Shown in pieces: positions 1-64,000 of a DNA stretch of 64,000 nucleotides. The stretch is from Candidatus Latescibacterota bacterium (lineage in GTDB: Bacteria > Latescibacterota > UBA2968 > GCA-2709665): contig CBDCOX010000002.1 in assembly GCA_965219995.1 (NCBI GenBank), positions 2,112,001-2,176,000 of the forward strand, given 5' to 3'. The notes under the pieces were generated by a model. The model was not told the DNA's origin, searched no databases, and saw nothing but the letters and a program-made list of their open reading frames with translations. Both the position numbers and the translations under genes were made by a program. Each line of letters begins with the position of its first letter. Position 1 is the stretch's first letter.

Positions 1-864
1 AAGTCCCAGACGGTAACGGTCACGAATACCGGTGACGCTCCCCTGTCGATTACGGATATCACCGCCAGCGACGGACAGATTAGCGCATCACCCACGCAAT
101 TCTCGATTCCGCCAAAGCAGAACGGCTACTTTACGATTCGATTCGAGCCGACCCGCTCCGGTGACCTGTCGGCGCGTGTGACCATTTACAGTGACGATTC
201 TAATTCACCTGCGGTCAGTTTTCCCGTTGCAGGAACGGGACGCCGATCCGCAACCGCGTCCTTTACGTTGTCTCTTGTCGTTGACGCTCCGCAGAATCAG
301 GGCGTCTATGCCGCGCCTGCGGACGGCGTGATCGCTGTCGAAATACAAGGGCAGCGGGTGAAGGACGCCATCGGATTTCGCGCCGTGTTCGATCTTGACG
401 CGCCGGCCCTGTCTTACAGCGGCTTTGAAATCGGAAACAGCATTCCGAACGGGCATTCCCCGGGCCACTATTATCCCTCCGCCGATTCTTCCTCGGTGGA
501 AGTGACCGCGGCGTCATTCGGCGGAAGAATCGCACAATCAACGGCGAAACTGGGCACGATAAGGTTTGCCGTCGCGGATGCCTTTCAGTCGGGTCAGATC
601 CGATTGAGTTACGCGCGCATCCGGCGGTCCGGTCAATTCGAAGCGTTTGCCGCTCCCGTGGTCCTGCGTTTTTCACGACAACGAGGACCCAGGGGAGACT
701 TCGACGGCGACGGGACCGTCGGCTTTGCCGATTTTGTGCAGTTTGCCGGCGCGTTCGGTCTGAGTCGCGGTGATGCGGGGTATGACGCCAAGTTCGATCT
801 GGATGGAAATGGCATGATCGGATTCAGTGATTTTCTCGTCTTTGCCGGCAGCTTTGGTACGTAG
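1..864 (+). CDS. 5'-truncated surface protein: ASH/choice-of-anchor D-like Ig domain + cohesin-like domain + C-terminal dockerin-like double EF-hand
   Basis: Frame 1 is open from base 1 (KSQTVTVTNTGDAPLSITDIT...FTIRFEPT...VTIYSDD); beta-rich middle (LGTIRFAVADAF); ends GDFDGDGTVGFADF...FDLDGNGMIGFSDFLVFAGSFGT. Confidence 0.75.
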   Translation, partial: KSQTVTVTNTGDAPLSITDITASDGQISASPTQFSIPPKQNGYFTIRFEPTRSGDLSARVTIYSDDSNSPAVSFPVAGTGRRSATASFTLSLVVDAPQNQGVYAAPADGVIAVEIQGQRVKDAIGFRAVFDLDAPALSYSGFEIGNSIPNGHSPGHYYPSADSSSVEVTAASFGGRIAQSTAKLGTIRFAVADAFQSGQIRLSYARIRRSGQFEAFAAPVVLRFSRQRGPRGDFDGDGTVGFADFVQFAGAFGLSRGDAGYDAKFDLDGNGMIGFSDFLVFAGSFGT

Positions 865-1170
865 TGTCGTACAGTAAGACGTTGAAATCCCCCCTCCGCA
901 TCAAGGGGAGAGTGATCGAACCCACGAACGGTATTGCGGGTTCACTTCATTCATTCCGTTTGCTTCTGTACATCGCGAAGCCCCAATAGGTAAATGAGTG
1001 CTGAATAATTGGCATTGTACACCAAAAACAGATTATATTTGCATAACCGACTTTCAATCCGAATTCCATGTGCACCTTCTCGACCTGCGTTAACGCGCGC
1101 TACGACAGGCCGCTTCGACTAGCTAAACGCGAGCAGCGAACGCGTTCCTCCTGAGTCAACTGAATCCCCG

Positions 1171-2442
1171 ATGTCTGAACGATCCGAAGGTCCCTCCGAA
1201 ACCCCACCCCCTTTGAACGGCGCGCTCGCGCCGCTGAGCAACCCCGACTACCGCCGGCTGCTGGCCAGCAACGCCCTCTGGTGGCAGTTCATGTGGATGG
1301 AGATCATCGTGGCCGGCTGGCTGGTCCTGGAGCTTACGGACTCGGCCTGGCAGGTGTCGCTCATCGGTTTCTACCGCATGGCCCCGCTGCTGCTGATCGG
1401 CTTCGTCTCCGGGCCCCTCATCGACCGGTTCGGCCGCAGGAGGATTATCATCTTCTCCCAGGCGGTCAACCTTGTCGTCTCCCTCCTGATCGCCGTGATC
1501 ATTCTGACGGACCGCCTGGTCGTATGGCATCTGGCCGTCGGCGCGCTCGTGATGGGCACGACTTGGGCCGTGGACTGGACCGCGCGGCGTTCGCTGCTGC
1601 CGGACCTGGTGGGCAAGGCCAGAACCATGGACGCCATGCTCCTGGAGGGAATCTCCCAGAATGTCACCCGGGTTGCCGGGCCCTTTTCCAGCGGCGCCCT
1701 CTACGCGACCCTGGAACCGCTCGGGTGCTATCTGATCCTGACCGGGATCGCCCTGGCGTCACTGATCATCCTTGGACGGCTCTCCAAACAACCCGCCCTC
1801 GAAAAGACGCCGACGGACGGTTCCCACTGGACCCGGACCGTGGAGGGGCTGCGCTATATCCGGCGAAACCCCGCGATTCTGGGGGTTACGCTCATTACGG
1901 TTGCCATGAACTTCCTGGTCTTTCCCTACCAGACCCTGTTGCCGGTGTTTGCGAGGGACATCCTGAATCAGGGTCCCGTCGGATTCGGCGTACTCGCCTC
2001 GGCCAATGGGGTCGGCGCGTTTGCCGGCCTGTGGATTGTCAGCAGGCTCCGCCAAAGCGTGACTGCAACCCTGCTCTATGCGGGCGGCTCGTTTCTGATG
2101 GCCGCCGCCGTGGTTGTTTTCGCGACGTCGACCGACTTCCATGTTTCGCTGGCGCTCCTCATCCTGTCAGGAATCGGCCATGCGGCCTTCGGTCTTCTCC
2201 AAAGCACGATCGTCCTGTTATCGGCGCGGGACGACATGCGAAGCCGTGCAATGGGAGGCATCGTCCTCGCCATCGGCACCGGCCCGCCGGGACGCCTCAG
2301 CACGGGCGCGGTGGCCGAACGCTTCGGCGCGCCTTTCGCCGTCTTCGTCGCGTGCACCATCGCGGCCTTGATCGTCGTTGCGGTGACGCTGGCCATGTCG
2401 GGCTTCCGAAACGCATCGGCCGCGCGCGAGGCGAACGCATGA
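1171..2442 (+). CDS. MFS transporter
   Basis: 423 aa, about 12 hydrophobic segments, motif A GPLIDRFGRRR. Confidence 0.9.
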   Translation: MSERSEGPSETPPPLNGALAPLSNPDYRRLLASNALWWQFMWMEIIVAGWLVLELTDSAWQVSLIGFYRMAPLLLIGFVSGPLIDRFGRRRIIIFSQAVNLVVSLLIAVIILTDRLVVWHLAVGALVMGTTWAVDWTARRSLLPDLVGKARTMDAMLLEGISQNVTRVAGPFSSGALYATLEPLGCYLILTGIALASLIILGRLSKQPALEKTPTDGSHWTRTVEGLRYIRRNPAILGVTLITVAMNFLVFPYQTLLPVFARDILNQGPVGFGVLASANGVGAFAGLWIVSRLRQSVTATLLYAGGSFLMAAAVVVFATSTDFHVSLALLILSGIGHAAFGLLQSTIVLLSARDDMRSRAMGGIVLAIGTGPPGRLSTGAVAERFGAPFAVFVACTIAALIVVAVTLAMSGFRNASAAREANA

Positions 2443-2444
2443 AA

Positions 2445-2467
2445 AAACCGGCCCATCGGGCCGGTTT
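2445..2467. terminator. Intrinsic terminator hairpin between convergent genes
   Basis: AAACCGGCCC-ATC-GGGCCGGTTT; the A run gives a U tract on the minus strand. Confidence 0.7.
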
Positions 2468-2509
2468 CGTCGCCATCCGAAGTGTGTTTTCGTTTTCAAA
2501 GGCAAGTAC

Positions 2510-3499
2510 TCACGTCGCCAGAATTCGCGATACCTCCTCCTTGAGCGATACCTCCAATCTGGGGCCGTACTGCGCCACCACCCGCATCGACGCGTAGTTC
2601 GCGAGTTTCGCCGCCTGCGCCGCGTCGAATCCATGGGTAATCCCGAACAGATAGGCCCCGGCAAACATATCCCCGGCACCGTTGGTATCCACCGCATCGA
2701 CGTTGAATCCCGGGGAGTGAAACCGTTCGCCACCGTCCCGCACCACGGCGCCGTTGGCCTCACACGTGACGGCGTATGCGCCGACCATCGTTTCGAGTGC
2801 GGCGCAAGCGCCATTCGTATCGCCGGTTTCCGTAAACGCCTTCGCCTCGTCTACATTGCAGAACAGCATATCCACCCCGCCGGACACCAGAGCCCGCATC
2901 CGGTCCCCGAACGCGGACACGATGGAGGGGTCGCTCAACGTGAGCGATACCCGCGTCTTCCGCGCGCGTGCCTCGGCCTGGGCGGCCAGCGCCGCGTCGA
3001 ACCCTTCATCCGAGGCGACAAGATAACCTTCAATATACAGGTACTCGCTCTTCCCGATCACCTCGGGTTCGAGCTGTGCCGGTCCAAACGTCCCGGTGAT
3101 GCCCAGGTACGTATTCATCGTGCGATCGGCGTCGTCCGTGATCATCACGAGGCACTTGCCCGTAATTCCGTCACCCTGAAACCGGTTGGAAGCCACCCCC
3201 GCCGCCTCCAGGTCCCCGAGGTAAAATTCCCCGTACGAATCCTTCGCCACCTTGCACGCATAGTATGCCCTGCCGCCGAAGTCCGCTACCGCAATCATGG
3301 AATTCGCAGCTGAACCACCCGACGAGCGCTTCAGAACGTCATCGCCCAGGCGTTCGAGGAGCTGGTGATGCCGGTCTTCTTCGATCAGCGTCATCACGCC
3401 TTTCTCGATTCCTGCCGACGCGAGAAAGCCGGGTGTGACCCGATACTGAATATCCACCAGCGCGTTGCCGATTCCGTACACGCTAAACGCACGACCCAT
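2510..3499 (-). CDS. PfkB-family carbohydrate/adenosine kinase
   Basis: GIGNALVD, GGSAAN, DTNGAGDMFAG motifs; ATG at 3499 follows an AAGGAG RBS. Confidence 0.9.
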   Translation of the reverse strand: MGRAFSVYGIGNALVDIQYRVTPGFLASAGIEKGVMTLIEEDRHHQLLERLGDDVLKRSSGGSAANSMIAVADFGGRAYYACKVAKDSYGEFYLGDLEAAGVASNRFQGDGITGKCLVMITDDADRTMNTYLGITGTFGPAQLEPEVIGKSEYLYIEGYLVASDEGFDAALAAQAEARARKTRVSLTLSDPSIVSAFGDRMRALVSGGVDMLFCNVDEAKAFTETGDTNGACAALETMVGAYAVTCEANGAVVRDGGERFHSPGFNVDAVDTNGAGDMFAGAYLFGITHGFDAAQAAKLANYASMRVVAQYGPRLEVSLKEEVSRILAT

Positions 3500-3556
3500 T
3501 CGCGCTCCTTGCAAAATCGGTTGAATTCTTTATCATAGTGGCGTACGCGGACCGAG

Positions 3557-3585
3557 GCAGCGGCCGGTTTGAAACCCGCCCCTGC
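3557..3585. repeat. Degenerate REP-like palindrome
   Basis: GCAGCGGCCGGTTT-G-AAACCCGCCCCTGC imperfect inverted repeat in a divergent intergenic gap. Confidence 0.45.
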
Positions 3586-3655
3586 AATGGGGTCATTTGC
3601 CTAACCATAATACAATGAGCCGGATAAGGAAACACCCTTTTTCGAGGAAACGGAA

Positions 3656-4411
3656 TTGAGCGCGATCATTACCTGCAACGTGCGGGACCAGGTCATCCTC
3701 ATCGACGTCGAATCTGAACGGGACGACGAGGCCTCGCGCAACCACGAACTCTGGCGGGCGAATTCCTTCAACGAAAAGGAACCAGATACCCTGGACTGGA
3801 TCGATACCTGGTTCCAACCAGGCGAGACCATTTACGACGTCGGCGCGAACATCGGCCAATATTCCCTGTACGCCGCGCGCAGGCTGAGGGAACGCGCCCG
3901 GATCCTCGCCTTTGAACCGGAAGCCCTGAACCACGCCAAACTGAACAGGAACATCCTGCTCAACGGCCTGGGAGAGGTCGTTACCGCCTACCCCATCGCC
4001 GTATCGGACCGCACGGCCATTCAGCACTTCTATTCGAAGACCTTCGCCCCGGGCGCCGCGCTCCACGCGCTGGGGGAACCCGTTACCCAGGGCGCCGTCC
4101 CCTTCGCGCCGCAGAACCGGCAGGGGGCAATGGCTGTGTCGCTGGACGACCTCACGGGGCGATTCGGCCTGCCGTTTCCCGACCACGTGAAAATCGACGT
4201 CGACGGCATCGAAGACAAGATTGTCGCCGGCGCATCGCGAACGCTTCAGGATGCCAGACTGAAAACCGTGCTCATCGAAGTCTTCATGTTCGAAGATATG
4301 GCCCGGAAGATCGAATCCGCATTCTTCGAACGGGGATTCGGCCTCGCCAACGCCGTCCCGGTCGACTACACCGAGGGCATTGTTCAGAACCTGGTTTTCA
4401 AGCGAAAATAA
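3656..4411 (+). CDS. FkbM-family SAM methyltransferase
   Basis: YDVGANIGQYS, AFEPE and VKIDVDG motifs; TTG start. Confidence 0.9.
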   Translation: MSAIITCNVRDQVILIDVESERDDEASRNHELWRANSFNEKEPDTLDWIDTWFQPGETIYDVGANIGQYSLYAARRLRERARILAFEPEALNHAKLNRNILLNGLGEVVTAYPIAVSDRTAIQHFYSKTFAPGAALHALGEPVTQGAVPFAPQNRQGAMAVSLDDLTGRFGLPFPDHVKIDVDGIEDKIVAGASRTLQDARLKTVLIEVFMFEDMARKIESAFFERGFGLANAVPVDYTEGIVQNLVFKRK

Positions 4412-4424
4412 ATGAGAAGATTCC

Positions 4425-5699
4425 ATGTCCATTTTTGAAGACGACGTACTGGAACGGCGGCGGCAGCGGGCTTGCGGGGCGCTGGGAGAGGACCCGCCAA
4501 TCGTGCTCTTCGGCGCCGGACGGCCCGTTCAGGTTCCCGGGGGCCAGGACCAGACCTATCCGTTCGTCCCCTACCCCGAATACTACTGGCTGACCGGCTC
4601 GGGGCGCTGGGGCGGCGTGCTCGCATTCGATCCTCAGGAAGGCTGGACCCACTTCGTACGGCCGGTTTCACAGAACGAGCGACTGTGGGAGGGCGGCGGC
4701 GAGACGGTCGAAGGCGTGGACGTGGCCGACCTGCCGGGCTGGTTGGAAAAACGCGGCGGCCGCGCCGTTGCGGTCATCGGCGGGGCGGTCGAAAACGCGG
4801 AGAGCGACCCCCAGCTCGCCTCGCGTATTCAATCGTCACTGGACGGAGTCCGCCGCCGGAAGGACGCCGCCGAAATCGAGCTGATGGAGAGGGCGGCCAA
4901 AGCGACCGCGGCCGGCCACGCGAAAGCCCGCGACGCCATCCGACCGGGCGTCAGCGAACGCGGCATCCGAATCGAACTCGAAGCCGAGATGTACCGGCAC
5001 GGCGCCGACGACGTCGCCTTCGACACCATCGTCGGCGCGGGAACCCATGCGGCCGTGCTCCATTTCGAACCCGGCGCCCGGACAGTGGCGCCGGACGACC
5101 TGGTCCTCATCGACGCAGGGGCGTCCATCGCCGGCTACGTGGCGGACGTTACCCGCACCTATCCCGCCGGGGACCGCTTCACGCCCAGGCAGCAGGCCAT
5201 CTACGATCTCGTTCTCGCCGCCCAGCTGAAAGCCATTTCCGCCTGTCGGCAAGACGTGGAATGGCACCAGGTACACCGCGCCGCGGCCGGTGTCATCGCC
5301 ACGGGACTTCGGGACCTGGGCATCCTCAGAGGGACACAGGACGACCTCCTCGACAGCGGCGCCATTTCTCTCTTCCTGCCGCACGGCGTCGGCCACATGG
5401 TCGGCCTCGGCGTCCGCGACGTGGGCGGCCGGGCGGCCGGGCGCGAAGTCAGCGTCTATTGCGGCATCCGGATGCGCCTGGATCTGCCACTTGAGGAGGA
5501 CTTCGTCATGACCGTCGAGCCCGGCGTCTATTTCGTGCCCGCGTTGCTCGACGACCCCGAGCGTCGCGAACGTTTCGCCGGAATGGTCGACTGGGACACA
5601 CTGGAATCCTGGCGGGCGGTCGGCGGCGTCCGCATCGAGGACAACGTGCTCATCACCGCCGCCGATCCCCGTAACCTGACGTCAGGGATACCCAAGTGA
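4425..5699 (+). CDS. Xaa-Pro aminopeptidase (peptidase M24)
   Basis: LIDAG...ADVTRT, PHGVGHMVGLGVRD, TVEPG, GGVRIEDNV. Confidence 0.9.
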   Translation: MSIFEDDVLERRRQRACGALGEDPPIVLFGAGRPVQVPGGQDQTYPFVPYPEYYWLTGSGRWGGVLAFDPQEGWTHFVRPVSQNERLWEGGGETVEGVDVADLPGWLEKRGGRAVAVIGGAVENAESDPQLASRIQSSLDGVRRRKDAAEIELMERAAKATAAGHAKARDAIRPGVSERGIRIELEAEMYRHGADDVAFDTIVGAGTHAAVLHFEPGARTVAPDDLVLIDAGASIAGYVADVTRTYPAGDRFTPRQQAIYDLVLAAQLKAISACRQDVEWHQVHRAAAGVIATGLRDLGILRGTQDDLLDSGAISLFLPHGVGHMVGLGVRDVGGRAAGREVSVYCGIRMRLDLPLEEDFVMTVEPGVYFVPALLDDPERRERFAGMVDWDTLESWRAVGGVRIEDNVLITAADPRNLTSGIPK

Positions 5700-5776
5700 T
5701 CCCCGCGGACACCCGGGTGGGGCTGATCGGAGTTCGGTGGCGCGCCGGAACAGCATGTACGAGGGTAGAGTAAATC

Positions 5777-7141
5777 ATGGCTGATCCATCCGCTGCCGCC
5801 GCCCGCGCCCCGGGACCGGGCGGGATCCCGTTTCTGGGCTGCGTCCTGCCGTTTCGGAAGGACCCGATCGGGTTTCTACGGGATGCCTGGTCCACGTACG
5901 GCGACGTGGTCCGGCTGGATATCCGGGGGAAAACGGTGTACCTGGTCACCCGCCCGGAGCACATCGAACACGTGCTGGTGCGCAGGAGACGCACTTATTT
6001 CAAAGGATACGGGTACGACGACCAGAAGCTGCTGCTTGGCGAGGGCCTGATCACGAGCGAGGGAGAACTCTGGGAGCGCCAGCACCGGATCATGCAGCCG
6101 TTCTTCACGCCCAGAGGCACGATGCGCTTCATGGATGTGATGGTGAACGCGATTCGCGACATGCTTGCGCGGTGGGAGCTTCTCGCGGATGGCGAACGAG
6201 CGATCCAGGTCGACGAGGAGATGGCGCGCCTCACGGGGAATATCATCGTACGTATCCTCTTCAGCAGGGACCTGAACGAAGAGGCATCGGGGATCGACGA
6301 GGCATTCCAGTATTGCGTGGGATTCATCGACCGGCGTTCCGCCGATCTGATCGCACTTCCCATGTTCCTCCCCACGCCGGCAAACCGCCGGTTCAGGCAT
6401 TGTCTGAACGCCATCCACCGGTACATCGACGAACGAATCGACGAGCGTCGCCGCCACCGGGGAGAAGAGGACCTGCTTTCCGTACTGATGGGCGCCCGCG
6501 ATGAGGAAACGGGCGAGCGCATGGACCGGCGGCAACTCCGCGACGAACTCGTTACGCTCTTCGTCGCCGGATATCAGACGACGATGCACGCGCTCACCTG
6601 GACCTGGTACCTGCTGGACCGGCATCGGGACGCGGCGGGAAGGCTGTGGGAGGAGGAGCGTTCGGTCCTGAACGGACGTGAGCCCACCATCGAGTCCGTC
6701 CATGAACTTCAATACGCTCGAATGGTGTTCCAGGAAGCGATGCGCCTCTATCCGCCGATCAAGGTGATCGTTCGGGAGGCCGCGGCCGACGACGAGATCG
6801 ACGGGTACCACGTCTCCGCCGGATCGCTCGTACTCATCAGTCCCTACATCACGCAACGCCACCCGGCGCTATGGGAGCATCCGGAATCGTTCGACCCCGA
6901 ACGATTCACGCCCGAACAGACGGAACGACGGTCGCGCTACGCGTATCTGCCCTTCAGCGCCGGGCCGCGGGTGTGCCTGGGCGGTCACTTCGCGATGCTG
7001 GAAGCGGCGCTGGTGTTGTCGATGACGATCCGGGAATACCGGCTTCAACTCGTGCCGGGCCACCCCGTCGAACCTTCCATGGACGTGAAAACCTGGCCGC
7101 TCCACGGAATGCCCATGACGGTGCATCGGCGGGAAGCGTGA
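5777..7141 (+). CDS. Cytochrome P450
   Basis: I-helix FVAGYQTT, ExxR (EAMR), FDPERF, heme motif FSAGPRVCLG. Confidence 0.95.
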   Translation: MADPSAAAARAPGPGGIPFLGCVLPFRKDPIGFLRDAWSTYGDVVRLDIRGKTVYLVTRPEHIEHVLVRRRRTYFKGYGYDDQKLLLGEGLITSEGELWERQHRIMQPFFTPRGTMRFMDVMVNAIRDMLARWELLADGERAIQVDEEMARLTGNIIVRILFSRDLNEEASGIDEAFQYCVGFIDRRSADLIALPMFLPTPANRRFRHCLNAIHRYIDERIDERRRHRGEEDLLSVLMGARDEETGERMDRRQLRDELVTLFVAGYQTTMHALTWTWYLLDRHRDAAGRLWEEERSVLNGREPTIESVHELQYARMVFQEAMRLYPPIKVIVREAAADDEIDGYHVSAGSLVLISPYITQRHPALWEHPESFDPERFTPEQTERRSRYAYLPFSAGPRVCLGGHFAMLEAALVLSMTIREYRLQLVPGHPVEPSMDVKTWPLHGMPMTVHRREA

Positions 7142-7384
7142 GACGTAAGACGTGAGCCGTGAGAAGATGTCCTTGCCCGATTCGTACTTCCTTAATGCCT
7201 CCGACAAGAAATGAACCCGCACGGGGCAATATAACCGGTTAGACGTGAGACGGTAGACGGTAGATGAAAACGTTACCACAGTGTTTTCACATTAACCGTG
7301 CCTGTTTTTTTCGCCGTAATCGTAACGACAAGAAATACCATGTGGCACTGATATCATCTCACTTCTCACCTCTCCCGTCTCCCC
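7137..7384. repeat. Three arrays of the heptamer CGTGAGA/TCTCACG between convergent genes
   Basis: 7137-7164 cgtgaga-cgtaaga-cgtgagc-cgtgaga; 7237-7264 ggttaga-cgtgaga-cggtaga-cggtaga; inverted array 7357-7384 tctcact-tctcacc-tctcccg-tctcccc. Confidence 0.8.
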
Positions 7385-7392
7385 GCCTTTTG

Positions 7393-9066
7393 CTACTCTT
7401 CGTCCACTTCCAGCGTATTCAGAATCGCATCGGCGTCTTCCTCGATTGGCTCGGCGCTGAGAATCCTCCATTTGTACTGGATGTCCCGCTTTCCCGCGCC
7501 AGCGGCGCGCAGCACCTCGTCTTCCGCCCAGCCCGGCCGCATCAGGTGCAGGCAGGGCGGCGCCAGCCTCCGGGAGCGGCGCTTCTCTGCGTACTCCACG
7601 TTGACCTCCGCGAGCGCGCGGTCCAGATGGGGAATCACCTCGTTTCTCAGCAGGTCCTGCGCGACCTCTCCCTTGAATTCCGCGTAGATCTCGTACCGGT
7701 GCGCCGCCACGTTGGCCACCACCCGGAACTGCTCGACGACCGATACGTCATACCGCCGGCGGACCTCCTGAAGCGCCAGCAGCAGATGGTTGATATGCAT
7801 CTTCTCGCCTGTGATGCTCGTCATGTCGCGGCCCTTGCGAATGAAGGCCAGCATCGGGGCGTTTCGGTAGAATCCGGTCACTTGTACGACGTCGTTGATG
7901 TCGTACCGGTAGAGCCCGCCCGGAGTCGTCAGCAGGACCGCATAGTTCATGCCGGTCTCCAGTTCGTGACTGGAGAATACCGGAGGGTCCGGATCATCCA
8001 TCGCTGCTTCGGGGATGAACTCATAATAGTTCCCGTTGAGCGAGAGAATGCCCGACGCCGTATTGTCCTGGTTCGGAAGGGTGAAGTGTCCTTCGCTGGC
8101 CAGGAAGCCCAGGTCGCGCATGGGTACGTCGCCGAAATATTCCGGAAGTCTTCGTGCCTGCACGCCAACGCTGCCGCCCAGCCAGCACCCGATGAGTTTC
8201 AGGTCCGGCCAGCAATCTCCCGGACGGAGAGCCCCGGCCCGCGCTACTACGTCCTCGAGGACCCGCGCGCGGTCCGGGTCCGGCTTCAATGCGGCGGCCA
8301 GTTGTCCGGCAAGCTCGGGCTGGTCCGGCAGATCGATGCCCGGTGTGCCGTCGCGGACCGCGCGGACGATGGCTTCCGTGTTTCGGAGTGCGGTTTCCCC
8401 CAGGCGGATGAGCGTACTGGGATTGGGCGTGCCGATGTAAGAAACCCGCCTGGCCAGCGCGAGCCGCGCGGCCACGAAGTACCGGCGGTCGTAGTCCTCG
8501 ATCTCGGATACCGCGTAGGGGATCGCGTAGGTGCTTCGGATCGGCCCGGGAATGCGCTGGTAGAGCATCCCGGACGCACTGCCGTATGGAAGACCCGCGG
8601 GCGTGTGTCCCTCGATTGCCCGGCTGACAATGCCGACGAACGCGCCATTCAGGAAGTCCGGATGGTCCTGAAGCGCGCGATAGATCCACTCCAGCGAAAA
8701 GCCGGACGCACGGCGCATGGACTCGGGCGTTACGGGGATGTACTTCGGTTCTCCCGTGGTCCCGCTCGTCATGTTCAACATCCGCGTGGGGGCCGACGTC
8801 AGCACCGCCCGCTCTCCCGCGATAATCCGGTTGACGTAGGGACGCAGCCCTTCGTAGTCGCGGATCGGGACCTGGCGACGGTAGTCGGCTTCGTTGCGGA
8901 TCGCGGCGAAGCCATGGTCCCTTCCGAATGCCGTGCGAGCATTTCGCTTCATCATGCGGCGAAGGAGGTTTTTCTGCGTTGCGTGAGGGCGTTCCGCCGC
9001 ACCATCGAGTTCCTTGGCCAGGCCGTACCCCTTCAGCCGGATGAGTGTCTTGACCAGCCTTCCCAT
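7393..9066 (-). CDS. GH3 auxin-responsive family acyl-amido synthetase (ANL superfamily)
   Basis: TSGTTGEPKYIP, LASEG, YYEFIP, GGLYRYDINDVV, TGEK motifs. Confidence 0.92.
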   Translation of the reverse strand: MGRLVKTLIRLKGYGLAKELDGAAERPHATQKNLLRRMMKRNARTAFGRDHGFAAIRNEADYRRQVPIRDYEGLRPYVNRIIAGERAVLTSAPTRMLNMTSGTTGEPKYIPVTPESMRRASGFSLEWIYRALQDHPDFLNGAFVGIVSRAIEGHTPAGLPYGSASGMLYQRIPGPIRSTYAIPYAVSEIEDYDRRYFVAARLALARRVSYIGTPNPSTLIRLGETALRNTEAIVRAVRDGTPGIDLPDQPELAGQLAAALKPDPDRARVLEDVVARAGALRPGDCWPDLKLIGCWLGGSVGVQARRLPEYFGDVPMRDLGFLASEGHFTLPNQDNTASGILSLNGNYYEFIPEAAMDDPDPPVFSSHELETGMNYAVLLTTPGGLYRYDINDVVQVTGFYRNAPMLAFIRKGRDMTSITGEKMHINHLLLALQEVRRRYDVSVVEQFRVVANVAAHRYEIYAEFKGEVAQDLLRNEVIPHLDRALAEVNVEYAEKRRSRRLAPPCLHLMRPGWAEDEVLRAAGAGKRDIQYKWRILSAEPIEEDADAILNTLEVDEE

Positions 9067-9069
9067 TGA

Positions 9070-10230
9070 CTATCCCTTACCGAGAATCGTCACGGTCTCC
9101 GCGTGGGCGCGCAGGATGTCATCGCGTACGTCCACGCCGAGACCCGGACCGCGCATTAGCGGCGCCAAACCGCCGCGGCCGAATGCAACGGGTTCGCGGG
9201 ACACGTCTTCAACCAGCAGCATGTTTCCGTAGGACCCCTCCACATACGAAACCCCGTCGAGATGGGCGGCTACGTGCCGGCCCGCGGCCGAGAGGATCGC
9301 GGATTCCCCCACCTGGCATCCCAACTGCAGACCCACGCCTGCGCGGACGGCCAGTTCGGCGATCTCCAGCGTGCGCGCAACGCCGCCGCACTTCGAGAGA
9401 CGCAGATTGAAGAAATCGCAGGCTTTCGCCGCGATCAGCGCCTCCGCGTCGGCCACGGTGACGAGCGACTCGTCCGCCATGATCGGAACGGGCGACCGCG
9501 ACCTGACCCGCGCGAGGACCGCCGGATCGCCGCGGGGGATGGGCTGCTCGGCGCACGCGACGTCAAACGGCGCCAGGGCCGCGAGCGTCGCGACGGCTTC
9601 ATCAGGCGTGTAGGCGCAGTTCGCGTCGACTCGCAGGGAGACGGAGGGTCCCAACACCTCTCGGACGGCAGCAACGCGATCCCGCGCGTGTTCTCCGCCG
9701 ATCTTGATCTTGACGGCCTCCAGGCCATATTCCGTGCAGACGCATGCGAGCCGGATCGCGTTGTCGATCGACCCGCCGGTGATGACGCCGCTGTAAGTGA
9801 CGACGTCCCGCTCCGGAGGCAGAATCGCACCCAGAGACAGGTTCCCGCGCCGGAGCAGCAGGTCGAGCAGGGCCAGTTCGCAGGCCGCCCTCGCGGCGTG
9901 CCAGGCGATAGCGCCCCCGGCGTCTCCATCGGGCAGCGCGCCGGCCACCCCGGCAAGCGATCCGACGGGATCCCCGCCCGGTTCGGGCGCGCTGAAGCGA
10001 GAATCCGCGATGGCCGGCCAGAGACAATGCGCAATGTGTTCGATGCATGTCTCCACGGTCTCGCCCGTCACGTACGGGCGCGGCAGGCCTTCGCCATAGC
10101 CCATGGTGCCGTCGTCGGCCGTGAGGCGCACGACCACCGAGTCCGTCCGGGACCGGACCGAGGCGCTGTGACCGAAGGCCTCGACAAAGGGAATACGCAG
10201 GGCGAAACAGGTCCCGCCAATGATCTTCAT
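9070..10230 (-). CDS. Enolase-superfamily protein (muconate lactonizing enzyme/dipeptide epimerase subgroup)
   Basis: GYGEGLPRPYVTGET, VKIKIG, RVDAN, EQP, ADES, NLRLSKCGG. Confidence 0.85.
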   Translation of the reverse strand: MKIIGGTCFALRIPFVEAFGHSASVRSRTDSVVVRLTADDGTMGYGEGLPRPYVTGETVETCIEHIAHCLWPAIADSRFSAPEPGGDPVGSLAGVAGALPDGDAGGAIAWHAARAACELALLDLLLRRGNLSLGAILPPERDVVTYSGVITGGSIDNAIRLACVCTEYGLEAVKIKIGGEHARDRVAAVREVLGPSVSLRVDANCAYTPDEAVATLAALAPFDVACAEQPIPRGDPAVLARVRSRSPVPIMADESLVTVADAEALIAAKACDFFNLRLSKCGGVARTLEIAELAVRAGVGLQLGCQVGESAILSAAGRHVAAHLDGVSYVEGSYGNMLLVEDVSREPVAFGRGGLAPLMRGPGLGVDVRDDILRAHAETVTILGKG

Positions 10231-10294
10231 CGCGATTCTCAAAGCGGTGCAGGGCCGCAACGTCCCGGCCCCATTTGCTCAACTTACGAGACGT

Positions 10295-10483
10295 ACATGG
10301 ATGGACAGGATGAACAGGATAAAATCTCACAAAACTACGAAAACAGCGATAGCCACAAAAAGCACAAGAGACACAAAAGGGCGAAAACAAGAACCGCTAA
10401 CCCCGATAATTCACAAAACAAAACTCACATGGATAGACAGGATGAACAGGATAAAGACCAAAAGCACGAAAAAAGCACGAGAG
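10295..10483. repeat. Cluster of purine-rich ~9-mer arrays including a 29-nt direct repeat
   Basis: ACATGGATGGACAGGATGAACAGGATAAA at 10295-10323 and a one-mismatch copy at 10427-10455; also CACAAAAAG-CACAAGAGA-CACAAAAGG and CACGAAAAAAG-CACGAGAGA. Confidence 0.8.
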
Positions 10484-10507
10484 AATGAGAAACGGCAGTG
10501 AATCGAT

Positions 10508-11173
10508 TCACCGTAGTTCGATGGACTGGAGTTCCCGGATCGACGAAATTGTGAAATCGGGGATCTCCGCTGCCCGCCGGGGGGTCTGAAACCGCGAAAA
10601 CCCTTGTAAGACACGCATTGTCATGCATCCCTGGGATTTGGCGGGTCCGATATCGTTATCCAGCCGGTCTCCTACCATCACTACGCCTTCAGGGGCACAT
10701 CCCGCGCGGGAAATGGCGGCGGCAAAAATCCTCGGATCGGGCTTGGAAAGGCCGAGTTCCGCGGATGCGAAAACGAGAGTAAAATGGTCCCGGATGCCCC
10801 AATCCGATAGCCGGTCCTCCGTACCTTCGGACTGGTTTGCGATGACGCCGAGTCTGAATTTCCGCGAAAGCGTCTCGAGAATCTCAGGGACACCGGGATA
10901 CAATACTTCCCGTTCTTTCTCGTATCGCAGGGAGCTCGCAACGACTCGACGCTGTTCCTCCGTCAGATCGAGCCTCGCCAGCATGGCGCGAAACGGGCTT
11001 GGCGCGAAGTCCGTCGCCGCATGTTCGCACATCTGCATGAGTTCATCGACCCGATATCGCACGCCGAACTCACCGACATGCTCGCACACACTGTTTAGAC
11101 GCGCCCGGTGCGCCCGGGTTTCGTCCACCAACGTCCAGCCCAGGTCCAGGAATATCCACTCGATGTTGGTCAT
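10508..11173 (-). CDS. HAD-family hydrolase
   Basis: FLDLGWTL, IANQ, KPDPRIF, VGDRLDNDIGPAK. Confidence 0.9.
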   Translation of the reverse strand: MTNIEWIFLDLGWTLVDETRAHRARLNSVCEHVGEFGVRYRVDELMQMCEHAATDFAPSPFRAMLARLDLTEEQRRVVASSLRYEKEREVLYPGVPEILETLSRKFRLGVIANQSEGTEDRLSDWGIRDHFTLVFASAELGLSKPDPRIFAAAISRAGCAPEGVVMVGDRLDNDIGPAKSQGCMTMRVLQGFSRFQTPRRAAEIPDFTISSIRELQSIELR

Positions 11174-11374
11174 GTATGGGGGATACTACTTGGGGATGGA
11201 TTTCCACGCGTGATGTGAACGTTTTGAATAGATACACTTCTGGTAGACGGTTCCCAGTTCGCTTGAGTTCTGCGCGAAGCGGCCGTCCAGAGTTCCGCCC
11301 TGAGGTTGACAGCCGGATACGATTGCAATATACTGTTGCGATTGCGTTTCTCAAGCCATTTCCCGGAGCGCGTT

Positions 11375-11773
11375 ATGGTATTGATGCTTGTTTTTCTGGC
11401 CCTGATATCGACAGCCGAAGGCAACCCGTCGATGTCCGCCAGGCACGTGGCGACGGTGGTTCACGTGTACGACGGCGACACAATTACGATCGACGTGGTC
11501 CTCTGGCCGGGCCTGACCTGGCGTGGAAAGGTGCGCGTGCGCGGCGTGGACACACCGGAGATTCAGACGAAGAGCAAGGCGGAGAAGAAACGCGCGCTGC
11601 TGGCGAGGGATTTCGTTCGGGAACGGATAGGCAAGGTCATTTATCTGGAGAATGTCAAACTGGGGAACTTCGCGGGGCGGGTCGTGGCGACCGTCCGGCT
11701 TCAGGACGGGTCAGACCTCGCGAAGGTATTGATCAGGGCGGGGCACGGAAAGGCGTACAAGCGGAGACGATGA
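11375..11773 (+). CDS. Thermonuclease (SNase-like) family protein, probably exported
   Basis: Hydrophobic N-terminus, VYDGDTI, VRVRGVDTPE, FAGRVVATV; start uncertain (TTG 11306 possible). Confidence 0.85.
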   Translation: MVLMLVFLALISTAEGNPSMSARHVATVVHVYDGDTITIDVVLWPGLTWRGKVRVRGVDTPEIQTKSKAEKKRALLARDFVRERIGKVIYLENVKLGNFAGRVVATVRLQDGSDLAKVLIRAGHGKAYKRRR

Positions 11774-11852
11774 GCGAGAAGGAAAAAGGAGGAAGGAAGA
11801 ACGAAGACGTCGCGGTAACTCTTCCGTTTTCAACGAGCCCGGCGCGTGGTTT

Positions 11853-12596
11853 TTACTTGAGAGCGATGATGTCGCGCTGGGACGGGGTGAGTCGATCGGC
11901 GAAGCCGGCGCTGAATCGCAGGTGTTGCCCGCCCCAATCGGGCATATAGCCGATGCTGTAACAATAGTAGAGCGAGCGGCGTGGACGGCCGGACACGTTC
12001 ACGGTGGACCCGTGGGTGAGGGCTTCCGTAAACAGGATGGCATCGCCGGCGCGCGCGGGAACCGGCCGCAGGGGAGGATTATCGTCCGGGTGGCCGCCCC
12101 AGGGCCTCGCGAAATTGCTCTTGTGTGCGCCGGGGATCACCGCGAAGCAGCCGTCATCGGGCCCGCAATCGATCATTGGGAAAACCGCCTTGGTCAATGT
12201 CGAGACCATCTGTCCGTTGCGGCAGTGGTACTGGCATTTCGGAAGGATCGGCGTGCCGTGCATATGCATCCCGGTATACCCGCCGCCCCAGCGATAGATC
12301 GTGTAGGTGTGGTTGAGCCGATAGGGTCCGCCGGTGACGCATTCGACGGCGTCCAGCAATTCGGGAAATTCCATCAGCGGCAGAAACGCGTCGTCGCCCT
12401 CCATGATGTTCGAAACATAGAGGTTCTCCGGGCTGCGTTCCTGACCCAGGACCAGCGGCGGGGGGTAATCCGCAGGCTCCATCGTTTCGAAACGGTCCAG
12501 CGCGGCATTGCAGGCCGCCACCATGTCCGGCGGCACGATCTGCTCCAGAACGATATAACCCTGCAGGTCGAATAAGTATTTCTGCTCCTGAGTCAT
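11853..12596 (-). CDS. Phytanoyl-CoA dioxygenase (PhyH)-like Fe/2OG protein
   Basis: FDLQGYIVL, GCFAVIPGAHK, AGDAILFTEALTHGS, RRSLYY. Confidence 0.88.
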   Translation of the reverse strand: MTQEQKYLFDLQGYIVLEQIVPPDMVAACNAALDRFETMEPADYPPPLVLGQERSPENLYVSNIMEGDDAFLPLMEFPELLDAVECVTGGPYRLNHTYTIYRWGGGYTGMHMHGTPILPKCQYHCRNGQMVSTLTKAVFPMIDCGPDDGCFAVIPGAHKSNFARPWGGHPDDNPPLRPVPARAGDAILFTEALTHGSTVNVSGRPRRSLYYCYSIGYMPDWGGQHLRFSAGFADRLTPSQRDIIALK

Positions 12597-12644
12597 TTCG
12601 CCTCCATGTTCGCTGGCTCAATTCACGTAAGAATGAGGTATCCG

Positions 12645-13823
12645 ATGTCCAATCCGAACGTTTCGCCGCTCGCACAGGATTTCGTCATCGCCGCGCAGGT
12701 GCCGGATCCAGTGCGGTATTTCTTCCACGACCCCGACCTCGCCCGGCTGGACGACGGCACGCTGCTGCTGGCCGCGCCGCAGTGGCACCGCCCGGGCTGG
12801 GAATATTCCCGGCGCCTGCGGCTCCTCCGCAGCGAAGACGGGGGCGCCACATGGGAAGAACTGTCCGGACTGCCCTATGAAGAGGCCACCCCCTTCGTAC
12901 TGGACGGGCGACTCCTCATGTTCGTCCAGGAAAAGTGCCACAAGGACTTCCTTGTTGTAACGAGCGACGATAAGGGCGAAAGCTGGACCGACCCCGTGAC
13001 CGTGATCAAAGGTCCCATATGGAATATCTCCACGTCCCGTGTTCTGCGCCCCGAGGCGCTCTACTGGGCAATGGACTTCGACCTGCCCAACCAGGGGCAT
13101 GGCGGAAAGACGATGCTCCGGGTAGACCGGAGCATGTCACCCCTCGACCCGGGAGCATGGACGCTTTCCAATATCGTGCGGCAGCCGGAGATCCCGGCCG
13201 CGATGACCCGCGATCTCTTTCCGGACGGCAACCGCCCCCAGCTATCCGGCGGCTGGAGAGATCCACTCGTCTGGCTGGAACCGAACACCGTCGAAGTCAG
13301 GGGCCGTATCCGCGCCTTCTGCCGGTGCGTTTTCGACGAATACGCGGCCGCCCACGTCGCTGCGGTTTTCGACTATGATCCCGGGACGCATCAGCTGAGT
13401 TTCACGCAGTTCGCGGCCTGGCCGGGCGCGCAGTGCAAGTTCTACGTCATCCACGATCACTCGGCTTCCATGTACTGGATGCTGAGCAACCTCATCACCA
13501 ACTCCCAGGACCTTCTGGGATGGGGCGAACGCATGCGCGAATCGGGATATCACGGAGGACCGGGCAACGAACGTCGATGGCTCTACCTTCACTACAGTAT
13601 CGACTGCCTGAACTGGTTCCCCGCGGGCTGCGTGGCGCGGTGGCCGGACAACGTCTACCGCAGCTTCATGTATCCGAGCGCGGTCGTGGACGGAGACGAC
13701 TTCGTGGTGCTCTCGCGTACCAGCAGGGATTCGGGCGACCAGCACGACGCCGATCTGTGTACCATCCACCGGATCCGAAACTACCGCAGCCTGGCCATGG
13801 ACCTCCACGCGGGCGGTCTTTAA
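12645..13823 (+). CDS. Asp-box (BNR) sialidase-like beta-propeller protein
   Basis: Asp-boxes SEDGGATW, SDDKGESW, SIDCLNW; ATG at 12645 follows GAGGT. Confidence 0.75.
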   Translation: MSNPNVSPLAQDFVIAAQVPDPVRYFFHDPDLARLDDGTLLLAAPQWHRPGWEYSRRLRLLRSEDGGATWEELSGLPYEEATPFVLDGRLLMFVQEKCHKDFLVVTSDDKGESWTDPVTVIKGPIWNISTSRVLRPEALYWAMDFDLPNQGHGGKTMLRVDRSMSPLDPGAWTLSNIVRQPEIPAAMTRDLFPDGNRPQLSGGWRDPLVWLEPNTVEVRGRIRAFCRCVFDEYAAAHVAAVFDYDPGTHQLSFTQFAAWPGAQCKFYVIHDHSASMYWMLSNLITNSQDLLGWGERMRESGYHGGPGNERRWLYLHYSIDCLNWFPAGCVARWPDNVYRSFMYPSAVVDGDDFVVLSRTSRDSGDQHDADLCTIHRIRNYRSLAMDLHAGGL

Positions 13824-13833
13824 CTGAACGGGT

Positions 13834-14565
13834 TCAGGTGTTCGCGAGGATCTCCAAATACGCCTTCACCGTGTTCGCCAGCCCCATCTCCAACGCCTCG
13901 CCGATCAGCGCGTGGCCGATGGAGACTTCCAGCACACCCGGGATTGAACAGAACCTGCCCAGGTTCTCCAGGTTCAGATCGTGTCCGGCGTTGACGCCAA
14001 GCCCCGCCTCCTGGGCGGTCGCCGCTGCTTTCGCGTACCCCTCGAAGCATTCCTCCAGGTCATCATTCTCACGAAATGCCGTCGCATAGGGTTCCGTGTA
14101 CAGCTCGATCCGGTCGGCGCCCACGATCGCGGCCCCTGGGATCTCGTCCGAGTCGTAGTCCATAAACAGGCTCACGCGGCTGCCCAGCGCCCTCAACTCC
14201 TGAATGACGGGCTTCAGGCGGTCGCCCTCCTTCGACAGATTCCACCCGTGGTCCGACGTGAACGCGTCCGGCGAATCCGGCACCAGCGTGCACTGCGCGG
14301 GGCGGACGGCCCGCACGATGTCGAGATATCCCGCTTCGAAGGGATTCCCCTCGATATTGAACTCCACGTCCGTAACGAGCGCGTTCAATTCATACACGTC
14401 CGAGGGCCGGATGTGCCGCTCATCGGGCCGGGGATGGACCGTGATCCCGTACGCCCCGGCATCGATGCAGATCCGTGCGGCCCGGGTCACGCTGGGGATA
14501 CCGATGGTCCGCGTGTTCCGGAGCAGGGCCACCTTGTTCACGTTCACGCTGAGTCGGGTCATCAC
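13834..14565 (-). CDS. pdxJ: Pyridoxine 5'-phosphate synthase
   Basis: LSVNVNKVALLRN, GITVHPRPDERHI, FNIEG, IELYT, NAGHDLN, EVSIGHA. Confidence 0.96.
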   Translation of the reverse strand: MMTRLSVNVNKVALLRNTRTIGIPSVTRAARICIDAGAYGITVHPRPDERHIRPSDVYELNALVTDVEFNIEGNPFEAGYLDIVRAVRPAQCTLVPDSPDAFTSDHGWNLSKEGDRLKPVIQELRALGSRVSLFMDYDSDEIPGAAIVGADRIELYTEPYATAFRENDDLEECFEGYAKAAATAQEAGLGVNAGHDLNLENLGRFCSIPGVLEVSIGHALIGEALEMGLANTVKAYLEILANT

Positions 14566-14850
14566 GATCGCCTTTCATTGATGCCGGTGAGCCGTCAGGT
14601 CCCGCAGACAACACAAGTGCTTCCTCACCTGGAAATATAGCGCCGATGTGGTCCGTTTTCAAGGATCAATCATCCACTCTGAATTGGTGACAGCCTCGAA
14701 TAACGCCATTATGATCGCCTCACACTGCGAGGTTCTCCAGTGGGCAATTCCCTTGCGGTATACAAATCCGCCGCGTTATATTTGGACTGAAGTTCCAGGT
14801 ATGGCAAATCAAAGGCAGCACATCCCTTTTGAATAACCCTGTCCACGGCT

Positions 14851-15429
14851 ATGTCGAGTCCGTAGCTTGTCGTTATCGGAGGACCCAATGGCGCCGGCAA
14901 AAGCACGGCCGCGCCGCAGCTATTGCGAGATACACTGGATGTTGCAGAATTCGTTAACGCCGACGCTATTGCGTCAGGACTTTCGGAGTTTCACCCGGAG
15001 TCAACGGCTCTTCAAGCAGGTCGGGTAATGTTGCAGCGGGTTCGCCAATTGGCGTCGGACCGATCTGACTTCGCGTTTGAGTCGACACTCGCGAGCCGCA
15101 GTTTCGCCCCATGGATCCGTCACCTCAGACAAAACGGATATGTGTTCCGACTGGCATTCTTGTGGCTGTCCAGTCCGGAAGTCGCAGCTGCACGAGTGGC
15201 GGCGCGCGTCCGCGCGGGAGGTCACGACATTCCTGACGAGACCATTCGACGACGGTATTACTCCGGACTTGGCAACTTTTTCAGACTGTATCGTCCGATC
15301 GCGGATGATTGGCGTTTTTATGATAATACCGAAGCCTCGGGGCCGCGCTTGATTTCACTGGGAGAAAGCACTGTTGACATTGAAGTACGTGACGTCAATC
15401 TATGGATGCTGATTAAGGAAGGTGTATAG
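14851..15429 (+). pseudogene. Zeta-toxin-like P-loop kinase/ATPase interrupted by in-frame TAG at codon 5
   Basis: ATG TCG AGT CCG TAG then LVVIGGPNGAGKST (Walker A), in frame with ORF 14923-15429 (VNADAIA, FAFESTL, RVRAGGHDIP). Confidence 0.8.
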
Positions 15430-15643
15430 GGCAGTGAGAAGGTCATCCAGAAAAGACATCGATAAAATCTTCAAGGAAGGTACATTGATCGACAAAGCCT
15501 TGAGGGATGCCGTTCGAGAAGCACTCTTGTATCATAAACGCAACGGAAATCCAATCGCTGATTGGCGAGACGGAAAGGTGGTGTGGATTCCGGCGGATCA
15601 GATCGAAGTGGACCAGGATGCCGACGAGGAATCCGAGAGATGA
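15422..15643 (+). CDS. Small protein, putative partner/antitoxin of the zeta-like ATPase
   Basis: Overlaps the upstream stop; ALRDAVREALLYHKRNGNPIADWRDGKVVWIP resembles small proteins seen beside such ATPases; start uncertain. Confidence 0.7.
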   Translation: MYRAVRRSSRKDIDKIFKEGTLIDKALRDAVREALLYHKRNGNPIADWRDGKVVWIPADQIEVDQDADEESER

Positions 15644-17082
15644 ATCCCGCCAACCTGCTCTTCATTCTCTCCGACCAGCACACGCGGGACATCACGGGCT
15701 GCTACGGCCACCCGGAGGTGCGGACGCCGAACATCGACAGCCTCGCCCAACGCGGGACGCGCTTCACCAGCGCCTACACCAACTGTCCCATCTGCGTGCC
15801 GGCCCGCGCCTCACTGGCAACCGGACGATACGTCCATCAGACCGGAAACTGGGACAACGCCTTCGCGTATGACGGCAGTGTGCCGAGTTGGGGGCACCGC
15901 CTCAGGGAGCAGGGATTCCAGGTCGACTCGATCGGGAAACTGCACTTTCGCGCGCAGGATGACGACAACGGATTTTCAGAAGAAATCGATCCGCTGCACG
16001 TGGTGGACGGCGTGGGCGACATTCTGAGCTGCATTCGGGAACAACCGCCTTTGCGCAACAAGCGCGGCGCCATCCTCAACGCCGGCCCGGGAGACTCGAC
16101 CTACCTGAAATACGATATCTCGAACGCCGACCGGGCGTGCGCCTGGCTTGCGGAACATCGTAACGACGACCGGCCATGGGTCCTGTTTCTCTCGTTCGTC
16201 TGTCCTCACCCGCCCTACGTCGCACCGCCGGATCTCTTCGAGTCCTATTCGACCGATCGGCTTCCCTTGCCCCCCCAATGGCATCCCAATGACTGGCCCG
16301 CCCACCCGGCCATCCGGCGCTTCCGCCGGTTCTTCCATTACGACCGGCCTTTTTCCGAATCCGAATTGCGCAATCTCACCGCTGCCTACTACGGCGCATG
16401 TACTCACCTGGACCGTCAGATCGGCCGCGTATTGCAGGCACTAGACGAACAGGACCTTGCCGACACCACGCGTGTCCTCTACACATCGGACCACGGGGAA
16501 TCCCTGGGCGCCCGGGGCCTTTTCGGCAAATTCACCATGTATGAGGAGGCCGCTGGGGTGCCGCTTGTCGTCGCCGGCCCCGGCGTGCCGCAAGGACACG
16601 TTTCGCGCACGCCTGTGTCCCTGGTGGACTGCTTCCCCACCGTACTGGAATGCGCCGGCGCGACACCCGAAGGCGAACGCCTCCCCGGCCGCTCCCTCTG
16701 GCAGGTCGCGCGGAACGCCAACGAGAATCGCACGGTCTTCAGCGAATACCACGCGGTTGGCTCCCGCGATGCCGCCTACATGCTCCGCGATCGGACCTGG
16801 AAGTACATACACTACGTGGAAGAGCCGCCGCAGCTCTTCAACCTCGAAGACGACCCGCGAGAAACGAACGATCTCGCGGCGTCTCCAGGCCACCGGACCG
16901 TGTTGAATTCGTTCGAGCGCCGGCTGCGCGAACTTCTGGATCCCGATGCCACGGATGCGCGCGCCAAGGCGGACCAGCTGGCGAAAATCGCGTCTTTCGG
17001 CGGCGCAGAAGCCGTTCGCAGCCGGGGCGCATTCGACAACTCGCCGGTGCCCGGCGAAGCGCCGGCCTTCCGGGTCCACTGA
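15640..17082 (+). CDS. Cys-type sulfatase (choline-sulfatase-like)
   Basis: NLLFILSDQH, CVPARASLATG, GKLH, TSDHG; ATGA overlap with the upstream gene. Confidence 0.92.
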   Translation: MNPANLLFILSDQHTRDITGCYGHPEVRTPNIDSLAQRGTRFTSAYTNCPICVPARASLATGRYVHQTGNWDNAFAYDGSVPSWGHRLREQGFQVDSIGKLHFRAQDDDNGFSEEIDPLHVVDGVGDILSCIREQPPLRNKRGAILNAGPGDSTYLKYDISNADRACAWLAEHRNDDRPWVLFLSFVCPHPPYVAPPDLFESYSTDRLPLPPQWHPNDWPAHPAIRRFRRFFHYDRPFSESELRNLTAAYYGACTHLDRQIGRVLQALDEQDLADTTRVLYTSDHGESLGARGLFGKFTMYEEAAGVPLVVAGPGVPQGHVSRTPVSLVDCFPTVLECAGATPEGERLPGRSLWQVARNANENRTVFSEYHAVGSRDAAYMLRDRTWKYIHYVEEPPQLFNLEDDPRETNDLAASPGHRTVLNSFERRLRELLDPDATDARAKADQLAKIASFGGAEAVRSRGAFDNSPVPGEAPAFRVH

Positions 17083-17135
17083 ACGGCGGGCATTGTACAG
17101 TCGGCAACCGATCTCTTCAACTCTGAATCTTTCCG

Positions 17136-17903
17136 ATGGGAGCCTCTGTCGTGACCGACGAAGAAAAATTCAGCTTCGACCTGGAGGGCTATCTGGTGGT
17201 CCGGAACGTCCTTGACGCCGGCGACCTGACACGGCTGAACGCGGCTGCGGAACGGGCCATGCCGGATTGGGGCGACTCCGGCATTAGCACGACCGGGCGG
17301 GTTTCTCAATGGGGACCTGAGTTCCAGGCGCTGATGGACCACGATATGATCGTGCCGTATCTGGTCGAATTGCTGGGCCCCAAATTCCGAATCGACCACG
17401 ATTACTGCATCTTCATGAAAAGAGGAGCGACGCGCGGCGGCCTGCACGGCGGCGAGACGGACAAGGAGGCGGACCACTGGTACAAATATCGAGACGGCGT
17501 GATGCGCAACGGACTGACCGTGGTCACCTACTTTCTTTCACCCGCAAGGGCCGGTGACGGCGGATTCGCCTGCATCCCCGGAAGCCATAAATCCAATTTC
17601 GTCGATCGGGTGCCGCGGGACGTGCGTCGCTTCGAACGCGACGCCCATTACGTGGTACAGCCCGAAGTGGATGCCGGTGACGCCCTCATTTTTACGGAGG
17701 CGCTCATCCACGGCACGAAGCCCTGGACTGCCGGCCACGATCGCCGCGCCCTGCTTTACAAGTACAGTCCAGGGCACTCGGCCTGGTCACAGGGATATTA
17801 CAACCCCGAGGAGTACGCGGACCTGACGGAGCAACAGCGACGCCTCATGGCGCCGCCCTCCGTTGGAAGGCGCCCGGATACGGTTGGGCTGGCGAACGAT
17901 TAG
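17136..17903 (+). CDS. Phytanoyl-CoA dioxygenase (PhyH)-like Fe/2OG protein
   Basis: FDLEGYLVVRNVL, GGFACIPGSHK, AGDALIFTEALIHGT, RRALLYKY; alternative GTG start at 17151. Confidence 0.88.
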   Translation: MGASVVTDEEKFSFDLEGYLVVRNVLDAGDLTRLNAAAERAMPDWGDSGISTTGRVSQWGPEFQALMDHDMIVPYLVELLGPKFRIDHDYCIFMKRGATRGGLHGGETDKEADHWYKYRDGVMRNGLTVVTYFLSPARAGDGGFACIPGSHKSNFVDRVPRDVRRFERDAHYVVQPEVDAGDALIFTEALIHGTKPWTAGHDRRALLYKYSPGHSAWSQGYYNPEEYADLTEQQRRLMAPPSVGRRPDTVGLAND

Positions 17904-18036
17904 CCCGATCGCGCCCGTTTCCATCGTCTGTTTCCGGCATGGAACGGGCGTTGACATTCGGGAGACACCGCCTTTCACGCAACGACCCCGAATCGGCCAT
18001 TCTTCAGGATTCATGTATTCGATAGGAGACCCTGCA

Positions 18037-19497
18037 ATGCCCGCGCTCGATCCCTGTCCGCTATTCATCAACGGGGAATGGGTCCTGCCCTCCGGGACGG
18101 CAACCGAACCGGTCTATAACCCCTCGGAAGGCACGATCATCTCCGCAACGCCCATGTGCGGCGCCGATGAAGTAGACCGCGCCGTCAGCGCCGCGAGTGC
18201 CGCGTTTCCGTCCTGGGCCGAAACCCCCGCCGTTGATCGCGCCCGCCTCATGTTTCGCTTCAAGGAACTCCTGGAAAAACACTTCGAGGAACTTTCACGG
18301 ATCGTCACCCGCGAACACGGCAAGACACTCGACGAGTCCCGGGGGTCCGTCCGGCGCGGGATCGAAGTCGTGGAATTCGCCTGCGGGGCGCCATCTCTGC
18401 TGATGGGCGAGGCCCTGGAAAACATCGCGCCCGGTATCGACTGCGACACGATCCGGCAGCCGCTCGGCGTCTGCGCGGCCGTCACGCCGTTCAACTTCCC
18501 GATCATGGTGCCGCTGTGGACCCTGCCCGTCGCGCTCGTGTGCGGAAATACCTTCGTACTCAAACCCTCCGAGAAGGTGCCGCTCAGCGCGATTCGAATG
18601 GTGGAACTCCTCGAAGAAGCAGGTCTTCCCCGGGGCGTTCTCAACCTGGTCCATGGCGGGCGTGATGCCGTGGATGCCCTGCTGCATCATCCGGACGTGC
18701 GCACCGTGTCCTTCGTCGGTTCCACGCCCGTGGCCAGATATATCTACCAGACCGCGACCCGAAACGGCAAGCGGGTGCAGTCCGCGGGAGGCGCCAAGAA
18801 CTATATGGTCGTCCTTCCCGACGCCGAACCGGATGCCACGATCGATGCCGTCTTGGGATCCGCGTACGGGTGCGCCGGGGAGAGGTGCATGGCGGGCAGC
18901 GTGCTCGTATGCGCGCACGATGCGGCAAAGCGGTTTCTGCCCAGGCTGAACGACGCGGCGCGCAATTTGCGCGTGGGTCCTACAGACAGGGACACCGACG
19001 CGGAGATGGGGCCGCTGGTTACCGCCCAACATCTCGAAAGCGTACGAGGCTCTATCTGGACCGGCATTTCCGAGGGCGCTGAACTGATCGTAGACGGACG
19101 CGACGTGGTCGTCAACGACTGTCCCGGCGGTTTCTATCTGGGGCCGACCATCTTCGACCACGTACAGCCAGGGATGCAGATTGCCAGGGAGGAGATCTTC
19201 GGCCCGGTGCTGTCGGTGATGCACACGGACGACCTGGATGGCGCCATCGAGACCTGCAATAACAGCGGTTACGGCAATGCCGCCGTGCTCTTTACCGGGA
19301 GCGGAGGCGCCGCGCGCACGTTCCGTCACCGCATCAACGCCGGTATGGTGGGTATCAATACCGGCGTTCCGGCGCCCATGGCCTTCTTTCCCTTCTCCGG
19401 CTGGAACAACTCCTTCTTCGGCGATCTGCACGTCCAGGGTCACGAAGGCGTCTCCTTCTTTACACGCCAGAAAGTCACCATCAGCCGCTGGGGATGA
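18037..19497 (+). CDS. mmsA: CoA-acylating methylmalonate/malonate-semialdehyde dehydrogenase
   Basis: TPFNFP, LKPSEKVP, FVGST, GGAKN, AGERCMA, EEIFGPV, PFSGW. Confidence 0.9.
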   Translation: MPALDPCPLFINGEWVLPSGTATEPVYNPSEGTIISATPMCGADEVDRAVSAASAAFPSWAETPAVDRARLMFRFKELLEKHFEELSRIVTREHGKTLDESRGSVRRGIEVVEFACGAPSLLMGEALENIAPGIDCDTIRQPLGVCAAVTPFNFPIMVPLWTLPVALVCGNTFVLKPSEKVPLSAIRMVELLEEAGLPRGVLNLVHGGRDAVDALLHHPDVRTVSFVGSTPVARYIYQTATRNGKRVQSAGGAKNYMVVLPDAEPDATIDAVLGSAYGCAGERCMAGSVLVCAHDAAKRFLPRLNDAARNLRVGPTDRDTDAEMGPLVTAQHLESVRGSIWTGISEGAELIVDGRDVVVNDCPGGFYLGPTIFDHVQPGMQIAREEIFGPVLSVMHTDDLDGAIETCNNSGYGNAAVLFTGSGGAARTFRHRINAGMVGINTGVPAPMAFFPFSGWNNSFFGDLHVQGHEGVSFFTRQKVTISRWG

Positions 19498-19500
19498 CCG

Positions 19501-20571
19501 TTGAACAAACGCCTGCAGAAAATCTTCCGCGACGTCCTCTCTCTTCCCACGGCGCCTTTTTACGAAGACGCCGTTGCCGCATTCATACGGTCCTTCGCCA
19601 GGCGCCGCCGGATCCCGACCCGGACGGACAGGTACGGGAATATCGTCCTTCACTATCAGCGTGGCGATCATCCGGAACCCGTCGCCCTTACCGCCCATAT
19701 GGACCACCCCGGGTGCGAGATCGTCGACGCCGATGGCCTGAACCTCACCGCCCGCTGGCTGGGGGCGTGCGACCCCCGCCATTTTCCCGGCGGGCGCGTC
19801 ACCATGGTCTCAGGCGGCGACGAGATATCCGGCAAAGCGGTGTCCCCACTGGGCGACGACAAGGTCTTTTCATTGCGCGCCGCACGCCCGCTTCCGGACC
19901 CCGAGGGCGCGTACGGCTACTGGCGGCTCAGGCCGGTTGCGTTCGACGGCGACGCCATCCGGACCAAGGGCGCGGACAACCTGGCAAGCTGCGCTGCCAT
20001 TCTGGCCGTGATGGACAGGCTGCGACGGGAGAAAGCACACGCCGACCTTCTGGGCGTTTTCACGCGCGCCGAGGAAGTTGGCCTGCTCGGCGCGGGCGGT
20101 ATCGTGCGTGCACGGACCGTCCCCAGACGGGTACCGATGATCGTGCTCGAGACCAGCAAGGCCCTTCCCGGCGCCGAAATCGGCGGCGGCCCGGTCATCC
20201 GTGTGGGCGATGCGATGAGCGTATTCGATCCAAGGATCGAATACGCCATACACAGCACCGCGCGAGACCTAGGAAAGACAAAGCGGAGTTTCAGATTCCA
20301 GCGCCAGCTGATGAGCGGCGGGGTCTGTGAAGCCACCCTGTACGTCCTGTACAATATGGTTGTCGGGGCCCTCGCCTTCCCCCTGGGCAACTACCACAAC
20401 ATGGGCCGGCGCTGGCCGGCGGAGGAGGTTATTTCCGTGTCCGACGCCGTCCACATGGTCGACCTCTGCCATGCGCTGGCCATCGACCCACCCGTCGGAG
20501 AGACAAGAGACCCTATGAAGAAACGCTTTTCCGACTCGTTCAAATCCAGGGGAAGACGCCTGCTCTCGTAG
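19501..20571 (+). CDS. M20/M28/M42-like metallopeptidase
   Basis: AHMDH, ADNLASC, FTRAEEVG, late NYH; TTG start 3 nt after the mmsA stop. Confidence 0.8.
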   Translation: MNKRLQKIFRDVLSLPTAPFYEDAVAAFIRSFARRRRIPTRTDRYGNIVLHYQRGDHPEPVALTAHMDHPGCEIVDADGLNLTARWLGACDPRHFPGGRVTMVSGGDEISGKAVSPLGDDKVFSLRAARPLPDPEGAYGYWRLRPVAFDGDAIRTKGADNLASCAAILAVMDRLRREKAHADLLGVFTRAEEVGLLGAGGIVRARTVPRRVPMIVLETSKALPGAEIGGGPVIRVGDAMSVFDPRIEYAIHSTARDLGKTKRSFRFQRQLMSGGVCEATLYVLYNMVVGALAFPLGNYHNMGRRWPAEEVISVSDAVHMVDLCHALAIDPPVGETRDPMKKRFSDSFKSRGRRLLS

Positions 20572-20617
20572 CCGGTGTCTCCACCCGCAGACAGCCTGAC
20601 CGCGGTCCTTCGAAACC

Positions 20618-21883
20618 ATGCAATCCTACCTGCAAACCCTGCGGCTGTTCAACCGCGACGTCCGGCTGTATCTCGCCGCAACGATCCTCTTCGGTTTCAG
20701 CCTTTTCGGAGGCATTACCTCCCTGCTGCTCAACCTGTACCTGCTTCGTCTCGGATACGGACCCACCTTCGTCGGGTGGGTAAACGCCACCGGTGCGTTC
20801 TCCTTTGCAATTTTCAGTCTGCCGGCCGGGTTCATGGGGGCCCGGTGGGATCCGCGGGTTGTCATGATCGCGGGAATCGGCATCGCCATTGTTGGCAACG
20901 GGCTTCTTTCTCAAGCCGAACTCGTCTCCGCCGGCGCCCGGGACGCGTTCGTACTGGCCACCAACGCGCTGGGACTGCTGGGTGTCGCCCTCTACATCGT
21001 CAACGGCGCCCCGTACCTGATGGGCGTTACCGGATCGCGGGAACGCAACCACGTCTTCTCCATGCAGGGTGCCCTCTTTCCACTCGCCGGCTTCTTCGGA
21101 AGTCTCGTGGGCGGCATCCTCCCCGGCCGGATCGCCTGGCTGATGAACCTCGCACCTTACAACCCCGCACCTTTCCGCTACACGCTGCTCGCCGCGTCCG
21201 CCCTGCTCATTCCGGCTCTGTTCCTCCTCGTCGCCATGCAAAAACCCGAGATCCGGCGGCCGCGTGAAAGCGTGGAAGCATCCGATGCGCCGTTTCCGCT
21301 GGGGCTCATCGCACTGGTCGCCCTCACTTCGCTTCTGCACGTTGCCGGAGAGGGCGCCGTTCGTACTTTCTTCAATGTCTACCTGGACGCCGGGCTGCGC
21401 GTTCCCACCTCTCTGATCGGCACGATCATGGCCACCGGGCAGCTACTCGCCGTGCCGGCCGCACTGATGCTGCCGTTCTTCACGAGACGCTTCGGCAATC
21501 AGCCCACGGTCGTACTGGCTGCCCTCTGTACCCCCCTTATGTTGATTCCAATGGCCTTTATCCCGCATTGGGTTCCGGCAGGGTTCTGTTTCATGAACAT
21601 TGTGGCTCTGGCCGCCATCCGGCGCCCGGCCTTCGTCGTTTACAACCAGGAGATCGTGTCCCCGCGCTGGCGCGCGACCATGTCCGGCGCTTCCTCGATG
21701 ATGGCGGGCATCGGCTATTCCGTGATCGCGATGGGCGGCGGCTACATCATCTCCACCGCGGGGTACCGCGCTCTGTTCCTTACCAGCGCGGCATTTACCG
21801 CACTCGGCACGCTTGTTTTCTGGGTTTATTTCCGTACGCCACGGGGCGAATTCGCCCGGCAGCCATCAAAAGACCCTTCCTGA
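20618..21883 (+). CDS. MFS transporter
   Basis: 421 aa, about 12 hydrophobic segments. Confidence 0.88.
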   Translation: MQSYLQTLRLFNRDVRLYLAATILFGFSLFGGITSLLLNLYLLRLGYGPTFVGWVNATGAFSFAIFSLPAGFMGARWDPRVVMIAGIGIAIVGNGLLSQAELVSAGARDAFVLATNALGLLGVALYIVNGAPYLMGVTGSRERNHVFSMQGALFPLAGFFGSLVGGILPGRIAWLMNLAPYNPAPFRYTLLAASALLIPALFLLVAMQKPEIRRPRESVEASDAPFPLGLIALVALTSLLHVAGEGAVRTFFNVYLDAGLRVPTSLIGTIMATGQLLAVPAALMLPFFTRRFGNQPTVVLAALCTPLMLIPMAFIPHWVPAGFCFMNIVALAAIRRPAFVVYNQEIVSPRWRATMSGASSMMAGIGYSVIAMGGGYIISTAGYRALFLTSAAFTALGTLVFWVYFRTPRGEFARQPSKDPS

Positions 21884-21895
21884 AGGAGACCCCCA

Positions 21896-22789
21896 ATGGA
21901 ATACCGAACCCTCGGAAAGACCGGACTGCGCGTTTCGGAAATCGGCTACGGCGCCGCGCAGGTCGGCAATATGAACCTGTCCGAAACCCTCGTGGACCGC
22001 GCCCTCAACGCGGTTCTGGACGCGGGCATCAATTTCATAGACACGGCCGCCATGTATGGCGTGAGCGAAGAGCGAATCGGGAGGTATATCTCTCATCGGC
22101 AGGACGAATTCATCCTGGCCACGAAATGCGGCGACTACGTAGGGGAGTCCGGTGGCGAACGCCGCATCGTGCGGGACTACAGCCGGGAAGGTATCCTGCG
22201 TACGATCGACGAGAGTCGAAAGAAGCTGAACATGGACGTGATCGATATCGTTCAGTTTCACGGGTTGCCCGATCCGGACGACGACGATGAGGTGGCCTTC
22301 GAGGCCCTTCTGGACGCCAGGGAAAGAGGCTGGACCCGCTTTGTGGGCGTGTCGGCGGACGGACCGTCGGCCGCGGCGGCGGCGCTGCGCTGGCCTCTGG
22401 ACACCCAGGAATTCACCTACAACATCCTCTACCAGGAATCCGCACGGGATCTCATGCCGACGTTGAAGGCACAACGGATGGGCACCATCATCAAGCGACC
22501 CATCTCCAATGCCGTGTGGCAACTGAACGAACGTCCCGAAGGCGACTATATGGGCGGACCCTGGGACCGGGCGCAATCCATACCTCTGGCCGACCTTGCG
22601 GGCGGGATGCCCATCCTCGAATTCGTACTGCGTTTCACGCTTTCGCATCCGGACGTCTGCACCGCCATCATCGGCTCCACCAGTCCCGACCATATTCGCG
22701 CCAACGTCGACGTCTCCGACGGACGCGAACTGTCCGACGACGTCGTGCGGGAAGCCAGAGCGGCGTTTCTGGCGCAGTTCGGTGAATGA
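21896..22789 (+). CDS. Aldo/keto reductase
   Basis: RTLGKTGLRVSEIGYG, GINFIDTAAMYGVSEE, LATKCG; AAGGAG RBS. Confidence 0.93.
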   Translation: MEYRTLGKTGLRVSEIGYGAAQVGNMNLSETLVDRALNAVLDAGINFIDTAAMYGVSEERIGRYISHRQDEFILATKCGDYVGESGGERRIVRDYSREGILRTIDESRKKLNMDVIDIVQFHGLPDPDDDDEVAFEALLDARERGWTRFVGVSADGPSAAAAALRWPLDTQEFTYNILYQESARDLMPTLKAQRMGTIIKRPISNAVWQLNERPEGDYMGGPWDRAQSIPLADLAGGMPILEFVLRFTLSHPDVCTAIIGSTSPDHIRANVDVSDGRELSDDVVREARAAFLAQFGE

Positions 22790-22847
22790 CGAGGCGAGAA
22801 GAGAGAACGCAAGAGGGTGCGCTTCACCGAAAAGAGACAAGGGCTAC

Positions 22848-22876
22848 GAGACATTTCTCGTAACCCCTTGTTTTTT
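22848..22876. terminator. Intrinsic terminator between AKR and tRNA
   Basis: CAAGGGCTACGAG-ACATTT-CTCGTAACCCCTTG followed by TTTTTT. Confidence 0.7.
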
Positions 22877-22877
22877 A

Positions 22878-22954
22878 TGGTCGGGGAGGCGGGATTCGAA
22901 CCCGCGACCCCCTGCTCCCAAAGCAGGTGCTCTGCCGGACTGAGCCACTCCCCG
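22878..22954 (-). tRNA. tRNA-Pro (anticodon TGG)
   Basis: CGGGGAG acceptor stem, CCTGC-TTTGGGA-GCAGG anticodon arm, GGTTCGAATCC T-loop, encoded CCA; 77 nt. Confidence 0.97.
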
Positions 22955-23250
22955 TCCAATCGTGCCAGGTCAGGATATCTGTTCGGAATATCCATAAAAC
23001 CGCTGTTTCGAGCAAGAAAAAAGGTGGAGTGGATGCACAGGTTCTTGCCATCGACGACAAATCTGGAGGCACGCACGACAGATGAAGACCGGTCAACCGC
23101 AATCCTCATCGAATCTGTAACGCAAGGTCCACAGTGCCCCCGTTTCCAGCCTCCATTGATTTCCCTTGCCGCTTCCGAACCGGCAAGGTAATTTGAACTG
23201 CGGATCGCTTCGACCCGTTTCGTATCCCCTTTTCAATCCCTTCTTCGCCT

Positions 23251-24384
23251 ATGCCCGACAAACCGGTACTCATCATCGACGGCCATCTGGACATGGCCTT
23301 CAACGCGCTCTTCTACCGGCGCGACCTCACGCAACCGGTGCACGTGCTTCGCGAACGCGAGGACGTCGTCCGCGCGGGCCTTTCGACCCATAAGGACTCA
23401 CTGGAGAGACGCGCGGGCCTGAAGGACAAGCACTACACGGTCACGGTCACGCTGCCTGAAATGCGCGAGGGTCACGTGGGCATCATGCTGTCGACGATCA
23501 TGGCCCGAGTTCAGGCCCCCTCCATCGACTCGCACAACTCGGTCCGCGCGCAGTCGGTCGCCTACGCCAGGGGTCAGAGCCACCTCCACTACTACAACGC
23601 CCTGGCCCGCCGGGGCGAAATCACGTTCATCAAAGACGCCGGCGACCTGGATGCCTGCGTATCATCCTGGGAGCATCCGACGGACACCACGCCGATCGGA
23701 CTGATTCTCACCGCCGAGAGCGCCGACCCCATCCTGGGACCCGACCAGGTCGCAGAATGGTGGGACGCCGGTCTGCGGTCCGTGTCGCTTACCCACTTCG
23801 GCGCGAATACATACGGCCACGGCACAGGCACCGTCGGCGGCCTCTATCCCCCGGCCTACCCCCTGATGGACGCTTTCAAAGACGCGGGTATGGTGATTGA
23901 CCTCACCCATGCGTCGGACCTCAGCTTCTGGCAGATCCTGGACTACTGGGAAGGCCCGGTCCACGCCAGTCACTGCAACTGCCGCGCGCTGGTTCCGGGA
24001 CAGCGTCACCTCAGCGACGATATGATCCGCGCCATCGTGGAACGCGGCGGCGTCATCGGCATGGTCTTTGCCGAACAGATGCTCAGCCCCGCCTGGGACT
24101 GGGACGATCCGTCGACCCACTACGCCACTGCAACCCGGCCGATGAAGGCCGTTGTCGAACATATCGACCACATCTGCCAGTTGACGGGCAACAGCAAACA
24201 CGTGGCGATCGGCACGGACCTGGACGGAGGATTCGGGCTGGAACTCTCACCCACGGACTACAACACGATCGTCGACCTCCAGCGGTTCCCCGGCATCCTG
24301 GAAGCGCATGGGTACAACGCCGAGGACGTCGACAACATCTGTCACGGGAACCTGATCAGGTTTTTCAAAGCCGCGTGGACCTGA
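23251..24384 (+). CDS. Membrane dipeptidase family (M19) metallohydrolase
   Basis: IIDGHLD, ESAD, IDLTH, ASHCN, IGTDLDGG. Confidence 0.9.
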   Translation: MPDKPVLIIDGHLDMAFNALFYRRDLTQPVHVLREREDVVRAGLSTHKDSLERRAGLKDKHYTVTVTLPEMREGHVGIMLSTIMARVQAPSIDSHNSVRAQSVAYARGQSHLHYYNALARRGEITFIKDAGDLDACVSSWEHPTDTTPIGLILTAESADPILGPDQVAEWWDAGLRSVSLTHFGANTYGHGTGTVGGLYPPAYPLMDAFKDAGMVIDLTHASDLSFWQILDYWEGPVHASHCNCRALVPGQRHLSDDMIRAIVERGGVIGMVFAEQMLSPAWDWDDPSTHYATATRPMKAVVEHIDHICQLTGNSKHVAIGTDLDGGFGLELSPTDYNTIVDLQRFPGILEAHGYNAEDVDNICHGNLIRFFKAAWT

Positions 24385-24437
24385 CGATAACGTCCCGTCT
24401 CACCTCACCGCAGGGATGATCTTTCCATAGGGATCGA

Positions 24438-25520
24438 ATGTCGGACATTCCGTATCTCATCGCAGACAGCCACCTGGATCTCGGTTTCAGCGCCATTCAG
24501 GTCAATCGTGACCTCACACAGCCGGCCGCGACCGTACGCGTCCACGACGCCGAGCCCGTGATGCGCAGCTTCGGAAGCTGTACCGTCACCTTTCCGGAAC
24601 TTCGCCGGGGCAACGTCGGCATCATCTTCGGCACCATGATGTCCCGTACCGACCCCAACGACCGCTGGACACGCACGGGCATGTACTGCCAGGACCAGTG
24701 CCACGGCGTGGGACGGGGCCACCTGGCCTACTACCAGGCGATGGAGCGCGAAGGCGTGATTCGCTTCATCCGCAATTCGCGGGACCTGGACGAAACGGTG
24801 GCCGCGTGGGAGAACCCGGCCCCCGATACGCCAATCGGCCTGGTAGTGGCCATGGAAAGCGCCGACCCCATCCTGGACCCGTCCCAGGTCCCCGAATGGT
24901 ACGATCTCGGGCTCCGAATCGTGAGCATTTCCCACTACGGCGTCAGTTCCTACTGCCACGGAACGGGCACCGAGGGCGGCCTGCTGGAACGCGGCAAACC
25001 CCTGCTCGCCGCCCTGAAGGAAGCGGGGATTATCGTTGATCTGACCCACACCACTGACCAGGCCTTCTGGGAAATCCTGGACGTCTACGACGGTCCCGTG
25101 GCCGCTTCTCACCACAACTGCCGCGCCCTCACCCCCGGACAGCGCCAGCTCACCGACGCCATGATCGGCGCCATCATCCAACGAGGCGGCGTGATAGGCG
25201 CTGCATTCGATGCCTGGATGCTGGATCCGGACTGGAACCGCGACATCCCATGTTGGGCGCAGAACACAAAGGCCACCCTCGAAACCGTAGCCAATCACAT
25301 CGACCACGTCTGTCAACTCGCCGGCAACGCACGGCACGCCGGCATCGGCACCGATCTGGACGGCGGATTCGGACAGGAACAGTCCCCTCGGGACCTCAAC
25401 ACCATCGCCGACCTTCAGAACCTGGTCGGCATCCTCCAGCGCCGTGGCTACAGGGAACCCGACGTTCGCAACATCCTCTCCGGCAACTGGGTCCGATTCC
25501 TCAAGGAAGTCTGGGGATAG
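24438..25520 (+). CDS. Membrane dipeptidase family (M19), tandem paralog
   Basis: IADSHLD, ESAD, VDLTH, ASHHN, IGTDLDGG. Confidence 0.9.
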   Translation: MSDIPYLIADSHLDLGFSAIQVNRDLTQPAATVRVHDAEPVMRSFGSCTVTFPELRRGNVGIIFGTMMSRTDPNDRWTRTGMYCQDQCHGVGRGHLAYYQAMEREGVIRFIRNSRDLDETVAAWENPAPDTPIGLVVAMESADPILDPSQVPEWYDLGLRIVSISHYGVSSYCHGTGTEGGLLERGKPLLAALKEAGIIVDLTHTTDQAFWEILDVYDGPVAASHHNCRALTPGQRQLTDAMIGAIIQRGGVIGAAFDAWMLDPDWNRDIPCWAQNTKATLETVANHIDHVCQLAGNARHAGIGTDLDGGFGQEQSPRDLNTIADLQNLVGILQRRGYREPDVRNILSGNWVRFLKEVWG

Positions 25521-25554
25521 GCGATCCACAACGGAACACGCAGACCTGAGCACT

Positions 25555-27024
25555 ATGTCTCCCAGACCCAATCTGCTTCTCATTACAACCGACCAGCAGC
25601 GCGGCGACTGCCTTGGATGCGACGGGCATCCGGTGCTGGAAACGCCCTACCTGGATGAACTGGCCGAGGGCGGCGCGCGATTCGATCACGCCTACACCTC
25701 CGTGCCTTCATGCACCCCCGCCCGCGCCGGTATCCTCACGGGCATGGACCAGTGGAACCACGGCCGTCTCACGATGACCGGCGCCGACCCGCTCGAGTAT
25801 CCGGCCACACTGCCCGGCGAACTCGCTCACGGGGGCTACCATACCCAGGCCGTGGGCAAAATGCATTTCCATCCCCAGCGCAGACTCTACGGTTTCCACC
25901 ATATGGTCCTGGACGAGAGCGGGCGACGACTTGGCAACTTCATCAGCGACTATCACGTTTTCTTTGAGAAACACAAAGAGGGCGAATACGGCTACCGCGA
26001 CCACAGCGTGGACTGGAACTCCTGGATGGCCCGCCCGTCGCACCTGCCCGAACACCTGCATCCCACACACTGGACGGCATCCGAAGGCATCAGGTTCCTG
26101 GAAAACCGGGACCCGACCAAACCCTTCTTTCTCTGGTTGTCTTTCGCTCGCCCGCATTCCCCGTACGACGCGCCGCAGACTTACTACGACATGTACATTG
26201 ACAACCCGCGCATTCCCGAAGCGGCCGCGGGAGCGTGGTCGGCCCGGTACGACCGGCAGATCGCGGATGTGAACGCCCCGCGCACACGCCGCACCGCCGC
26301 CGAGACCCATCGTGCGCGAGCGGCCTATTACGGCAACATTACCTTCATCGACCATCAGATCGGCCGTGTCCTGCACGAACTGCGCCGGCGCGACCCAAAG
26401 GCAGCGGCCAACACCCTGATCCTGTTCACGTCGGACCACGGCGACATGATGGGCGATCATCACCACTGGCGAAAAACCTACGCGTATGAAGGCTCCGCCC
26501 GAATCCCCTTCATCCTCAAATACCCGGACACCTGGGAAATTCACCGCAACGCGACGCTGGGCCAGCCGGTGGAACTGCGAGACGTTATGCCCACGTTCCT
26601 CGATGCCGCGGGCGTCTCCGTCCCCGAATCCGTAGACGGCCGCAGCCTGTTGAATCTCTCACGGGGCGACAGCGAACGCTGGCGGGAGTTCGTTCAGGGC
26701 GAACACACCACCTGTTACGACAGAGAACACGGTATGCAGTACGTAACCGACGGCCGGGAAAAGTACATCTGGTTCCATCATACCGGGGCCGAGCAGTTCT
26801 TCGACCTGGAAACCGACCCACTGGAGTGCATTGACCTCGCGGCCGATGCCGATCGGCAATCACGCATCGACGACTGGCGGGGACGCCTGGCCGAAGTCAA
26901 CGAAACGCGCGGCGACCCGCGGGGCCGGAACGGCGAACTCGTGCCCCAGCCCGGCGGCGCGTTGTCGCTTTCTCCCAACTACGAGAAATGGAAACAACGG
27001 GCGGAAGCGCTGGATGGCGAATAG
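25555..27024 (+). CDS. Cys-type arylsulfatase
   Basis: RPNLLLITTDQQR, CTPARAGILTG, GKMH, TSDHG. Confidence 0.92.
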   Translation: MSPRPNLLLITTDQQRGDCLGCDGHPVLETPYLDELAEGGARFDHAYTSVPSCTPARAGILTGMDQWNHGRLTMTGADPLEYPATLPGELAHGGYHTQAVGKMHFHPQRRLYGFHHMVLDESGRRLGNFISDYHVFFEKHKEGEYGYRDHSVDWNSWMARPSHLPEHLHPTHWTASEGIRFLENRDPTKPFFLWLSFARPHSPYDAPQTYYDMYIDNPRIPEAAAGAWSARYDRQIADVNAPRTRRTAAETHRARAAYYGNITFIDHQIGRVLHELRRRDPKAAANTLILFTSDHGDMMGDHHHWRKTYAYEGSARIPFILKYPDTWEIHRNATLGQPVELRDVMPTFLDAAGVSVPESVDGRSLLNLSRGDSERWREFVQGEHTTCYDREHGMQYVTDGREKYIWFHHTGAEQFFDLETDPLECIDLAADADRQSRIDDWRGRLAEVNETRGDPRGRNGELVPQPGGALSLSPNYEKWKQRAEALDGE

Positions 27025-27086
27025 AAAAAAACGGCCGGTTCGACGACCAATCCACGACTTGCATACGGGCGAAACGAGAAGATCCC

Positions 27087-28127
27087 ATGGAACAGGAAGA
27101 CGGATTCAACCTGTCTCCCTCGGTACATCACCGGCATCTGATGGACACCCTCGAACCGTCGATGTCGTATCGCGGCGAGGATTTCGAGACCTGGCGGAAA
27201 CCGCTTCGGAGAATGGTCCGGCAACTCGTCGGCGACATGCCGGAGGAACGGGCGCCTCTGAATGTGCGCTCCCTCTGGAAGCGCGAACACCCTCTGGGGC
27301 ATATCGAAAAGATCGTATTCGCCGGTGAGCCCTACGCAGACGTTCCGGCGTACGTGTGTCTTCCAAACGGTGTGGAACCTCCCTATACCTTCTTCATCTG
27401 CGTTCAGGGCCACTCTACGGGCATGCACAACTCCATCGCCGTGGCCCGGGACGACAACAGGGAGCCGATCGAGGTCCCCGGTGACAGGGACTTCGGCCTC
27501 GGGTGTATGAGGCGCGGCATCGCCGCCCTGTGCATCGAGCAGCGTTCGTTCGGAGAGAGGCGGGAGCTTGTCCAGCGGAAGATTTCCACCCACGGGTGTC
27601 ACGACGCCACGATGCACGCGCTGATGCTCGGCCGCACCCTTCTGGGCGAGCGCGTCTACGACGTGGACAGAGGGATTGACTACCTGTTCTCGCGGGGCGA
27701 CGCGCATCCGGAACGCATCGGCGTCATGGGCAATTCCGGCGGCGGGACCGTTAGCCTTTTTTCCGCGGCCTTGCTGCCACGAATCTCGTACGCCATGCCT
27801 TCCTGTTACTTCTGCACGTTCCGGGACTCCATCATGTCCATTTATCATTGTGCGGACAACTACGTGCCGGGCCTTCTCAAGTACGCTGAAATGCCGGACG
27901 TAATGGGGTTGTTCGCCCCAAATCCGGTCGTACTCGTAGCAGGTAGGGACGACGGGATCTTCCCTGTCGCGGGCGTACGGAAAGCCTTCGACCATCTCAA
28001 GACCATCTACGCGGCGGCCGGCGCGCCCCACCGCTGCCACCTGGTGATTGGGAACGGAGGGCACCGGTTCTATGCCGAGGAGGCATGGCCGGTAATGCTC
28101 GAGGAAGTTGCGAGGGACGCCAGATAG
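27087..28127 (+). CDS. Alpha/beta hydrolase (acetyl xylan esterase/dienelactone hydrolase-like)
   Basis: Nucleophile elbow GNSGGG, GRDD, GGHRF. Confidence 0.88.
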   Translation: MEQEDGFNLSPSVHHRHLMDTLEPSMSYRGEDFETWRKPLRRMVRQLVGDMPEERAPLNVRSLWKREHPLGHIEKIVFAGEPYADVPAYVCLPNGVEPPYTFFICVQGHSTGMHNSIAVARDDNREPIEVPGDRDFGLGCMRRGIAALCIEQRSFGERRELVQRKISTHGCHDATMHALMLGRTLLGERVYDVDRGIDYLFSRGDAHPERIGVMGNSGGGTVSLFSAALLPRISYAMPSCYFCTFRDSIMSIYHCADNYVPGLLKYAEMPDVMGLFAPNPVVLVAGRDDGIFPVAGVRKAFDHLKTIYAAAGAPHRCHLVIGNGGHRFYAEEAWPVMLEEVARDAR

Positions 28128-28178
28128 GTAAATAAAAGGCGCGGGGCCCGCCGCGCGCCATTATTGTACGAGGAGATC

Positions 28179-28652
28179 ATGCCTGTGAAATACTGGCTGA
28201 TGAAGTGCGAACTCAACGAATGCAGCTTCGACGACCTGAAGCACAACCGGCCCGACAGCACGGGAAAGTGGCGCGGCGTGCGCAACTATCAGGCGCGAAA
28301 TTTCATCCGTGACGACATGCGGACGGGCGACGTCGTCCTGTTCTACCAGTCCAACTGCGACGAACCCGGTATCGCCGGCCTTGCTGAGATCGTTCGGGCG
28401 GCCTATCCCGACCCCTCGGCCTTCGACCCGGAAAGCAACTATTACGACGACAAGTCCACGCCTGACGATCCCCGATGGTTCTCGGTGGACGTGAAATGGA
28501 AAAAGGCCTTCGAGACGTACGTACATCTCAAAGACCTTAAGGCGAACCCCAAACTGGAAAAAATGCTTGTTGTTCGCAGGGGTCAGCGGCTGTCCATCCA
28601 GCCCGTCAAGAAAAGAGAGTTCGACATCGTCTGTGAAATGGGCGGGATCTGA
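28179..28652 (+). CDS. EVE domain protein
   Basis: YWLMKCE, WRGVRNYQARN, RLSIQPV; AGGAG RBS. Confidence 0.93.
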   Translation: MPVKYWLMKCELNECSFDDLKHNRPDSTGKWRGVRNYQARNFIRDDMRTGDVVLFYQSNCDEPGIAGLAEIVRAAYPDPSAFDPESNYYDDKSTPDDPRWFSVDVKWKKAFETYVHLKDLKANPKLEKMLVVRRGQRLSIQPVKKREFDIVCEMGGI

Positions 28653-28720
28653 TCCTCCGTACCCCCTGTTGTTTAATCCGCCTGCCCGTCCGCGCAACCC
28701 GTTTACACGACACAATCCGA

Positions 28721-29557
28721 TCAAGGCGCCTCGGGAACTTCCACCGGCAGGTCCAGCCGGTCGCCCCATTCCTTCCACGACCCGATATAGTTGCGCACAT
28801 TCTCATATCCCAGCAGGCGCAACGCCAGGTACGAATGGGAGGAACGGTACCCCCCCTGTCAGTAACACGCCACCGTCTGCTCCGGCATCACGCCCGCCCG
28901 TTCGTACATCGCACGCAGCTGTGCCGCCGGCTTGAACGCGCCCGACGCGTCCAGGTTGTTCAGGTACTCGATATGCACGGCATCGGGCAAAGCGCCGGCC
29001 CGGGCAGAGCGCGCCACCCGCCCGTAATATTCATCGCCGCTGCGCGTATCCAGCGGCACGAAATCCGTGCGTCCGAGCGAATCCCGAATCTCCTCGTAGC
29101 CGATATGGCGCCCCGCCACCGGTGAGGCCTCGAATGTGGCCGCATCCGGGACCGCGACCTCCCGCGTCGTCGCATATCCCGCCGCCCTCCAGGCCCCCAG
29201 CCCGCCATCCAGCACATGTACGTCCGTGTGTCCCAGATATTCGCAGATCCAGAAACCGCGCGCCGCCCGCATCCCCGAGTCGTTCTCGTAAAACACCACC
29301 GTGGCATCGGAGCCGATCCCCCGGCTTCCCATTAAGTACGACAGGGTCCACATGAAAGCCTCGAAAGCCTCCTGTCCGGTGTTGTTCAGACTGATTCCGT
29401 AGAGGTCCAGGTGCAGCGCACCGGGAATATGCCCCGATGTGTATTCGTGGGTGGGCCGGACGTCCACGATGCACGTCGCTCCGTCGTGGAGGCGACCCTG
29501 CAACTGCCGCGGCGTCATCAACAGATCAGAATTTGCATATCCCTTTTGATCCATCAC
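28721..29557 (-). CDS. Tandem-domain rhodanese/sulfurtransferase with probable selenocysteine (in-frame TGA 28859-28861)
   Basis: VDVR, GHIPGA, LDGG, LDTRS..EY.G; after TGA the frame continues [31 protein letters not shown]...EAP to a stop at 28721; 278 aa in total. Confidence 0.88.
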
Positions 29558-30636
29558 CGTCCCTCCTGCTCGAAGTAGGCATCGATTTCAATGCATCGCC
29601 CGCCCTGCCGGGCGGAATCCCATCCGGCCAGGACCGGCGCCAAGGAATACAGACCATCGTGATAATCGTTCAGGATACCCCCGGGGCGGCCCGAACGCAC
29701 GGCCTCCACGAAGACCCGGTCCTGCTCGAACCATGGGTCGAAATCCCGATCCCGATAGACCGTCTCGCCGTTCAAGTCGATTCGATCGTAATTGAATATC
29801 TCCATCCGCCCGCCCTCGAAGAAAAACGTGAACCACGGCTGCGGCGTTCCCGACGGGTCCGCCCGCACAAACGTCATCGTCATCGTCGCGCCGTTGTCCA
29901 TCAGGAAGTGGAATGACGACGAAAGCGGTTCGCTGAAGACGTCGGACTTTTCACAATAAAACGCCTGGACGCTCTCAACCTCCAATCCGGTCATAAACCG
30001 GGTGTAATCCACGGCGTGCACGCCCCAATCGAGCGCCGGACCTCCCGACTTGCCCATCTGGTACCACCACGACGTCCGGTCCTTCCGCGACTTCAACCGG
30101 GGCAGCCCCCCCACGGACCGAAACACCGCGTGTACGATCCGCTTCTCCGACAGAATGCGCCGCGCCTCCTGGAACAGCGGCCGATACCGTTCCCGAAAAC
30201 AGACCGTGCTCAACACGCCCGCCTCCCGAATCGCCCGGTCGATTTCCAGAGCCACGGCCATCCGAAGGGCCTGCGGCTTTTCGCTGAACAGATGAATCCC
30301 CCGGCGCACGGCCTCGATTTCGACGTCCGTGCGCGCAAAGGCCGGCACGACCGAAAAGAGCACGTCGAACCGCTCGTTCTCGACCATTTCGCGCCCGTCG
30401 GCATAGACCGCCGGTATGTCAAAGCGCTCTGCCGTACGACTCAGGGCCTCCGCGTCCACGTCGCATGCCGCCACGACGTCAACGCCCAGTTTTTTCAGGT
30501 TCGGAATATGGGTCTGGTTCGCCCATGACCCTGTGCCGTAAATCGCGGCGCGGACCGGCCTTCCGGAAGTCCTCGCCGAATCCGTCGGCAGGTCGTTGTC
30601 TTCCGGTCTCCCTGCCACGTCCCTACCCACTGGCAA
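29554..30636 (-). CDS. Gfo/Idh/MocA-family oxidoreductase
   Basis: IYGTGSWA, FSEKP, GGPALDWGVHAVD. Confidence 0.9.
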   Translation of the reverse strand: MPVGRDVAGRPEDNDLPTDSARTSGRPVRAAIYGTGSWANQTHIPNLKKLGVDVVAACDVDAEALSRTAERFDIPAVYADGREMVENERFDVLFSVVPAFARTDVEIEAVRRGIHLFSEKPQALRMAVALEIDRAIREAGVLSTVCFRERYRPLFQEARRILSEKRIVHAVFRSVGGLPRLKSRKDRTSWWYQMGKSGGPALDWGVHAVDYTRFMTGLEVESVQAFYCEKSDVFSEPLSSSFHFLMDNGATMTMTFVRADPSGTPQPWFTFFFEGGRMEIFNYDRIDLNGETVYRDRDFDPWFEQDRVFVEAVRSGRPGGILNDYHDGLYSLAPVLAGWDSARQGGRCIEIDAYFEQEGR

Positions 30637-31900
30637 GCGACTCCGCCGTCTGTACTATGGTTTGCTCCTCACCCTGGAATCTGGCCGGTTCACCATAATA
30701 GGGGTACGCGTTGGGCTCGTACCCGCCCTCCTCGTAGTGCCGGTCGGTACAAAGGTATCCGATCTCGTCGTTCGCGTATCCCACCGGCCACACATCGTCG
30801 GCGTCCACCATCCCCCTCAGCCGTTTCTCGATCGCGTGACCGATCTCCTGTACCGGCTCGCCGGGTATGGAAACGCAAGCCAGCGGACCCACCGCCATCA
30901 ACTGCATCTCCGTCGCGCGGCTGTCGGGAATGCCGCCGTTCTCGATCATCTCCAAGACGCTGTTCGCCCACGGTCCCGTCAGCAGGCGGCCTCTTGCGCT
31001 TTCGTCGTCCGCCATCTCTCGCAGTTTCTCAATCGGATCGTGCTCGCCGAATGAAATCTGTACGTCGGATCGCCGTGCGCTCAATTGCGAGGACCGCCGG
31101 GTCTTCAGGCTGCCGGCCACGCGTACCACCTCCCGCCCCAACTCCTCCCCGCACGCATCGAGTTCAGCCTTGCTGGCCGACTTGAAGCGCGCGGTGTCCG
31201 GGTCCACCACGGCCGGTCGGATATTGCCGAAGCACCCCGCCAGATACAAGGCTTTGCAACCCATGGACTCTTCAATTACCCTGCGGGCGATTCCGGCATA
31301 GTCCGGCGAAATATAGCCTTCGGACCCGCTCTTTGTCGTGGTATGGCAGGAGTAGTGAAACAGCACCGCCAGCGGCGCCCCATCCTCGGCTTCCACGAGA
31401 AGAACGCGGGCGCGCCGGTCCACGATACCGCCGAAATTCAACGTCATGCCGGAGGCGCCGGGCAATGGCCTGCGGCAGATATTGAAATGCGCCGAACCGC
31501 AGCCCACTCCGAACCGGACCGGCCTCAAATCCGCCGCCGCCCGCGCGATGCTGTCCGCGGTTGCGATCTCGATCATTTCCAGCCATCCGTCGGGCGGTTC
31601 CATGCCCAGCGCCGGCAGCGTGGCGGGCGCCGAGTGCGTGTGGCTGCATGCCAGCATCACGTGATCGCCCGGGATGCCGCACGCCGCGGTCACCCGCGCC
31701 CGGATCCGGTCGGTCGTCTCCTTTGCCACGCCGATGACGTCCAGGGTCGCGATCGCCGTCCTCGTCTCCCCTTCCTCGAACACGATCGCGCGGACTTCCA
31801 GCGGATACAGCACCGAATGGGACGGATTCGAGCTCCAATGCCCCTGAAGTACGGGACCCGGCTCAGGCGTAATATCTGCCGTCGCGACACCGCTTTTCAT
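30623..31900 (-). CDS. Neutral/alkaline ceramidase-like N-terminal domain protein
   Basis: GVATADITP, ACSHTHSAP, YSCH, ISPDY, IPGEP, GYAN..IGY, GGYE. Confidence 0.82.
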   Translation of the reverse strand: MKSGVATADITPEPGPVLQGHWSSNPSHSVLYPLEVRAIVFEEGETRTAIATLDVIGVAKETTDRIRARVTAACGIPGDHVMLACSHTHSAPATLPALGMEPPDGWLEMIEIATADSIARAAADLRPVRFGVGCGSAHFNICRRPLPGASGMTLNFGGIVDRRARVLLVEAEDGAPLAVLFHYSCHTTTKSGSEGYISPDYAGIARRVIEESMGCKALYLAGCFGNIRPAVVDPDTARFKSASKAELDACGEELGREVVRVAGSLKTRRSSQLSARRSDVQISFGEHDPIEKLREMADDESARGRLLTGPWANSVLEMIENGGIPDSRATEMQLMAVGPLACVSIPGEPVQEIGHAIEKRLRGMVDADDVWPVGYANDEIGYLCTDRHYEEGGYEPNAYPYYGEPARFQGEEQTIVQTAESLASG

Positions 31901-31948
31901 GGTTTTCTCCTTTGTCGTTTTCGTGCACAGGTATCCGGATTGGCACTC

Positions 31949-32299
31949 TTACGGTTGCCGGGAAATCCGGACACGCCCGCCACGGATTGTAACTATGGCC
32001 CGTTCCTCCAGGGCAGTCCGGTGTCGCTTAAGTGCGTCTGCCATCAGGGCGATTCGTTGTTCTGCCGGTACATCCGGGAGACGTACCAACCCCGCATGCT
32101 GAGCCTGCCTCACGTATACGAGCTCTCCGAAGTCAGTGTCAATCGTCACCAGAATCCTTCCGCCGGCAGCCGCGCGTTCCAGCAGTTCCCGATCGCCGGG
32201 GTCGTGCCCGAGTTCCCTGGAGTCGACGACGTTATGCCCCTGGCCGCGAAGCCATTCAGATAGGCGGTGGCCGGCGCACCTGTCAACGAGGAATCTCAC
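31949..32299 (-). CDS. DUF5615 PIN-like protein (putative toxin)
   Basis: MRFLVD, GHNV, RILVTIDTDFGEL. Confidence 0.88.
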   Translation of the reverse strand: MRFLVDRCAGHRLSEWLRGQGHNVVDSRELGHDPGDRELLERAAAGGRILVTIDTDFGELVYVRQAQHAGLVRLPDVPAEQRIALMADALKRHRTALEERAIVTIRGGRVRISRQP

Positions 32300-32547
32300 G
32301 GATGGGCGACCGAAACGGCATCCAGTGAATCATTGGCGATCACCGCATGGGCATAGGCAGCACATGCTCGAATATCATCCGGTTCGAGTTCAGGATAATC
32401 CGCCAAAATTGCATCGGTCGTTACACCCTTTGCCAGTAGACTCAGGACAATTTCGACCGAAATCCTCATATTTCGGATAATGGGTTTTCCGCCGAAGACA
32501 TCCGGGCGAGCGGTGATTCGGCATAGCAGTTCTGTATTGCTTTTCAT
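32296..32547 (-). CDS. DUF433 protein (putative antitoxin)
   Basis: RITARPDVFGGKPIIRNMRISVE...ILADYPELEPDDIRAC; GGAGG RBS; GTGA overlap with the PIN gene. Confidence 0.92.
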   Translation of the reverse strand: MKSNTELLCRITARPDVFGGKPIIRNMRISVEIVLSLLAKGVTTDAILADYPELEPDDIRACAAYAHAVIANDSLDAVSVAHP

Positions 32548-32769
32548 GTGACCTCCGACGGCCAGACGGTTCGGCGACCGGCAGAAGGTCCTCCCGTGCT
32601 GACTATTGGCATTGCCATGGTCAGAAATCAGGCGAGACGCCCTGCCACATATTGAGTCCAGTAGGCTCTTCACCGGAATATAACAGAGACGCGCCAAAAA
32701 AAAAAGTGCGAGTCAGAACGACTATGGATGATGCAGGCGCCCGTCATGTGCCGTCACCTAAAGAGAAAC

Positions 32770-32793
32770 GGCCTGTCTTCCAACTGACAGGCC
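32770..32793 (-). terminator. Intrinsic terminator after the RND permease
   Basis: GGCCTGTC-N8-GACAGGCC followed on the minus strand by GTTTCTCTTT. Confidence 0.65.
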
Positions 32794-32824
32794 AGTTCCA
32801 CATAAGATCGTTAAAGGGAATTCC

Positions 32825-35800
32825 TTAGTTCGCGTTTCGTTCGGCGCGTTTCTCCATCCACTCGTAGATCACCGGCAACAGGATCAGGGTCAGCAGGGTC
32901 GAGGTGATGAGGCCGCCAACCACGACGGAGGCGAGCGGACGCTGCGTCTCCGCGCCCACGCCGGAAGACAGCAACATCGGCATCAATCCCAGAATGGATG
33001 TGCCCGCGGTCATCAGGACGGGGCGCAGGCGAAGCGCTGCGCCCTGCCGTACCGCTTCCTCGACGGAAAGTCCCGTCTCTCTGAGTTCATTGATGAAGCT
33101 GACAAGAACGATGCCGTTCAACATGGCCACGCCGAATACGGTGATGAATCCGATCGCGGACGGGACCGACACGTATTGTCCGCTGATGAAGAGCGCAATC
33201 AATCCCCCGATGGTGGCAAACGGTACGTTGGCGATGATCAGCGTGGCATACTTCACCGAATTGAACGCGGTATACAGCAACACGAAAATGAAGAAAATCG
33301 TCAGCGGCACGATCACTGACAGTCTCGCCAGCGCGCGCTGCTGGTTCTCGAACGCGCCGCCCCACTCGATCCAGTACCCCGGCGGCAGATCGACCTGGTC
33401 CTGGATGGCCGCACTCGCGTCACGGACAAAGCCGTCGATATCACGGCCCCGGACGTCCATCTGAATGACCGCGTAGCGCTGCAGCTGCTCCCTGCGCACG
33501 AACGAATACCCCTGCGCGACGCTTACGTCGGTAACCTCCGACAGGGGGATGATGGCGCCAACGCTGGTTTTGAGCGGGATACGCCCGATGGCCTGCACCG
33601 AGGATTTCGACGCGTCGTCCAGCCGCGCCGTAATGTCGAACCGGCGGACGCCGTCGATCAGAGTGGACACGGGTTCGTTGCCGATGCCGGTCCGCACGAC
33701 CGACAACACCTCGTCGGTACTCAGGCCGAAACGCGCAAGGTGGTCCCGGCGGACCTGGAGGCGGATCTGAGGTTTGCCGATATTTGCCTCCAGCGAAAGA
33801 TCGGCCACGCCGTCCACCGATGCGATGACCTCCTTGATCCGGAGGCTCAACCGGTTGAGTTCCGCCAGGTCCTCACCGTAGATCTTGGCGGCGAGCGTGG
33901 CGCGAACGCCGGAAATGAGTTCCTCCACGCGCATCTGGATCGGTTGCGTAAAGGCCACCACGGCGGTCGGAACCACCTCCTCCAGCCTTTCCCGCATCGC
34001 TTCGGCGAGTTCCCCGATATCTCTGTCGCCAGGCCACTCGTCCTCCGGTTTGAGTTCGGTGTAAATCTCCATGTAATTCACGTCGGCCGTCTCGCCCTTT
34101 TCGGCGCGTCCGATCATGGCCACGGTGGTGTTGACTTCCGGGAATCCGGACAGGGCGTTCTCGATGTCCTTGGAAATCGCAATCGACTGATCGAGCGACG
34201 CGGACGGAATGGACGTGACGCGCCACATGATCGAGCCCTCCTGCAATTGCGGCATGAATTCCCTGCCGAGAAAGGGAAAGAGCGCGAGGCTCGCAGCCAG
34301 CAGCCCGACGGCGATTCGGACCACGATCTTCTTGTTCGCGAGGGCTCCGTAGAGGAGCGGCACATAGCGCGCCTTGACGACGCGAACCAGCCACGTATCC
34401 CGCTGCTCCTTCGGCTTGAGGATCAGCGCGGCCAGTACAGGTATCAGCGTAAGCGTCAGCACGAGCGAGCCGGCCATCGCGAAGCTGATATTGAACGCCA
34501 TGGGCTTGAAGAGTTTCCCTTCGAGACCCTCGAGCGCGAACAGCGGCAGAAAAACCACAATGATGATCATGATGGCGAAGGCGATCGGATTCGCCACGCT
34601 CCGCGCGGCTGCCAGCACGGCGCTGGAACGATCAACGGCCTGCCCGGCCTCCTTCCGCTCCGCCATGATGCGGAAGGCGTTCTCGACCACGACCACGGCG
34701 CCGTCGACGATCATGCCGATGCCGACCGCGAGTCCGGCCAGCGACATAAGGTTGGCGGAGAGTCCCGCCTGGTCCATGAAGATGAAGGCGACAAGCATCG
34801 CCAGCGGAATGGACGCGATAACTACCACTGCCGAACGGAGTTCGCCAAGGAAGAGGAACAACACGATGGCCACCACAACCGCGCCCTGCAGAAGCGCGTT
34901 TGTCGCCGTGGCCACCGACCGGTTCACCAGGTCCGTGCGCTCGTAAACCGGCCGCAACTTGACGCCTTCCGGCAGGGAACGGTCGACAATTGCGACTTTC
35001 TCCTTTACGGCATCGACCACGGCGGCGGCGTTTTCTCCGATGCGCGAAAGGGCCATACCGAGCACAACTTCCTTGCCGTCGCGGGTCACGGCGCCGAAGC
35101 GGAGGGCCCCTCCCTGCACAATGTCCGCGACGTGTCGGAGGTAGACCGGCGTGCCGTCCTCAACCTTGACGACCATCGCGCCGATGTCCTCTTCGTTTTC
35201 GACAAGGCCGAGCCCGCGCACCAGGAATTGCTCAGCGCCGAGGTTGACGTACTGGCCGCCGACCTGCCGGTTGTTGGCCTCGATCACTTCGATCACGTCG
35301 GTGAACGTGAGGTCGTACTCGATAAGACTCAAGGGATCGATGACAACCTGGTACTGACGTTCCTGCCCTCCCCAGGAAATCACATCGTCCACGCCAGGCG
35401 CGGTACGCAAAATCAAGCGGACGCTCCAGTCGTGGAGCGTCCGCAGATCCATGTCCGTAATCCCGGCATTCAGCTTTTCATCGGCCCGTTCGAGCGTGTA
35501 CCAGAAAACCTGCCCGAGTCCGGACGTATTCGGGCCCATCTCCGGCGTGCCGTACCCTTCGGGAATCCGGTCTCCGACTTCCTGGAGGCGTTCCATCACC
35601 AGGCGGCGCGCGAAGTAGATGTCCATGTCATCTTCGAAGTACACCGCTACGTACGAGAGGCCGAACAGGCTCACCGAGCGGATCTGCTTTACCCTTGGCA
35701 GGCCCGCCATTGCGGATTCGACGGGAAAGGTAAGTAGCTGCTCGACGTCCTCCGCCGCCAGACCCGGCGATTCGGTATAAATGTTGACCTGGGCGGGCGT

Positions 35801-35926
35801 TACGTCGGGGAATGCGTCGATCGGGACGGTCACAACCGCGCGCCAGCCCAGAAAGGCGACCACCCCGAAGGCGAGCAGCACAAGGACCTTGTAGCGCACC
35901 GAGGTTTCAACCAGCTTTTCTAACAC
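32825..35926 (-). CDS. CusA/CzcA-family heavy-metal efflux RND permease
   Basis: IDAFPDVT, GMIVDGAVVVVEN, EGKLFKPMA, RLRPVLMTA, GAETQRPLA; GTG start follows GAGGAG. Confidence 0.95.
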   Translation of the reverse strand: MLEKLVETSVRYKVLVLLAFGVVAFLGWRAVVTVPIDAFPDVTPAQVNIYTESPGLAAEDVEQLLTFPVESAMAGLPRVKQIRSVSLFGLSYVAVYFEDDMDIYFARRLVMERLQEVGDRIPEGYGTPEMGPNTSGLGQVFWYTLERADEKLNAGITDMDLRTLHDWSVRLILRTAPGVDDVISWGGQERQYQVVIDPLSLIEYDLTFTDVIEVIEANNRQVGGQYVNLGAEQFLVRGLGLVENEEDIGAMVVKVEDGTPVYLRHVADIVQGGALRFGAVTRDGKEVVLGMALSRIGENAAAVVDAVKEKVAIVDRSLPEGVKLRPVYERTDLVNRSVATATNALLQGAVVVAIVLFLFLGELRSAVVVIASIPLAMLVAFIFMDQAGLSANLMSLAGLAVGIGMIVDGAVVVVENAFRIMAERKEAGQAVDRSSAVLAAARSVANPIAFAIMIIIVVFLPLFALEGLEGKLFKPMAFNISFAMAGSLVLTLTLIPVLAALILKPKEQRDTWLVRVVKARYVPLLYGALANKKIVVRIAVGLLAASLALFPFLGREFMPQLQEGSIMWRVTSIPSASLDQSIAISKDIENALSGFPEVNTTVAMIGRAEKGETADVNYMEIYTELKPEDEWPGDRDIGELAEAMRERLEEVVPTAVVAFTQPIQMRVEELISGVRATLAAKIYGEDLAELNRLSLRIKEVIASVDGVADLSLEANIGKPQIRLQVRRDHLARFGLSTDEVLSVVRTGIGNEPVSTLIDGVRRFDITARLDDASKSSVQAIGRIPLKTSVGAIIPLSEVTDVSVAQGYSFVRREQLQRYAVIQMDVRGRDIDGFVRDASAAIQDQVDLPPGYWIEWGGAFENQQRALARLSVIVPLTIFFIFVLLYTAFNSVKYATLIIANVPFATIGGLIALFISGQYVSVPSAIGFITVFGVAMLNGIVLVSFINELRETGLSVEEAVRQGAALRLRPVLMTAGTSILGLMPMLLSSGVGAETQRPLASVVVGGLITSTLLTLILLPVIYEWMEKRAERNAN

Positions 35927-35934
35927 GGAGCTCC

Positions 35935-37056
35935 TCAATGCGCGTGGCCGCCGCCCAGCGAAGACTTGAGTAGCAGCGACTTCAAATGAAAGACGCCGGA
36001 AACCGCGATTTCGTCACCGGCCTGGAGTCCGGCTGAAACCACCGTCCAGTCGCCCACGGTTGCACCGGTGACGATCGATTCCGGGTGAAACTCATGGCCG
36101 GCCTTGACTCTGAACACGGTAGGGATATCGTCGATCATTGTCACAGCGGCGTTCGGTACGGCCAGCACCGGTTCCCCGACGCCCGTAACGATCTCCACCT
36201 CGACGAACTGTCGCTCGTGCAGCAGGTCCTCCTCGTTGTCCACTTCGATTCGAACGCCGTGGGTGCGGGTCTTCTCATCCACGCGGTGGTAGCGCTGAAC
36301 AACCGTACCCTCAAACCAGGTGACGCCGTCGGGACTGACCCGCGCCGAACTGCCCGCATGGATTTCGGGCGCACCCACCGCAATCGGTCTGGCTTCCACC
36401 CACATCACGGACTCGTCGCTGATATCGAATAGGACGCGCCCGGGCTCGATCAGTTCACCCACGATGAAGTTGTCCTGCAAAACCGTCCCGTCCTGCGGGG
36501 CAAACAGATCGAAGACGCCGCTGGCAATGTCCGCGTCGGTGATATTCATCAGGGCGTCCGCCTGCGCTTGCGTCATACCGTAGGCGAGTACCCTGGCCAG
36601 CGCCAGTTGCCGGGCCACGCGCGCCTCGGTGAAACGACGGTCGGACACGGATTCCGGTCCGAGGCTCCTGACGCGCTCCCATTCCCGGTTGGCAACGATC
36701 AATTCGCCCTGCGCTTCGGCCATGGCTACGCTCGAGAGGGTTACCATGGGCTGTCCGGCCGTTACCGTCTCACCGAGTATGACGTGCCGGGCGACGACCT
36801 GGGCGGTAATGCGGGGGGTGACGCGTGAGGACCTGTACACGTTGATCCCCACGTTGCCGGGGACGCGAATGGTCTCACCCAGTGCGCGCCGCGCAACGCT
36901 GTCGACGACAACGCCGGCAGCGCGCTGCTCATCGGCCGTCATTTCGACGATTCCGGCCGCTTCGCCTTCCGGATTCTCGTGGTCTGCTTCTTCCGCGAGA
37001 ACCGGGGCGATCATGGCCAGGATGAGACACGCCGCCCGGAGTGTCGGGGTGTTCAT
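35935..37056 (-). CDS. RND efflux periplasmic adaptor (CzcB-like)
   Basis: Signal peptide, APQDGTV, C-terminal GGGHAH; ATG 37056 follows GGAG. Confidence 0.9.
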   Translation of the reverse strand: MNTPTLRAACLILAMIAPVLAEEADHENPEGEAAGIVEMTADEQRAAGVVVDSVARRALGETIRVPGNVGINVYRSSRVTPRITAQVVARHVILGETVTAGQPMVTLSSVAMAEAQGELIVANREWERVRSLGPESVSDRRFTEARVARQLALARVLAYGMTQAQADALMNITDADIASGVFDLFAPQDGTVLQDNFIVGELIEPGRVLFDISDESVMWVEARPIAVGAPEIHAGSSARVSPDGVTWFEGTVVQRYHRVDEKTRTHGVRIEVDNEEDLLHERQFVEVEIVTGVGEPVLAVPNAAVTMIDDIPTVFRVKAGHEFHPESIVTGATVGDWTVVSAGLQAGDEIAVSGVFHLKSLLLKSSLGGGHAH

Positions 37057-37093
37057 GGATGTTTCTCCGTTCCTGTTCGGCAGATTTGACGAC

Positions 37094-38353
37094 TCACCGG
37101 TCCGCGCCGGTACCCAGCCAGACGTCGATCTGTCCGGATGCCGACAACCACTCAAACCATGCCCGCCAGACCGATTCCCGAAGGTCCAGCGCGCTCTCCC
37201 GCACATCCAGCGACTGCCCCGTATGCACAAGATAGTCCGTTGTGCCGATGTCGCCGGCTTTCCACAGCTTGCGAAGTTGTTCCTCTTGCCGCTCGAGGCT
37301 CGTCTGTCCGGTCTTCTGCCAATCTCTCCACGCGGCCAGCGCCAGCCGATAGCGCTCCATCGCGCTGATCAGGCGGGCGCGCGCCCGTTGCGACACGTCT
37401 TCGCCGGTCTGCTGCGCCGCGCGGTGGCCCGCCGCGGCCGCATCCACTTCATCGCCGAACCGATTGAGCAATGGCAGCGGGATTGACAATTCCGCAACCG
37501 TGAGCCGCTCGCCTGCCTCGCCGCCGCCCCCCAGGCTTAACGTCGGATCGGGACGCCGTTCCCTGCGCCGAAGCTCAACGAGAGCCTCGGCGGCATCCGC
37601 CCGGCGCCTGGCTGCGAGGACTTCCGGGAGCGCCTCGACCAGGGACTGAACGTCGGCGCCATCCGGCAGGTCAGGCAGAGATGCCGGCAGCGGAGGCCAC
37701 GTTGACACAGGCTGAACCGGAGCGAGACCGCGGACCGCCTGTCTCGCTTCGGCAAGCGACGCCGCTGCGGTGGCTCTCCTGATTCGGGCATCCACGGAAG
37801 CCAGCCGCGCAAGATCAAGTTCCACCCGGTTCACGTCGCCCGTCTCGAACCTGCGTTGTGCAAGCACCGCGAAGTCGTGCATCAGCTCTTGGCGCCGCGC
37901 TGCCAGGCTGTCGCGTTCGGCGCCGGTCCGGTGGGCGGCCAGACCGTTCAGCAGGTCGATGGTTACATCACGGCGCACGTGGGCGACCGCCGCCTCGGCG
38001 ACCCTCCACTCGGATTCCGCCACAGCAGTGCGGGCCCTGCCTTTTCCGCCCCAATCAATCGCATATCCGATGCCGATCCAGTAGCGGGTCTCGTGCGTCC
38101 TTTCGAAGTCCGCGTTGATCTCCGGGTTGTACAGCGGTCGGGATGCGGCGTCTCGATCGCTCCTTCTCGCCTCCAATGCGGCGCGAGCCGACTTCACCCG
38201 GGGATTCGCGTTGACGATCTTCTGAACGAACTCGCGGAGCGCAATCCCGGCCGGCGCATCGGTTGTACCTGCGTCGCCAGCGGCCCCGGCCACACACGGC
38301 GCGGCCATGATGGCGCCCATTCCGAGGATGAGCCCGTACGGTGAAATCCGCAT
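37094..38353 (-). CDS. TolC/CzcC-family outer-membrane efflux protein
   Basis: Signal peptide, PLYNPE, SIPLPLLNR, helical repeats; directly upstream of MFP and RND. Confidence 0.88.
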   Translation of the reverse strand: MRISPYGLILGMGAIMAAPCVAGAAGDAGTTDAPAGIALREFVQKIVNANPRVKSARAALEARRSDRDAASRPLYNPEINADFERTHETRYWIGIGYAIDWGGKGRARTAVAESEWRVAEAAVAHVRRDVTIDLLNGLAAHRTGAERDSLAARRQELMHDFAVLAQRRFETGDVNRVELDLARLASVDARIRRATAAASLAEARQAVRGLAPVQPVSTWPPLPASLPDLPDGADVQSLVEALPEVLAARRRADAAEALVELRRRERRPDPTLSLGGGGEAGERLTVAELSIPLPLLNRFGDEVDAAAAGHRAAQQTGEDVSQRARARLISAMERYRLALAAWRDWQKTGQTSLERQEEQLRKLWKAGDIGTTDYLVHTGQSLDVRESALDLRESVWRAWFEWLSASGQIDVWLGTGADR

Positions 38354-38585
38354 AGATCGGCTTCCGAGATTTGTGGGCGGCTGCGGGCTGACTTCGAACT
38401 CCGCATCAACAAAAAATGAACACACTATCGATAAGGCTTCAAGCCACGGACATAAATAGAGACGCCGGGACGAGAGAACTCGCCCCGACATCGTTAAACG
38501 CCTCCGCCGCGGCTGATCTACCGATTACCGGCAGATCCTCGCCAGCGGTATCTGGCTGGATCAGGTTAACTGATCGCCGCTGCCG

Positions 38586-39320
38586 TTAGTAGGCGAAACC
38601 GAGACTGACGCCGCCCCAGACCTGGGTCGTCTCGCCTCCGTCTTCAACGATATCTTCGATCCGGCGAATGACTCCGATGGTGGGCGACAATGAAAAGTAG
38701 CTATGGCTGACACCCAGCGAAACGGACGCACCTACGTGGTTGAATTCGAATTTTTCGGTCGTGTCGCTGTATCCGATATCGGCCGAAATCCCCAGCGAGA
38801 CGTTGCTGTCAGGGATCGGCTGGATTTCATGGCCGATACTGCCATTGAGGTACCAGTAATCGAACTGACCCACATCGCGGTAGAGCGTTAGAGACGGTGA
38901 CAGAAACTGATCCAGGCTCAGGCCGGCGAAAAACTCCGTGGTGATTCTGTCGCCCTTGTCCAGGCTCGGAAAGGTGTATTGAATCATTCCAACGGTAAGC
39001 CCGACGTTTTGGTACTGTTCTCCCAGGCTGCGGTCGTACGTTAACGTGAGGTCGAGTTCATCGCCCGCGTCCTGAATGCTCCGTTGTTTCAGAGCAGCGG
39101 ATCCCCAGACGTTGAACGCGAATCCGGATTCCCCGAGACCGACGGTGAGCGAGGGTTGCGCGGTCGGTTTGTTCGTGAAGCCGACGCCGCGGAAGATATA
39201 ATGAGAGACAAGATCCACGCCCCCCTCAACGGAAACATTCCCTATCTGCGCGAATGCGGGACTGGCAAGCAGGCTGAGGGTGAGAACGACGAGTAGCGTA
39301 CGAGTTGACATGTTCTTCAT
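38586..39320 (-). CDS. Outer-membrane beta-barrel, TorF/Gcw_chp-like putative porin
   Basis: Signal peptide (AFA-Q), LVSHYIFRGV...PTAQ, ELDL, QYTFP, aromatic C-terminus; GGAGG RBS. Confidence 0.75.
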   Translation of the reverse strand: MKNMSTRTLLVVLTLSLLASPAFAQIGNVSVEGGVDLVSHYIFRGVGFTNKPTAQPSLTVGLGESGFAFNVWGSAALKQRSIQDAGDELDLTLTYDRSLGEQYQNVGLTVGMIQYTFPSLDKGDRITTEFFAGLSLDQFLSPSLTLYRDVGQFDYWYLNGSIGHEIQPIPDSNVSLGISADIGYSDTTEKFEFNHVGASVSLGVSHSYFSLSPTIGVIRRIEDIVEDGGETTQVWGGVSLGFAY

Positions 39321-39505
39321 TCCTCCAATCTGTTTCGGTGATTACCCCAGTGGATCGAACCGAAACCGGACGTTGACGATACTTTCGAGACTGCGTGCTT
39401 TGAGGAAACGTCTTGTGAGGTTGACGGATTGGAACGTGCGATGCACCTGATACCGATCCGATGGCCTGAATCGGACTCGGCGCGGACGGTTCTTTCGAAC
39501 ACCAA

Positions 39506-39542
39506 GACACTTAATCTTAGTGTCACGCGGGTTCCATGTCAA
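39506..39542 (-). promoter_or_regulatory. Sigma70-type promoter with a palindrome over the -10
   Basis: TTGACA-17-TAAGAT; GACACT-N7-AGTGTC at 39506-39524. Confidence 0.7.
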
Positions 39543-39574
39543 GTTGAATTTTAAACTGGTGAACCCGCTGCGAC

Positions 39575-40105
39575 CTATTCGGGGCCTCCCGCGAATCGTG
39601 TGTGTTTCGAACGGATATTCAGGAGGACGTTTCCCTGGCTATCCTTGAGGACAAGCGTTGTTTCGTATCTGTCGGCACCGGTGAACCGGTTGACGATCTT
39701 CCCCTCCATACCCAGACCGAAATCCATGTATTTCCACGTCATCGTCTCCGATGTTTCGTCCCACGTACCAACCCAGAAACTCTGCCCGCCGGTCGAATCG
39801 AACGCCCACTTCTGGTACTGACCGCTCCTTAATTCAAAGCGCTGGATTTCGCGGGTCTCCGTTGTGCCGGTCCGGCCGGATATCTGATGGTATTGACCGC
39901 CCAGAATCCACTCTCCCGTCGTCGCACCCGGTATTTCACCGGACACAGGAGACCAGGCCGCGGGTTTGACAACCGTGTGATGTTTCCAGGTTCCGTCCCA
40001 CCGCGTCAGAACCTTTGCATCGGCCGAACCTTCCGCTGCTGCGGAACCAGCGGCCAAAATCACGACCAATACAATCGTGGCCGACGCAGGGTAGATCGTT
40101 CCCAT
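39575..40105 (-). CDS. Exported DUF1579-like protein
   Basis: Signal peptide, LTRWDGTW, EWILGG, WAFDSTG, GTWD. Confidence 0.6.
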   Translation of the reverse strand: MGTIYPASATIVLVVILAAGSAAAEGSADAKVLTRWDGTWKHHTVVKPAAWSPVSGEIPGATTGEWILGGQYHQISGRTGTTETREIQRFELRSGQYQKWAFDSTGGQSFWVGTWDETSETMTWKYMDFGLGMEGKIVNRFTGADRYETTLVLKDSQGNVLLNIRSKHTRFAGGPE

Positions 40106-40221
40106 TGGCCATCTCTTTCTGAAAATGACCATCAGCGCCACTCGCCGACCCGGATCGACGAAGCCGTCGAGGGTAAGGGTTCGAATCAGAACCCCCGCAT
40201 TGGCCCGTTACGATACATACC

Positions 40222-42414
40222 CTACCTCACGAACAGCATGTCGCGGTACGTCGGCAGCGGCCACAGATCGTCCGGAATCACCTTCTCCAATCGGTCCGCC
40301 ACGTCGCGCACCGCGTTCATCGAGGGGATCACATTGTCGCGCATGTGGAGCACCTTGGAAGACATCTCGTCTCCGCCGAGTTCTTCATTCTGCACGTCGA
40401 GTTCGTCCAGCGCATCGCTCAATTCATCGATCAGGCCGGAAACCCGCATGATGTTGGCATCGAGACCCCTTGTGGAGCCGCCGGCCTTCTTCGTCCCGTT
40501 CCGCGTCGACGTGAGCTGCTTCAGGTAGGTGACCGCAGCAGGAAGGATCATGCAGCGGGCCATGTGCGCCGCCGTCTCGCCTTCGATGTTAATCTTGATG
40601 AAGTATTGCTCGGTGAGCACTTCCAGCCTGGCCCCCAGTTCGCGCGGCGTCAGGACGCCGTACTTGTCGAAGAGCTCCTCGTTCCCGGGCGAGGCGAGCT
40701 CGACGAGCGCATCGACCGCCGAGCCAGCATTGTACAGCCCGCGTCGCGCGGCTTCCTCGACCCACTCGGTTGCGTAATTGTCGCCATTGAAAATGATCCG
40801 TTTGAAAGACGGAATCTCGTTGGCCAACAGCGTCCAGAGCGCATCCTCGATCGAGGTGCCGGCGTTGACGATCGGCTCCAGCAACTCAGTCCAATGGTCG
40901 ATCGCCTCCGCGACGATCGTGTTGAGGACGGTTGCCGGCAGCGATATATTCGCCGACGAGCCGACCGCGCGGAACTCGAACTTGTTCCCGGTGAAAGCAA
41001 AGGGGGACGTGCGGTTGCGGTCTCCCGAATGGCGCGTAAGGTCGGGGAGGACGTTGACGCCGAGGCCAAGGAGGCCATCGTGATCCCGCTTTTCCGCCTT
41101 TCCGGACTCCTCAAGCTGATTGAAGATGTCTTCGAGCTGGCTGCCCAGGAACACCGAAATGATCGACGGCGGGGCTTCATTGGCACCCAAACGGTGATCG
41201 TTCCCGGCGCTTGCGACGCTGGCAAGGAGCAGATCCTGGTGCTGCTCGACGGCACTCATCACCGCTGTACAGAAGAACAGGAACATCAGGTTGTCGTGCG
41301 GCGTGTCGCCCGGATCCATCAGGTTACGTTCGGAAGTGCCAAAAGACCAGTTCAGGTGCTTGCCACTGCCGTTAATCCCCGCGAAGGGCTTTTCATGCAG
41401 GAGACAGATGAATCCATAGCTGCGCGCGCTTCGCTCCAGGACCCTCATCATCAGCTGTTGGTGGTCCGACGCCACGTTCGCGTTCTCGTAGACCGGCGCC
41501 ATCTCGTACTGCCCCGGCGCCACCTCGTTATGGCGCGTCTTCATCGGCACGCCCAGCCGGTACAGGTCCATCTCGATGGACTGGATGCACGCCAGGACTC
41601 GCTCGTGGATCTGTCCGAAGTAGTGGTCGTCGAGTTCCTGCCCCCTCGGAGGCTTTGCCCCGAAGAGTGTTCGGCCCGATGTCATCAGGTCGGGTCTACG
41701 GTAGTAGAACTCGCGGTCGACGAGAAAGAACTCCTGTTCGGGACCGAGGCTGGCCGTTACCATCCCGGCGTCGATACCGAAGAGCTTGAGCGCTCGTCGC
41801 GTGACCCTGTCGAGTGCGTCCATTGACCGGAGCAGCGGGATCTTCGCATCGAGACTCTCACCCGTCCAACTGGAAAAAGCAGTGGGAATGCAAAGGTACG
41901 TTGCCGACTCGCCGCCCATGATAAAAGCGGGAGAGGTAGGATCCCAGGCCGTGTAGCCCCGCGCCTCGAAGGTAGCCCGTAAACCACCCGACGGAAACGA
42001 CGACGCGTCCGGCTCGCCCTGGACGAGTTCCTCGCCGCCGAACTCGGTGATGGCGCGTGCATCGGCGCCCACCTTCAGGAAGGAGTCGTGCTTCTCGGCC
42101 GTGTGTCCCGTGAGCGGCTGGAACCAGTGCGTGTAGTGGGTCGCGCCTAACGAGAGCGCCCAGTCTTTCATCGCCGCAGCGACCGTGTCCGCGATATCGG
42201 AATCGAGTTGCTTTCCGTGTTGAATCGTCCGGACAAGCTGCTTGAAGACGTTTTCCGGAAGCCTGGACTGCATTTCGAGCAGACCGAACGTGTCATTGCC
42301 GAAGATGTCAGGCAGGAGGTCCCGGTCGCCCGATCGGGACTCCGGCTTGCGGTTCCAGGTCTTGGCGGCACTGACCGAATCGAAACGTCTCTGGATCCTC
42401 ATTGTGAAAGCCAT
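40222..42414 (-). CDS. Glutamine synthetase type III
   Basis: GATHYTHWFQPLTG..AEKHD, GEPDASSFPSGGLRATFEARGY, HEKPFAGINGSGKH, DRNRTSPFAFTGNKFEFR. Confidence 0.97.
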   Translation of the reverse strand: MAFTMRIQRRFDSVSAAKTWNRKPESRSGDRDLLPDIFGNDTFGLLEMQSRLPENVFKQLVRTIQHGKQLDSDIADTVAAAMKDWALSLGATHYTHWFQPLTGHTAEKHDSFLKVGADARAITEFGGEELVQGEPDASSFPSGGLRATFEARGYTAWDPTSPAFIMGGESATYLCIPTAFSSWTGESLDAKIPLLRSMDALDRVTRRALKLFGIDAGMVTASLGPEQEFFLVDREFYYRRPDLMTSGRTLFGAKPPRGQELDDHYFGQIHERVLACIQSIEMDLYRLGVPMKTRHNEVAPGQYEMAPVYENANVASDHQQLMMRVLERSARSYGFICLLHEKPFAGINGSGKHLNWSFGTSERNLMDPGDTPHDNLMFLFFCTAVMSAVEQHQDLLLASVASAGNDHRLGANEAPPSIISVFLGSQLEDIFNQLEESGKAEKRDHDGLLGLGVNVLPDLTRHSGDRNRTSPFAFTGNKFEFRAVGSSANISLPATVLNTIVAEAIDHWTELLEPIVNAGTSIEDALWTLLANEIPSFKRIIFNGDNYATEWVEEAARRGLYNAGSAVDALVELASPGNEELFDKYGVLTPRELGARLEVLTEQYFIKINIEGETAAHMARCMILPAAVTYLKQLTSTRNGTKKAGGSTRGLDANIMRVSGLIDELSDALDELDVQNEELGGDEMSSKVLHMRDNVIPSMNAVRDVADRLEKVIPDDLWPLPTYRDMLFVR

Positions 42415-42618
42415 CCTTTTGAAATGGTGTCGGTGCGCATCCGGTTTCCGGCACCGTCAGCGCGGCGAGTGTGGTTTGCTATCCGAAAGTTGAAAGGTCG
42501 GAGGCCCGGTTTCCGGGTCCCGGCGCTGAAGCCGAATGCCCGTTCGACAGACCCCGGAAACCAGGTTGCAAATGTCGTTGACACGGGGACGCGGCCCGGC
42601 ATTCGCGTCCTGAAAACA

Positions 42619-44145
42619 CTATTCGAACCAATACGAAAAAAGGTCCGCCTGCCTGAGGTAAAACTTCAGCCGGATTTCCCTGCCCTTCAGCGCATCCATA
42701 TCGTCCCGCTCCAGCCAGGTCAGCCGGTGGGCCGCCGCGTCGCCGTCGAGCCTGGCGCACCGGACCATGGCGTATTCAGGCGCGTGATACCCGTCCCGTT
42801 CGATCGCGGTCGCCGACAGTTCCCCGCCCGCGGCATCCGCGTTCACGTAAAGCCGGCCGCCCGGACAGACGAACGGCGACGTCACCGCCCATCCGGCCTG
42901 CTCCCCGGCGCACAGACTCACAAATCCGTCTCGCCTCAGCCGTGCGAGCCCTGGAAGCTTCGTGTAGGATAACCCGTGGCTATGCAGGCCCATCCCGTAA
43001 TAGAACCAGAGTTCCTCTCCCACGGACACGGGCGAGTTGGAGGGCCAGACTATCCCGGAGTCCAGCCCGCCGGGGGTCGTATCCAGAAAAGGTACCCGCC
43101 CCTCCGACCGGCTCCAGCGAACGCCGTCCCGGCTGGTCACCAGTTCGAGGTAGCATCGCCCCAGCATTGCGGAGTGAGCCGGCCAATCGGGCAGCCGGTA
43201 CGGAAACCGTTTGGGTCGCTCTTCAGGATACCCTTCGTGCACGCACAGCAATCCAACGTACATCCCCTCGTAGAAAAAGACACCGATTGTCTGGAACTCG
43301 GTACCGGCCGGGTCGTCGCCGTCCGGAGCAAGCACCGTCTCGAGTTCCGACCATACGTTCAGATCTTCGCTCTCGCTCCGGGCAATCAGACGGACCGAAG
43401 TGCCTTCCGGATCGACGGGTCGGGTCGGACACGCTACCTGGGGCCGAAAATAGGCCACGTACCGCCCGATGTCCGCGTCCCACCCGGCCAGGCAGTTCAA
43501 TCCGTCGGAGTGTCCGATCCGGCTCGGCACGCGTATCCTTTCCGGGCGTGACCACGACACACCGTCCGGCGAAAGGCTGATGCTGGATGGATAATATAAC
43601 ATCTTGTACCTTCGAGCGTCATCTGTTTCGCGATCGTCGATGACAACGCACGGCAGACTTCCCGGCGGCTCGAACAAGACGTTGTTCTCGGCGCTTCCGT
43701 TGATTTCAACCCGCCCCAACGCCGGAAGCCGCCAATGAATCCCGTTGTGCGACTCCGCGTAGGCCACCACCGGCGTCCCGCCCCCGTACCCGAAGTCCCC
43801 GATCCCCGGTGGCTTCGTCTGATAATACATCTGGAACAACCCGGAGGTGTCGCGGACGACCGACGTGGGCGTCAGGTTGTCGTTCGGTTTCTCAACGCCG
43901 CCCTCCCGCGGAACCTGGTCCTCCTCGTACCGCACACCCTCCCTCGCGTCGTGGAACCGGTTCCCCACCAGCAACGGATTCCCCACGTATTTGACCGGGG
44001 AGTGATACTTCCGGCAGACGCGAAACGTCTCCGCGACCCCCTCGTCATCCAGAAACAGCTGGCGACTGGCGTCAACCTGCATCGGGAGTCCTCCAGGAAT
44101 CGAACCCACCGGAAAAGTCGGCCAGTCCGAGTAAATTTCGTCCAT
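42619..44145 (-). CDS. Hypothetical GH32/GH43-like beta-propeller protein
   Basis: RQLFLDD, YAESHNGIHW, SPDGVSW, TSRDGVRW, LRRDGFVSL. Confidence 0.65.
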   Translation of the reverse strand: MDEIYSDWPTFPVGSIPGGLPMQVDASRQLFLDDEGVAETFRVCRKYHSPVKYVGNPLLVGNRFHDAREGVRYEEDQVPREGGVEKPNDNLTPTSVVRDTSGLFQMYYQTKPPGIGDFGYGGGTPVVAYAESHNGIHWRLPALGRVEINGSAENNVLFEPPGSLPCVVIDDRETDDARRYKMLYYPSSISLSPDGVSWSRPERIRVPSRIGHSDGLNCLAGWDADIGRYVAYFRPQVACPTRPVDPEGTSVRLIARSESEDLNVWSELETVLAPDGDDPAGTEFQTIGVFFYEGMYVGLLCVHEGYPEERPKRFPYRLPDWPAHSAMLGRCYLELVTSRDGVRWSRSEGRVPFLDTTPGGLDSGIVWPSNSPVSVGEELWFYYGMGLHSHGLSYTKLPGLARLRRDGFVSLCAGEQAGWAVTSPFVCPGGRLYVNADAAGGELSATAIERDGYHAPEYAMVRCARLDGDAAAHRLTWLERDDMDALKGREIRLKFYLRQADLFSYWFE

Positions 44146-44348
44146 CTGCCCGACATACAGGTAATTTGGGGTCGAAAACGAGACTTGTCAATGGGTATAG
44201 CAATCAACACAAAGAAAAAAGGGCGGGGAGATCCCGACCTTGGAAATGCCTGCCGACTTGTTTGTTGCGGCCTACAATTACCCTTACAGACAACGCGCAA
44301 CGCGACGCGAAATGAACATCACGTGCGGCGAATTTGTTTAGCGCTTGT

Positions 44349-46904
44349 TCACCCCCCGGCGCTCAGCCCGAAGACCGCGGCGAAGAGGATAAAATCCGCG
44401 AAGCTGATCTGTTGATCGCCGTTCAGGTCCAGGTTCACGTCGAAGTTCGGATCGCCGGAACTCGCGCCGAAACCGCGGGCCAGCAGCACAAAGTCCCCGA
44501 ACCCGACAGACCCATCGCGGTCGAAGTCGGCGCGCCCCGGGTCGGTCACCGGAGCATCATCGTAAACCGGTTGCCCTCGTACTGCGATCCCCCGAGGCCC
44601 GTCTTCCAGCGTGAGCGTTTTCCGTATGAATCCCGAGGCCGCGTCGAAAAACAGGAGTTCGTTCGAATCCTGGTTGGCCGCGTAAACGGTTTTTCCGTCG
44701 GCCGACACGGCGACGTCGCGCGTTTCGCGGCCGCGCGACGCCCACTTGAGAATGACGCGATTCAGTTCGGTATTGATCACCAGCACCCTGGCGTTGGTCC
44801 GGTCCGTGGCATAGAGGCGCTTCCCGTCCGGCGAGAGGGCAAGCCGGAATACGCTTGCGGATGGCTGATCGATTTCGCTGACGACCTCGTAGGTTTCGGT
44901 ATCGACAACGGAAACGCCGGCCCCGTTCCCGCTACGTCCGAACCGGGATACGTAGAGCCGGTCTCCCGAATGAGAGAGCAGCAGGGACCGCGGCGACTCA
45001 GCGACGTCGATCCGCTGGACGACCTGACCGGCTTCGAGATCCACCACCATTACCTGGTTCCCATCGATATCCGCCGCATACAGCCACTTTTCGTCCGGCC
45101 CTACGGCGATGCCGAACGGTCCTCGTGTGTTTTCCCCTTCGCCTGCGACCGGCGTGGAAATGCGTCGACGCTCTCTAAGGCTGCCCACGTCCACCACCGA
45201 CACGGTCTGATCCGCGGCATTGCTCACGTACACGCGCGACCCGTTTCGAGATATCGCGAGGTCCAGTGGTTCGCGGCCCACCCGGGTCACCAGAACTTCG
45301 TGCGTGGAAGTGTCGATGGCCATCAGCTTGTTTTCCGCGCCGTCAGTGTCGGCGCCGTTGTTGGCAACGTATACAAACCGCTCGTCGGGTGTCAGCAGAA
45401 CGCTCAATGGGTCGCCGCCCAGCGGTATCCGTGCCACCTCCCGGTCCAGGCCCGTATCAAACACGGCCAATTGCCGGGAACGGCGCAGCGCCACGTACAC
45501 GATCGGCTCTCCGGAAAGCGCGAGCACTTCGAACCGGAGCTCCGGCAGTTCCTCAGCCGGATAGACCGTCTCATTGCCCTCGCTGTCCCGCACCCGGAAC
45601 CGATAGGTAAACACCGTACCGCGTTGGCTGCCTGGAAACTCGGCGGAATAAAACCGTCCATGTTCCGGCTGTAACACCAGCGTCCGGATGGGCCCGTCGT
45701 CGGTCCGGTAGTCCACCTCCGCCAGGAAAATCGGATCCTCATCCAGAATGCGGACGTGCAGCCGGTACGGGCCGGCCGGGCTCGGCGTATTGTTCGGAAG
45801 AACGGTCGGTTGAACGTCCGGAAAGCCCGGAAGGGCGGTTCCCAGGGTAAAGTCGACCTCCGCCACGCTCCTGCCGGGGGCTACGCGAACCGCGTCGGCG
45901 ACGTCCCGAATCGCACGGTTGTCGTAATACTCCTCCGGGAAGCCGGATTCGAACTCCGTGTAGATACCGCTGAAATTCCGCGTGGTGACCGATCCGCCCA
46001 CCGGCTCGATGCCCACGTGATACTCACCCGGCGGCAGGCCCTTGATTTCGTACTCCCCGTCCCCGCCGATCCCCCGGTTTTCTCCTGCGGTACCGGAAAG
46101 GACGCCTGCGGCGAACTCACCCGTATCGGCGCGGTACGCCACCACGTGTACGCCGAATGCACCCGCGCCGTCCCGGTGTGTCACCCGGCCCGAAATCGAG
46201 CCCGTGGAAGTTCTCGCCTCGGTGGACGGATAGAGCGCCGCAATCCCGGCACGGTCGTCCGTCGTCAGGGTGCGTTCCTCTCCGAAGTAGAAGGGATACA
46301 TCGACGGACGAACGGATCGGTCTCCCCCCAGCGGAGAATGGGCAAGTCCCAGCAGGTGGCCGATCTCGTGGACCAGCACATCCTGCATATCCACCAGACC
46401 GCTCTCCTGGTCGGGATTCCCTACCGAATAGGAGTAGTCGCGCCCATTGAAGACGATATCCACGTCCGTAATGTGTCCCTGCACGTCCCAATTCATCCGT
46501 GCGAACGCGATCACTCCGCCGCCGCTGCGGTCCGGGAAGTTCCGGGCGCTCCGGTCGAAGGTAATCACGTTCCTTCCATCTGTCGACGACACTTCCAGAT
46601 CCGCAACGCCGCGGCTCCTGAACGCGGCGACTGAAATGGGAACCTCCTCCCAGGCGACGAAACTGTCCCGCACCAGGCGTTTCACATGGTCATCGAAAAA
46701 TGGAAACTGGTCGATCTCAAGCCAGAATTCGATCGCCCGGGCTTTGCCGGCCGGCCAGCGCACCGTGACAATCTGGCGCTGGCTGTTCCGGTGCATCTGG
46801 AACACGTAGGAAGACACGGGCGCCGCCACGAAGCACCCCGCCAGCGCGGACACGACAAGCCAGAAAGACAACTGTCGCGTTCTGGTCCAATAATTGCGTC
46901 TCAC
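44349..46904 (-). CDS. Secreted matrixin (M10-like) metalloprotease + carboxypeptidase-regulatory-like domain + YVTN propeller + dockerin-like tail
   Basis: Signal peptide; HEIGHLLGLAHS and Met-turn SMYP; repeats VYVAN/VYVSN/LYVS/VYAAN; ADFDRDGSVGFGDF...DLNGDQQISFADF. Confidence 0.85.
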   Translation of the reverse strand: MRRNYWTRTRQLSFWLVVSALAGCFVAAPVSSYVFQMHRNSQRQIVTVRWPAGKARAIEFWLEIDQFPFFDDHVKRLVRDSFVAWEEVPISVAAFRSRGVADLEVSSTDGRNVITFDRSARNFPDRSGGGVIAFARMNWDVQGHITDVDIVFNGRDYSYSVGNPDQESGLVDMQDVLVHEIGHLLGLAHSPLGGDRSVRPSMYPFYFGEERTLTTDDRAGIAALYPSTEARTSTGSISGRVTHRDGAGAFGVHVVAYRADTGEFAAGVLSGTAGENRGIGGDGEYEIKGLPPGEYHVGIEPVGGSVTTRNFSGIYTEFESGFPEEYYDNRAIRDVADAVRVAPGRSVAEVDFTLGTALPGFPDVQPTVLPNNTPSPAGPYRLHVRILDEDPIFLAEVDYRTDDGPIRTLVLQPEHGRFYSAEFPGSQRGTVFTYRFRVRDSEGNETVYPAEELPELRFEVLALSGEPIVYVALRRSRQLAVFDTGLDREVARIPLGGDPLSVLLTPDERFVYVANNGADTDGAENKLMAIDTSTHEVLVTRVGREPLDLAISRNGSRVYVSNAADQTVSVVDVGSLRERRRISTPVAGEGENTRGPFGIAVGPDEKWLYAADIDGNQVMVVDLEAGQVVQRIDVAESPRSLLLSHSGDRLYVSRFGRSGNGAGVSVVDTETYEVVSEIDQPSASVFRLALSPDGKRLYATDRTNARVLVINTELNRVILKWASRGRETRDVAVSADGKTVYAANQDSNELLFFDAASGFIRKTLTLEDGPRGIAVRGQPVYDDAPVTDPGRADFDRDGSVGFGDFVLLARGFGASSGDPNFDVNLDLNGDQQISFADFILFAAVFGLSAGG

Positions 46905-46907
46905 GAC

Positions 46908-47300
46908 TCAGTCCTGTTGAATCAGTACGGGATCGGGCGATTCCTGATCCACGTACCACACCTCATGCCGGCCGTCCCCGTTCAGGTCCGCCCGCGCTTC
47001 CGCAACGAAAGTGGAACCCTCCACCGTTACCCGGTAACGGAAACTGCCCGGCACGTCGTTCAGTTTAAGGATCTCTCCGTTTTTTTCACTGTCAATGGGC
47101 AGATAAGTTCCGAATTCCTTCAAGTGAGCGCTTTCCAGTCGATAGATCAATTCGAGGTGCATCCGGGCGCGCGTGCGTTCGCTGTCCTCGGGAGACTGAG
47201 CCGTGAGCCGGAAGATCATCAGGCCGCAGAACAGGATCAGCAGCACGACCGGCACGAGATGCATCCCTATGGAGAGACCACGTTCCGTTGTCTCCGGCAC
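46908..47300 (-). CDS. Pilin/pseudopilin-like membrane protein
   Basis: GTG follows GGGAG; ERG-LSIGM + hydrophobic helix, then LIYRLESAHLKEFGTY...FVAEARADLNGDG..EVW. Confidence 0.5.
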   Translation of the reverse strand: MPETTERGLSIGMHLVPVVLLILFCGLMIFRLTAQSPEDSERTRARMHLELIYRLESAHLKEFGTYLPIDSEKNGEILKLNDVPGSFRYRVTVEGSTFVAEARADLNGDGRHEVWYVDQESPDPVLIQQD

Positions 47301-47302
47301 GT

Positions 47303-49006
47303 CTAATTCTCCCTGGCGAGTCCCGACTCCGTCCGGATTTGAATGTTCAGGCTCGCCTCGACGGCCGTCTCCCACCGCGGTACGACCTCAATCGTATCCC
47401 GAAGCACGGCCATGGGTTCGGCCGGCACGAAGGGTCTGGCCACGCCATGGCTCCACGTACGGTTGCCGTCGACGTCTCCGAAGCCCAGCACCCGGTAACG
47501 CCCGGGCCGAAGGGCGTCGAGATAGTAGGAAGAATCGCCGGGCGCAACGATGGCCGCCCGCGTTGGTTCAGGCCCTGAAAGGGATTGCACCTGTACCACG
47601 ATCCGCGTTTCGGAGGGTACAACCGCACCACTGACGGCGCCCTGATCCTCCGGCGACGCAATCGTAAACCGAAACGCAATCTCGCCTTCCGCGGGGTTTC
47701 CGGAGACGTCCGACAACCTGTCCGCCTGCCCGCGGAGAACGTAGGTCTTCCCCAGGGTCCAGGCGTCGGTCGGCCGAAACGCAAACCGGTTGGGCCGCGG
47801 CCACGAAACCCGCCCTTCAGGGGCGTCCGTACTGTCGGACCTCACCCAGAACTCAGGGTTCGCAACGGGCGCCATCGCCTCGCTGAAATCGATATGCAAC
47901 ACGGTGTCTCGCGAGACATTTCGTGCTCCAACTTCAGGATGGACGCGAACCGGCGACGGCGCGCGCCGGTCGGGCTGCCCCTCGCCGTGCACCGTCGCCG
48001 TTTCGCCGGACGGGATCGCATTCCCGTAGCGGTCCGAAATCCCATCCAATTCCACCTGGTATTCCATTCCGGCGGCCTGTGGCGCGGTAACCAGCCAGAC
48101 CCGGCTGGAATCCCTCGCGTCCGGGTAGACCCCCTCGACCTCGAGGACCCCGTCGCCGCCGGAAATCCGGGGCGGCGAGGACAGATGCGCGGGTTCATCG
48201 AACCGGAGGGCGAGCCGTCTCCGATCGGGCGTTCGCGCCGAAACAAAAAGGGGCGGTACGCTGTCGCGCACCGCCATTTTCAGCAGACCCAATTGTACGC
48301 GGCGATCCCCCGACCCCAGGGAGACATCGCCCGGGGGCACCGCGAGCGATTCGCCCGGGGTATACGTCTGGTCTCGGTCACCGTCGCGGAATGCGAATAC
48401 GCGGTACCGTCCCGCCCCCAATCGAACAAACCGATAGGTTCCGTCCGCGCCGGGCTGTGTCACGTAAGCAGGAGGGTCGGCTACCGGATCGGGGTCGGCG
48501 TCTCCGGTCAGATCATACGCCCATACGAAGACCTGCCCCCTCTGCCCGCCGACCAGCAGGACGCGTCCATGGATTTCACCGCCATCCAGCCGTTCGCCGG
48601 TGGAGAACGCGAAGCTGTAGGACGCTTCCATGCGGTTGAACGACTCGTCTGAACTGGCGGCCCCCACGGACACCACGTAGGTCCGTTCCTCGCGGAGGCC
48701 TTCGTTCGGACGGATTTCAAGCTCCCGACCGCGCCATTTGAAATCCGGATCGGCGAAGAGGCGCGGAGAGATGAAAATCGCGCGCGTCACCGATCGGCGG
48801 TCCATGCGTTCGCTGAACCGGATGCGGATGCGGGTCTTCGTTCCCACGCCCACGGAATCGGCGGCCGGCATCGTGTGGACAACCCTCGGCGGGATGACGT
48901 CCTTTGGCCCGCCGGGAGGCGGCATGGGGCTGGCGCACGCCCCCGCGAAAAGCGGAGCAAGCCCGATCAGAACGCGCGCCGCCGTTTCCCGGATGGACTT
49001 TATCAA
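47303..49006 (-). CDS. Lipoprotein with repeated Ig-like (Big_5) domains
   Basis: Lipobox-like FAGAC then PPPGGPKDVIPP; IRFSERMD, LRFDEP, IDFSEAM. Confidence 0.8.
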   Translation of the reverse strand: MIKSIRETAARVLIGLAPLFAGACASPMPPPGGPKDVIPPRVVHTMPAADSVGVGTKTRIRIRFSERMDRRSVTRAIFISPRLFADPDFKWRGRELEIRPNEGLREERTYVVSVGAASSDESFNRMEASYSFAFSTGERLDGGEIHGRVLLVGGQRGQVFVWAYDLTGDADPDPVADPPAYVTQPGADGTYRFVRLGAGRYRVFAFRDGDRDQTYTPGESLAVPPGDVSLGSGDRRVQLGLLKMAVRDSVPPLFVSARTPDRRRLALRFDEPAHLSSPPRISGGDGVLEVEGVYPDARDSSRVWLVTAPQAAGMEYQVELDGISDRYGNAIPSGETATVHGEGQPDRRAPSPVRVHPEVGARNVSRDTVLHIDFSEAMAPVANPEFWVRSDSTDAPEGRVSWPRPNRFAFRPTDAWTLGKTYVLRGQADRLSDVSGNPAEGEIAFRFTIASPEDQGAVSGAVVPSETRIVVQVQSLSGPEPTRAAIVAPGDSSYYLDALRPGRYRVLGFGDVDGNRTWSHGVARPFVPAEPMAVLRDTIEVVPRWETAVEASLNIQIRTESGLAREN

Positions 49007-49013
49007 CGGGCAC

Positions 49014-49919
49014 CTATGCTCTCGGATGCGCCTGCCGATAGGCCTTCTTCAACCGTTCCACGCTCACGTGGGTATAAATCTGAGTGGTGGACAGGCTCGC
49101 GTGCCCGAGCATTTCTTTCACCGCATTCAGATCGGCGCCCCTGTCCAGAAGATGGGTTGCAAACGTATGCCGCAGGGTATGCGGCCCCAGACGGCCCCTG
49201 CCCGTTGCCTTTTCGAGATGCCCCACGACCCGGTCCTGGACACCGCTGGCGCTCAAAGCCCTGCCGGTACGGGTGAGGAAAAAATGCCGACGGTCCGCCT
49301 CTCGCGCATCGGCTGGCAGCAGTTCGGACCGGCGGGCGAGGTACCTGCGCAGGGCTTCCCGGGCCGGCGCACCCACAGGCACGAGCCGCTCCCTGCCGCC
49401 CTTTCCGGTCACACGCACGGTCCCGCTGTCCAGATCCAGACCATCCAACCGGATGTCCGCCAGTTCACGCAGCCGGATGCCGGAACTGTAGAACAACTCC
49501 AGAATCGCCCGGTCCCGCAGACCCAATGTCGTATCCGGCGACGGATTCTCCAGCACCCGATGCACCTCCGAAAGATCCAGATGGACCGGCAGGGTCTTTT
49601 CCTGCCGGGGCGGACGGACCTGCAGCGCCGGGTTCTTTTTCAGATGGTTCAGGCGGCATAGCCAGGCAAAAAACGTACGCAAGGACGCCAGCTTCCGTGC
49701 GATTGAACGTCTGCCGAAACCGGCGCCGTTCAGATCTCCGAGGAACGCCCGAATGTCCTCACGCGCGACCGGTCTCACGTCCGGCTGTTCAACACCCCGG
49801 CGTACCTGCATGAAAGAAACGAACCTCTCGAGGTCCGTCCGGTAGGCCCTGCAGGTGTGCGGCGACAGTCGACGCTCATTGGCGAGATGACGGAGAAATT
49901 CGGCGATCAACTGCTGCAT
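49014..49919 (-). CDS. xerC: Tyrosine recombinase XerC
   Basis: RDRAILELFYSSGIR, GKGGRER, HTLRHTFATHLL, LGHASLSTTQIYTH, AHPRA; follows topA; alternative start 49949. Confidence 0.9.
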   Translation of the reverse strand: MQQLIAEFLRHLANERRLSPHTCRAYRTDLERFVSFMQVRRGVEQPDVRPVAREDIRAFLGDLNGAGFGRRSIARKLASLRTFFAWLCRLNHLKKNPALQVRPPRQEKTLPVHLDLSEVHRVLENPSPDTTLGLRDRAILELFYSSGIRLRELADIRLDGLDLDSGTVRVTGKGGRERLVPVGAPAREALRRYLARRSELLPADAREADRRHFFLTRTGRALSASGVQDRVVGHLEKATGRGRLGPHTLRHTFATHLLDRGADLNAVKEMLGHASLSTTQIYTHVSVERLKKAYRQAHPRA

Positions 49920-50031
49920 GGTTGACGCCTTCCGCGGGGATTTCGGCATTTCCGCTGAAACTTCCTGAAACGGTCGGATGCCCGGAGGTCATCGGCTGCC
50001 GGCGTTGATTTGTGACGAGGCGGAGACGCGG

Positions 50032-52335
50032 CTACGCTTTCTCCTCTTCCGGCGCACGCATCGTATGCTTGCAACTGAGGCAACGCAGTGACTTGCGCCC
50101 GTTTCGACCGGTATGTTCCGCCAGAAAGGGTCCTTCGCACACAGGACACGGCCGGTTCAGGGGCCGGTCCCAGCTGGCGTACGTGCAATCCGGGAAGTTT
50201 CCGCAACCATAAAACGTCCTCCCCCGCCTGCTGCTGCGTTCCAGGAGCTTACCGTCGCAATCTTTCTTCGGGCAGGGCACACCGGTCGAAATTGAACGGG
50301 TATTCTTACACTTCGGGTATCCGGAGCAGGCCAGAAAACGTCCATTGCGACCTGTACGGATTGCCATATCCGAGCCGCACTTCTCGCAGGTTTCGCCGGA
50401 GGGTTCGGGTTCGGACGCTTCGAGCGGTTGCGTGTTGCGACACTCCGGAAACCCCGAACACGCCATGAATTTTCCGTTTCGCCCCCATTTGATCACCATC
50501 GTCTTGCCGCACTTCTCGCACGTCTTGTCCGTCTCTTCCTGAAGGGAGGCTTTCAGTTCTCCCCGCCGCCCTTCCGCGCGGTCGAGGTCCCTGGCGAATG
50601 GCCCGTAGAAGTCCTCCACGACCTTCACCCAGCCCACCTCGCCATTTTCGACCTGATCGAGCTCATCCTCCATCCGGGCCGTGAAGTCCACGTTAAAGAC
50701 ATCGGGAAACGCCTGAGCCAGAATACCATTCACAGTGCGGCCCAGATCCGTCGGTGTAAACCGCCCGCTCTTTTTCTCCGTATAGTCCCTGTCCTGCAGC
50801 GTACTGATGATCTGGGCATAGGTGCTGGGACGTCCGATTTCCCGCGACTCCAACTCTTTGACGAGCGTCGCCTCGGAGAACCTCGGGGGTGGCTTCGTAA
50901 AATGCTGCTCAGGAATCAGCGCCATCATGATGAGCGAGTCGCCATTCTTCAATCCATCCGGCAGCCGCGCCTCGGCCTCCGCGTTCTCTTCGTCCGTCCC
51001 TTCGGTATAAAGCGCCGTAAATCCGGCAAACTTGAGCACCGATCCGGTTGCCCGCAGTCCATACTCCCCCGCGTGAATATCTACCGTGGTCCGGTTGTAT
51101 ACTGCAGGGGCCATCTGGCACGCGATAAACCGGTCCCAGATCAGTCGATACAGTTTCGCCTGATCTGCGGTCAGTTGTGCCTGGATCATCTCCGGCGAGC
51201 GCTCCAGATCTGTGGGGCGTATCGCTTCATGTGCATCCTGGGCGCCCTTACCCGTGCGGTACGTCCTGGGCCGGTCCGGAAGATACGCCACTCCGAATCG
51301 CCGCCGGATGTAGTCCCTTGCTGAAGACACCGCCTCGCCAGCCAGCCGGGTGGAGTCGGTCCGCATATAGGTGATCAAACCGGTTGTTTCCGCCGACTCG
51401 GTCCCGTCACCCCGAACCTCAACGCCTTCGTAGAGTTGTTGGGCGACCTGCATCGTCCTGCGTGCCGTAAATCGCAGCCTGCGAGACGCCTCCTGCTGGA
51501 GGGTACTCGTAATGAAGGGCGGAGCCGGGTTGCGACGCTGTTCCCGTTTTTTTACGTCTGCGATTCGATAGCCGTATTGCCGGGGTGTATCCAAAGCGCT
51601 CCCGTCGGCAAGTCTTTCCGTGGGATCCGACGCCAATTCCCGGAGGTCGGACAGAACCGCGTCCACTTCATCCCGGTTTTTCACCTCCAGTTTTTCACCC
51701 CTCACTCGGATCAACCGCGCCTTGAACGGGACCGTATCCTCACGCCTCAACTTCACGTCGACGGTCCAGTATTCGTCCGGAACGAACACCTCGATGGCCG
51801 CCTCCCGCTCGCAAATCAGACGAAGCGCCACCGATTGGACCCGCCCGGCGCTCAGACCGCCGTGAACCGTTTTCCACAACAGCGGGCTGACCTTGTACCC
51901 GACCAGGCGGTCAAGGACCCTGCGGGCCTGCTGTGCGTCCACCTTTCTCAAGTCAATACGTGAGGGGTTGGCGACCGCATCCCTTACCGCCCGTTCCGTA
52001 ATCTCATTGAACATCACCCTCTGGGCTTCGCCGACCCGCTTCAGCGCCTCGGCCACGTGCCACGCAATGGCTTCCCCCTCGCGGTCCGGATCGGTCGCCA
52101 GAATCAACCGCGCTGCCTTCCGGGACGCTGCGCGAAGCTCTTTAACGAATTTGTTCCGGTCCCGGATGGTTCGGTACGTCGGCCTGAAACCATTCGCCAC
52201 GTCGATGCCCAGTTCCTTCTGCGGCAGATCCCTTACGTGACCCATACTGGCCATCACCTTGAAGTCTCTACCGAGTATCTTGTTGATCGTTTTCGCCTTT
52301 GCGGGCGACTCGACGACCACCAGTGCATCCGGCAT
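50032..52335 (-). CDS. topA: DNA topoisomerase I with C-terminal zinc ribbons
   Basis: VVESPAKAKTI, ATDPDREGE, SAGRVQS, ITYMRTD, AHEAIRPT, CxxC repeats. Confidence 0.97.
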   Translation of the reverse strand: MPDALVVVESPAKAKTINKILGRDFKVMASMGHVRDLPQKELGIDVANGFRPTYRTIRDRNKFVKELRAASRKAARLILATDPDREGEAIAWHVAEALKRVGEAQRVMFNEITERAVRDAVANPSRIDLRKVDAQQARRVLDRLVGYKVSPLLWKTVHGGLSAGRVQSVALRLICEREAAIEVFVPDEYWTVDVKLRREDTVPFKARLIRVRGEKLEVKNRDEVDAVLSDLRELASDPTERLADGSALDTPRQYGYRIADVKKREQRRNPAPPFITSTLQQEASRRLRFTARRTMQVAQQLYEGVEVRGDGTESAETTGLITYMRTDSTRLAGEAVSSARDYIRRRFGVAYLPDRPRTYRTGKGAQDAHEAIRPTDLERSPEMIQAQLTADQAKLYRLIWDRFIACQMAPAVYNRTTVDIHAGEYGLRATGSVLKFAGFTALYTEGTDEENAEAEARLPDGLKNGDSLIMMALIPEQHFTKPPPRFSEATLVKELESREIGRPSTYAQIISTLQDRDYTEKKSGRFTPTDLGRTVNGILAQAFPDVFNVDFTARMEDELDQVENGEVGWVKVVEDFYGPFARDLDRAEGRRGELKASLQEETDKTCEKCGKTMVIKWGRNGKFMACSGFPECRNTQPLEASEPEPSGETCEKCGSDMAIRTGRNGRFLACSGYPKCKNTRSISTGVPCPKKDCDGKLLERSSRRGRTFYGCGNFPDCTYASWDRPLNRPCPVCEGPFLAEHTGRNGRKSLRCLSCKHTMRAPEEEKA

Positions 52336-52499
52336 ACAGTCTCCCAAAAGAACGAGCCACTTCGAAAGACATCATCGAGTGACTCACCACGGTTCTGACG
52401 CGTCGTCCATCGCCGGAAGATTGGCTCGCACAACTCCGGTTTCGTTGCCTCGCGATCTCCCGGGGCGCATCGATCGACAGTTGCACTGCGTCCGATTCA

Positions 52500-52528
52500 A
52501 AAATACGCGCGACCCAATCAAAAGTCAA
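52500..52528 (-). promoter_or_regulatory. Sigma70-type promoter of topA
   Basis: TTGACT-17-TATTTT with an AT-rich upstream tract. Confidence 0.6.
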
Positions 52529-52575
52529 GGCTAAACTAATAACTTATTTTAAAACAATTATTAAGACTATAAAGC

Positions 52576-54657
52576 TCAAGACGGACGGGCTCGCAGGCCC
52601 TGTCTCTCCGATCGCACGACGATGGCCTCAACGATCATCAGGATGAACGCCAGCCCCAGAGCATGCCGCCACAACTCCCTTCCCCCGCGCGCTTCCCTGA
52701 TCGCGTCTGCCGGAGAAGCACCCGGTTCCACAATTCGCAGACGGGCTTGGCCGAACACCCGTCTCAGCCGCTCCAGTGAGGAGGGCGTCGGATCCCCTTC
52801 GTCGGGGTCGATACGAACGGCGAACCGATCCGCAAGCCGATCCCTGGCATAAATCTCCCACACACCTGGGATATCCACCTCCCCGACCGGCCAGACCGAC
52901 TGAACGCCGCGCTGTTCGGGCCAGATCGTTCGCGGCTCTCCCGCGGGAGGCTTCAGCAGGGCCTCGCGGGCCTGAACGTCGGAACGGTTGCGGTATATCC
53001 TTTCGCCGACGGAATAATCGGCCTGACCGGGAGAACCTGCCGCGAGATATCGGCTCAGTCGATGGATGAACGGTACGAAGAACCCCGTAAGGGGCAGGTC
53101 GGTCCATCGCCGATCCGTATTCAATCCGGAGGCAAACAGCATCACTCGACCGGCGCCCACACCGGTTTCGGCAAGGGCGGGGTCGCCGTTGCGGAAAAGA
53201 AGGACGGGCTTTGCCGTTTCCCCCAATCGTATCCGAATGTACGCGTAAAACCGTGGGCTTCGAAGCCCCTCCGCTGAAGCGATGGCCTCGAATATCGAAT
53301 GATCAGGCGGCGGTTCACGCAGCCTGTGATAGGTGGTTTCCTTGCCTGGAGAACCTTCAATACCCACGAGCAACGCCGGAAGCAAGCCCGGAAGCAGCGC
53401 GGAATTGTAAAACCGGAAGTCCACCCGATCCCCAAGGAAAATCATCAGGCCCATACCGTTCCGAACCCGATACTCAAGGACCTTCGAGGCGCCGGCGGAC
53501 AGCCGCGGCACGTTGAACAGCAGGGCAGCGTCGGTCCGGTGCAGAAGATCAGCATTCAATTCGTCCGGCCGGACCGTCCGAACCGATACCGTCTGCACCG
53601 ACCCGGCTTCGAGGGCCCTCGAGACAAAATAGGCCTCGTCCTCGTTCTCGGCCACCAGCAGCACCCGGATACGCTCAGGGATATTCAGGACCGAAGTGTA
53701 GACGTTGTCCGCCGCCAGGTCATCGTCGCCCAGTTCCACGCGCAGGGGTACCTGTCCTCCCCTCTCCGGGGCGAATCGGAAGTGGAGACGTCGCGAGGCG
53801 CCGGGCTCCGTACGAATCACCTGCTGACCGATCCGGCGTCCGTCAAGGTAAACCTGTACCGGCGCACGCAGCCTGACGGGACCGCCGTAGTCCGTCAGCG
53901 ATACCCCCAGCGTCGAAGCGCTGCCGGCGGCAAGAATCCCTCCGATCGGCGACGCGTCCCGGATCCCCACGTTATTCACCTCGGATGCCCGTACCGGAAT
54001 GCAAAACACGGCAATATCGCGTCCGTCAAAGAGCGTATCCGGTACCGCCGACCAGCCGTTTCGCGAGAAATCCGAAATGACGTAGAGCTCTCTGTTCTGA
54101 ATCGACGATCGGGAGACCTGCGACAGCGCAGCTTCGAGCGCCGGCCGAAAGTCCGTTCCTCTGTGTGTGGACTCAAGGACCTCCAGCCTGGCCGCAAGAC
54201 GGTCGGGGCGTTCGGGCCCGATTTCCTCCACCCGGTCATCCACCTGAAACAGGCGTACGTCGTCCTGTTTATCGAACATTTGCAGGACCTCTTTCGTCCT
54301 GTCTCGTGCGCGGCCAAACAGGGTTCCTTCCGGTACCCTGTAGCTCATGCTCAGAGACCGGTCGAGCAGAAGCACTGCAGACGTTCGCAAGGCGAAATTC
54401 CCCGCTACGCCTTTCAACGTGGGACGGGCAAACCCGAGCACCAGGAACAAAATGACGAGCGTGCGCAGAGTCAGGAGCAGGATCTGCTTCAACCTGACCC
54501 GCCGCATTCGATCCTGCTGAAGGGTCTGCAGGAGAGCCACGTTACTGAACGCAACCGTCACGGTCCGCCGACGGTTGAGCAGGTGAATCGCCAGCGGCAG
54601 CAGCGCGGCCCATAACCCGTGCAGCATGGCCGGTGATGTAAAGGAGAGACCAAACAT
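52576..54657 (-). CDS. BatA N-terminal + vWA domain membrane protein
   Basis: LPLAIHLLNRRR...FS, FARP, MIDAS-like LLDRSLSM, VISD, C-terminal TM helix. Confidence 0.88.
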   Translation of the reverse strand: MFGLSFTSPAMLHGLWAALLPLAIHLLNRRRTVTVAFSNVALLQTLQQDRMRRVRLKQILLLTLRTLVILFLVLGFARPTLKGVAGNFALRTSAVLLLDRSLSMSYRVPEGTLFGRARDRTKEVLQMFDKQDDVRLFQVDDRVEEIGPERPDRLAARLEVLESTHRGTDFRPALEAALSQVSRSSIQNRELYVISDFSRNGWSAVPDTLFDGRDIAVFCIPVRASEVNNVGIRDASPIGGILAAGSASTLGVSLTDYGGPVRLRAPVQVYLDGRRIGQQVIRTEPGASRRLHFRFAPERGGQVPLRVELGDDDLAADNVYTSVLNIPERIRVLLVAENEDEAYFVSRALEAGSVQTVSVRTVRPDELNADLLHRTDAALLFNVPRLSAGASKVLEYRVRNGMGLMIFLGDRVDFRFYNSALLPGLLPALLVGIEGSPGKETTYHRLREPPPDHSIFEAIASAEGLRSPRFYAYIRIRLGETAKPVLLFRNGDPALAETGVGAGRVMLFASGLNTDRRWTDLPLTGFFVPFIHRLSRYLAAGSPGQADYSVGERIYRNRSDVQAREALLKPPAGEPRTIWPEQRGVQSVWPVGEVDIPGVWEIYARDRLADRFAVRIDPDEGDPTPSSLERLRRVFGQARLRIVEPGASPADAIREARGGRELWRHALGLAFILMIVEAIVVRSERQGLRARPS

Positions 54658-54869
54658 GCCGATCAGACCTGGAAGTGTGGAGTCAGGCGTTCGCGTTGCC
54701 CCATCTGCGGGCCGGCGACGAAGCTCGCGCACCGGTCCGCTATCCGGGTTCCGTCCCGCCGGATCGCCGGATGCCCGGAGGGGACCCCGGAACTCCGCGC
54801 CACGTATAAAAAAAACCTGCTTCTCAAACGATCGCAGGCAGTTGCAATTCGGGACGGGTTCTATCTGGA

Positions 54870-55331
54870 TCAGGAATGGTGTTTCTCTTCTTCTTCGATA
54901 CAGGCGATGAGCGACTCCCGGTCTTCCGATTCGATGAGATGCCGGCGAAACGCCTCGCCCTTGAGCAAGCGGGAGATGCGCGCAAGCGCCTTGATGTGCG
55001 GTCCGGAAACGTCCATTGGCGAAACCAGAAGAAAGAAGATGAACGTCGGCCGGTCGTCCAGCGCGTCGAAGTCAACGCCTTCCCGCTTGATCCCCAGTAC
55101 GCCGCCCAGTTCGCTCACGTATTCGGATTTGCCGTGCGGAATGGCGATCCCGTGTCCGATGCCCGTACTCATGATTTCCTCGCGCAGGAGCACGGCGTCC
55201 AGGACCTTCCCACGATCGGTAATTTTGTCACCGTCTACGGCATGGACCAGCTCCTCGAGTATTTCCCGTTTGTTCCGGCCCCTCAACCCGGCAATGACAG
55301 ACCTGCCGGAAAGAATTTCCATAAGGGTCAT
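54870..55331 (-). CDS. PTS IIA domain protein (PtsN/fructose-type)
   Basis: REEIMSTGIGHGIAIPHGK, DFDALDD, HIKALARISR. Confidence 0.92.
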   Translation of the reverse strand: MTLMEILSGRSVIAGLRGRNKREILEELVHAVDGDKITDRGKVLDAVLLREEIMSTGIGHGIAIPHGKSEYVSELGGVLGIKREGVDFDALDDRPTFIFFLLVSPMDVSGPHIKALARISRLLKGEAFRRHLIESEDRESLIACIEEEEKHHS

Positions 55332-55405
55332 GAAAACGTCTCCCGCGAACACCCCCAAAACGCCGTCAACATCCTGTGCCTGAGCCTCCTGGTAAAGCGA
55401 AGCGA

Positions 55406-55434
55406 AAAATAACCCATACCCGGTTCGTAGTCAA
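55406..55434 (-). promoter_or_regulatory. Sigma70-type promoter of the PTS IIA gene
   Basis: TTGACT-17-TATTTT. Confidence 0.55.
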
Positions 55435-55484
55435 GCGAAATGGCGCAAACGAACGCGGGGTTGCGCCGATGTTGAGACCTGCGG

Positions 55485-57278
55485 CTATCCCGTCGACCGG
55501 CCCCGAATCAGCAGTTCCCGCTCATAGCTGCGCAGCAGGTCCGAACGGGTGATGATTCCTTCCAACTCTACCGGCGAACCGGTACGAAATACCGGCAGTG
55601 TATCCGCATCCGTGTTCGAAAACTGAACAAGGGCGTCGGCCAGCGAACTATACAGCTCGAGGGCGGCCGGCGGTTTGCCCATCACGTCCTCGGCGATGAG
55701 CAACGCGTGAATATCGTACTCAAGCATCACTTCCCGTATGTCGTGAAACCAGATCATACCCTTGAACCGGCCCTTGTCGTCCATGACGGGGAAATCGTTC
55801 AAATTGCTGCGGCCGATCAGGTCGACGATTTCACGCAGCGGGGTGTGTTCCCTGATGAAGTCGAAATCCGGGCGAACGATTCGCGAGACCGGGAGTTTCT
55901 CCAATACCGACAGGTCCCGTCCCTGGTGTATATTCAACCCCCTGCGTCTGAGTTTGAGCGAATAGATGGACTCGCGCTCGATGACACGCGCCATCACGAC
56001 CGCGAGAACCGTCGTAAACATCAACGGCAGGATGAGGCGGTAGTTCCCTGTCATCTCCACAATAATCAGAGAGGACGTCAGGGGGGCGTGCGTGGTCGCA
56101 GCGACGAAGGCGCTCATGCCGACCACCGCGTATGCGCCGGAGGGACTGATGACGCCGGGCAGCCAGGTCTCCGCGAGGCGGCCGAAGGCCCCGCCGAGCG
56201 TGGCCCCCATGAAGAGCGACGGCGCGAAGAGGCCGCCCGATGCGCCGGACCCGACCGTCAGCGAGGTACTGAGCAGTTTCAATCCCAGCAATAGACCCAG
56301 CATTGGCAGCAGGATCTGACCGTGAAGCGCCGCGCCGATGATCTCGTAGCCCACACCCAGGACGGGCGGACACCCGAGACCGATCATACCCACCAGTGCG
56401 CCCCCGACGGCCGGTTTCAGCCATACGGGCATCCCGTACGCACGGCGGTTGAAGAGATCCTCCGTGGCATACAGCAGGCGTATGAATGCGGCACCGGCGA
56501 CACCCGCGAGAACGGCCAGTATAACGTACCATCCCAACTCGTGGAGATTGACGAACTGATAGTCCGGCACCTCGAATACCTGCCGTTCTCCCATGTAGGC
56601 CTTTGCGACGACGGCCGACATCACGGAAGCGATGACCACGGGGGTGAAGGCGGCGATTGTAAAGTCCCCGAGGATAATCTCCAGGGAAAAGAGCACACCC
56701 GCGATCGGTGCGTTGAAAATGGCCGAGATACCGGCCGAAGCACCACAGGCAATCAGTGTTTTCAGGTTCGCTTCGGAGAATCTGAAGAGTCGCCCGACGG
56801 TGGATCCCCACGCGGCGCCGATCTGGATAATCGGCCCTTCGCTTCCGGCCGAACCGCCGGATCCGAGCGTGAACGCAGACGCAAACGCCTTGGCAACCAT
56901 CACGCGCGCGCGAATGACCCCGCGTCTGGTGATGATTGCGTTCATGACTTCCGCAACGCCGGGCCCGCGCGCCTCTACCGCGTAGAAGCAGGCGATCAGA
57001 CCCGCGGCCAGACCACCCATGGCAGGAATGAGGGGAAACAGGAAGGATTTGCCCAGCAATGCCGGCGCGTCTACAAGAAGCAACCTGTGAGCCGAATCCA
57101 GCAGCCACTGAAACAGCACAGAACCGGCCCCGCAACCAACCCCGATCAGAATGGCCAGCCCGATCAGGAAGGTCTGTTCGCTGAGGTTGAATCCTGGGAA
57201 GAACCGAACGATCCGGTTTCGGAAGCGGTTTGCCGTGTTGGGGGAAGGCAAAACTGATGGCGCGGGATCAACATCCAC
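55485..57278 (-). CDS. ClC-family anion channel/antiporter with CBS pair
   Basis: GPGVAE, GSAGSEGP, FNAPIAG, GGLFAP, C-terminal CBS domains; GTG 57278 lies downstream of the promoter. Confidence 0.93.
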   Translation of the reverse strand: MDVDPAPSVLPSPNTANRFRNRIVRFFPGFNLSEQTFLIGLAILIGVGCGAGSVLFQWLLDSAHRLLLVDAPALLGKSFLFPLIPAMGGLAAGLIACFYAVEARGPGVAEVMNAIITRRGVIRARVMVAKAFASAFTLGSGGSAGSEGPIIQIGAAWGSTVGRLFRFSEANLKTLIACGASAGISAIFNAPIAGVLFSLEIILGDFTIAAFTPVVIASVMSAVVAKAYMGERQVFEVPDYQFVNLHELGWYVILAVLAGVAGAAFIRLLYATEDLFNRRAYGMPVWLKPAVGGALVGMIGLGCPPVLGVGYEIIGAALHGQILLPMLGLLLGLKLLSTSLTVGSGASGGLFAPSLFMGATLGGAFGRLAETWLPGVISPSGAYAVVGMSAFVAATTHAPLTSSLIIVEMTGNYRLILPLMFTTVLAVVMARVIERESIYSLKLRRRGLNIHQGRDLSVLEKLPVSRIVRPDFDFIREHTPLREIVDLIGRSNLNDFPVMDDKGRFKGMIWFHDIREVMLEYDIHALLIAEDVMGKPPAALELYSSLADALVQFSNTDADTLPVFRTGSPVELEGIITRSDLLRSYERELLIRGRSTG

Positions 57279-57327
57279 CGTATAATCCCTCTGTTGCGGT
57301 TGGCGGTCGCCGAAGGTGCGACAGGTG

Positions 57328-57356
57328 AGTATACCCGTCGCCACGCGCACTGTCAA
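57328..57356 (-). promoter_or_regulatory. Near-consensus sigma70 promoter of the ClC gene
   Basis: TTGACA-17-TATACT. Confidence 0.75.
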
Positions 57357-57508
57357 GCGGAAAGCGGAAATTTCATACCACGTGAAAACTTGAAACAATT
57401 GGGATGAATCGGCGTAAAACGGGGGAAATCTAACCCGCGGCCTGGAATCATGCCGATTCCGCAGTCGTTGTATCCGGCTCCATTCCGCTCGAAAATGAAA
57501 GGACCGTC

Positions 57509-59917
57509 ATGCGAACTGCCGGACCCGTACCGAGGTCTCTCTCCATCGTGTGCTTTATTGTTCTGTTGGCGCCGTCGTACGTTTTCTCTCTGCCGCCGTC
57601 AACCGCGGACTCCCTCTACGCTCAGGGTCAAACGGCACAACGGCTGGACGACGTGCGCGAAATCGTCTCCCGGCTCAACGCCGCCCTCCCCGAAACCGAC
57701 CATCCGGCGGGATTGCTGGTTCGTATCGGCAACCTGTACGTGCGGCTTCAGGAGGCGGACAGCGCGAACGTCGCCTTCAATGCCGCCGTTGACCGTGACT
57801 CCACGCTGGCGGGAGCCTTTCTCGGCCTGGGCGAGGTCCTGCTGGAGCTCCGGAACAGGCCCCGGTCCGCGCTAGTACCGCTCCAGAGGGCCGTCGACCT
57901 GGATTCCACGTACGCGGAAGCCCATTTCATGATGGCCCGCGCGTATCTGCGTTCCAGAAAAACCACGGCCGCAAGGCGCGCGGCGGACAGGAGCATCCAG
58001 GTGGATCCGAAGTTCGCGGCGCCCTACCTGTTTCTGGCAAAGCTCTACCAGCGGGAGAACAACAACCGGGCAGCCCATACGTTTTACAAGCAGTATCTCG
58101 AACAGCGCCCGAACGACCAGACCGCAGCCTACGAATTCGCCGTAGAACTGCTCAAGCAGAAAGAACTCGACAGGGCGAGGGAAATCGCCGAGCGCCTGGG
58201 CGGGTTGCGCGGCTTGCCGATTGTCGCCCAGGCACGGATGGCCGATCGGGACTACGAAGGTGCGCTCGCGGCTTTCTCGCAGTACATCGACGGCCTCGTT
58301 CCGGAGGAACAGGCCCTCTTCGAAGACATCTCGCTGGTGGGCCTCCCCCGCGAAGTGAAGGCATTTCGAACGACGACGCCGGAGACCCGCGAGGCGTTCC
58401 TCCGAAACTTCTGGCTCAGAAAAGACCCCTTCAAATCTTCTGCCGGCGCCATGCGGCGAGCCGAGCATTACCGCCGGGTGTGGTACTCGCGTACCTTCTT
58501 CGGAAGGAAGAAATTCCCGTATGACAGGAGGGGCCAGATCTATATTCGATACGGTGAGCCGGACTTCCGTTCCAGCTGGCGCGAACTCAATGCCCAGATG
58601 CCGCTTAACGTCCAGCGGGTGCAGGAGCGGATGGCCCATCAGCTGTACGGCAACAAGGCCCTGGCCCTGACGTTCGTGGGGCCGGTCTATCCGATTCGCT
58701 CCGCCCAGGCCGCGGAAAACACCTGGCGCAACTCAGAGGTGCGGGCAGCCTCGCAACCCATTCAGACCATAGACGAAGCCGCTGTCGGCCTGGAACGCTA
58801 CAAGCCCATAACCTCCAGCGGCGACTGGTCCGCCGTTCCCTGGGCGGTCTGGATCTACGCCGATATCGACGGCGGCGTGGAAATCGCCTTCACCGACGAG
58901 TTCAATACGGGAAACTTCGACTACGCGCCGGAACCGGTCCTCGGCCCGGAAGATATCAATGAATATAACATGCAGAGCCGCGGCGGCCCGTTCCGCAACA
59001 TGATCAACCGGCTGAACACGCTGTCGCCCGCGGCCCGGATGACCAGGGTCGCGAGCAAGGAACCCGAACGATTCGCCTTCGAAGCGCTGGAACCCCTGGA
59101 CTTCTATTACGAGGCCCTGTCCTTCAGAGGGCTGGACGGCAAGACCGAACTTCAACTCAACCTGGGACTGCCCATTGACAATGTCGCCCGGCCCGAAGAC
59201 ATCGACACGACCGTCGTCGTCAATCGCCGCATCGCGCTCATCGACAGCCGCCGCGCACGACTCCACAAACGGAAAGACGACCTCGCCGTACCGGTTACGG
59301 ACGCAAACCTGGGTCGGAGCCTGCTGGCGCTGGACCGCATTGACATGGCTGCCGCACCCGGCATGTACCAGCTTGCAGTGGAGGCATGGCGAAAAAACAC
59401 GGACATGCTCCAGGTATACCAGCAGACTCTGGATCTGCCCGATTACAGCGGCGACGAACTCATGATGAGCGATATACAGATCGCGCAGAGCGTGCGGGAA
59501 GCCACTGACGGGGCCGATGCCAAATTCGTACGTCAGGGTTGGAACATACTTCCCGCGCCGTCCCGCACCTTCTACATAGGAAACTCCGTTTTTGTCTATT
59601 TCGAAGTCTATAATCTGGAAAAAGACGACTTCGGAAACACCCGCTACGAAGTGACCTTCGAGGTTATCTCCAAGTCAACGAGCAGCACATCGCCCAGAAC
59701 CTTCCTTCCCAGAATCCGCAAGGACGGCGAAGCCATTGAAGTACGATACGAGCAGGTCGGTACGGCTGTCTGGGTCTCGGATTTTGTGGAACTGGATCTG
59801 GGACAGGCGGATCGGGGTCGTTATTCGCTCCACATGACGGTCAAGGACCTGAATGCCGACCGTACCATCAAACGCGACAGTCTCTTTCGGATTGCATCGC
59901 CCCCGCGCCGGCGATAA
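57509..59917 (+). CDS. Exported TPR + GWxTD-like domain protein
   Basis: Signal peptide, N-terminal TPR-like repeats, FWLRKDP...EHYRRVWYSRTFF...DRRGQIYIRYGEPD, later YFEVYNL. Confidence 0.8.
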   Translation: MRTAGPVPRSLSIVCFIVLLAPSYVFSLPPSTADSLYAQGQTAQRLDDVREIVSRLNAALPETDHPAGLLVRIGNLYVRLQEADSANVAFNAAVDRDSTLAGAFLGLGEVLLELRNRPRSALVPLQRAVDLDSTYAEAHFMMARAYLRSRKTTAARRAADRSIQVDPKFAAPYLFLAKLYQRENNNRAAHTFYKQYLEQRPNDQTAAYEFAVELLKQKELDRAREIAERLGGLRGLPIVAQARMADRDYEGALAAFSQYIDGLVPEEQALFEDISLVGLPREVKAFRTTTPETREAFLRNFWLRKDPFKSSAGAMRRAEHYRRVWYSRTFFGRKKFPYDRRGQIYIRYGEPDFRSSWRELNAQMPLNVQRVQERMAHQLYGNKALALTFVGPVYPIRSAQAAENTWRNSEVRAASQPIQTIDEAAVGLERYKPITSSGDWSAVPWAVWIYADIDGGVEIAFTDEFNTGNFDYAPEPVLGPEDINEYNMQSRGGPFRNMINRLNTLSPAARMTRVASKEPERFAFEALEPLDFYYEALSFRGLDGKTELQLNLGLPIDNVARPEDIDTTVVVNRRIALIDSRRARLHKRKDDLAVPVTDANLGRSLLALDRIDMAAAPGMYQLAVEAWRKNTDMLQVYQQTLDLPDYSGDELMMSDIQIAQSVREATDGADAKFVRQGWNILPAPSRTFYIGNSVFVYFEVYNLEKDDFGNTRYEVTFEVISKSTSSTSPRTFLPRIRKDGEAIEVRYEQVGTAVWVSDFVELDLGQADRGRYSLHMTVKDLNADRTIKRDSLFRIASPPRRR

Positions 59918-59947
59918 TGGCGCCGGCAGCATCGACGATCCGGCCGA

Positions 59948-60496
59948 TCAGCCCACCCGCATCACCAGGGTGTCGGCCACACGATCGTGCAGCGCCTGCC
60001 GGTCCGGATGACGGCGCGTGATCCAGACAAGAACGAAACCCAGCAGCCAGCCCGAATAAAAGACGATCGACCAGGCATGGAGGCTTCCGGCATCCAAATC
60101 CGGCGGCGGCGTCAGGACGCGCCCCGCGCCCAGAGCCACCTGATGTGGATCCACGTACGGGTTCAGCGCGGAAAGGGCAATGACAAACCCGAAGACCGGC
60201 GTCCACTTCAGCGCGGAACGAACCAATGCCCTTGCGCGCCCTATCGCGCCGCCGTCCGCGGAGATGACTTTCAGGCTCATCATAATCTTGCCCGGCGTCT
60301 GTCCCCTGCGTGCCAGAAACACGGTACAGTAGACCAGCGTTATCCCATATTCCAGAACAAGCGCCGCAATGGGCGAGGGCGTGATTTCTCTCAATGCGCG
60401 GGAGAGCGGCAGATCCAGCAGCTTCAGCATCAGCACGTCGATCACCAACGCCAGAAACCGCTTCCCCAGCCCGGCCATCTCATCCTGCATCAGCAT
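59948..60496 (-). CDS. RDD family membrane protein
   Basis: AGLGKRFLALVID, GQTPGK, QALHDRVADTLV. Confidence 0.9.
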   Translation of the reverse strand: MLMQDEMAGLGKRFLALVIDVLMLKLLDLPLSRALREITPSPIAALVLEYGITLVYCTVFLARRGQTPGKIMMSLKVISADGGAIGRARALVRSALKWTPVFGFVIALSALNPYVDPHQVALGAGRVLTPPPDLDAGSLHAWSIVFYSGWLLGFVLVWITRRHPDRQALHDRVADTLVMRVG

Positions 60497-60552
60497 CGTC
60501 TCGAGCCCCTGCTTCTGAGCACAAATAAGATCCGTATGAAGGGATATGAAAC

Positions 60553-61590
60553 GTGCGACTTCTGCAATTTTCCGACCCGTCCGCCCCGAGTCCTTCGCGT
60601 CTCGGGCTCGTTGAGGATGACCTGGTCCTGGACCTCACGGCGTGCGAGCCGTACCCCGCCTCGGTCTACGACCTTTACTATGCGCATGGAGGTGAAGCCC
60701 GGGGGTTGGACAGGGTGGTCGCGGACATCGACACCGCGAACGCCCGTATCCGCAGCCTGGCGGAACTGATGAACAACGATCCGCACGGCGGACGGCCGCA
60801 CCTGATCTCTCCGGTCACGCCGCCGCCCGGCCGACCCCACAGGTTGCGTGTCTGGCTGGCAGGCGTCACCCACGCCGACAGCGCCAGGCTTCGGGAGACG
60901 GAAGCGAAAGAGGCCACGGGCGGCGCCGTAAACGTCTACGACCAGAAATACCGTGAATGCGCGGGCGGCGGTATACCTGAACTCTTCGCGAAGACCGGTG
61001 CGGATGTGCTGGCCGGACATCGCGGGCGCATCGCCCGGCCCGACGACACCCGGCGCCTCGTGCCGGAAACCGAACTGGTCACCCTGTACGGGCTGGACTC
61101 GCGTGGACAGATCGAGCGTCTGGGCTATACCGGCGGCAACGACTACACCGACAACGGGATTGAAGCCGAAAACCCGCTGAATCTTCCCCAGGCCAAGAAC
61201 TGGGCCGGCGGTTGCGCGAGCCTGGGGCCGGTTCTGGTCACGGATTCCGAGTTCGACGACGCCGGCGTCGCTGTCTCATGCGAAATCCTGAGAGACAATG
61301 TTCGTATCGCCCGCAAGACCGGACATACCGGACAGAGCCACCTCAATATGCCCGACCGCCTGTTCCACCTGGAGAGTTCTCTTTTCAGCCGTCTTCCCCT
61401 GCAGGAGAAGACGCTGCAGTTGCTGTACTGGGGCACGCCCATCGTCTTTTCGGAAAGAGACCTGGCCAACGGCCTTCAGGTTGACGACATCGTCCTGATG
61501 TCCTTCGGCGGGATCGGCTTCCTGCAGAACACGATTGCGCCGTTTCCCGACAGCCGCCAACTGGAGCGGCTGGAAGCCGGTAGGCGCTAG
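60553..61590 (+). CDS. Fumarylacetoacetate-hydrolase-family protein (sugar-acid dehydratase-like)
   Basis: VWLAGVT...SA, PELFAK, VPETEL, GYTGGND, IEAENPLNLPQAK, SLGP. Confidence 0.75.
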   Translation: MRLLQFSDPSAPSPSRLGLVEDDLVLDLTACEPYPASVYDLYYAHGGEARGLDRVVADIDTANARIRSLAELMNNDPHGGRPHLISPVTPPPGRPHRLRVWLAGVTHADSARLRETEAKEATGGAVNVYDQKYRECAGGGIPELFAKTGADVLAGHRGRIARPDDTRRLVPETELVTLYGLDSRGQIERLGYTGGNDYTDNGIEAENPLNLPQAKNWAGGCASLGPVLVTDSEFDDAGVAVSCEILRDNVRIARKTGHTGQSHLNMPDRLFHLESSLFSRLPLQEKTLQLLYWGTPIVFSERDLANGLQVDDIVLMSFGGIGFLQNTIAPFPDSRQLERLEAGRR

Positions 61591-61604
61591 GCGGCGAATT
61601 CGCG

Positions 61605-61916
61605 CTACAGCACCCGGTCGTGACCCCACGGGTCCTGTTTGACAATCTCGAATTCCTTTACCGGACTGCGGCCGCGCGGCGGGTCGTGCAACGTTGAAGG
61701 ATTGAAGGAGGCCCCGGCCAGCTTCAGCAGCGATTCCAGTTGGGGTTGACCCAGCGTGAGTCCTTCAAGGAACATCTCGTCGCCGTTGATATCCTTCACG
61801 GTTGTTCCGTCCTGCCCCACAAACACCCGGCGCAACGCCCGCAAGTTCGCACGGTGTTCGCGAAAATACGTCAGCGCGCGGGCGGGATCTCCGCCGTCGT
61901 ACCTGAGGTCGGGCAT
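61605..61916 (-). CDS. Hypothetical protein
   Basis: GGAGG RBS; 103 aa filling the gap; no recognised motif. Confidence 0.6.
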   Translation of the reverse strand: MPDLRYDGGDPARALTYFREHRANLRALRRVFVGQDGTTVKDINGDEMFLEGLTLGQPQLESLLKLAGASFNPSTLHDPPRGRSPVKEFEIVKQDPWGHDRVL

Positions 61917-62084
61917 CGTTTGCCTCCGCGTTTCATTCGTGCGCATGGATCCTGAAGGAGAGACTGTAGATCAGACTGAAATATGGAAAAGCCCCCGAAA
62001 TCGGGCAAGCGGATTCCACGACCGTCCGCGGCAATTCACCTCCCGCCATTGGAGTCCTTCAAACGGAAGAGGTCAAAACAGCGC

Positions 62085-62113
62085 TTGCAGACAAGGTGCA
62101 ATTGAGTTATATT
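62085..62113 (+). promoter_or_regulatory. Candidate promoter of the PFOR gene
   Basis: TTGCAG-17-TATATT followed by a very AT-rich tract. Confidence 0.4.
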
Positions 62114-62251
62114 AAGCCATCCTATTTCTTATAATTTAGTTTGTCTTATTGTTCATATTATCGAAAATGCAATGATTCCGGTCGTAAACCGGACCGGCAG
62201 TCGGACGTCAGAGTACAAGACGTCGAGTGCCCGTTGAAGAGGAGAACCGCC

Positions 62252-64000
62252 ATGGCGGAAAGCGCCAGAATACAGATTGACGGACGGCCGGGTGAATTTC
62301 CGTTTCCGGGCATTCCCGACGTGGGTGACGGCGGCGATGCCGCAGTCTGGGTGGAAAAACACATCAGCCAGGCCGCCTGCGCCTACCCCATCACATCTTC
62401 CTCCATTCTGGGTGAGAAATACAGCGCGGTCGTATCCAACGGCGGAGTCAACCTCTGGGGCGACACCCTGATCTTCATAGAGCCGGAGTCCGAACACAGT
62501 TCGGCTTCAGCCGCCGAGGGATTCGCGGTGGCCGGCGGCCGGGTCACGAACTTCACGTCCGGCCAGGGCCTGGTTCTTATGAAAGAGGTGCTCTACACGA
62601 TCTCGGGCAAACGCCTTCCCGCCGTCTTCCATATCGGCGCGCGCGCGCTTACCTCGCAATCCCTCAACGTCCACGCCGGCCACGACGACATCATGGCCGT
62701 GGCCGACTGCGGCTGGGGTATCGTGTTTGCCCGGAACACTCAGGAAGTCATGGACACAACGCTCATCGCGCGGCGCGCGGCGGAAGCCTCGCAGACGCCG
62801 TTCATGGTTGTGCAGGACGGATTCCTCACAACCCATACGGTCCAGAACGTCGTGGCCATCGAGCCCGAACTGATGAAGCTCTTCGTCGGACGCCCGGAAG
62901 ACAAGATTCAGAATCTCATGGACGTCGACAATCCGATGATGAGCGGCGTGGTACAGAACCAGGACAGTTACATGAAGGGCAAGATCGCCCAGCGGTACTT
63001 CTACGATCGCGTGCCCGACGACCTGCGGGAAGCCATGCATGAATTCTACAGGATGACCGGAAGACGTTACGACATGATCGACGGATACCGGCTCGAAGAT
63101 GCCGAATACGTCATCGTGGGCATGGGCAGTATGCTCGAAACCGCCCTCACGGCCGTCGACTGGCTGCGGGATACCGAGGACCTGAAAGTGGGCGCCCTTC
63201 ACGTCACGTCGTTCCGCCCGTTCCCGGGCGTGGAGATTGTGGAAGCCCTGAAGAACGCGAAGGCCATATCGGTTGTGGAACGCATGGACAACCCCCTCGC
63301 GCAGTCCAATCCGCTGACCGCCGAAATCAAGGCCGCCTTCGCCGACGCCGCGGGAGGCATGAACGGGTATCCTCGAATCGACCGCATTCCCCGGATTCTG
63401 TCGGGAATGGCCGGCCTGGGAAGCCGCGACGTCCGGCCGGGCGATTTCATTTCCACGGTCAGAAATATGCAGGCGGCCGCACCCGGACAAAAGGAACTGT
63501 TCGTTCTCAATATCGAACACGATCTGGCACTCCAGAGGGAGGCCGATCCCGCCACCCGGGAAATCGGCGCCTTTGCGATGCGCGGGCACTCGGTGGGCGG
63601 GTACGGGTCCGTGACCACCAATAAAGTCATTGCCACGCTGCTTGCCAACCTGGGGCTTCACGTGCAGGCCTATCCGAAATACGGATCCGAAAAGAAGGGT
63701 CTGCCCACCACCTACTATCTCACCGCGGCCAACGAACACATCCGGACCCACTCCGAACTGGAAGTGGTGGACTTCGTGCCGCTCAACGACGTCAACGCCT
63801 TCAATACCGCCAATCCCCTGGCCGGCGTTGTCGACGGCGGTATGGTCTTCATCCAGAGCCCCCACACCGAAGCCGAAAGGGTATGGGACAATATACCGGG
63901 ATGGGCCAAGAAGACGTTCCGCACCAAACAGATCAAACCCCTGGCCCTCGACGCCGTTAAAATCGCCCTGGAAGAAGCGCCCTCGCCGGACCTGATGCAG
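62252..64000 (+). CDS. Pyruvate:ferredoxin (flavodoxin) oxidoreductase, 3'-truncated by the window
   Basis: GAGGAG RBS; AYPITS, ESEHS, FTSGQGL, ARAL...HAGHDD, QDGFLTTH, HSVGGYGSVT, KYGSEKKG; absent from the ORF track because it has no stop in the window. Confidence 0.93.
   Translation, partial: MAESARIQIDGRPGEFPFPGIPDVGDGGDAAVWVEKHISQAACAYPITSSSILGEKYSAVVSNGGVNLWGDTLIFIEPESEHSSASAAEGFAVAGGRVTNFTSGQGLVLMKEVLYTISGKRLPAVFHIGARALTSQSLNVHAGHDDIMAVADCGWGIVFARNTQEVMDTTLIARRAAEASQTPFMVVQDGFLTTHTVQNVVAIEPELMKLFVGRPEDKIQNLMDVDNPMMSGVVQNQDSYMKGKIAQRYFYDRVPDDLREAMHEFYRMTGRRYDMIDGYRLEDAEYVIVGMGSMLETALTAVDWLRDTEDLKVGALHVTSFRPFPGVEIVEALKNAKAISVVERMDNPLAQSNPLTAEIKAAFADAAGGMNGYPRIDRIPRILSGMAGLGSRDVRPGDFISTVRNMQAAAPGQKELFVLNIEHDLALQREADPATREIGAFAMRGHSVGGYGSVTTNKVIATLLANLGLHVQAYPKYGSEKKGLPTTYYLTAANEHIRTHSELEVVDFVPLNDVNAFNTANPLAGVVDGGMVFIQSPHTEAERVWDNIPGWAKKTFRTKQIKPLALDAVKIALEEAPSPDLMQ

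Follow-up and report, generated by a model that had tools for sequence, protein, structure and literature searches.

We conclude that the minus-strand gene at 28721-29554 of the window, the 64,000-nucleotide stretch of Candidatus Latescibacterota DNA analysed here, very probably encodes a genuine selenoprotein, a rhodanese that has two domains and belongs to the thiosulfate-sulfurtransferase (TST/RhdA) type, and we place the probability of this reading at roughly 0.93. Comparison of homologous sequences strongly supports its core, a tandem rhodanese in which UGA at the position of the catalytic Cys would be read as selenocysteine (Sec) in a Sec-competent genome.

The ORF predicted with translation table 11 (28859..29557, minus strand) ends ...EQTVACY*. 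Followed along the minus strand, this frame runs GCG TGT TAC TGA CAG GGG GGG TAC CGT TCC and then remains open to the stop at 28721-28723, with 45 codons between the in-frame TGA and this second TGA, exactly as the first-pass annotation had described. That annotation had also counted 278 residues, a length that we revise to a more likely 277: homologs begin MDQKGY and the short database forms are 231 aa long, which favours the ATG at 29554-29552 over the GTG at 29557 as the likely start. An AGGAGG, read from the sequence, lies 7 nt 5' of this ATG. A start at the ATG would therefore give a protein of 277 aa with Sec as residue 232 (233 in the GTG numbering of the translated protein, P0001). PF00581 matches two stretches of the chain (E 4.3e-34), corresponding to two rhodanese domains, and the genome holds a single ortholog at E<=1e-40, with no Cys-containing backup copy. 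All features are listed in Table 1.

Table 1. Positions, in window coordinates, of the rhodanese gene, its elements and its neighbours.
Feature	Position	Strand	Remarks
Sec tandem rhodanese CDS (predicted)	28721..29554	-	277 codons + stop; ATG 29554-29552, UGA-Sec codon 232, terminal TGA 28723-28721
TGA codon, predicted to be read as Sec	28859..28861	-	Opens active-site loop U-Q-G-G-Y-R-S
TGT codon, Cys at -2 from Sec (C of C-x-U)	28865..28867	-	Sequence reading
AGGAGG ribosome-binding site	29562..29567	-	7 nt 5' of ATG; sequence reading
N-terminal rhodanese domain	29183..29515	-	PF00581 residues 15-125; genome match C2:2141183-2141515
C-terminal (catalytic) rhodanese domain	28763..29095	-	PF00581 match C2:2140763-2141095, 1 TGA inside
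Candidate hairpin 1	28841..28857	-	nt +5 to +21 (U of UGA = 1); 6-7 bp stem, R-U-A triloop in most relatives
Candidate hairpin 2	28804..28833	-	nt +29 to +58; apical loop U-U-G-C-G-N-N at +40 to +46
Gfo/Idh/MocA oxidoreductase gene, directly upstream	29554..30636	-	PF01408, PF22725; TGA stop 29556-29554 shares one base with rhodanese ATG
Ceramidase-like hydrolase gene, first of apparent three-gene unit	30623..31900	-	PF04734, E 1e-9; one gene beyond Gfo/Idh/MocA
EVE-domain gene, convergent	28164..28652	+	PF01878, E 2.5e-51; marks 3' end of rhodanese transcription unit

The position of the TGA within the fold is given by its relatives of solved structure. The best of these, RhdA from Azotobacter vinelandii (PDB 1e0c, E 1.1e-39 over residues 7-273), has the same tandem layout and is a match close enough to settle the fold, and U aligns with the Cys of its CQTHHRS loop, which carries Cys instead of Sec and differs from U-Q-G-G-Y-R-S at three further residues. 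U also aligns with the loop Cys of PDB 8k55 (CRIGERS) and 1uar (CRIAERS), and we take the aligned Cys to be the catalytic residue in all three structures. At the same position full-length homologs read [YHF]-C-Q-G-G-Y-R, while the short homologs all stop exactly before it. In 80 named loci, the codon at this site is TGA in 28, TGC in 45 and TGT in 7. The first-pass annotation had placed the TGA at the catalytic Cys and had proposed a homolog alignment as a check; both are borne out, the TGA matching Cys (TGC or TGT in 52/80 named loci) and being kept in related genomes.

Conservation of the TGA was high at every level of comparison. It is in frame in 38/41 genomes of same-order relatives, the other three having no stop there. 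Across the phylum, 55 of 168 genomes hold an ortholog (E<=1e-60), with the TGA in 50 of these 55 (including genome G031, counted through its second fragment) and no TGA in five. Among 30 related loci, 28 have TGA at this very codon, well beyond what chance would give, and the TGA persists in proteins only 58-61% identical and in phyla of different label. The true stops of the 28 Sec loci differ (10 TGA, 12 TAA and 6 TAG), while the internal codon is always TGA. Over the 42 codons that follow it, diversity at the three codon positions in these 28 loci is 0.085/0.024/0.302, falling mostly on third positions, and the protein tail is nearly invariant. This codon-position pattern indicates that the part downstream of the TGA is translated and under strong purifying selection.

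The TGA is not an assembly error, because a contig from run X5, whose study code is other than that of the best holders, equals 28706-28904 with 0 differences, TGA included; this check used assembled contigs. The site is also covered by contigs from runs X6 and X7, which differ at 12 and 9 positions; the differences listed all lie outside 28859-28861 (35 more are unlisted), and both runs were excluded from the confirmation of the TGA. An RNA-library contig (X18, 90-95% alike) spans the TGA with a 1-nt gap at 28773, in the coding part that follows it, and is no proof that the rhodanese gene is transcribed. Runs with small shares had their habitat labels disregarded.

The genome carries the machinery that Sec insertion would need. 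A genome search found selA (473.8 bits) and selB (366.8 bits) with a tRNA-SeC(tca) adjoining them, and selD (359.9 bits), which contains one TGA of its own and is thus itself Sec-containing; the protein matches all exceed their curated cut-offs. The search for selA, selB, selC and selD that the first-pass annotation had called for was therefore positive throughout, and the case in which it would have withdrawn its reading, a genome devoid of Sec machinery and relatives that all carry Cys, does not apply: the sel genes are there and the relatives keep the TGA. In four further candidate genes, a Pfam match contains an in-frame TGA. Three of these genes show UxxC- or CxxU-type motifs; the fourth (C2:3765042-3765533) is without a partner Cys, and its hairpin was chosen by eye with no cut-off.

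The Sec form is old and stable. Three families of Candidatus Latescibacterota have it as a fixed trait, and it is present as well in Poribacteria and one Nitrospinota MAG. In a quick LG+G4 tree, made without bootstraps and rooted at the midpoint only (110 sequences, 101 distinct, 100 used; locus L072 and rows under 200 aa were left out), the Sec forms make up one subclade of 48 Sec and 4 Cys rows, which requires at least three changes of state. A few switches between Sec and Cys are seen, in genomes that still carry selB; the tree, being unrooted, fits either direction. Loss of the Sec machinery was considered as the cause of the Cys forms and rejected, since selB scores above its cut-off in 5/5 genomes tested, including the Cys-form genomes G016, G020 and G036.

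Residues around the active site were compared between Sec and Cys forms. The loop U-Q-G-G-Y-R-S-S is invariant in 48/48 Sec forms, with Ser at +7, where 50/52 Cys forms have Ala; of the four Cys forms that fall within the Sec clade, three are among these. The C-x-U motif, whose Cys the first-pass annotation had suggested could be a resolving residue, is not shared throughout the Sec forms: residue -2 is not conserved among the 48 distinct Sec forms (C in 23, P in 14, S in 11), and Cys is found there in 3/52 Cys forms as well. What emerges is a family to which C-x-U is inessential and whose active-site loop is followed by a Ser-Ser signature linked to Sec.

We also searched for a structure that could direct Sec insertion. 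Two predicted hairpins distinguish Sec from Cys forms, one starting 2 nt past the UGA and a second with a U-U-G loop from ~37 nt downstream. For hairpin 1, 83% of 42 distinct Sec forms keep helix 6-11/15-20 intact vs 6% of 51 Cys forms, and mean pair probabilities are 0.46-0.63 and 0.01-0.04, respectively; in the window's copy, position +9 is G and the register of the fold is shifted. Hairpin 2 belongs to the minimum-energy fold of the window's sequence and has mean pair probabilities of 0.26-0.39 in Sec forms vs 0.01-0.03 in Cys forms. Bias at its synonymous sites is confined to Sec forms (U40 in 38/42, G42 in 42/42), and its core helix 33-39/47-53 is fully intact in just 43% of these forms. 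Hairpin 1 is too near the UGA for a canonical SECIS, and by distance hairpin 2 would be the more plausible candidate for a SelB-binding element. The geometry of the pair is unlike that seen elsewhere in this genome in selD and the AhpC-type genes, where the loops begin at +20/+21. Synonymous diversity is lowered at +1..+14 after the UGA (0.359 vs 0.513), a comparison in whose Cys set L072 is a short N-terminal fragment only, ending at an upstream TAG.

A covariation test of the two-hairpin model gave 87.2% of cells paired against 86.8 +/- 0.4 in shuffles, a value reached by 91/500 of them and hence no excess. The 70 nt 3' of the window's TGA fold no better than shuffled sequence (z -0.64; 58/200 as good), and searching 28700-28900 against Rfam at E<=10 returned no SECIS family and one chance miRNA match (E 9.8). 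Other helices, namely 9-15/30-36, 39-45/66-72, 29-32/41-44 and the long-range 8-11/40-43 with 16-19/36-39, were discarded as they formed weakly or inconsistently. Rfam, folding, helix enumeration and covariation thus demonstrated no canonical SECIS fold, and we claim no SECIS structure because the two-hairpin model lacks covariation beyond that of shuffles.

Gene neighbourhood offered no lead to function. The first-pass annotation had the gene coupled by overlaps to a ceramidase-like hydrolase and a Gfo/Idh/MocA gene, which is true in the window, with Gfo directly upstream, and limited to one genus: within the window's genus (g1) the ceramidase-like gene lies by the rhodanese gene in 15/15 loci and Gfo in 14/15 (a 59-residue piece at locus L022), while neither is a neighbour in the other 15 of the 30 loci compared. 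In other lineages the neighbours are an amidase with PhyH, an aldo-keto reductase, a nucleotidyl transferase, a Cys/Met PLP enzyme, MatE, a xanthine-dehydrogenase-type Mo enzyme and a secretion ATPase. We accordingly set the neighbourhood aside as a clue to function, the pairing being confined to one genus and the neighbours elsewhere mutually unrelated. A conserved downstream frame, 'orf205' (minus-strand ORF 28161-28778), was likewise rejected as a gene; it matches no family and is a shadow of the plus-strand EVE-domain gene.

Among named families, the best NCBIfam match of P0001 is NF008557 (E 2.1e-28), the SseA 3-mercaptopyruvate sulfurtransferase (NF008557/PRK11493; E. coli, PDB 1urh, E 1e-20), likewise a tandem rhodanese, with Cys in place of Sec; the score of 99.2 bits lies far below the equivalog cut-off of 250. 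The loop of 3-MST enzymes is of the CG[ST]GVT type, and the window's loop is not. Another Sec rhodanese, rhodanese_LYCAU (NF041203), has C-x-U as in the window's A-C-Y-U; it is single-domain (a model of ~126 positions), in contrast to the two-domain protein found here, and P0001 reaches 39.4 bits against a cut-off of 115, over residues 229-273 only. In the published accounts, NF041203 corresponds to form 3, CxU (PMC13188914) and to COG0607 form 2, CxU (PMC9312934). TsoB (NF045694), a rhodanese/DsbD fusion-like protein, is also a rhodanese-domain selenoprotein and is described, in the part of that account available, as having two Sec residues in a UxxxxU motif (PMC13188914); its architecture is another one (a 572-position model), and P0001 scores 22.4 bits against a cut-off of 805.

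A closer counterpart has been in the literature for some time. A Sec 'rhodanese-related sulfurtransferase' (COG2897 SseA / cd01449) was, according to the available passages, first reported in 2005 from the Sargasso Sea (PMC1088965) and found again in GOS (PMC2398784), and the family is described as form 4, UxxG, of PF00581/COG2897 type (PMC13188914, PMC9312934, PMC1088965). The earlier remark that Sec rhodaneses were already reported from metagenomes is correct as far as these four sources extend (PMC1088965, PMC2398784, PMC9312934, PMC13188914). By its sequence features, and on the published descriptions available, the window's gene is to be regarded as a fresh member of this already published COG2897 family. 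Shared with the published accounts, in their available parts, are the two-domain SseA/TST organisation, PF00581, the in-frame UGA, widespread Cys homologs, U-x-x-G (here U-Q-G-G), a knowledge drawn from sequence only and marine or host-associated sources; to the published representatives AACY01016424, MQG53192.1 and MCY3690685.1 the gene was matched by description only. The same passages are without Latescibacterota, Poribacteria, the Ser-Ser after the loop or taxonomic fixation. As far as it is available, the literature on Sec rhodanese families describes no experimentally characterised Sec rhodanese and gives bioinformatic tables only.

As to how the protein may be made and work, the ribosome would meet UGA at codon 232, where SelB with Sec-tRNA(Sec) would insert Sec, guided by mRNA structure within ~60 nt 3' of the UGA, and translation would then proceed through the remaining 45 codons up to the terminal stop. 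If the enzyme works as Cys rhodaneses do, its selenolate could take sulfane sulfur from a donor (thiosulfate or persulfide), forming an enzyme Se-S intermediate that would pass the sulfur on to a thiophilic acceptor. This sulfur-transfer chemistry and its substrate are predicted from homology. With selenium, the catalytic residue would be a stronger nucleophile and a better leaving group, and would be less open to irreversible over-oxidation.

Two alternatives deny the Sec residue altogether. If the TGA were a plain stop, arisen by nonsense mutation, pseudogenisation or assembly error, the product would be a 231-aa protein without the catalytic loop and the downstream frame would be decaying. 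Public gene calls do end there, with 22 of the 120 homologs listed being 229-232 aa forms that end at the TGA under names like 'rhodanese-like domain-containing protein', and the local fold is unexceptional; however, a decaying frame would hardly keep its TGA in 38/41 and 50/55 genomes, down to 58-61% identity and in phyla of different label, nor its 45 downstream codons under purifying selection and always with a proper stop, and the contig from run X5 has no difference here. TGA conservation, varied stops and the codon-position pattern effectively refute this explanation. We regard as equally improbable that the UGA is read by a non-Sec route, be it a reassigned code (TGA as Trp or Gly), a suppressor tRNA or near-cognate Cys or Trp. 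Near-cognate read-through of UGA is known under selenium limitation, and nothing specific speaks for it here; in this genome TGA serves as a normal stop, ending both the rhodanese gene itself and the Gfo gene, and a non-Sec route fits poorly with an internal codon that is always TGA while terminal stops differ, with homologs that hold the catalytic Cys at the aligned position and with the presence of selA, selB, selC and selD.

A third alternative accepts the Sec residue and changes its use: the protein may mainly handle selenium as a Se-Se perselenide carrier, for instance to SelD or in selenite detoxification. Rhodanese domains do act in selenium pathways, selenium-loaded bovine rhodanese is a precedent, P0001 weakly matches the selenite/tellurite-operon rhodanese ExtH (70.8 bits, cut-off 200) and MnmH, both beneath threshold, and the organism's other candidate genes with a Sec codon, at least five in number (four of them firm and one weaker), imply that a selenium supply is needed. 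We nevertheless consider such a role unlikely, as every match to a selenium family falls far under its cut-off, selD and selAB lie hundreds of kb from the rhodanese gene, no selenium-metabolism gene is a conserved neighbour in the loci compared, and Cys orthologs with the same loop are widespread (among the 80 named loci, the Sec use of those lineages lying outside the comparison).

Beyond the preferred reading of a Sec-containing tandem rhodanese, the invariant U-Q-G-G-Y-R-S-S with Ser at +7, together with a two-hairpin arrangement unlike that of selD and the AhpC-type genes, raises the idea that the Latescibacterota-Poribacteria-Nitrospinota Sec clade is a distinct selenoenzyme lineage, in which enzyme and mRNA would be co-adapted to selenium through an unconventional SECIS arrangement. 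We hold this to be doubtful; if true, the SECIS geometry would be a new one, and biochemistry would have access to its first sulfurtransferase lineage in which catalytic Sec is stably fixed.

For the family, the analysis provides a well-defined, deeply conserved clade of 48 distinct Sec sequences, taken from genomes that are complete or nearly so, together with natural Cys counterparts. Its members are currently misrepresented in databases: among the 120 homologs listed, all those with more than 70% identity are cut off at the TGA after 231 aa, every close relative being shortened, and the protein sets of these genomes are left without the catalytic half of their only tandem rhodanese. Many of the Latescibacterota and Poribacteria genomes come from sponge, coral or marine samples, and with the catalytic half missing, reconstructions of sulfur metabolism for these two groups will therefore miscount this enzyme.

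The open reading frame at the site (table 11) terminates at an in-frame TGA, around which the minus strand reads GCG TGT TAC TGA CAG GGG GGG TAC CGT TCC. When this TGA is read as selenocysteine (Sec, U), the frame gains a 45-residue tail up to a second TGA, giving 278 residues from a GTG, the product proposed by the first-pass annotation. The frame and the second stop hold, but the ATG is the likelier start, since homologs open with MDQKGY and truncated database forms measure 231 aa, an AGGAGG lies 7 nt upstream of it, and it overlaps the upstream gene's TGA stop by one base. Started at this ATG, the protein is 277 residues long and carries Sec at position 232 (residue 233 of P0001, the window protein numbered from the GTG).

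Pfam detects two PF00581 rhodanese domains (E 4.3e-34), both recovered in the genome search, and the best-matching relative of solved structure is Azotobacter RhdA (PDB 1e0c, E 1.1e-39 over residues 7-273). With U treated as C by the alignment programs, the U column aligns on the Cys of HCQTHHRS (1e0c), YCRIGERS (8k55) and YCRIAERS (1uar), which we take to be the persulfide-carrying residue of the rhodanese loop. No NCBIfam model matched P0001 above its cut-off (SseA-type 3-MST, 99.2 bits for a cut-off of 250; ExtH, 70.8 for 200; rhodanese_LYCAU, 39.4 for 115; TsoB, 22.4 for 805), and none of the named NCBIfam families includes it as an equivalog. Judging from the two domains, the RhdA relationship and these sub-threshold scores, the protein belongs to the TST/RhdA-like tandem rhodaneses. 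The source genome (G000) holds a single ortholog and its other rhodanese matches are single domains, so the Sec form is its only tandem rhodanese.

Coordinates of the Sec-rhodanese gene, its surroundings, and the Sec genes of G000 (C2, the G000 contig)
Feature	Location	Strand	Remark
Sec-rhodanese gene	window 28721-29554	-	from ATG
ORF ending at in-frame TGA	window 28859-29557	-	from GTG 29557
In-frame TGA (Sec)	window 28859-28861	-
Likelier start, ATG	window 29554-29552	-
Second TGA (stop)	window 28721-28723	-
Cys105 codon	about window 29243-29245	-	W-I-C-E-Y, N-terminal domain
Gfo/Idh/MocA gene	window 29554-30636	-
Ceramidase-like gene	window 30623-31900	-
EVE-domain gene	window 28164-28652	+	PF01878, E 2.5e-51
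205-aa ORF	window 28161-28778	-	rejected
Sulfatase, alpha/beta hydrolase, AcrB-type pump	window 25444-28127; 32825-35938	+; -	PF00884 (E 9.8e-50), PF12715, PF00873
selA	C2:1804778-1805869		473.8 bits
selB	C2:1802817-1804697		366.8 bits
tRNA-SeC(tca)	C2:1802578-1802675
selD	C2:2652925-2653848	+	359.9 bits; one in-frame TGA, RTCG-U-AAK
Candidate Sec gene	C2:439894-440163	-
Candidate Sec gene	C2:5157666-5157893	-
Candidate Sec gene	C2:3765042-3765533	+	AhpC/TSA-like, TW-U-RRS
Candidate Sec gene	C2:78589-78744	-
PLP enzyme, Poribacteria	L063 4083-5276	-	PF01053, E 8.6e-146
Molybdenum enzyme, Nitrospinota	L079 731-2962	+
L072	G038:C1:220709-221503		altered N terminus
G031 ortholog	G031:C241:5467-6287		two frames

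All four genes that the first-pass annotation had proposed to look for (selA, selB, selC and selD) were found in G000, the first three at adjacent coordinates and thus in one cluster. Besides selD, four candidate genes show a Pfam match that spans an in-frame TGA: two AhpC/TSA-like ones with UxxC (HN-U-PTC and LW-U-PPC), an AhpD/CMD-like one with CxxU (C-V-Y-U), and a third AhpC/TSA-like one (TW-U-RRS), the weakest of the four because it lacks a partner Cys and its hairpin was chosen by eye.

The TGA is conserved. Orthologs (E<=1e-40) occur in all 41 genomes of the same order; 38 of them keep the in-frame TGA, and three (G016, G020, G036) have no in-frame stop. Phylum-wide, a search at E<=1e-60 recovered orthologs in 55 of 168 genomes, which all fall into three families (f1 21/21 and f2 30/31, both excluding G000, and f3 3/3); with this query and threshold none was found in the other Latescibacterota families. 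Among these 55 orthologs, TGA was seen in 49 rows and is absent in 5 genomes, and that of G031 is in two fragments with TGA in the second. The G031 fragments occupy overlapping frames (residues 1-187 and 182-276), suggestive of a frameshift or a misassembly in this 280-contig genome. At the aligned codon, 80 named homolog loci have 28 TGA, 45 TGC and 7 TGT, so that the TGA does match Cys in homologs, as the first-pass annotation had proposed to check; their record labels place the TGA forms in Latescibacterota (13), Poribacteria (12), Gemmatimonadota/-etes (2) and Nitrospinota (1).

A nonsense mutation or a pseudogene would also leave a frame that stops at this codon, and a reassigned code would also let it be read through. 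A misassembly does not account for the TGA, since one 344-nt contig from sequencing run X5, whose study code is distinct from that of the best holders, has zero differences over window 28706-28904 (contigs of runs X6 and X7 also cross the TGA and were left out as confirmation because 35 differences are unlisted). The TGA sits at the same codon in 28 of 30 related loci, while the true stops vary (10 TGA, 12 TAA, 6 TAG). In the 42 codons that follow the TGA, sequences differ pairwise by a mean of 0.085/0.024/0.302 at the three codon positions (0.166/0.144/0.403 upstream), a pattern that points to a translated tail. Combined, the Sec machinery, the TGA conservation, the Cys homologs, the tail variation, X5 and the use of TGA as an ordinary stop elsewhere in G000 (the rhodanese gene and its upstream neighbour both terminate in it) exclude a nonsense mutation, a pseudogene and a reassigned code. 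Altogether, these sequence comparisons make it very probable (roughly 0.93) that this is a real Sec-containing tandem rhodanese with deep conservation, and the hidden selenoprotein with UGA at the catalytic-Cys position announced by the first-pass annotation is strongly supported.

In a quick maximum-likelihood tree (100 distinct sequences, L072 omitted, LG+G4, SH-aLRT only), one subclade holds all 48 Sec forms and 4 Cys forms, with a minimum of 3 Sec/Cys state changes. Loss of the Sec machinery is ruled out as the cause of these switches, since selB scored above cut-off in 5/5 genomes tested, three Cys-form genomes of the order and two Sec-form controls. In L072, from an 8.4-Mb relative, unrelated sequence ending in TAG takes the place of the N-terminal ~25 residues, with the Sec codon and the tail preserved; an insertion may have disrupted the gene, or it may use a new start.

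We compared residues around Sec between 48 distinct Sec forms and 52 Cys forms. The resolving Cys of a C-x-U motif, suggested by the first-pass annotation, is present in the window protein but in only 23 of the 48 Sec forms at position -2 (P 14, S 11; Cys forms S 27, T 14, A 7, C 3, P 1). This Cys is a lineage marker rather than a requirement of the Sec enzyme; it may form a selenenylsulfide in the window organism's protein, which cannot be the family-wide mechanism. What does track Sec in the alignment is a serine pair after the loop, Ser in 48/48 Sec forms at both +6 (Cys forms A 41, S 9, G 2) and +7 (A 50, S 2); of the four Cys forms that fall within the Sec clade, three have YRSA. The pair may serve active-site chemistry; alternatively, base pairing with the G-run that follows UGA may require its UCY UCC codons. 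Cys105 of P0001, ~131 columns before Sec, is Cys in 47/48 Sec forms vs 3/52 Cys forms (Leu in 49/52), and may be a mere clade marker.

The SECIS elements of the other Sec genes look ordinary, and in most of the five candidates (including selD) the hairpin loop begins 20-27 nt after UGA (U of UGA counted as 1): GGUC at +21..+24 on a 7-bp stem in selD, AGUUG at +20..+24 (LW-U-PPC) and CGUGCC at +27..+32 (AhpD-like) on 6-bp stems, and AGUU at +20..+23 on a possible 6-bp stem, outside the minimum-energy fold, in TW-U-RRS. At that distance the rhodanese gene has no comparable hairpin. Two hairpins are predicted in its Sec forms and not in Cys forms: hairpin 1 (+5..+21; helix 6-11/15-20 intact in 83% of 42 Sec vs 6% of 51 Cys sequences; mean pair probability 0.46-0.63 vs 0.01-0.04) and hairpin 2 (+29..+58, loop UUGCGNN; core helix intact in 43% vs 8%; 0.26-0.39 vs 0.01-0.03). 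Synonymous sites differ between the same 42 and 51 sequences: +12 is a purine in 37/42 Sec forms (C in 43/51 Cys forms), +15 is C in 42/42 (37/51), +18 is C or U only (G in 17/51), +40 is U in 38/42 (a UUG Leu codon; 7/51) and +42 is G in 42/42 (29/51). For codons +1..+14, synonymous diversity is lower in Sec forms (0.359) than in Cys forms (0.48) or in the upstream part of the same Sec genes (0.513).

Several observations argue against a defined SECIS. Two-hairpin covariation is null (87.2% paired cells vs 86.8 +/- 0.4 shuffled, reached by 91/500 shuffles), with only one pair changing on both sides; Cys forms fold at least as stably (mean -23.6 vs -17.7 kcal/mol); and the hairpin contrast is partly due to the Ser-to-Ala difference and is drawn from interrelated Sec forms, which are not independent observations. 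Hairpin 1, moreover, begins 2 nt past UGA, and a hairpin starting there would sit inside the ribosome during UGA decoding. Hairpin 2 would be the better candidate for SelB binding, in what is possibly an unusual SECIS arrangement.

The rhodanese gene ends a co-directional, overlap-coupled run after ceramidase-like and Gfo/Idh/MocA genes. This coupling, described in the first-pass annotation, is confined to the window's genus (ceramidase-like gene in 15/15 loci, Gfo gene in 14/15, with a remnant of only 59 residues in L022) and was found in 0/15 related loci outside it. The EVE-domain gene converges on the rhodanese gene, and the 205-aa ORF overlapping the rhodanese 3' end was rejected as its shadow. 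Ten neighbours from six other Sec-form loci (L053, L055, L058, L063, L077, L079) belong to unrelated families, so context is uninformative on the substrate. In L063, a Cys/Met-metabolism PLP enzyme is encoded on the other strand some 250 nt downstream; in L079, a xanthine-dehydrogenase-family molybdenum enzyme is encoded directly upstream; and a distant homolog (about 29% identity) of the window sulfatase adjoins the Sec-rhodanese in several f2 loci. A 626-nt contig of RNA library X18, 90-95% alike and probably from a relative, crosses the TGA and the rhodanese 3' end with single-base gaps at 28773 (post-TGA coding part) and 28704.

As the first-pass annotation stated, such families are known from metagenomes. 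Tables of the Sargasso Sea selenoproteome list a 'Rhodanese-related sulfurtransferase' (COG2897, 3 Sec sequences, widespread Cys homologs), sulfurtransferase function being among the processes newly tied to selenium (PMC1088965), and those of GOS a 'Rhodanase-related sulfurtransferase' (cd01449, 8 Sec sequences) and a 'Sulfurtransferase COG2897' (1 Sec sequence; PMC2398784). A 2022 review has entries for 'Rhodanase-related sulfurtransferase, COG2897 (SseA)' and, apart from it, COG0607 'form 2, CxU' (PMC9312934). A 2026 review gives five rhodanese selenoprotein forms, including 'form 3, NF041203, CxU' and 'form 4 (rhodanese-related sulfurtransferase), UxxG', and remarks that annotation pipelines commonly truncate selenoproteins; Latescibacterota and Poribacteria have 0 occurrences each in its text (PMC13188914). 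By description, the U-Q-G-G and SseA-type architecture of the window protein file it under form 4. Among the papers listed that combine selenocysteine with Latescibacter..., none concerns this protein, judged by titles and abstracts, and Poribacteria were absent from the rhodanese/selenoprotein matches listed.

In a 5.8-billion-protein collection, 22 of 120 homologs listed are 229-232-aa forms stopping at the TGA, including every one listed above 70% identity, under the names 'rhodanese-like domain-containing protein', 'sulfurtransferase' and 'thiosulfate/3-mercaptopyruvate sulfurtransferase'; no full-length Sec record was among the close matches listed. The gene is thus hidden from current annotation, yet of a selenoprotein kind described since 2005. 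What this analysis contributes beyond that known kind is the fixation of the Sec form within two taxa, Latescibacterota and Poribacteria, an inessential C-x-U, a Sec-linked Ser-Ser signature and, possibly, an unusual SECIS.
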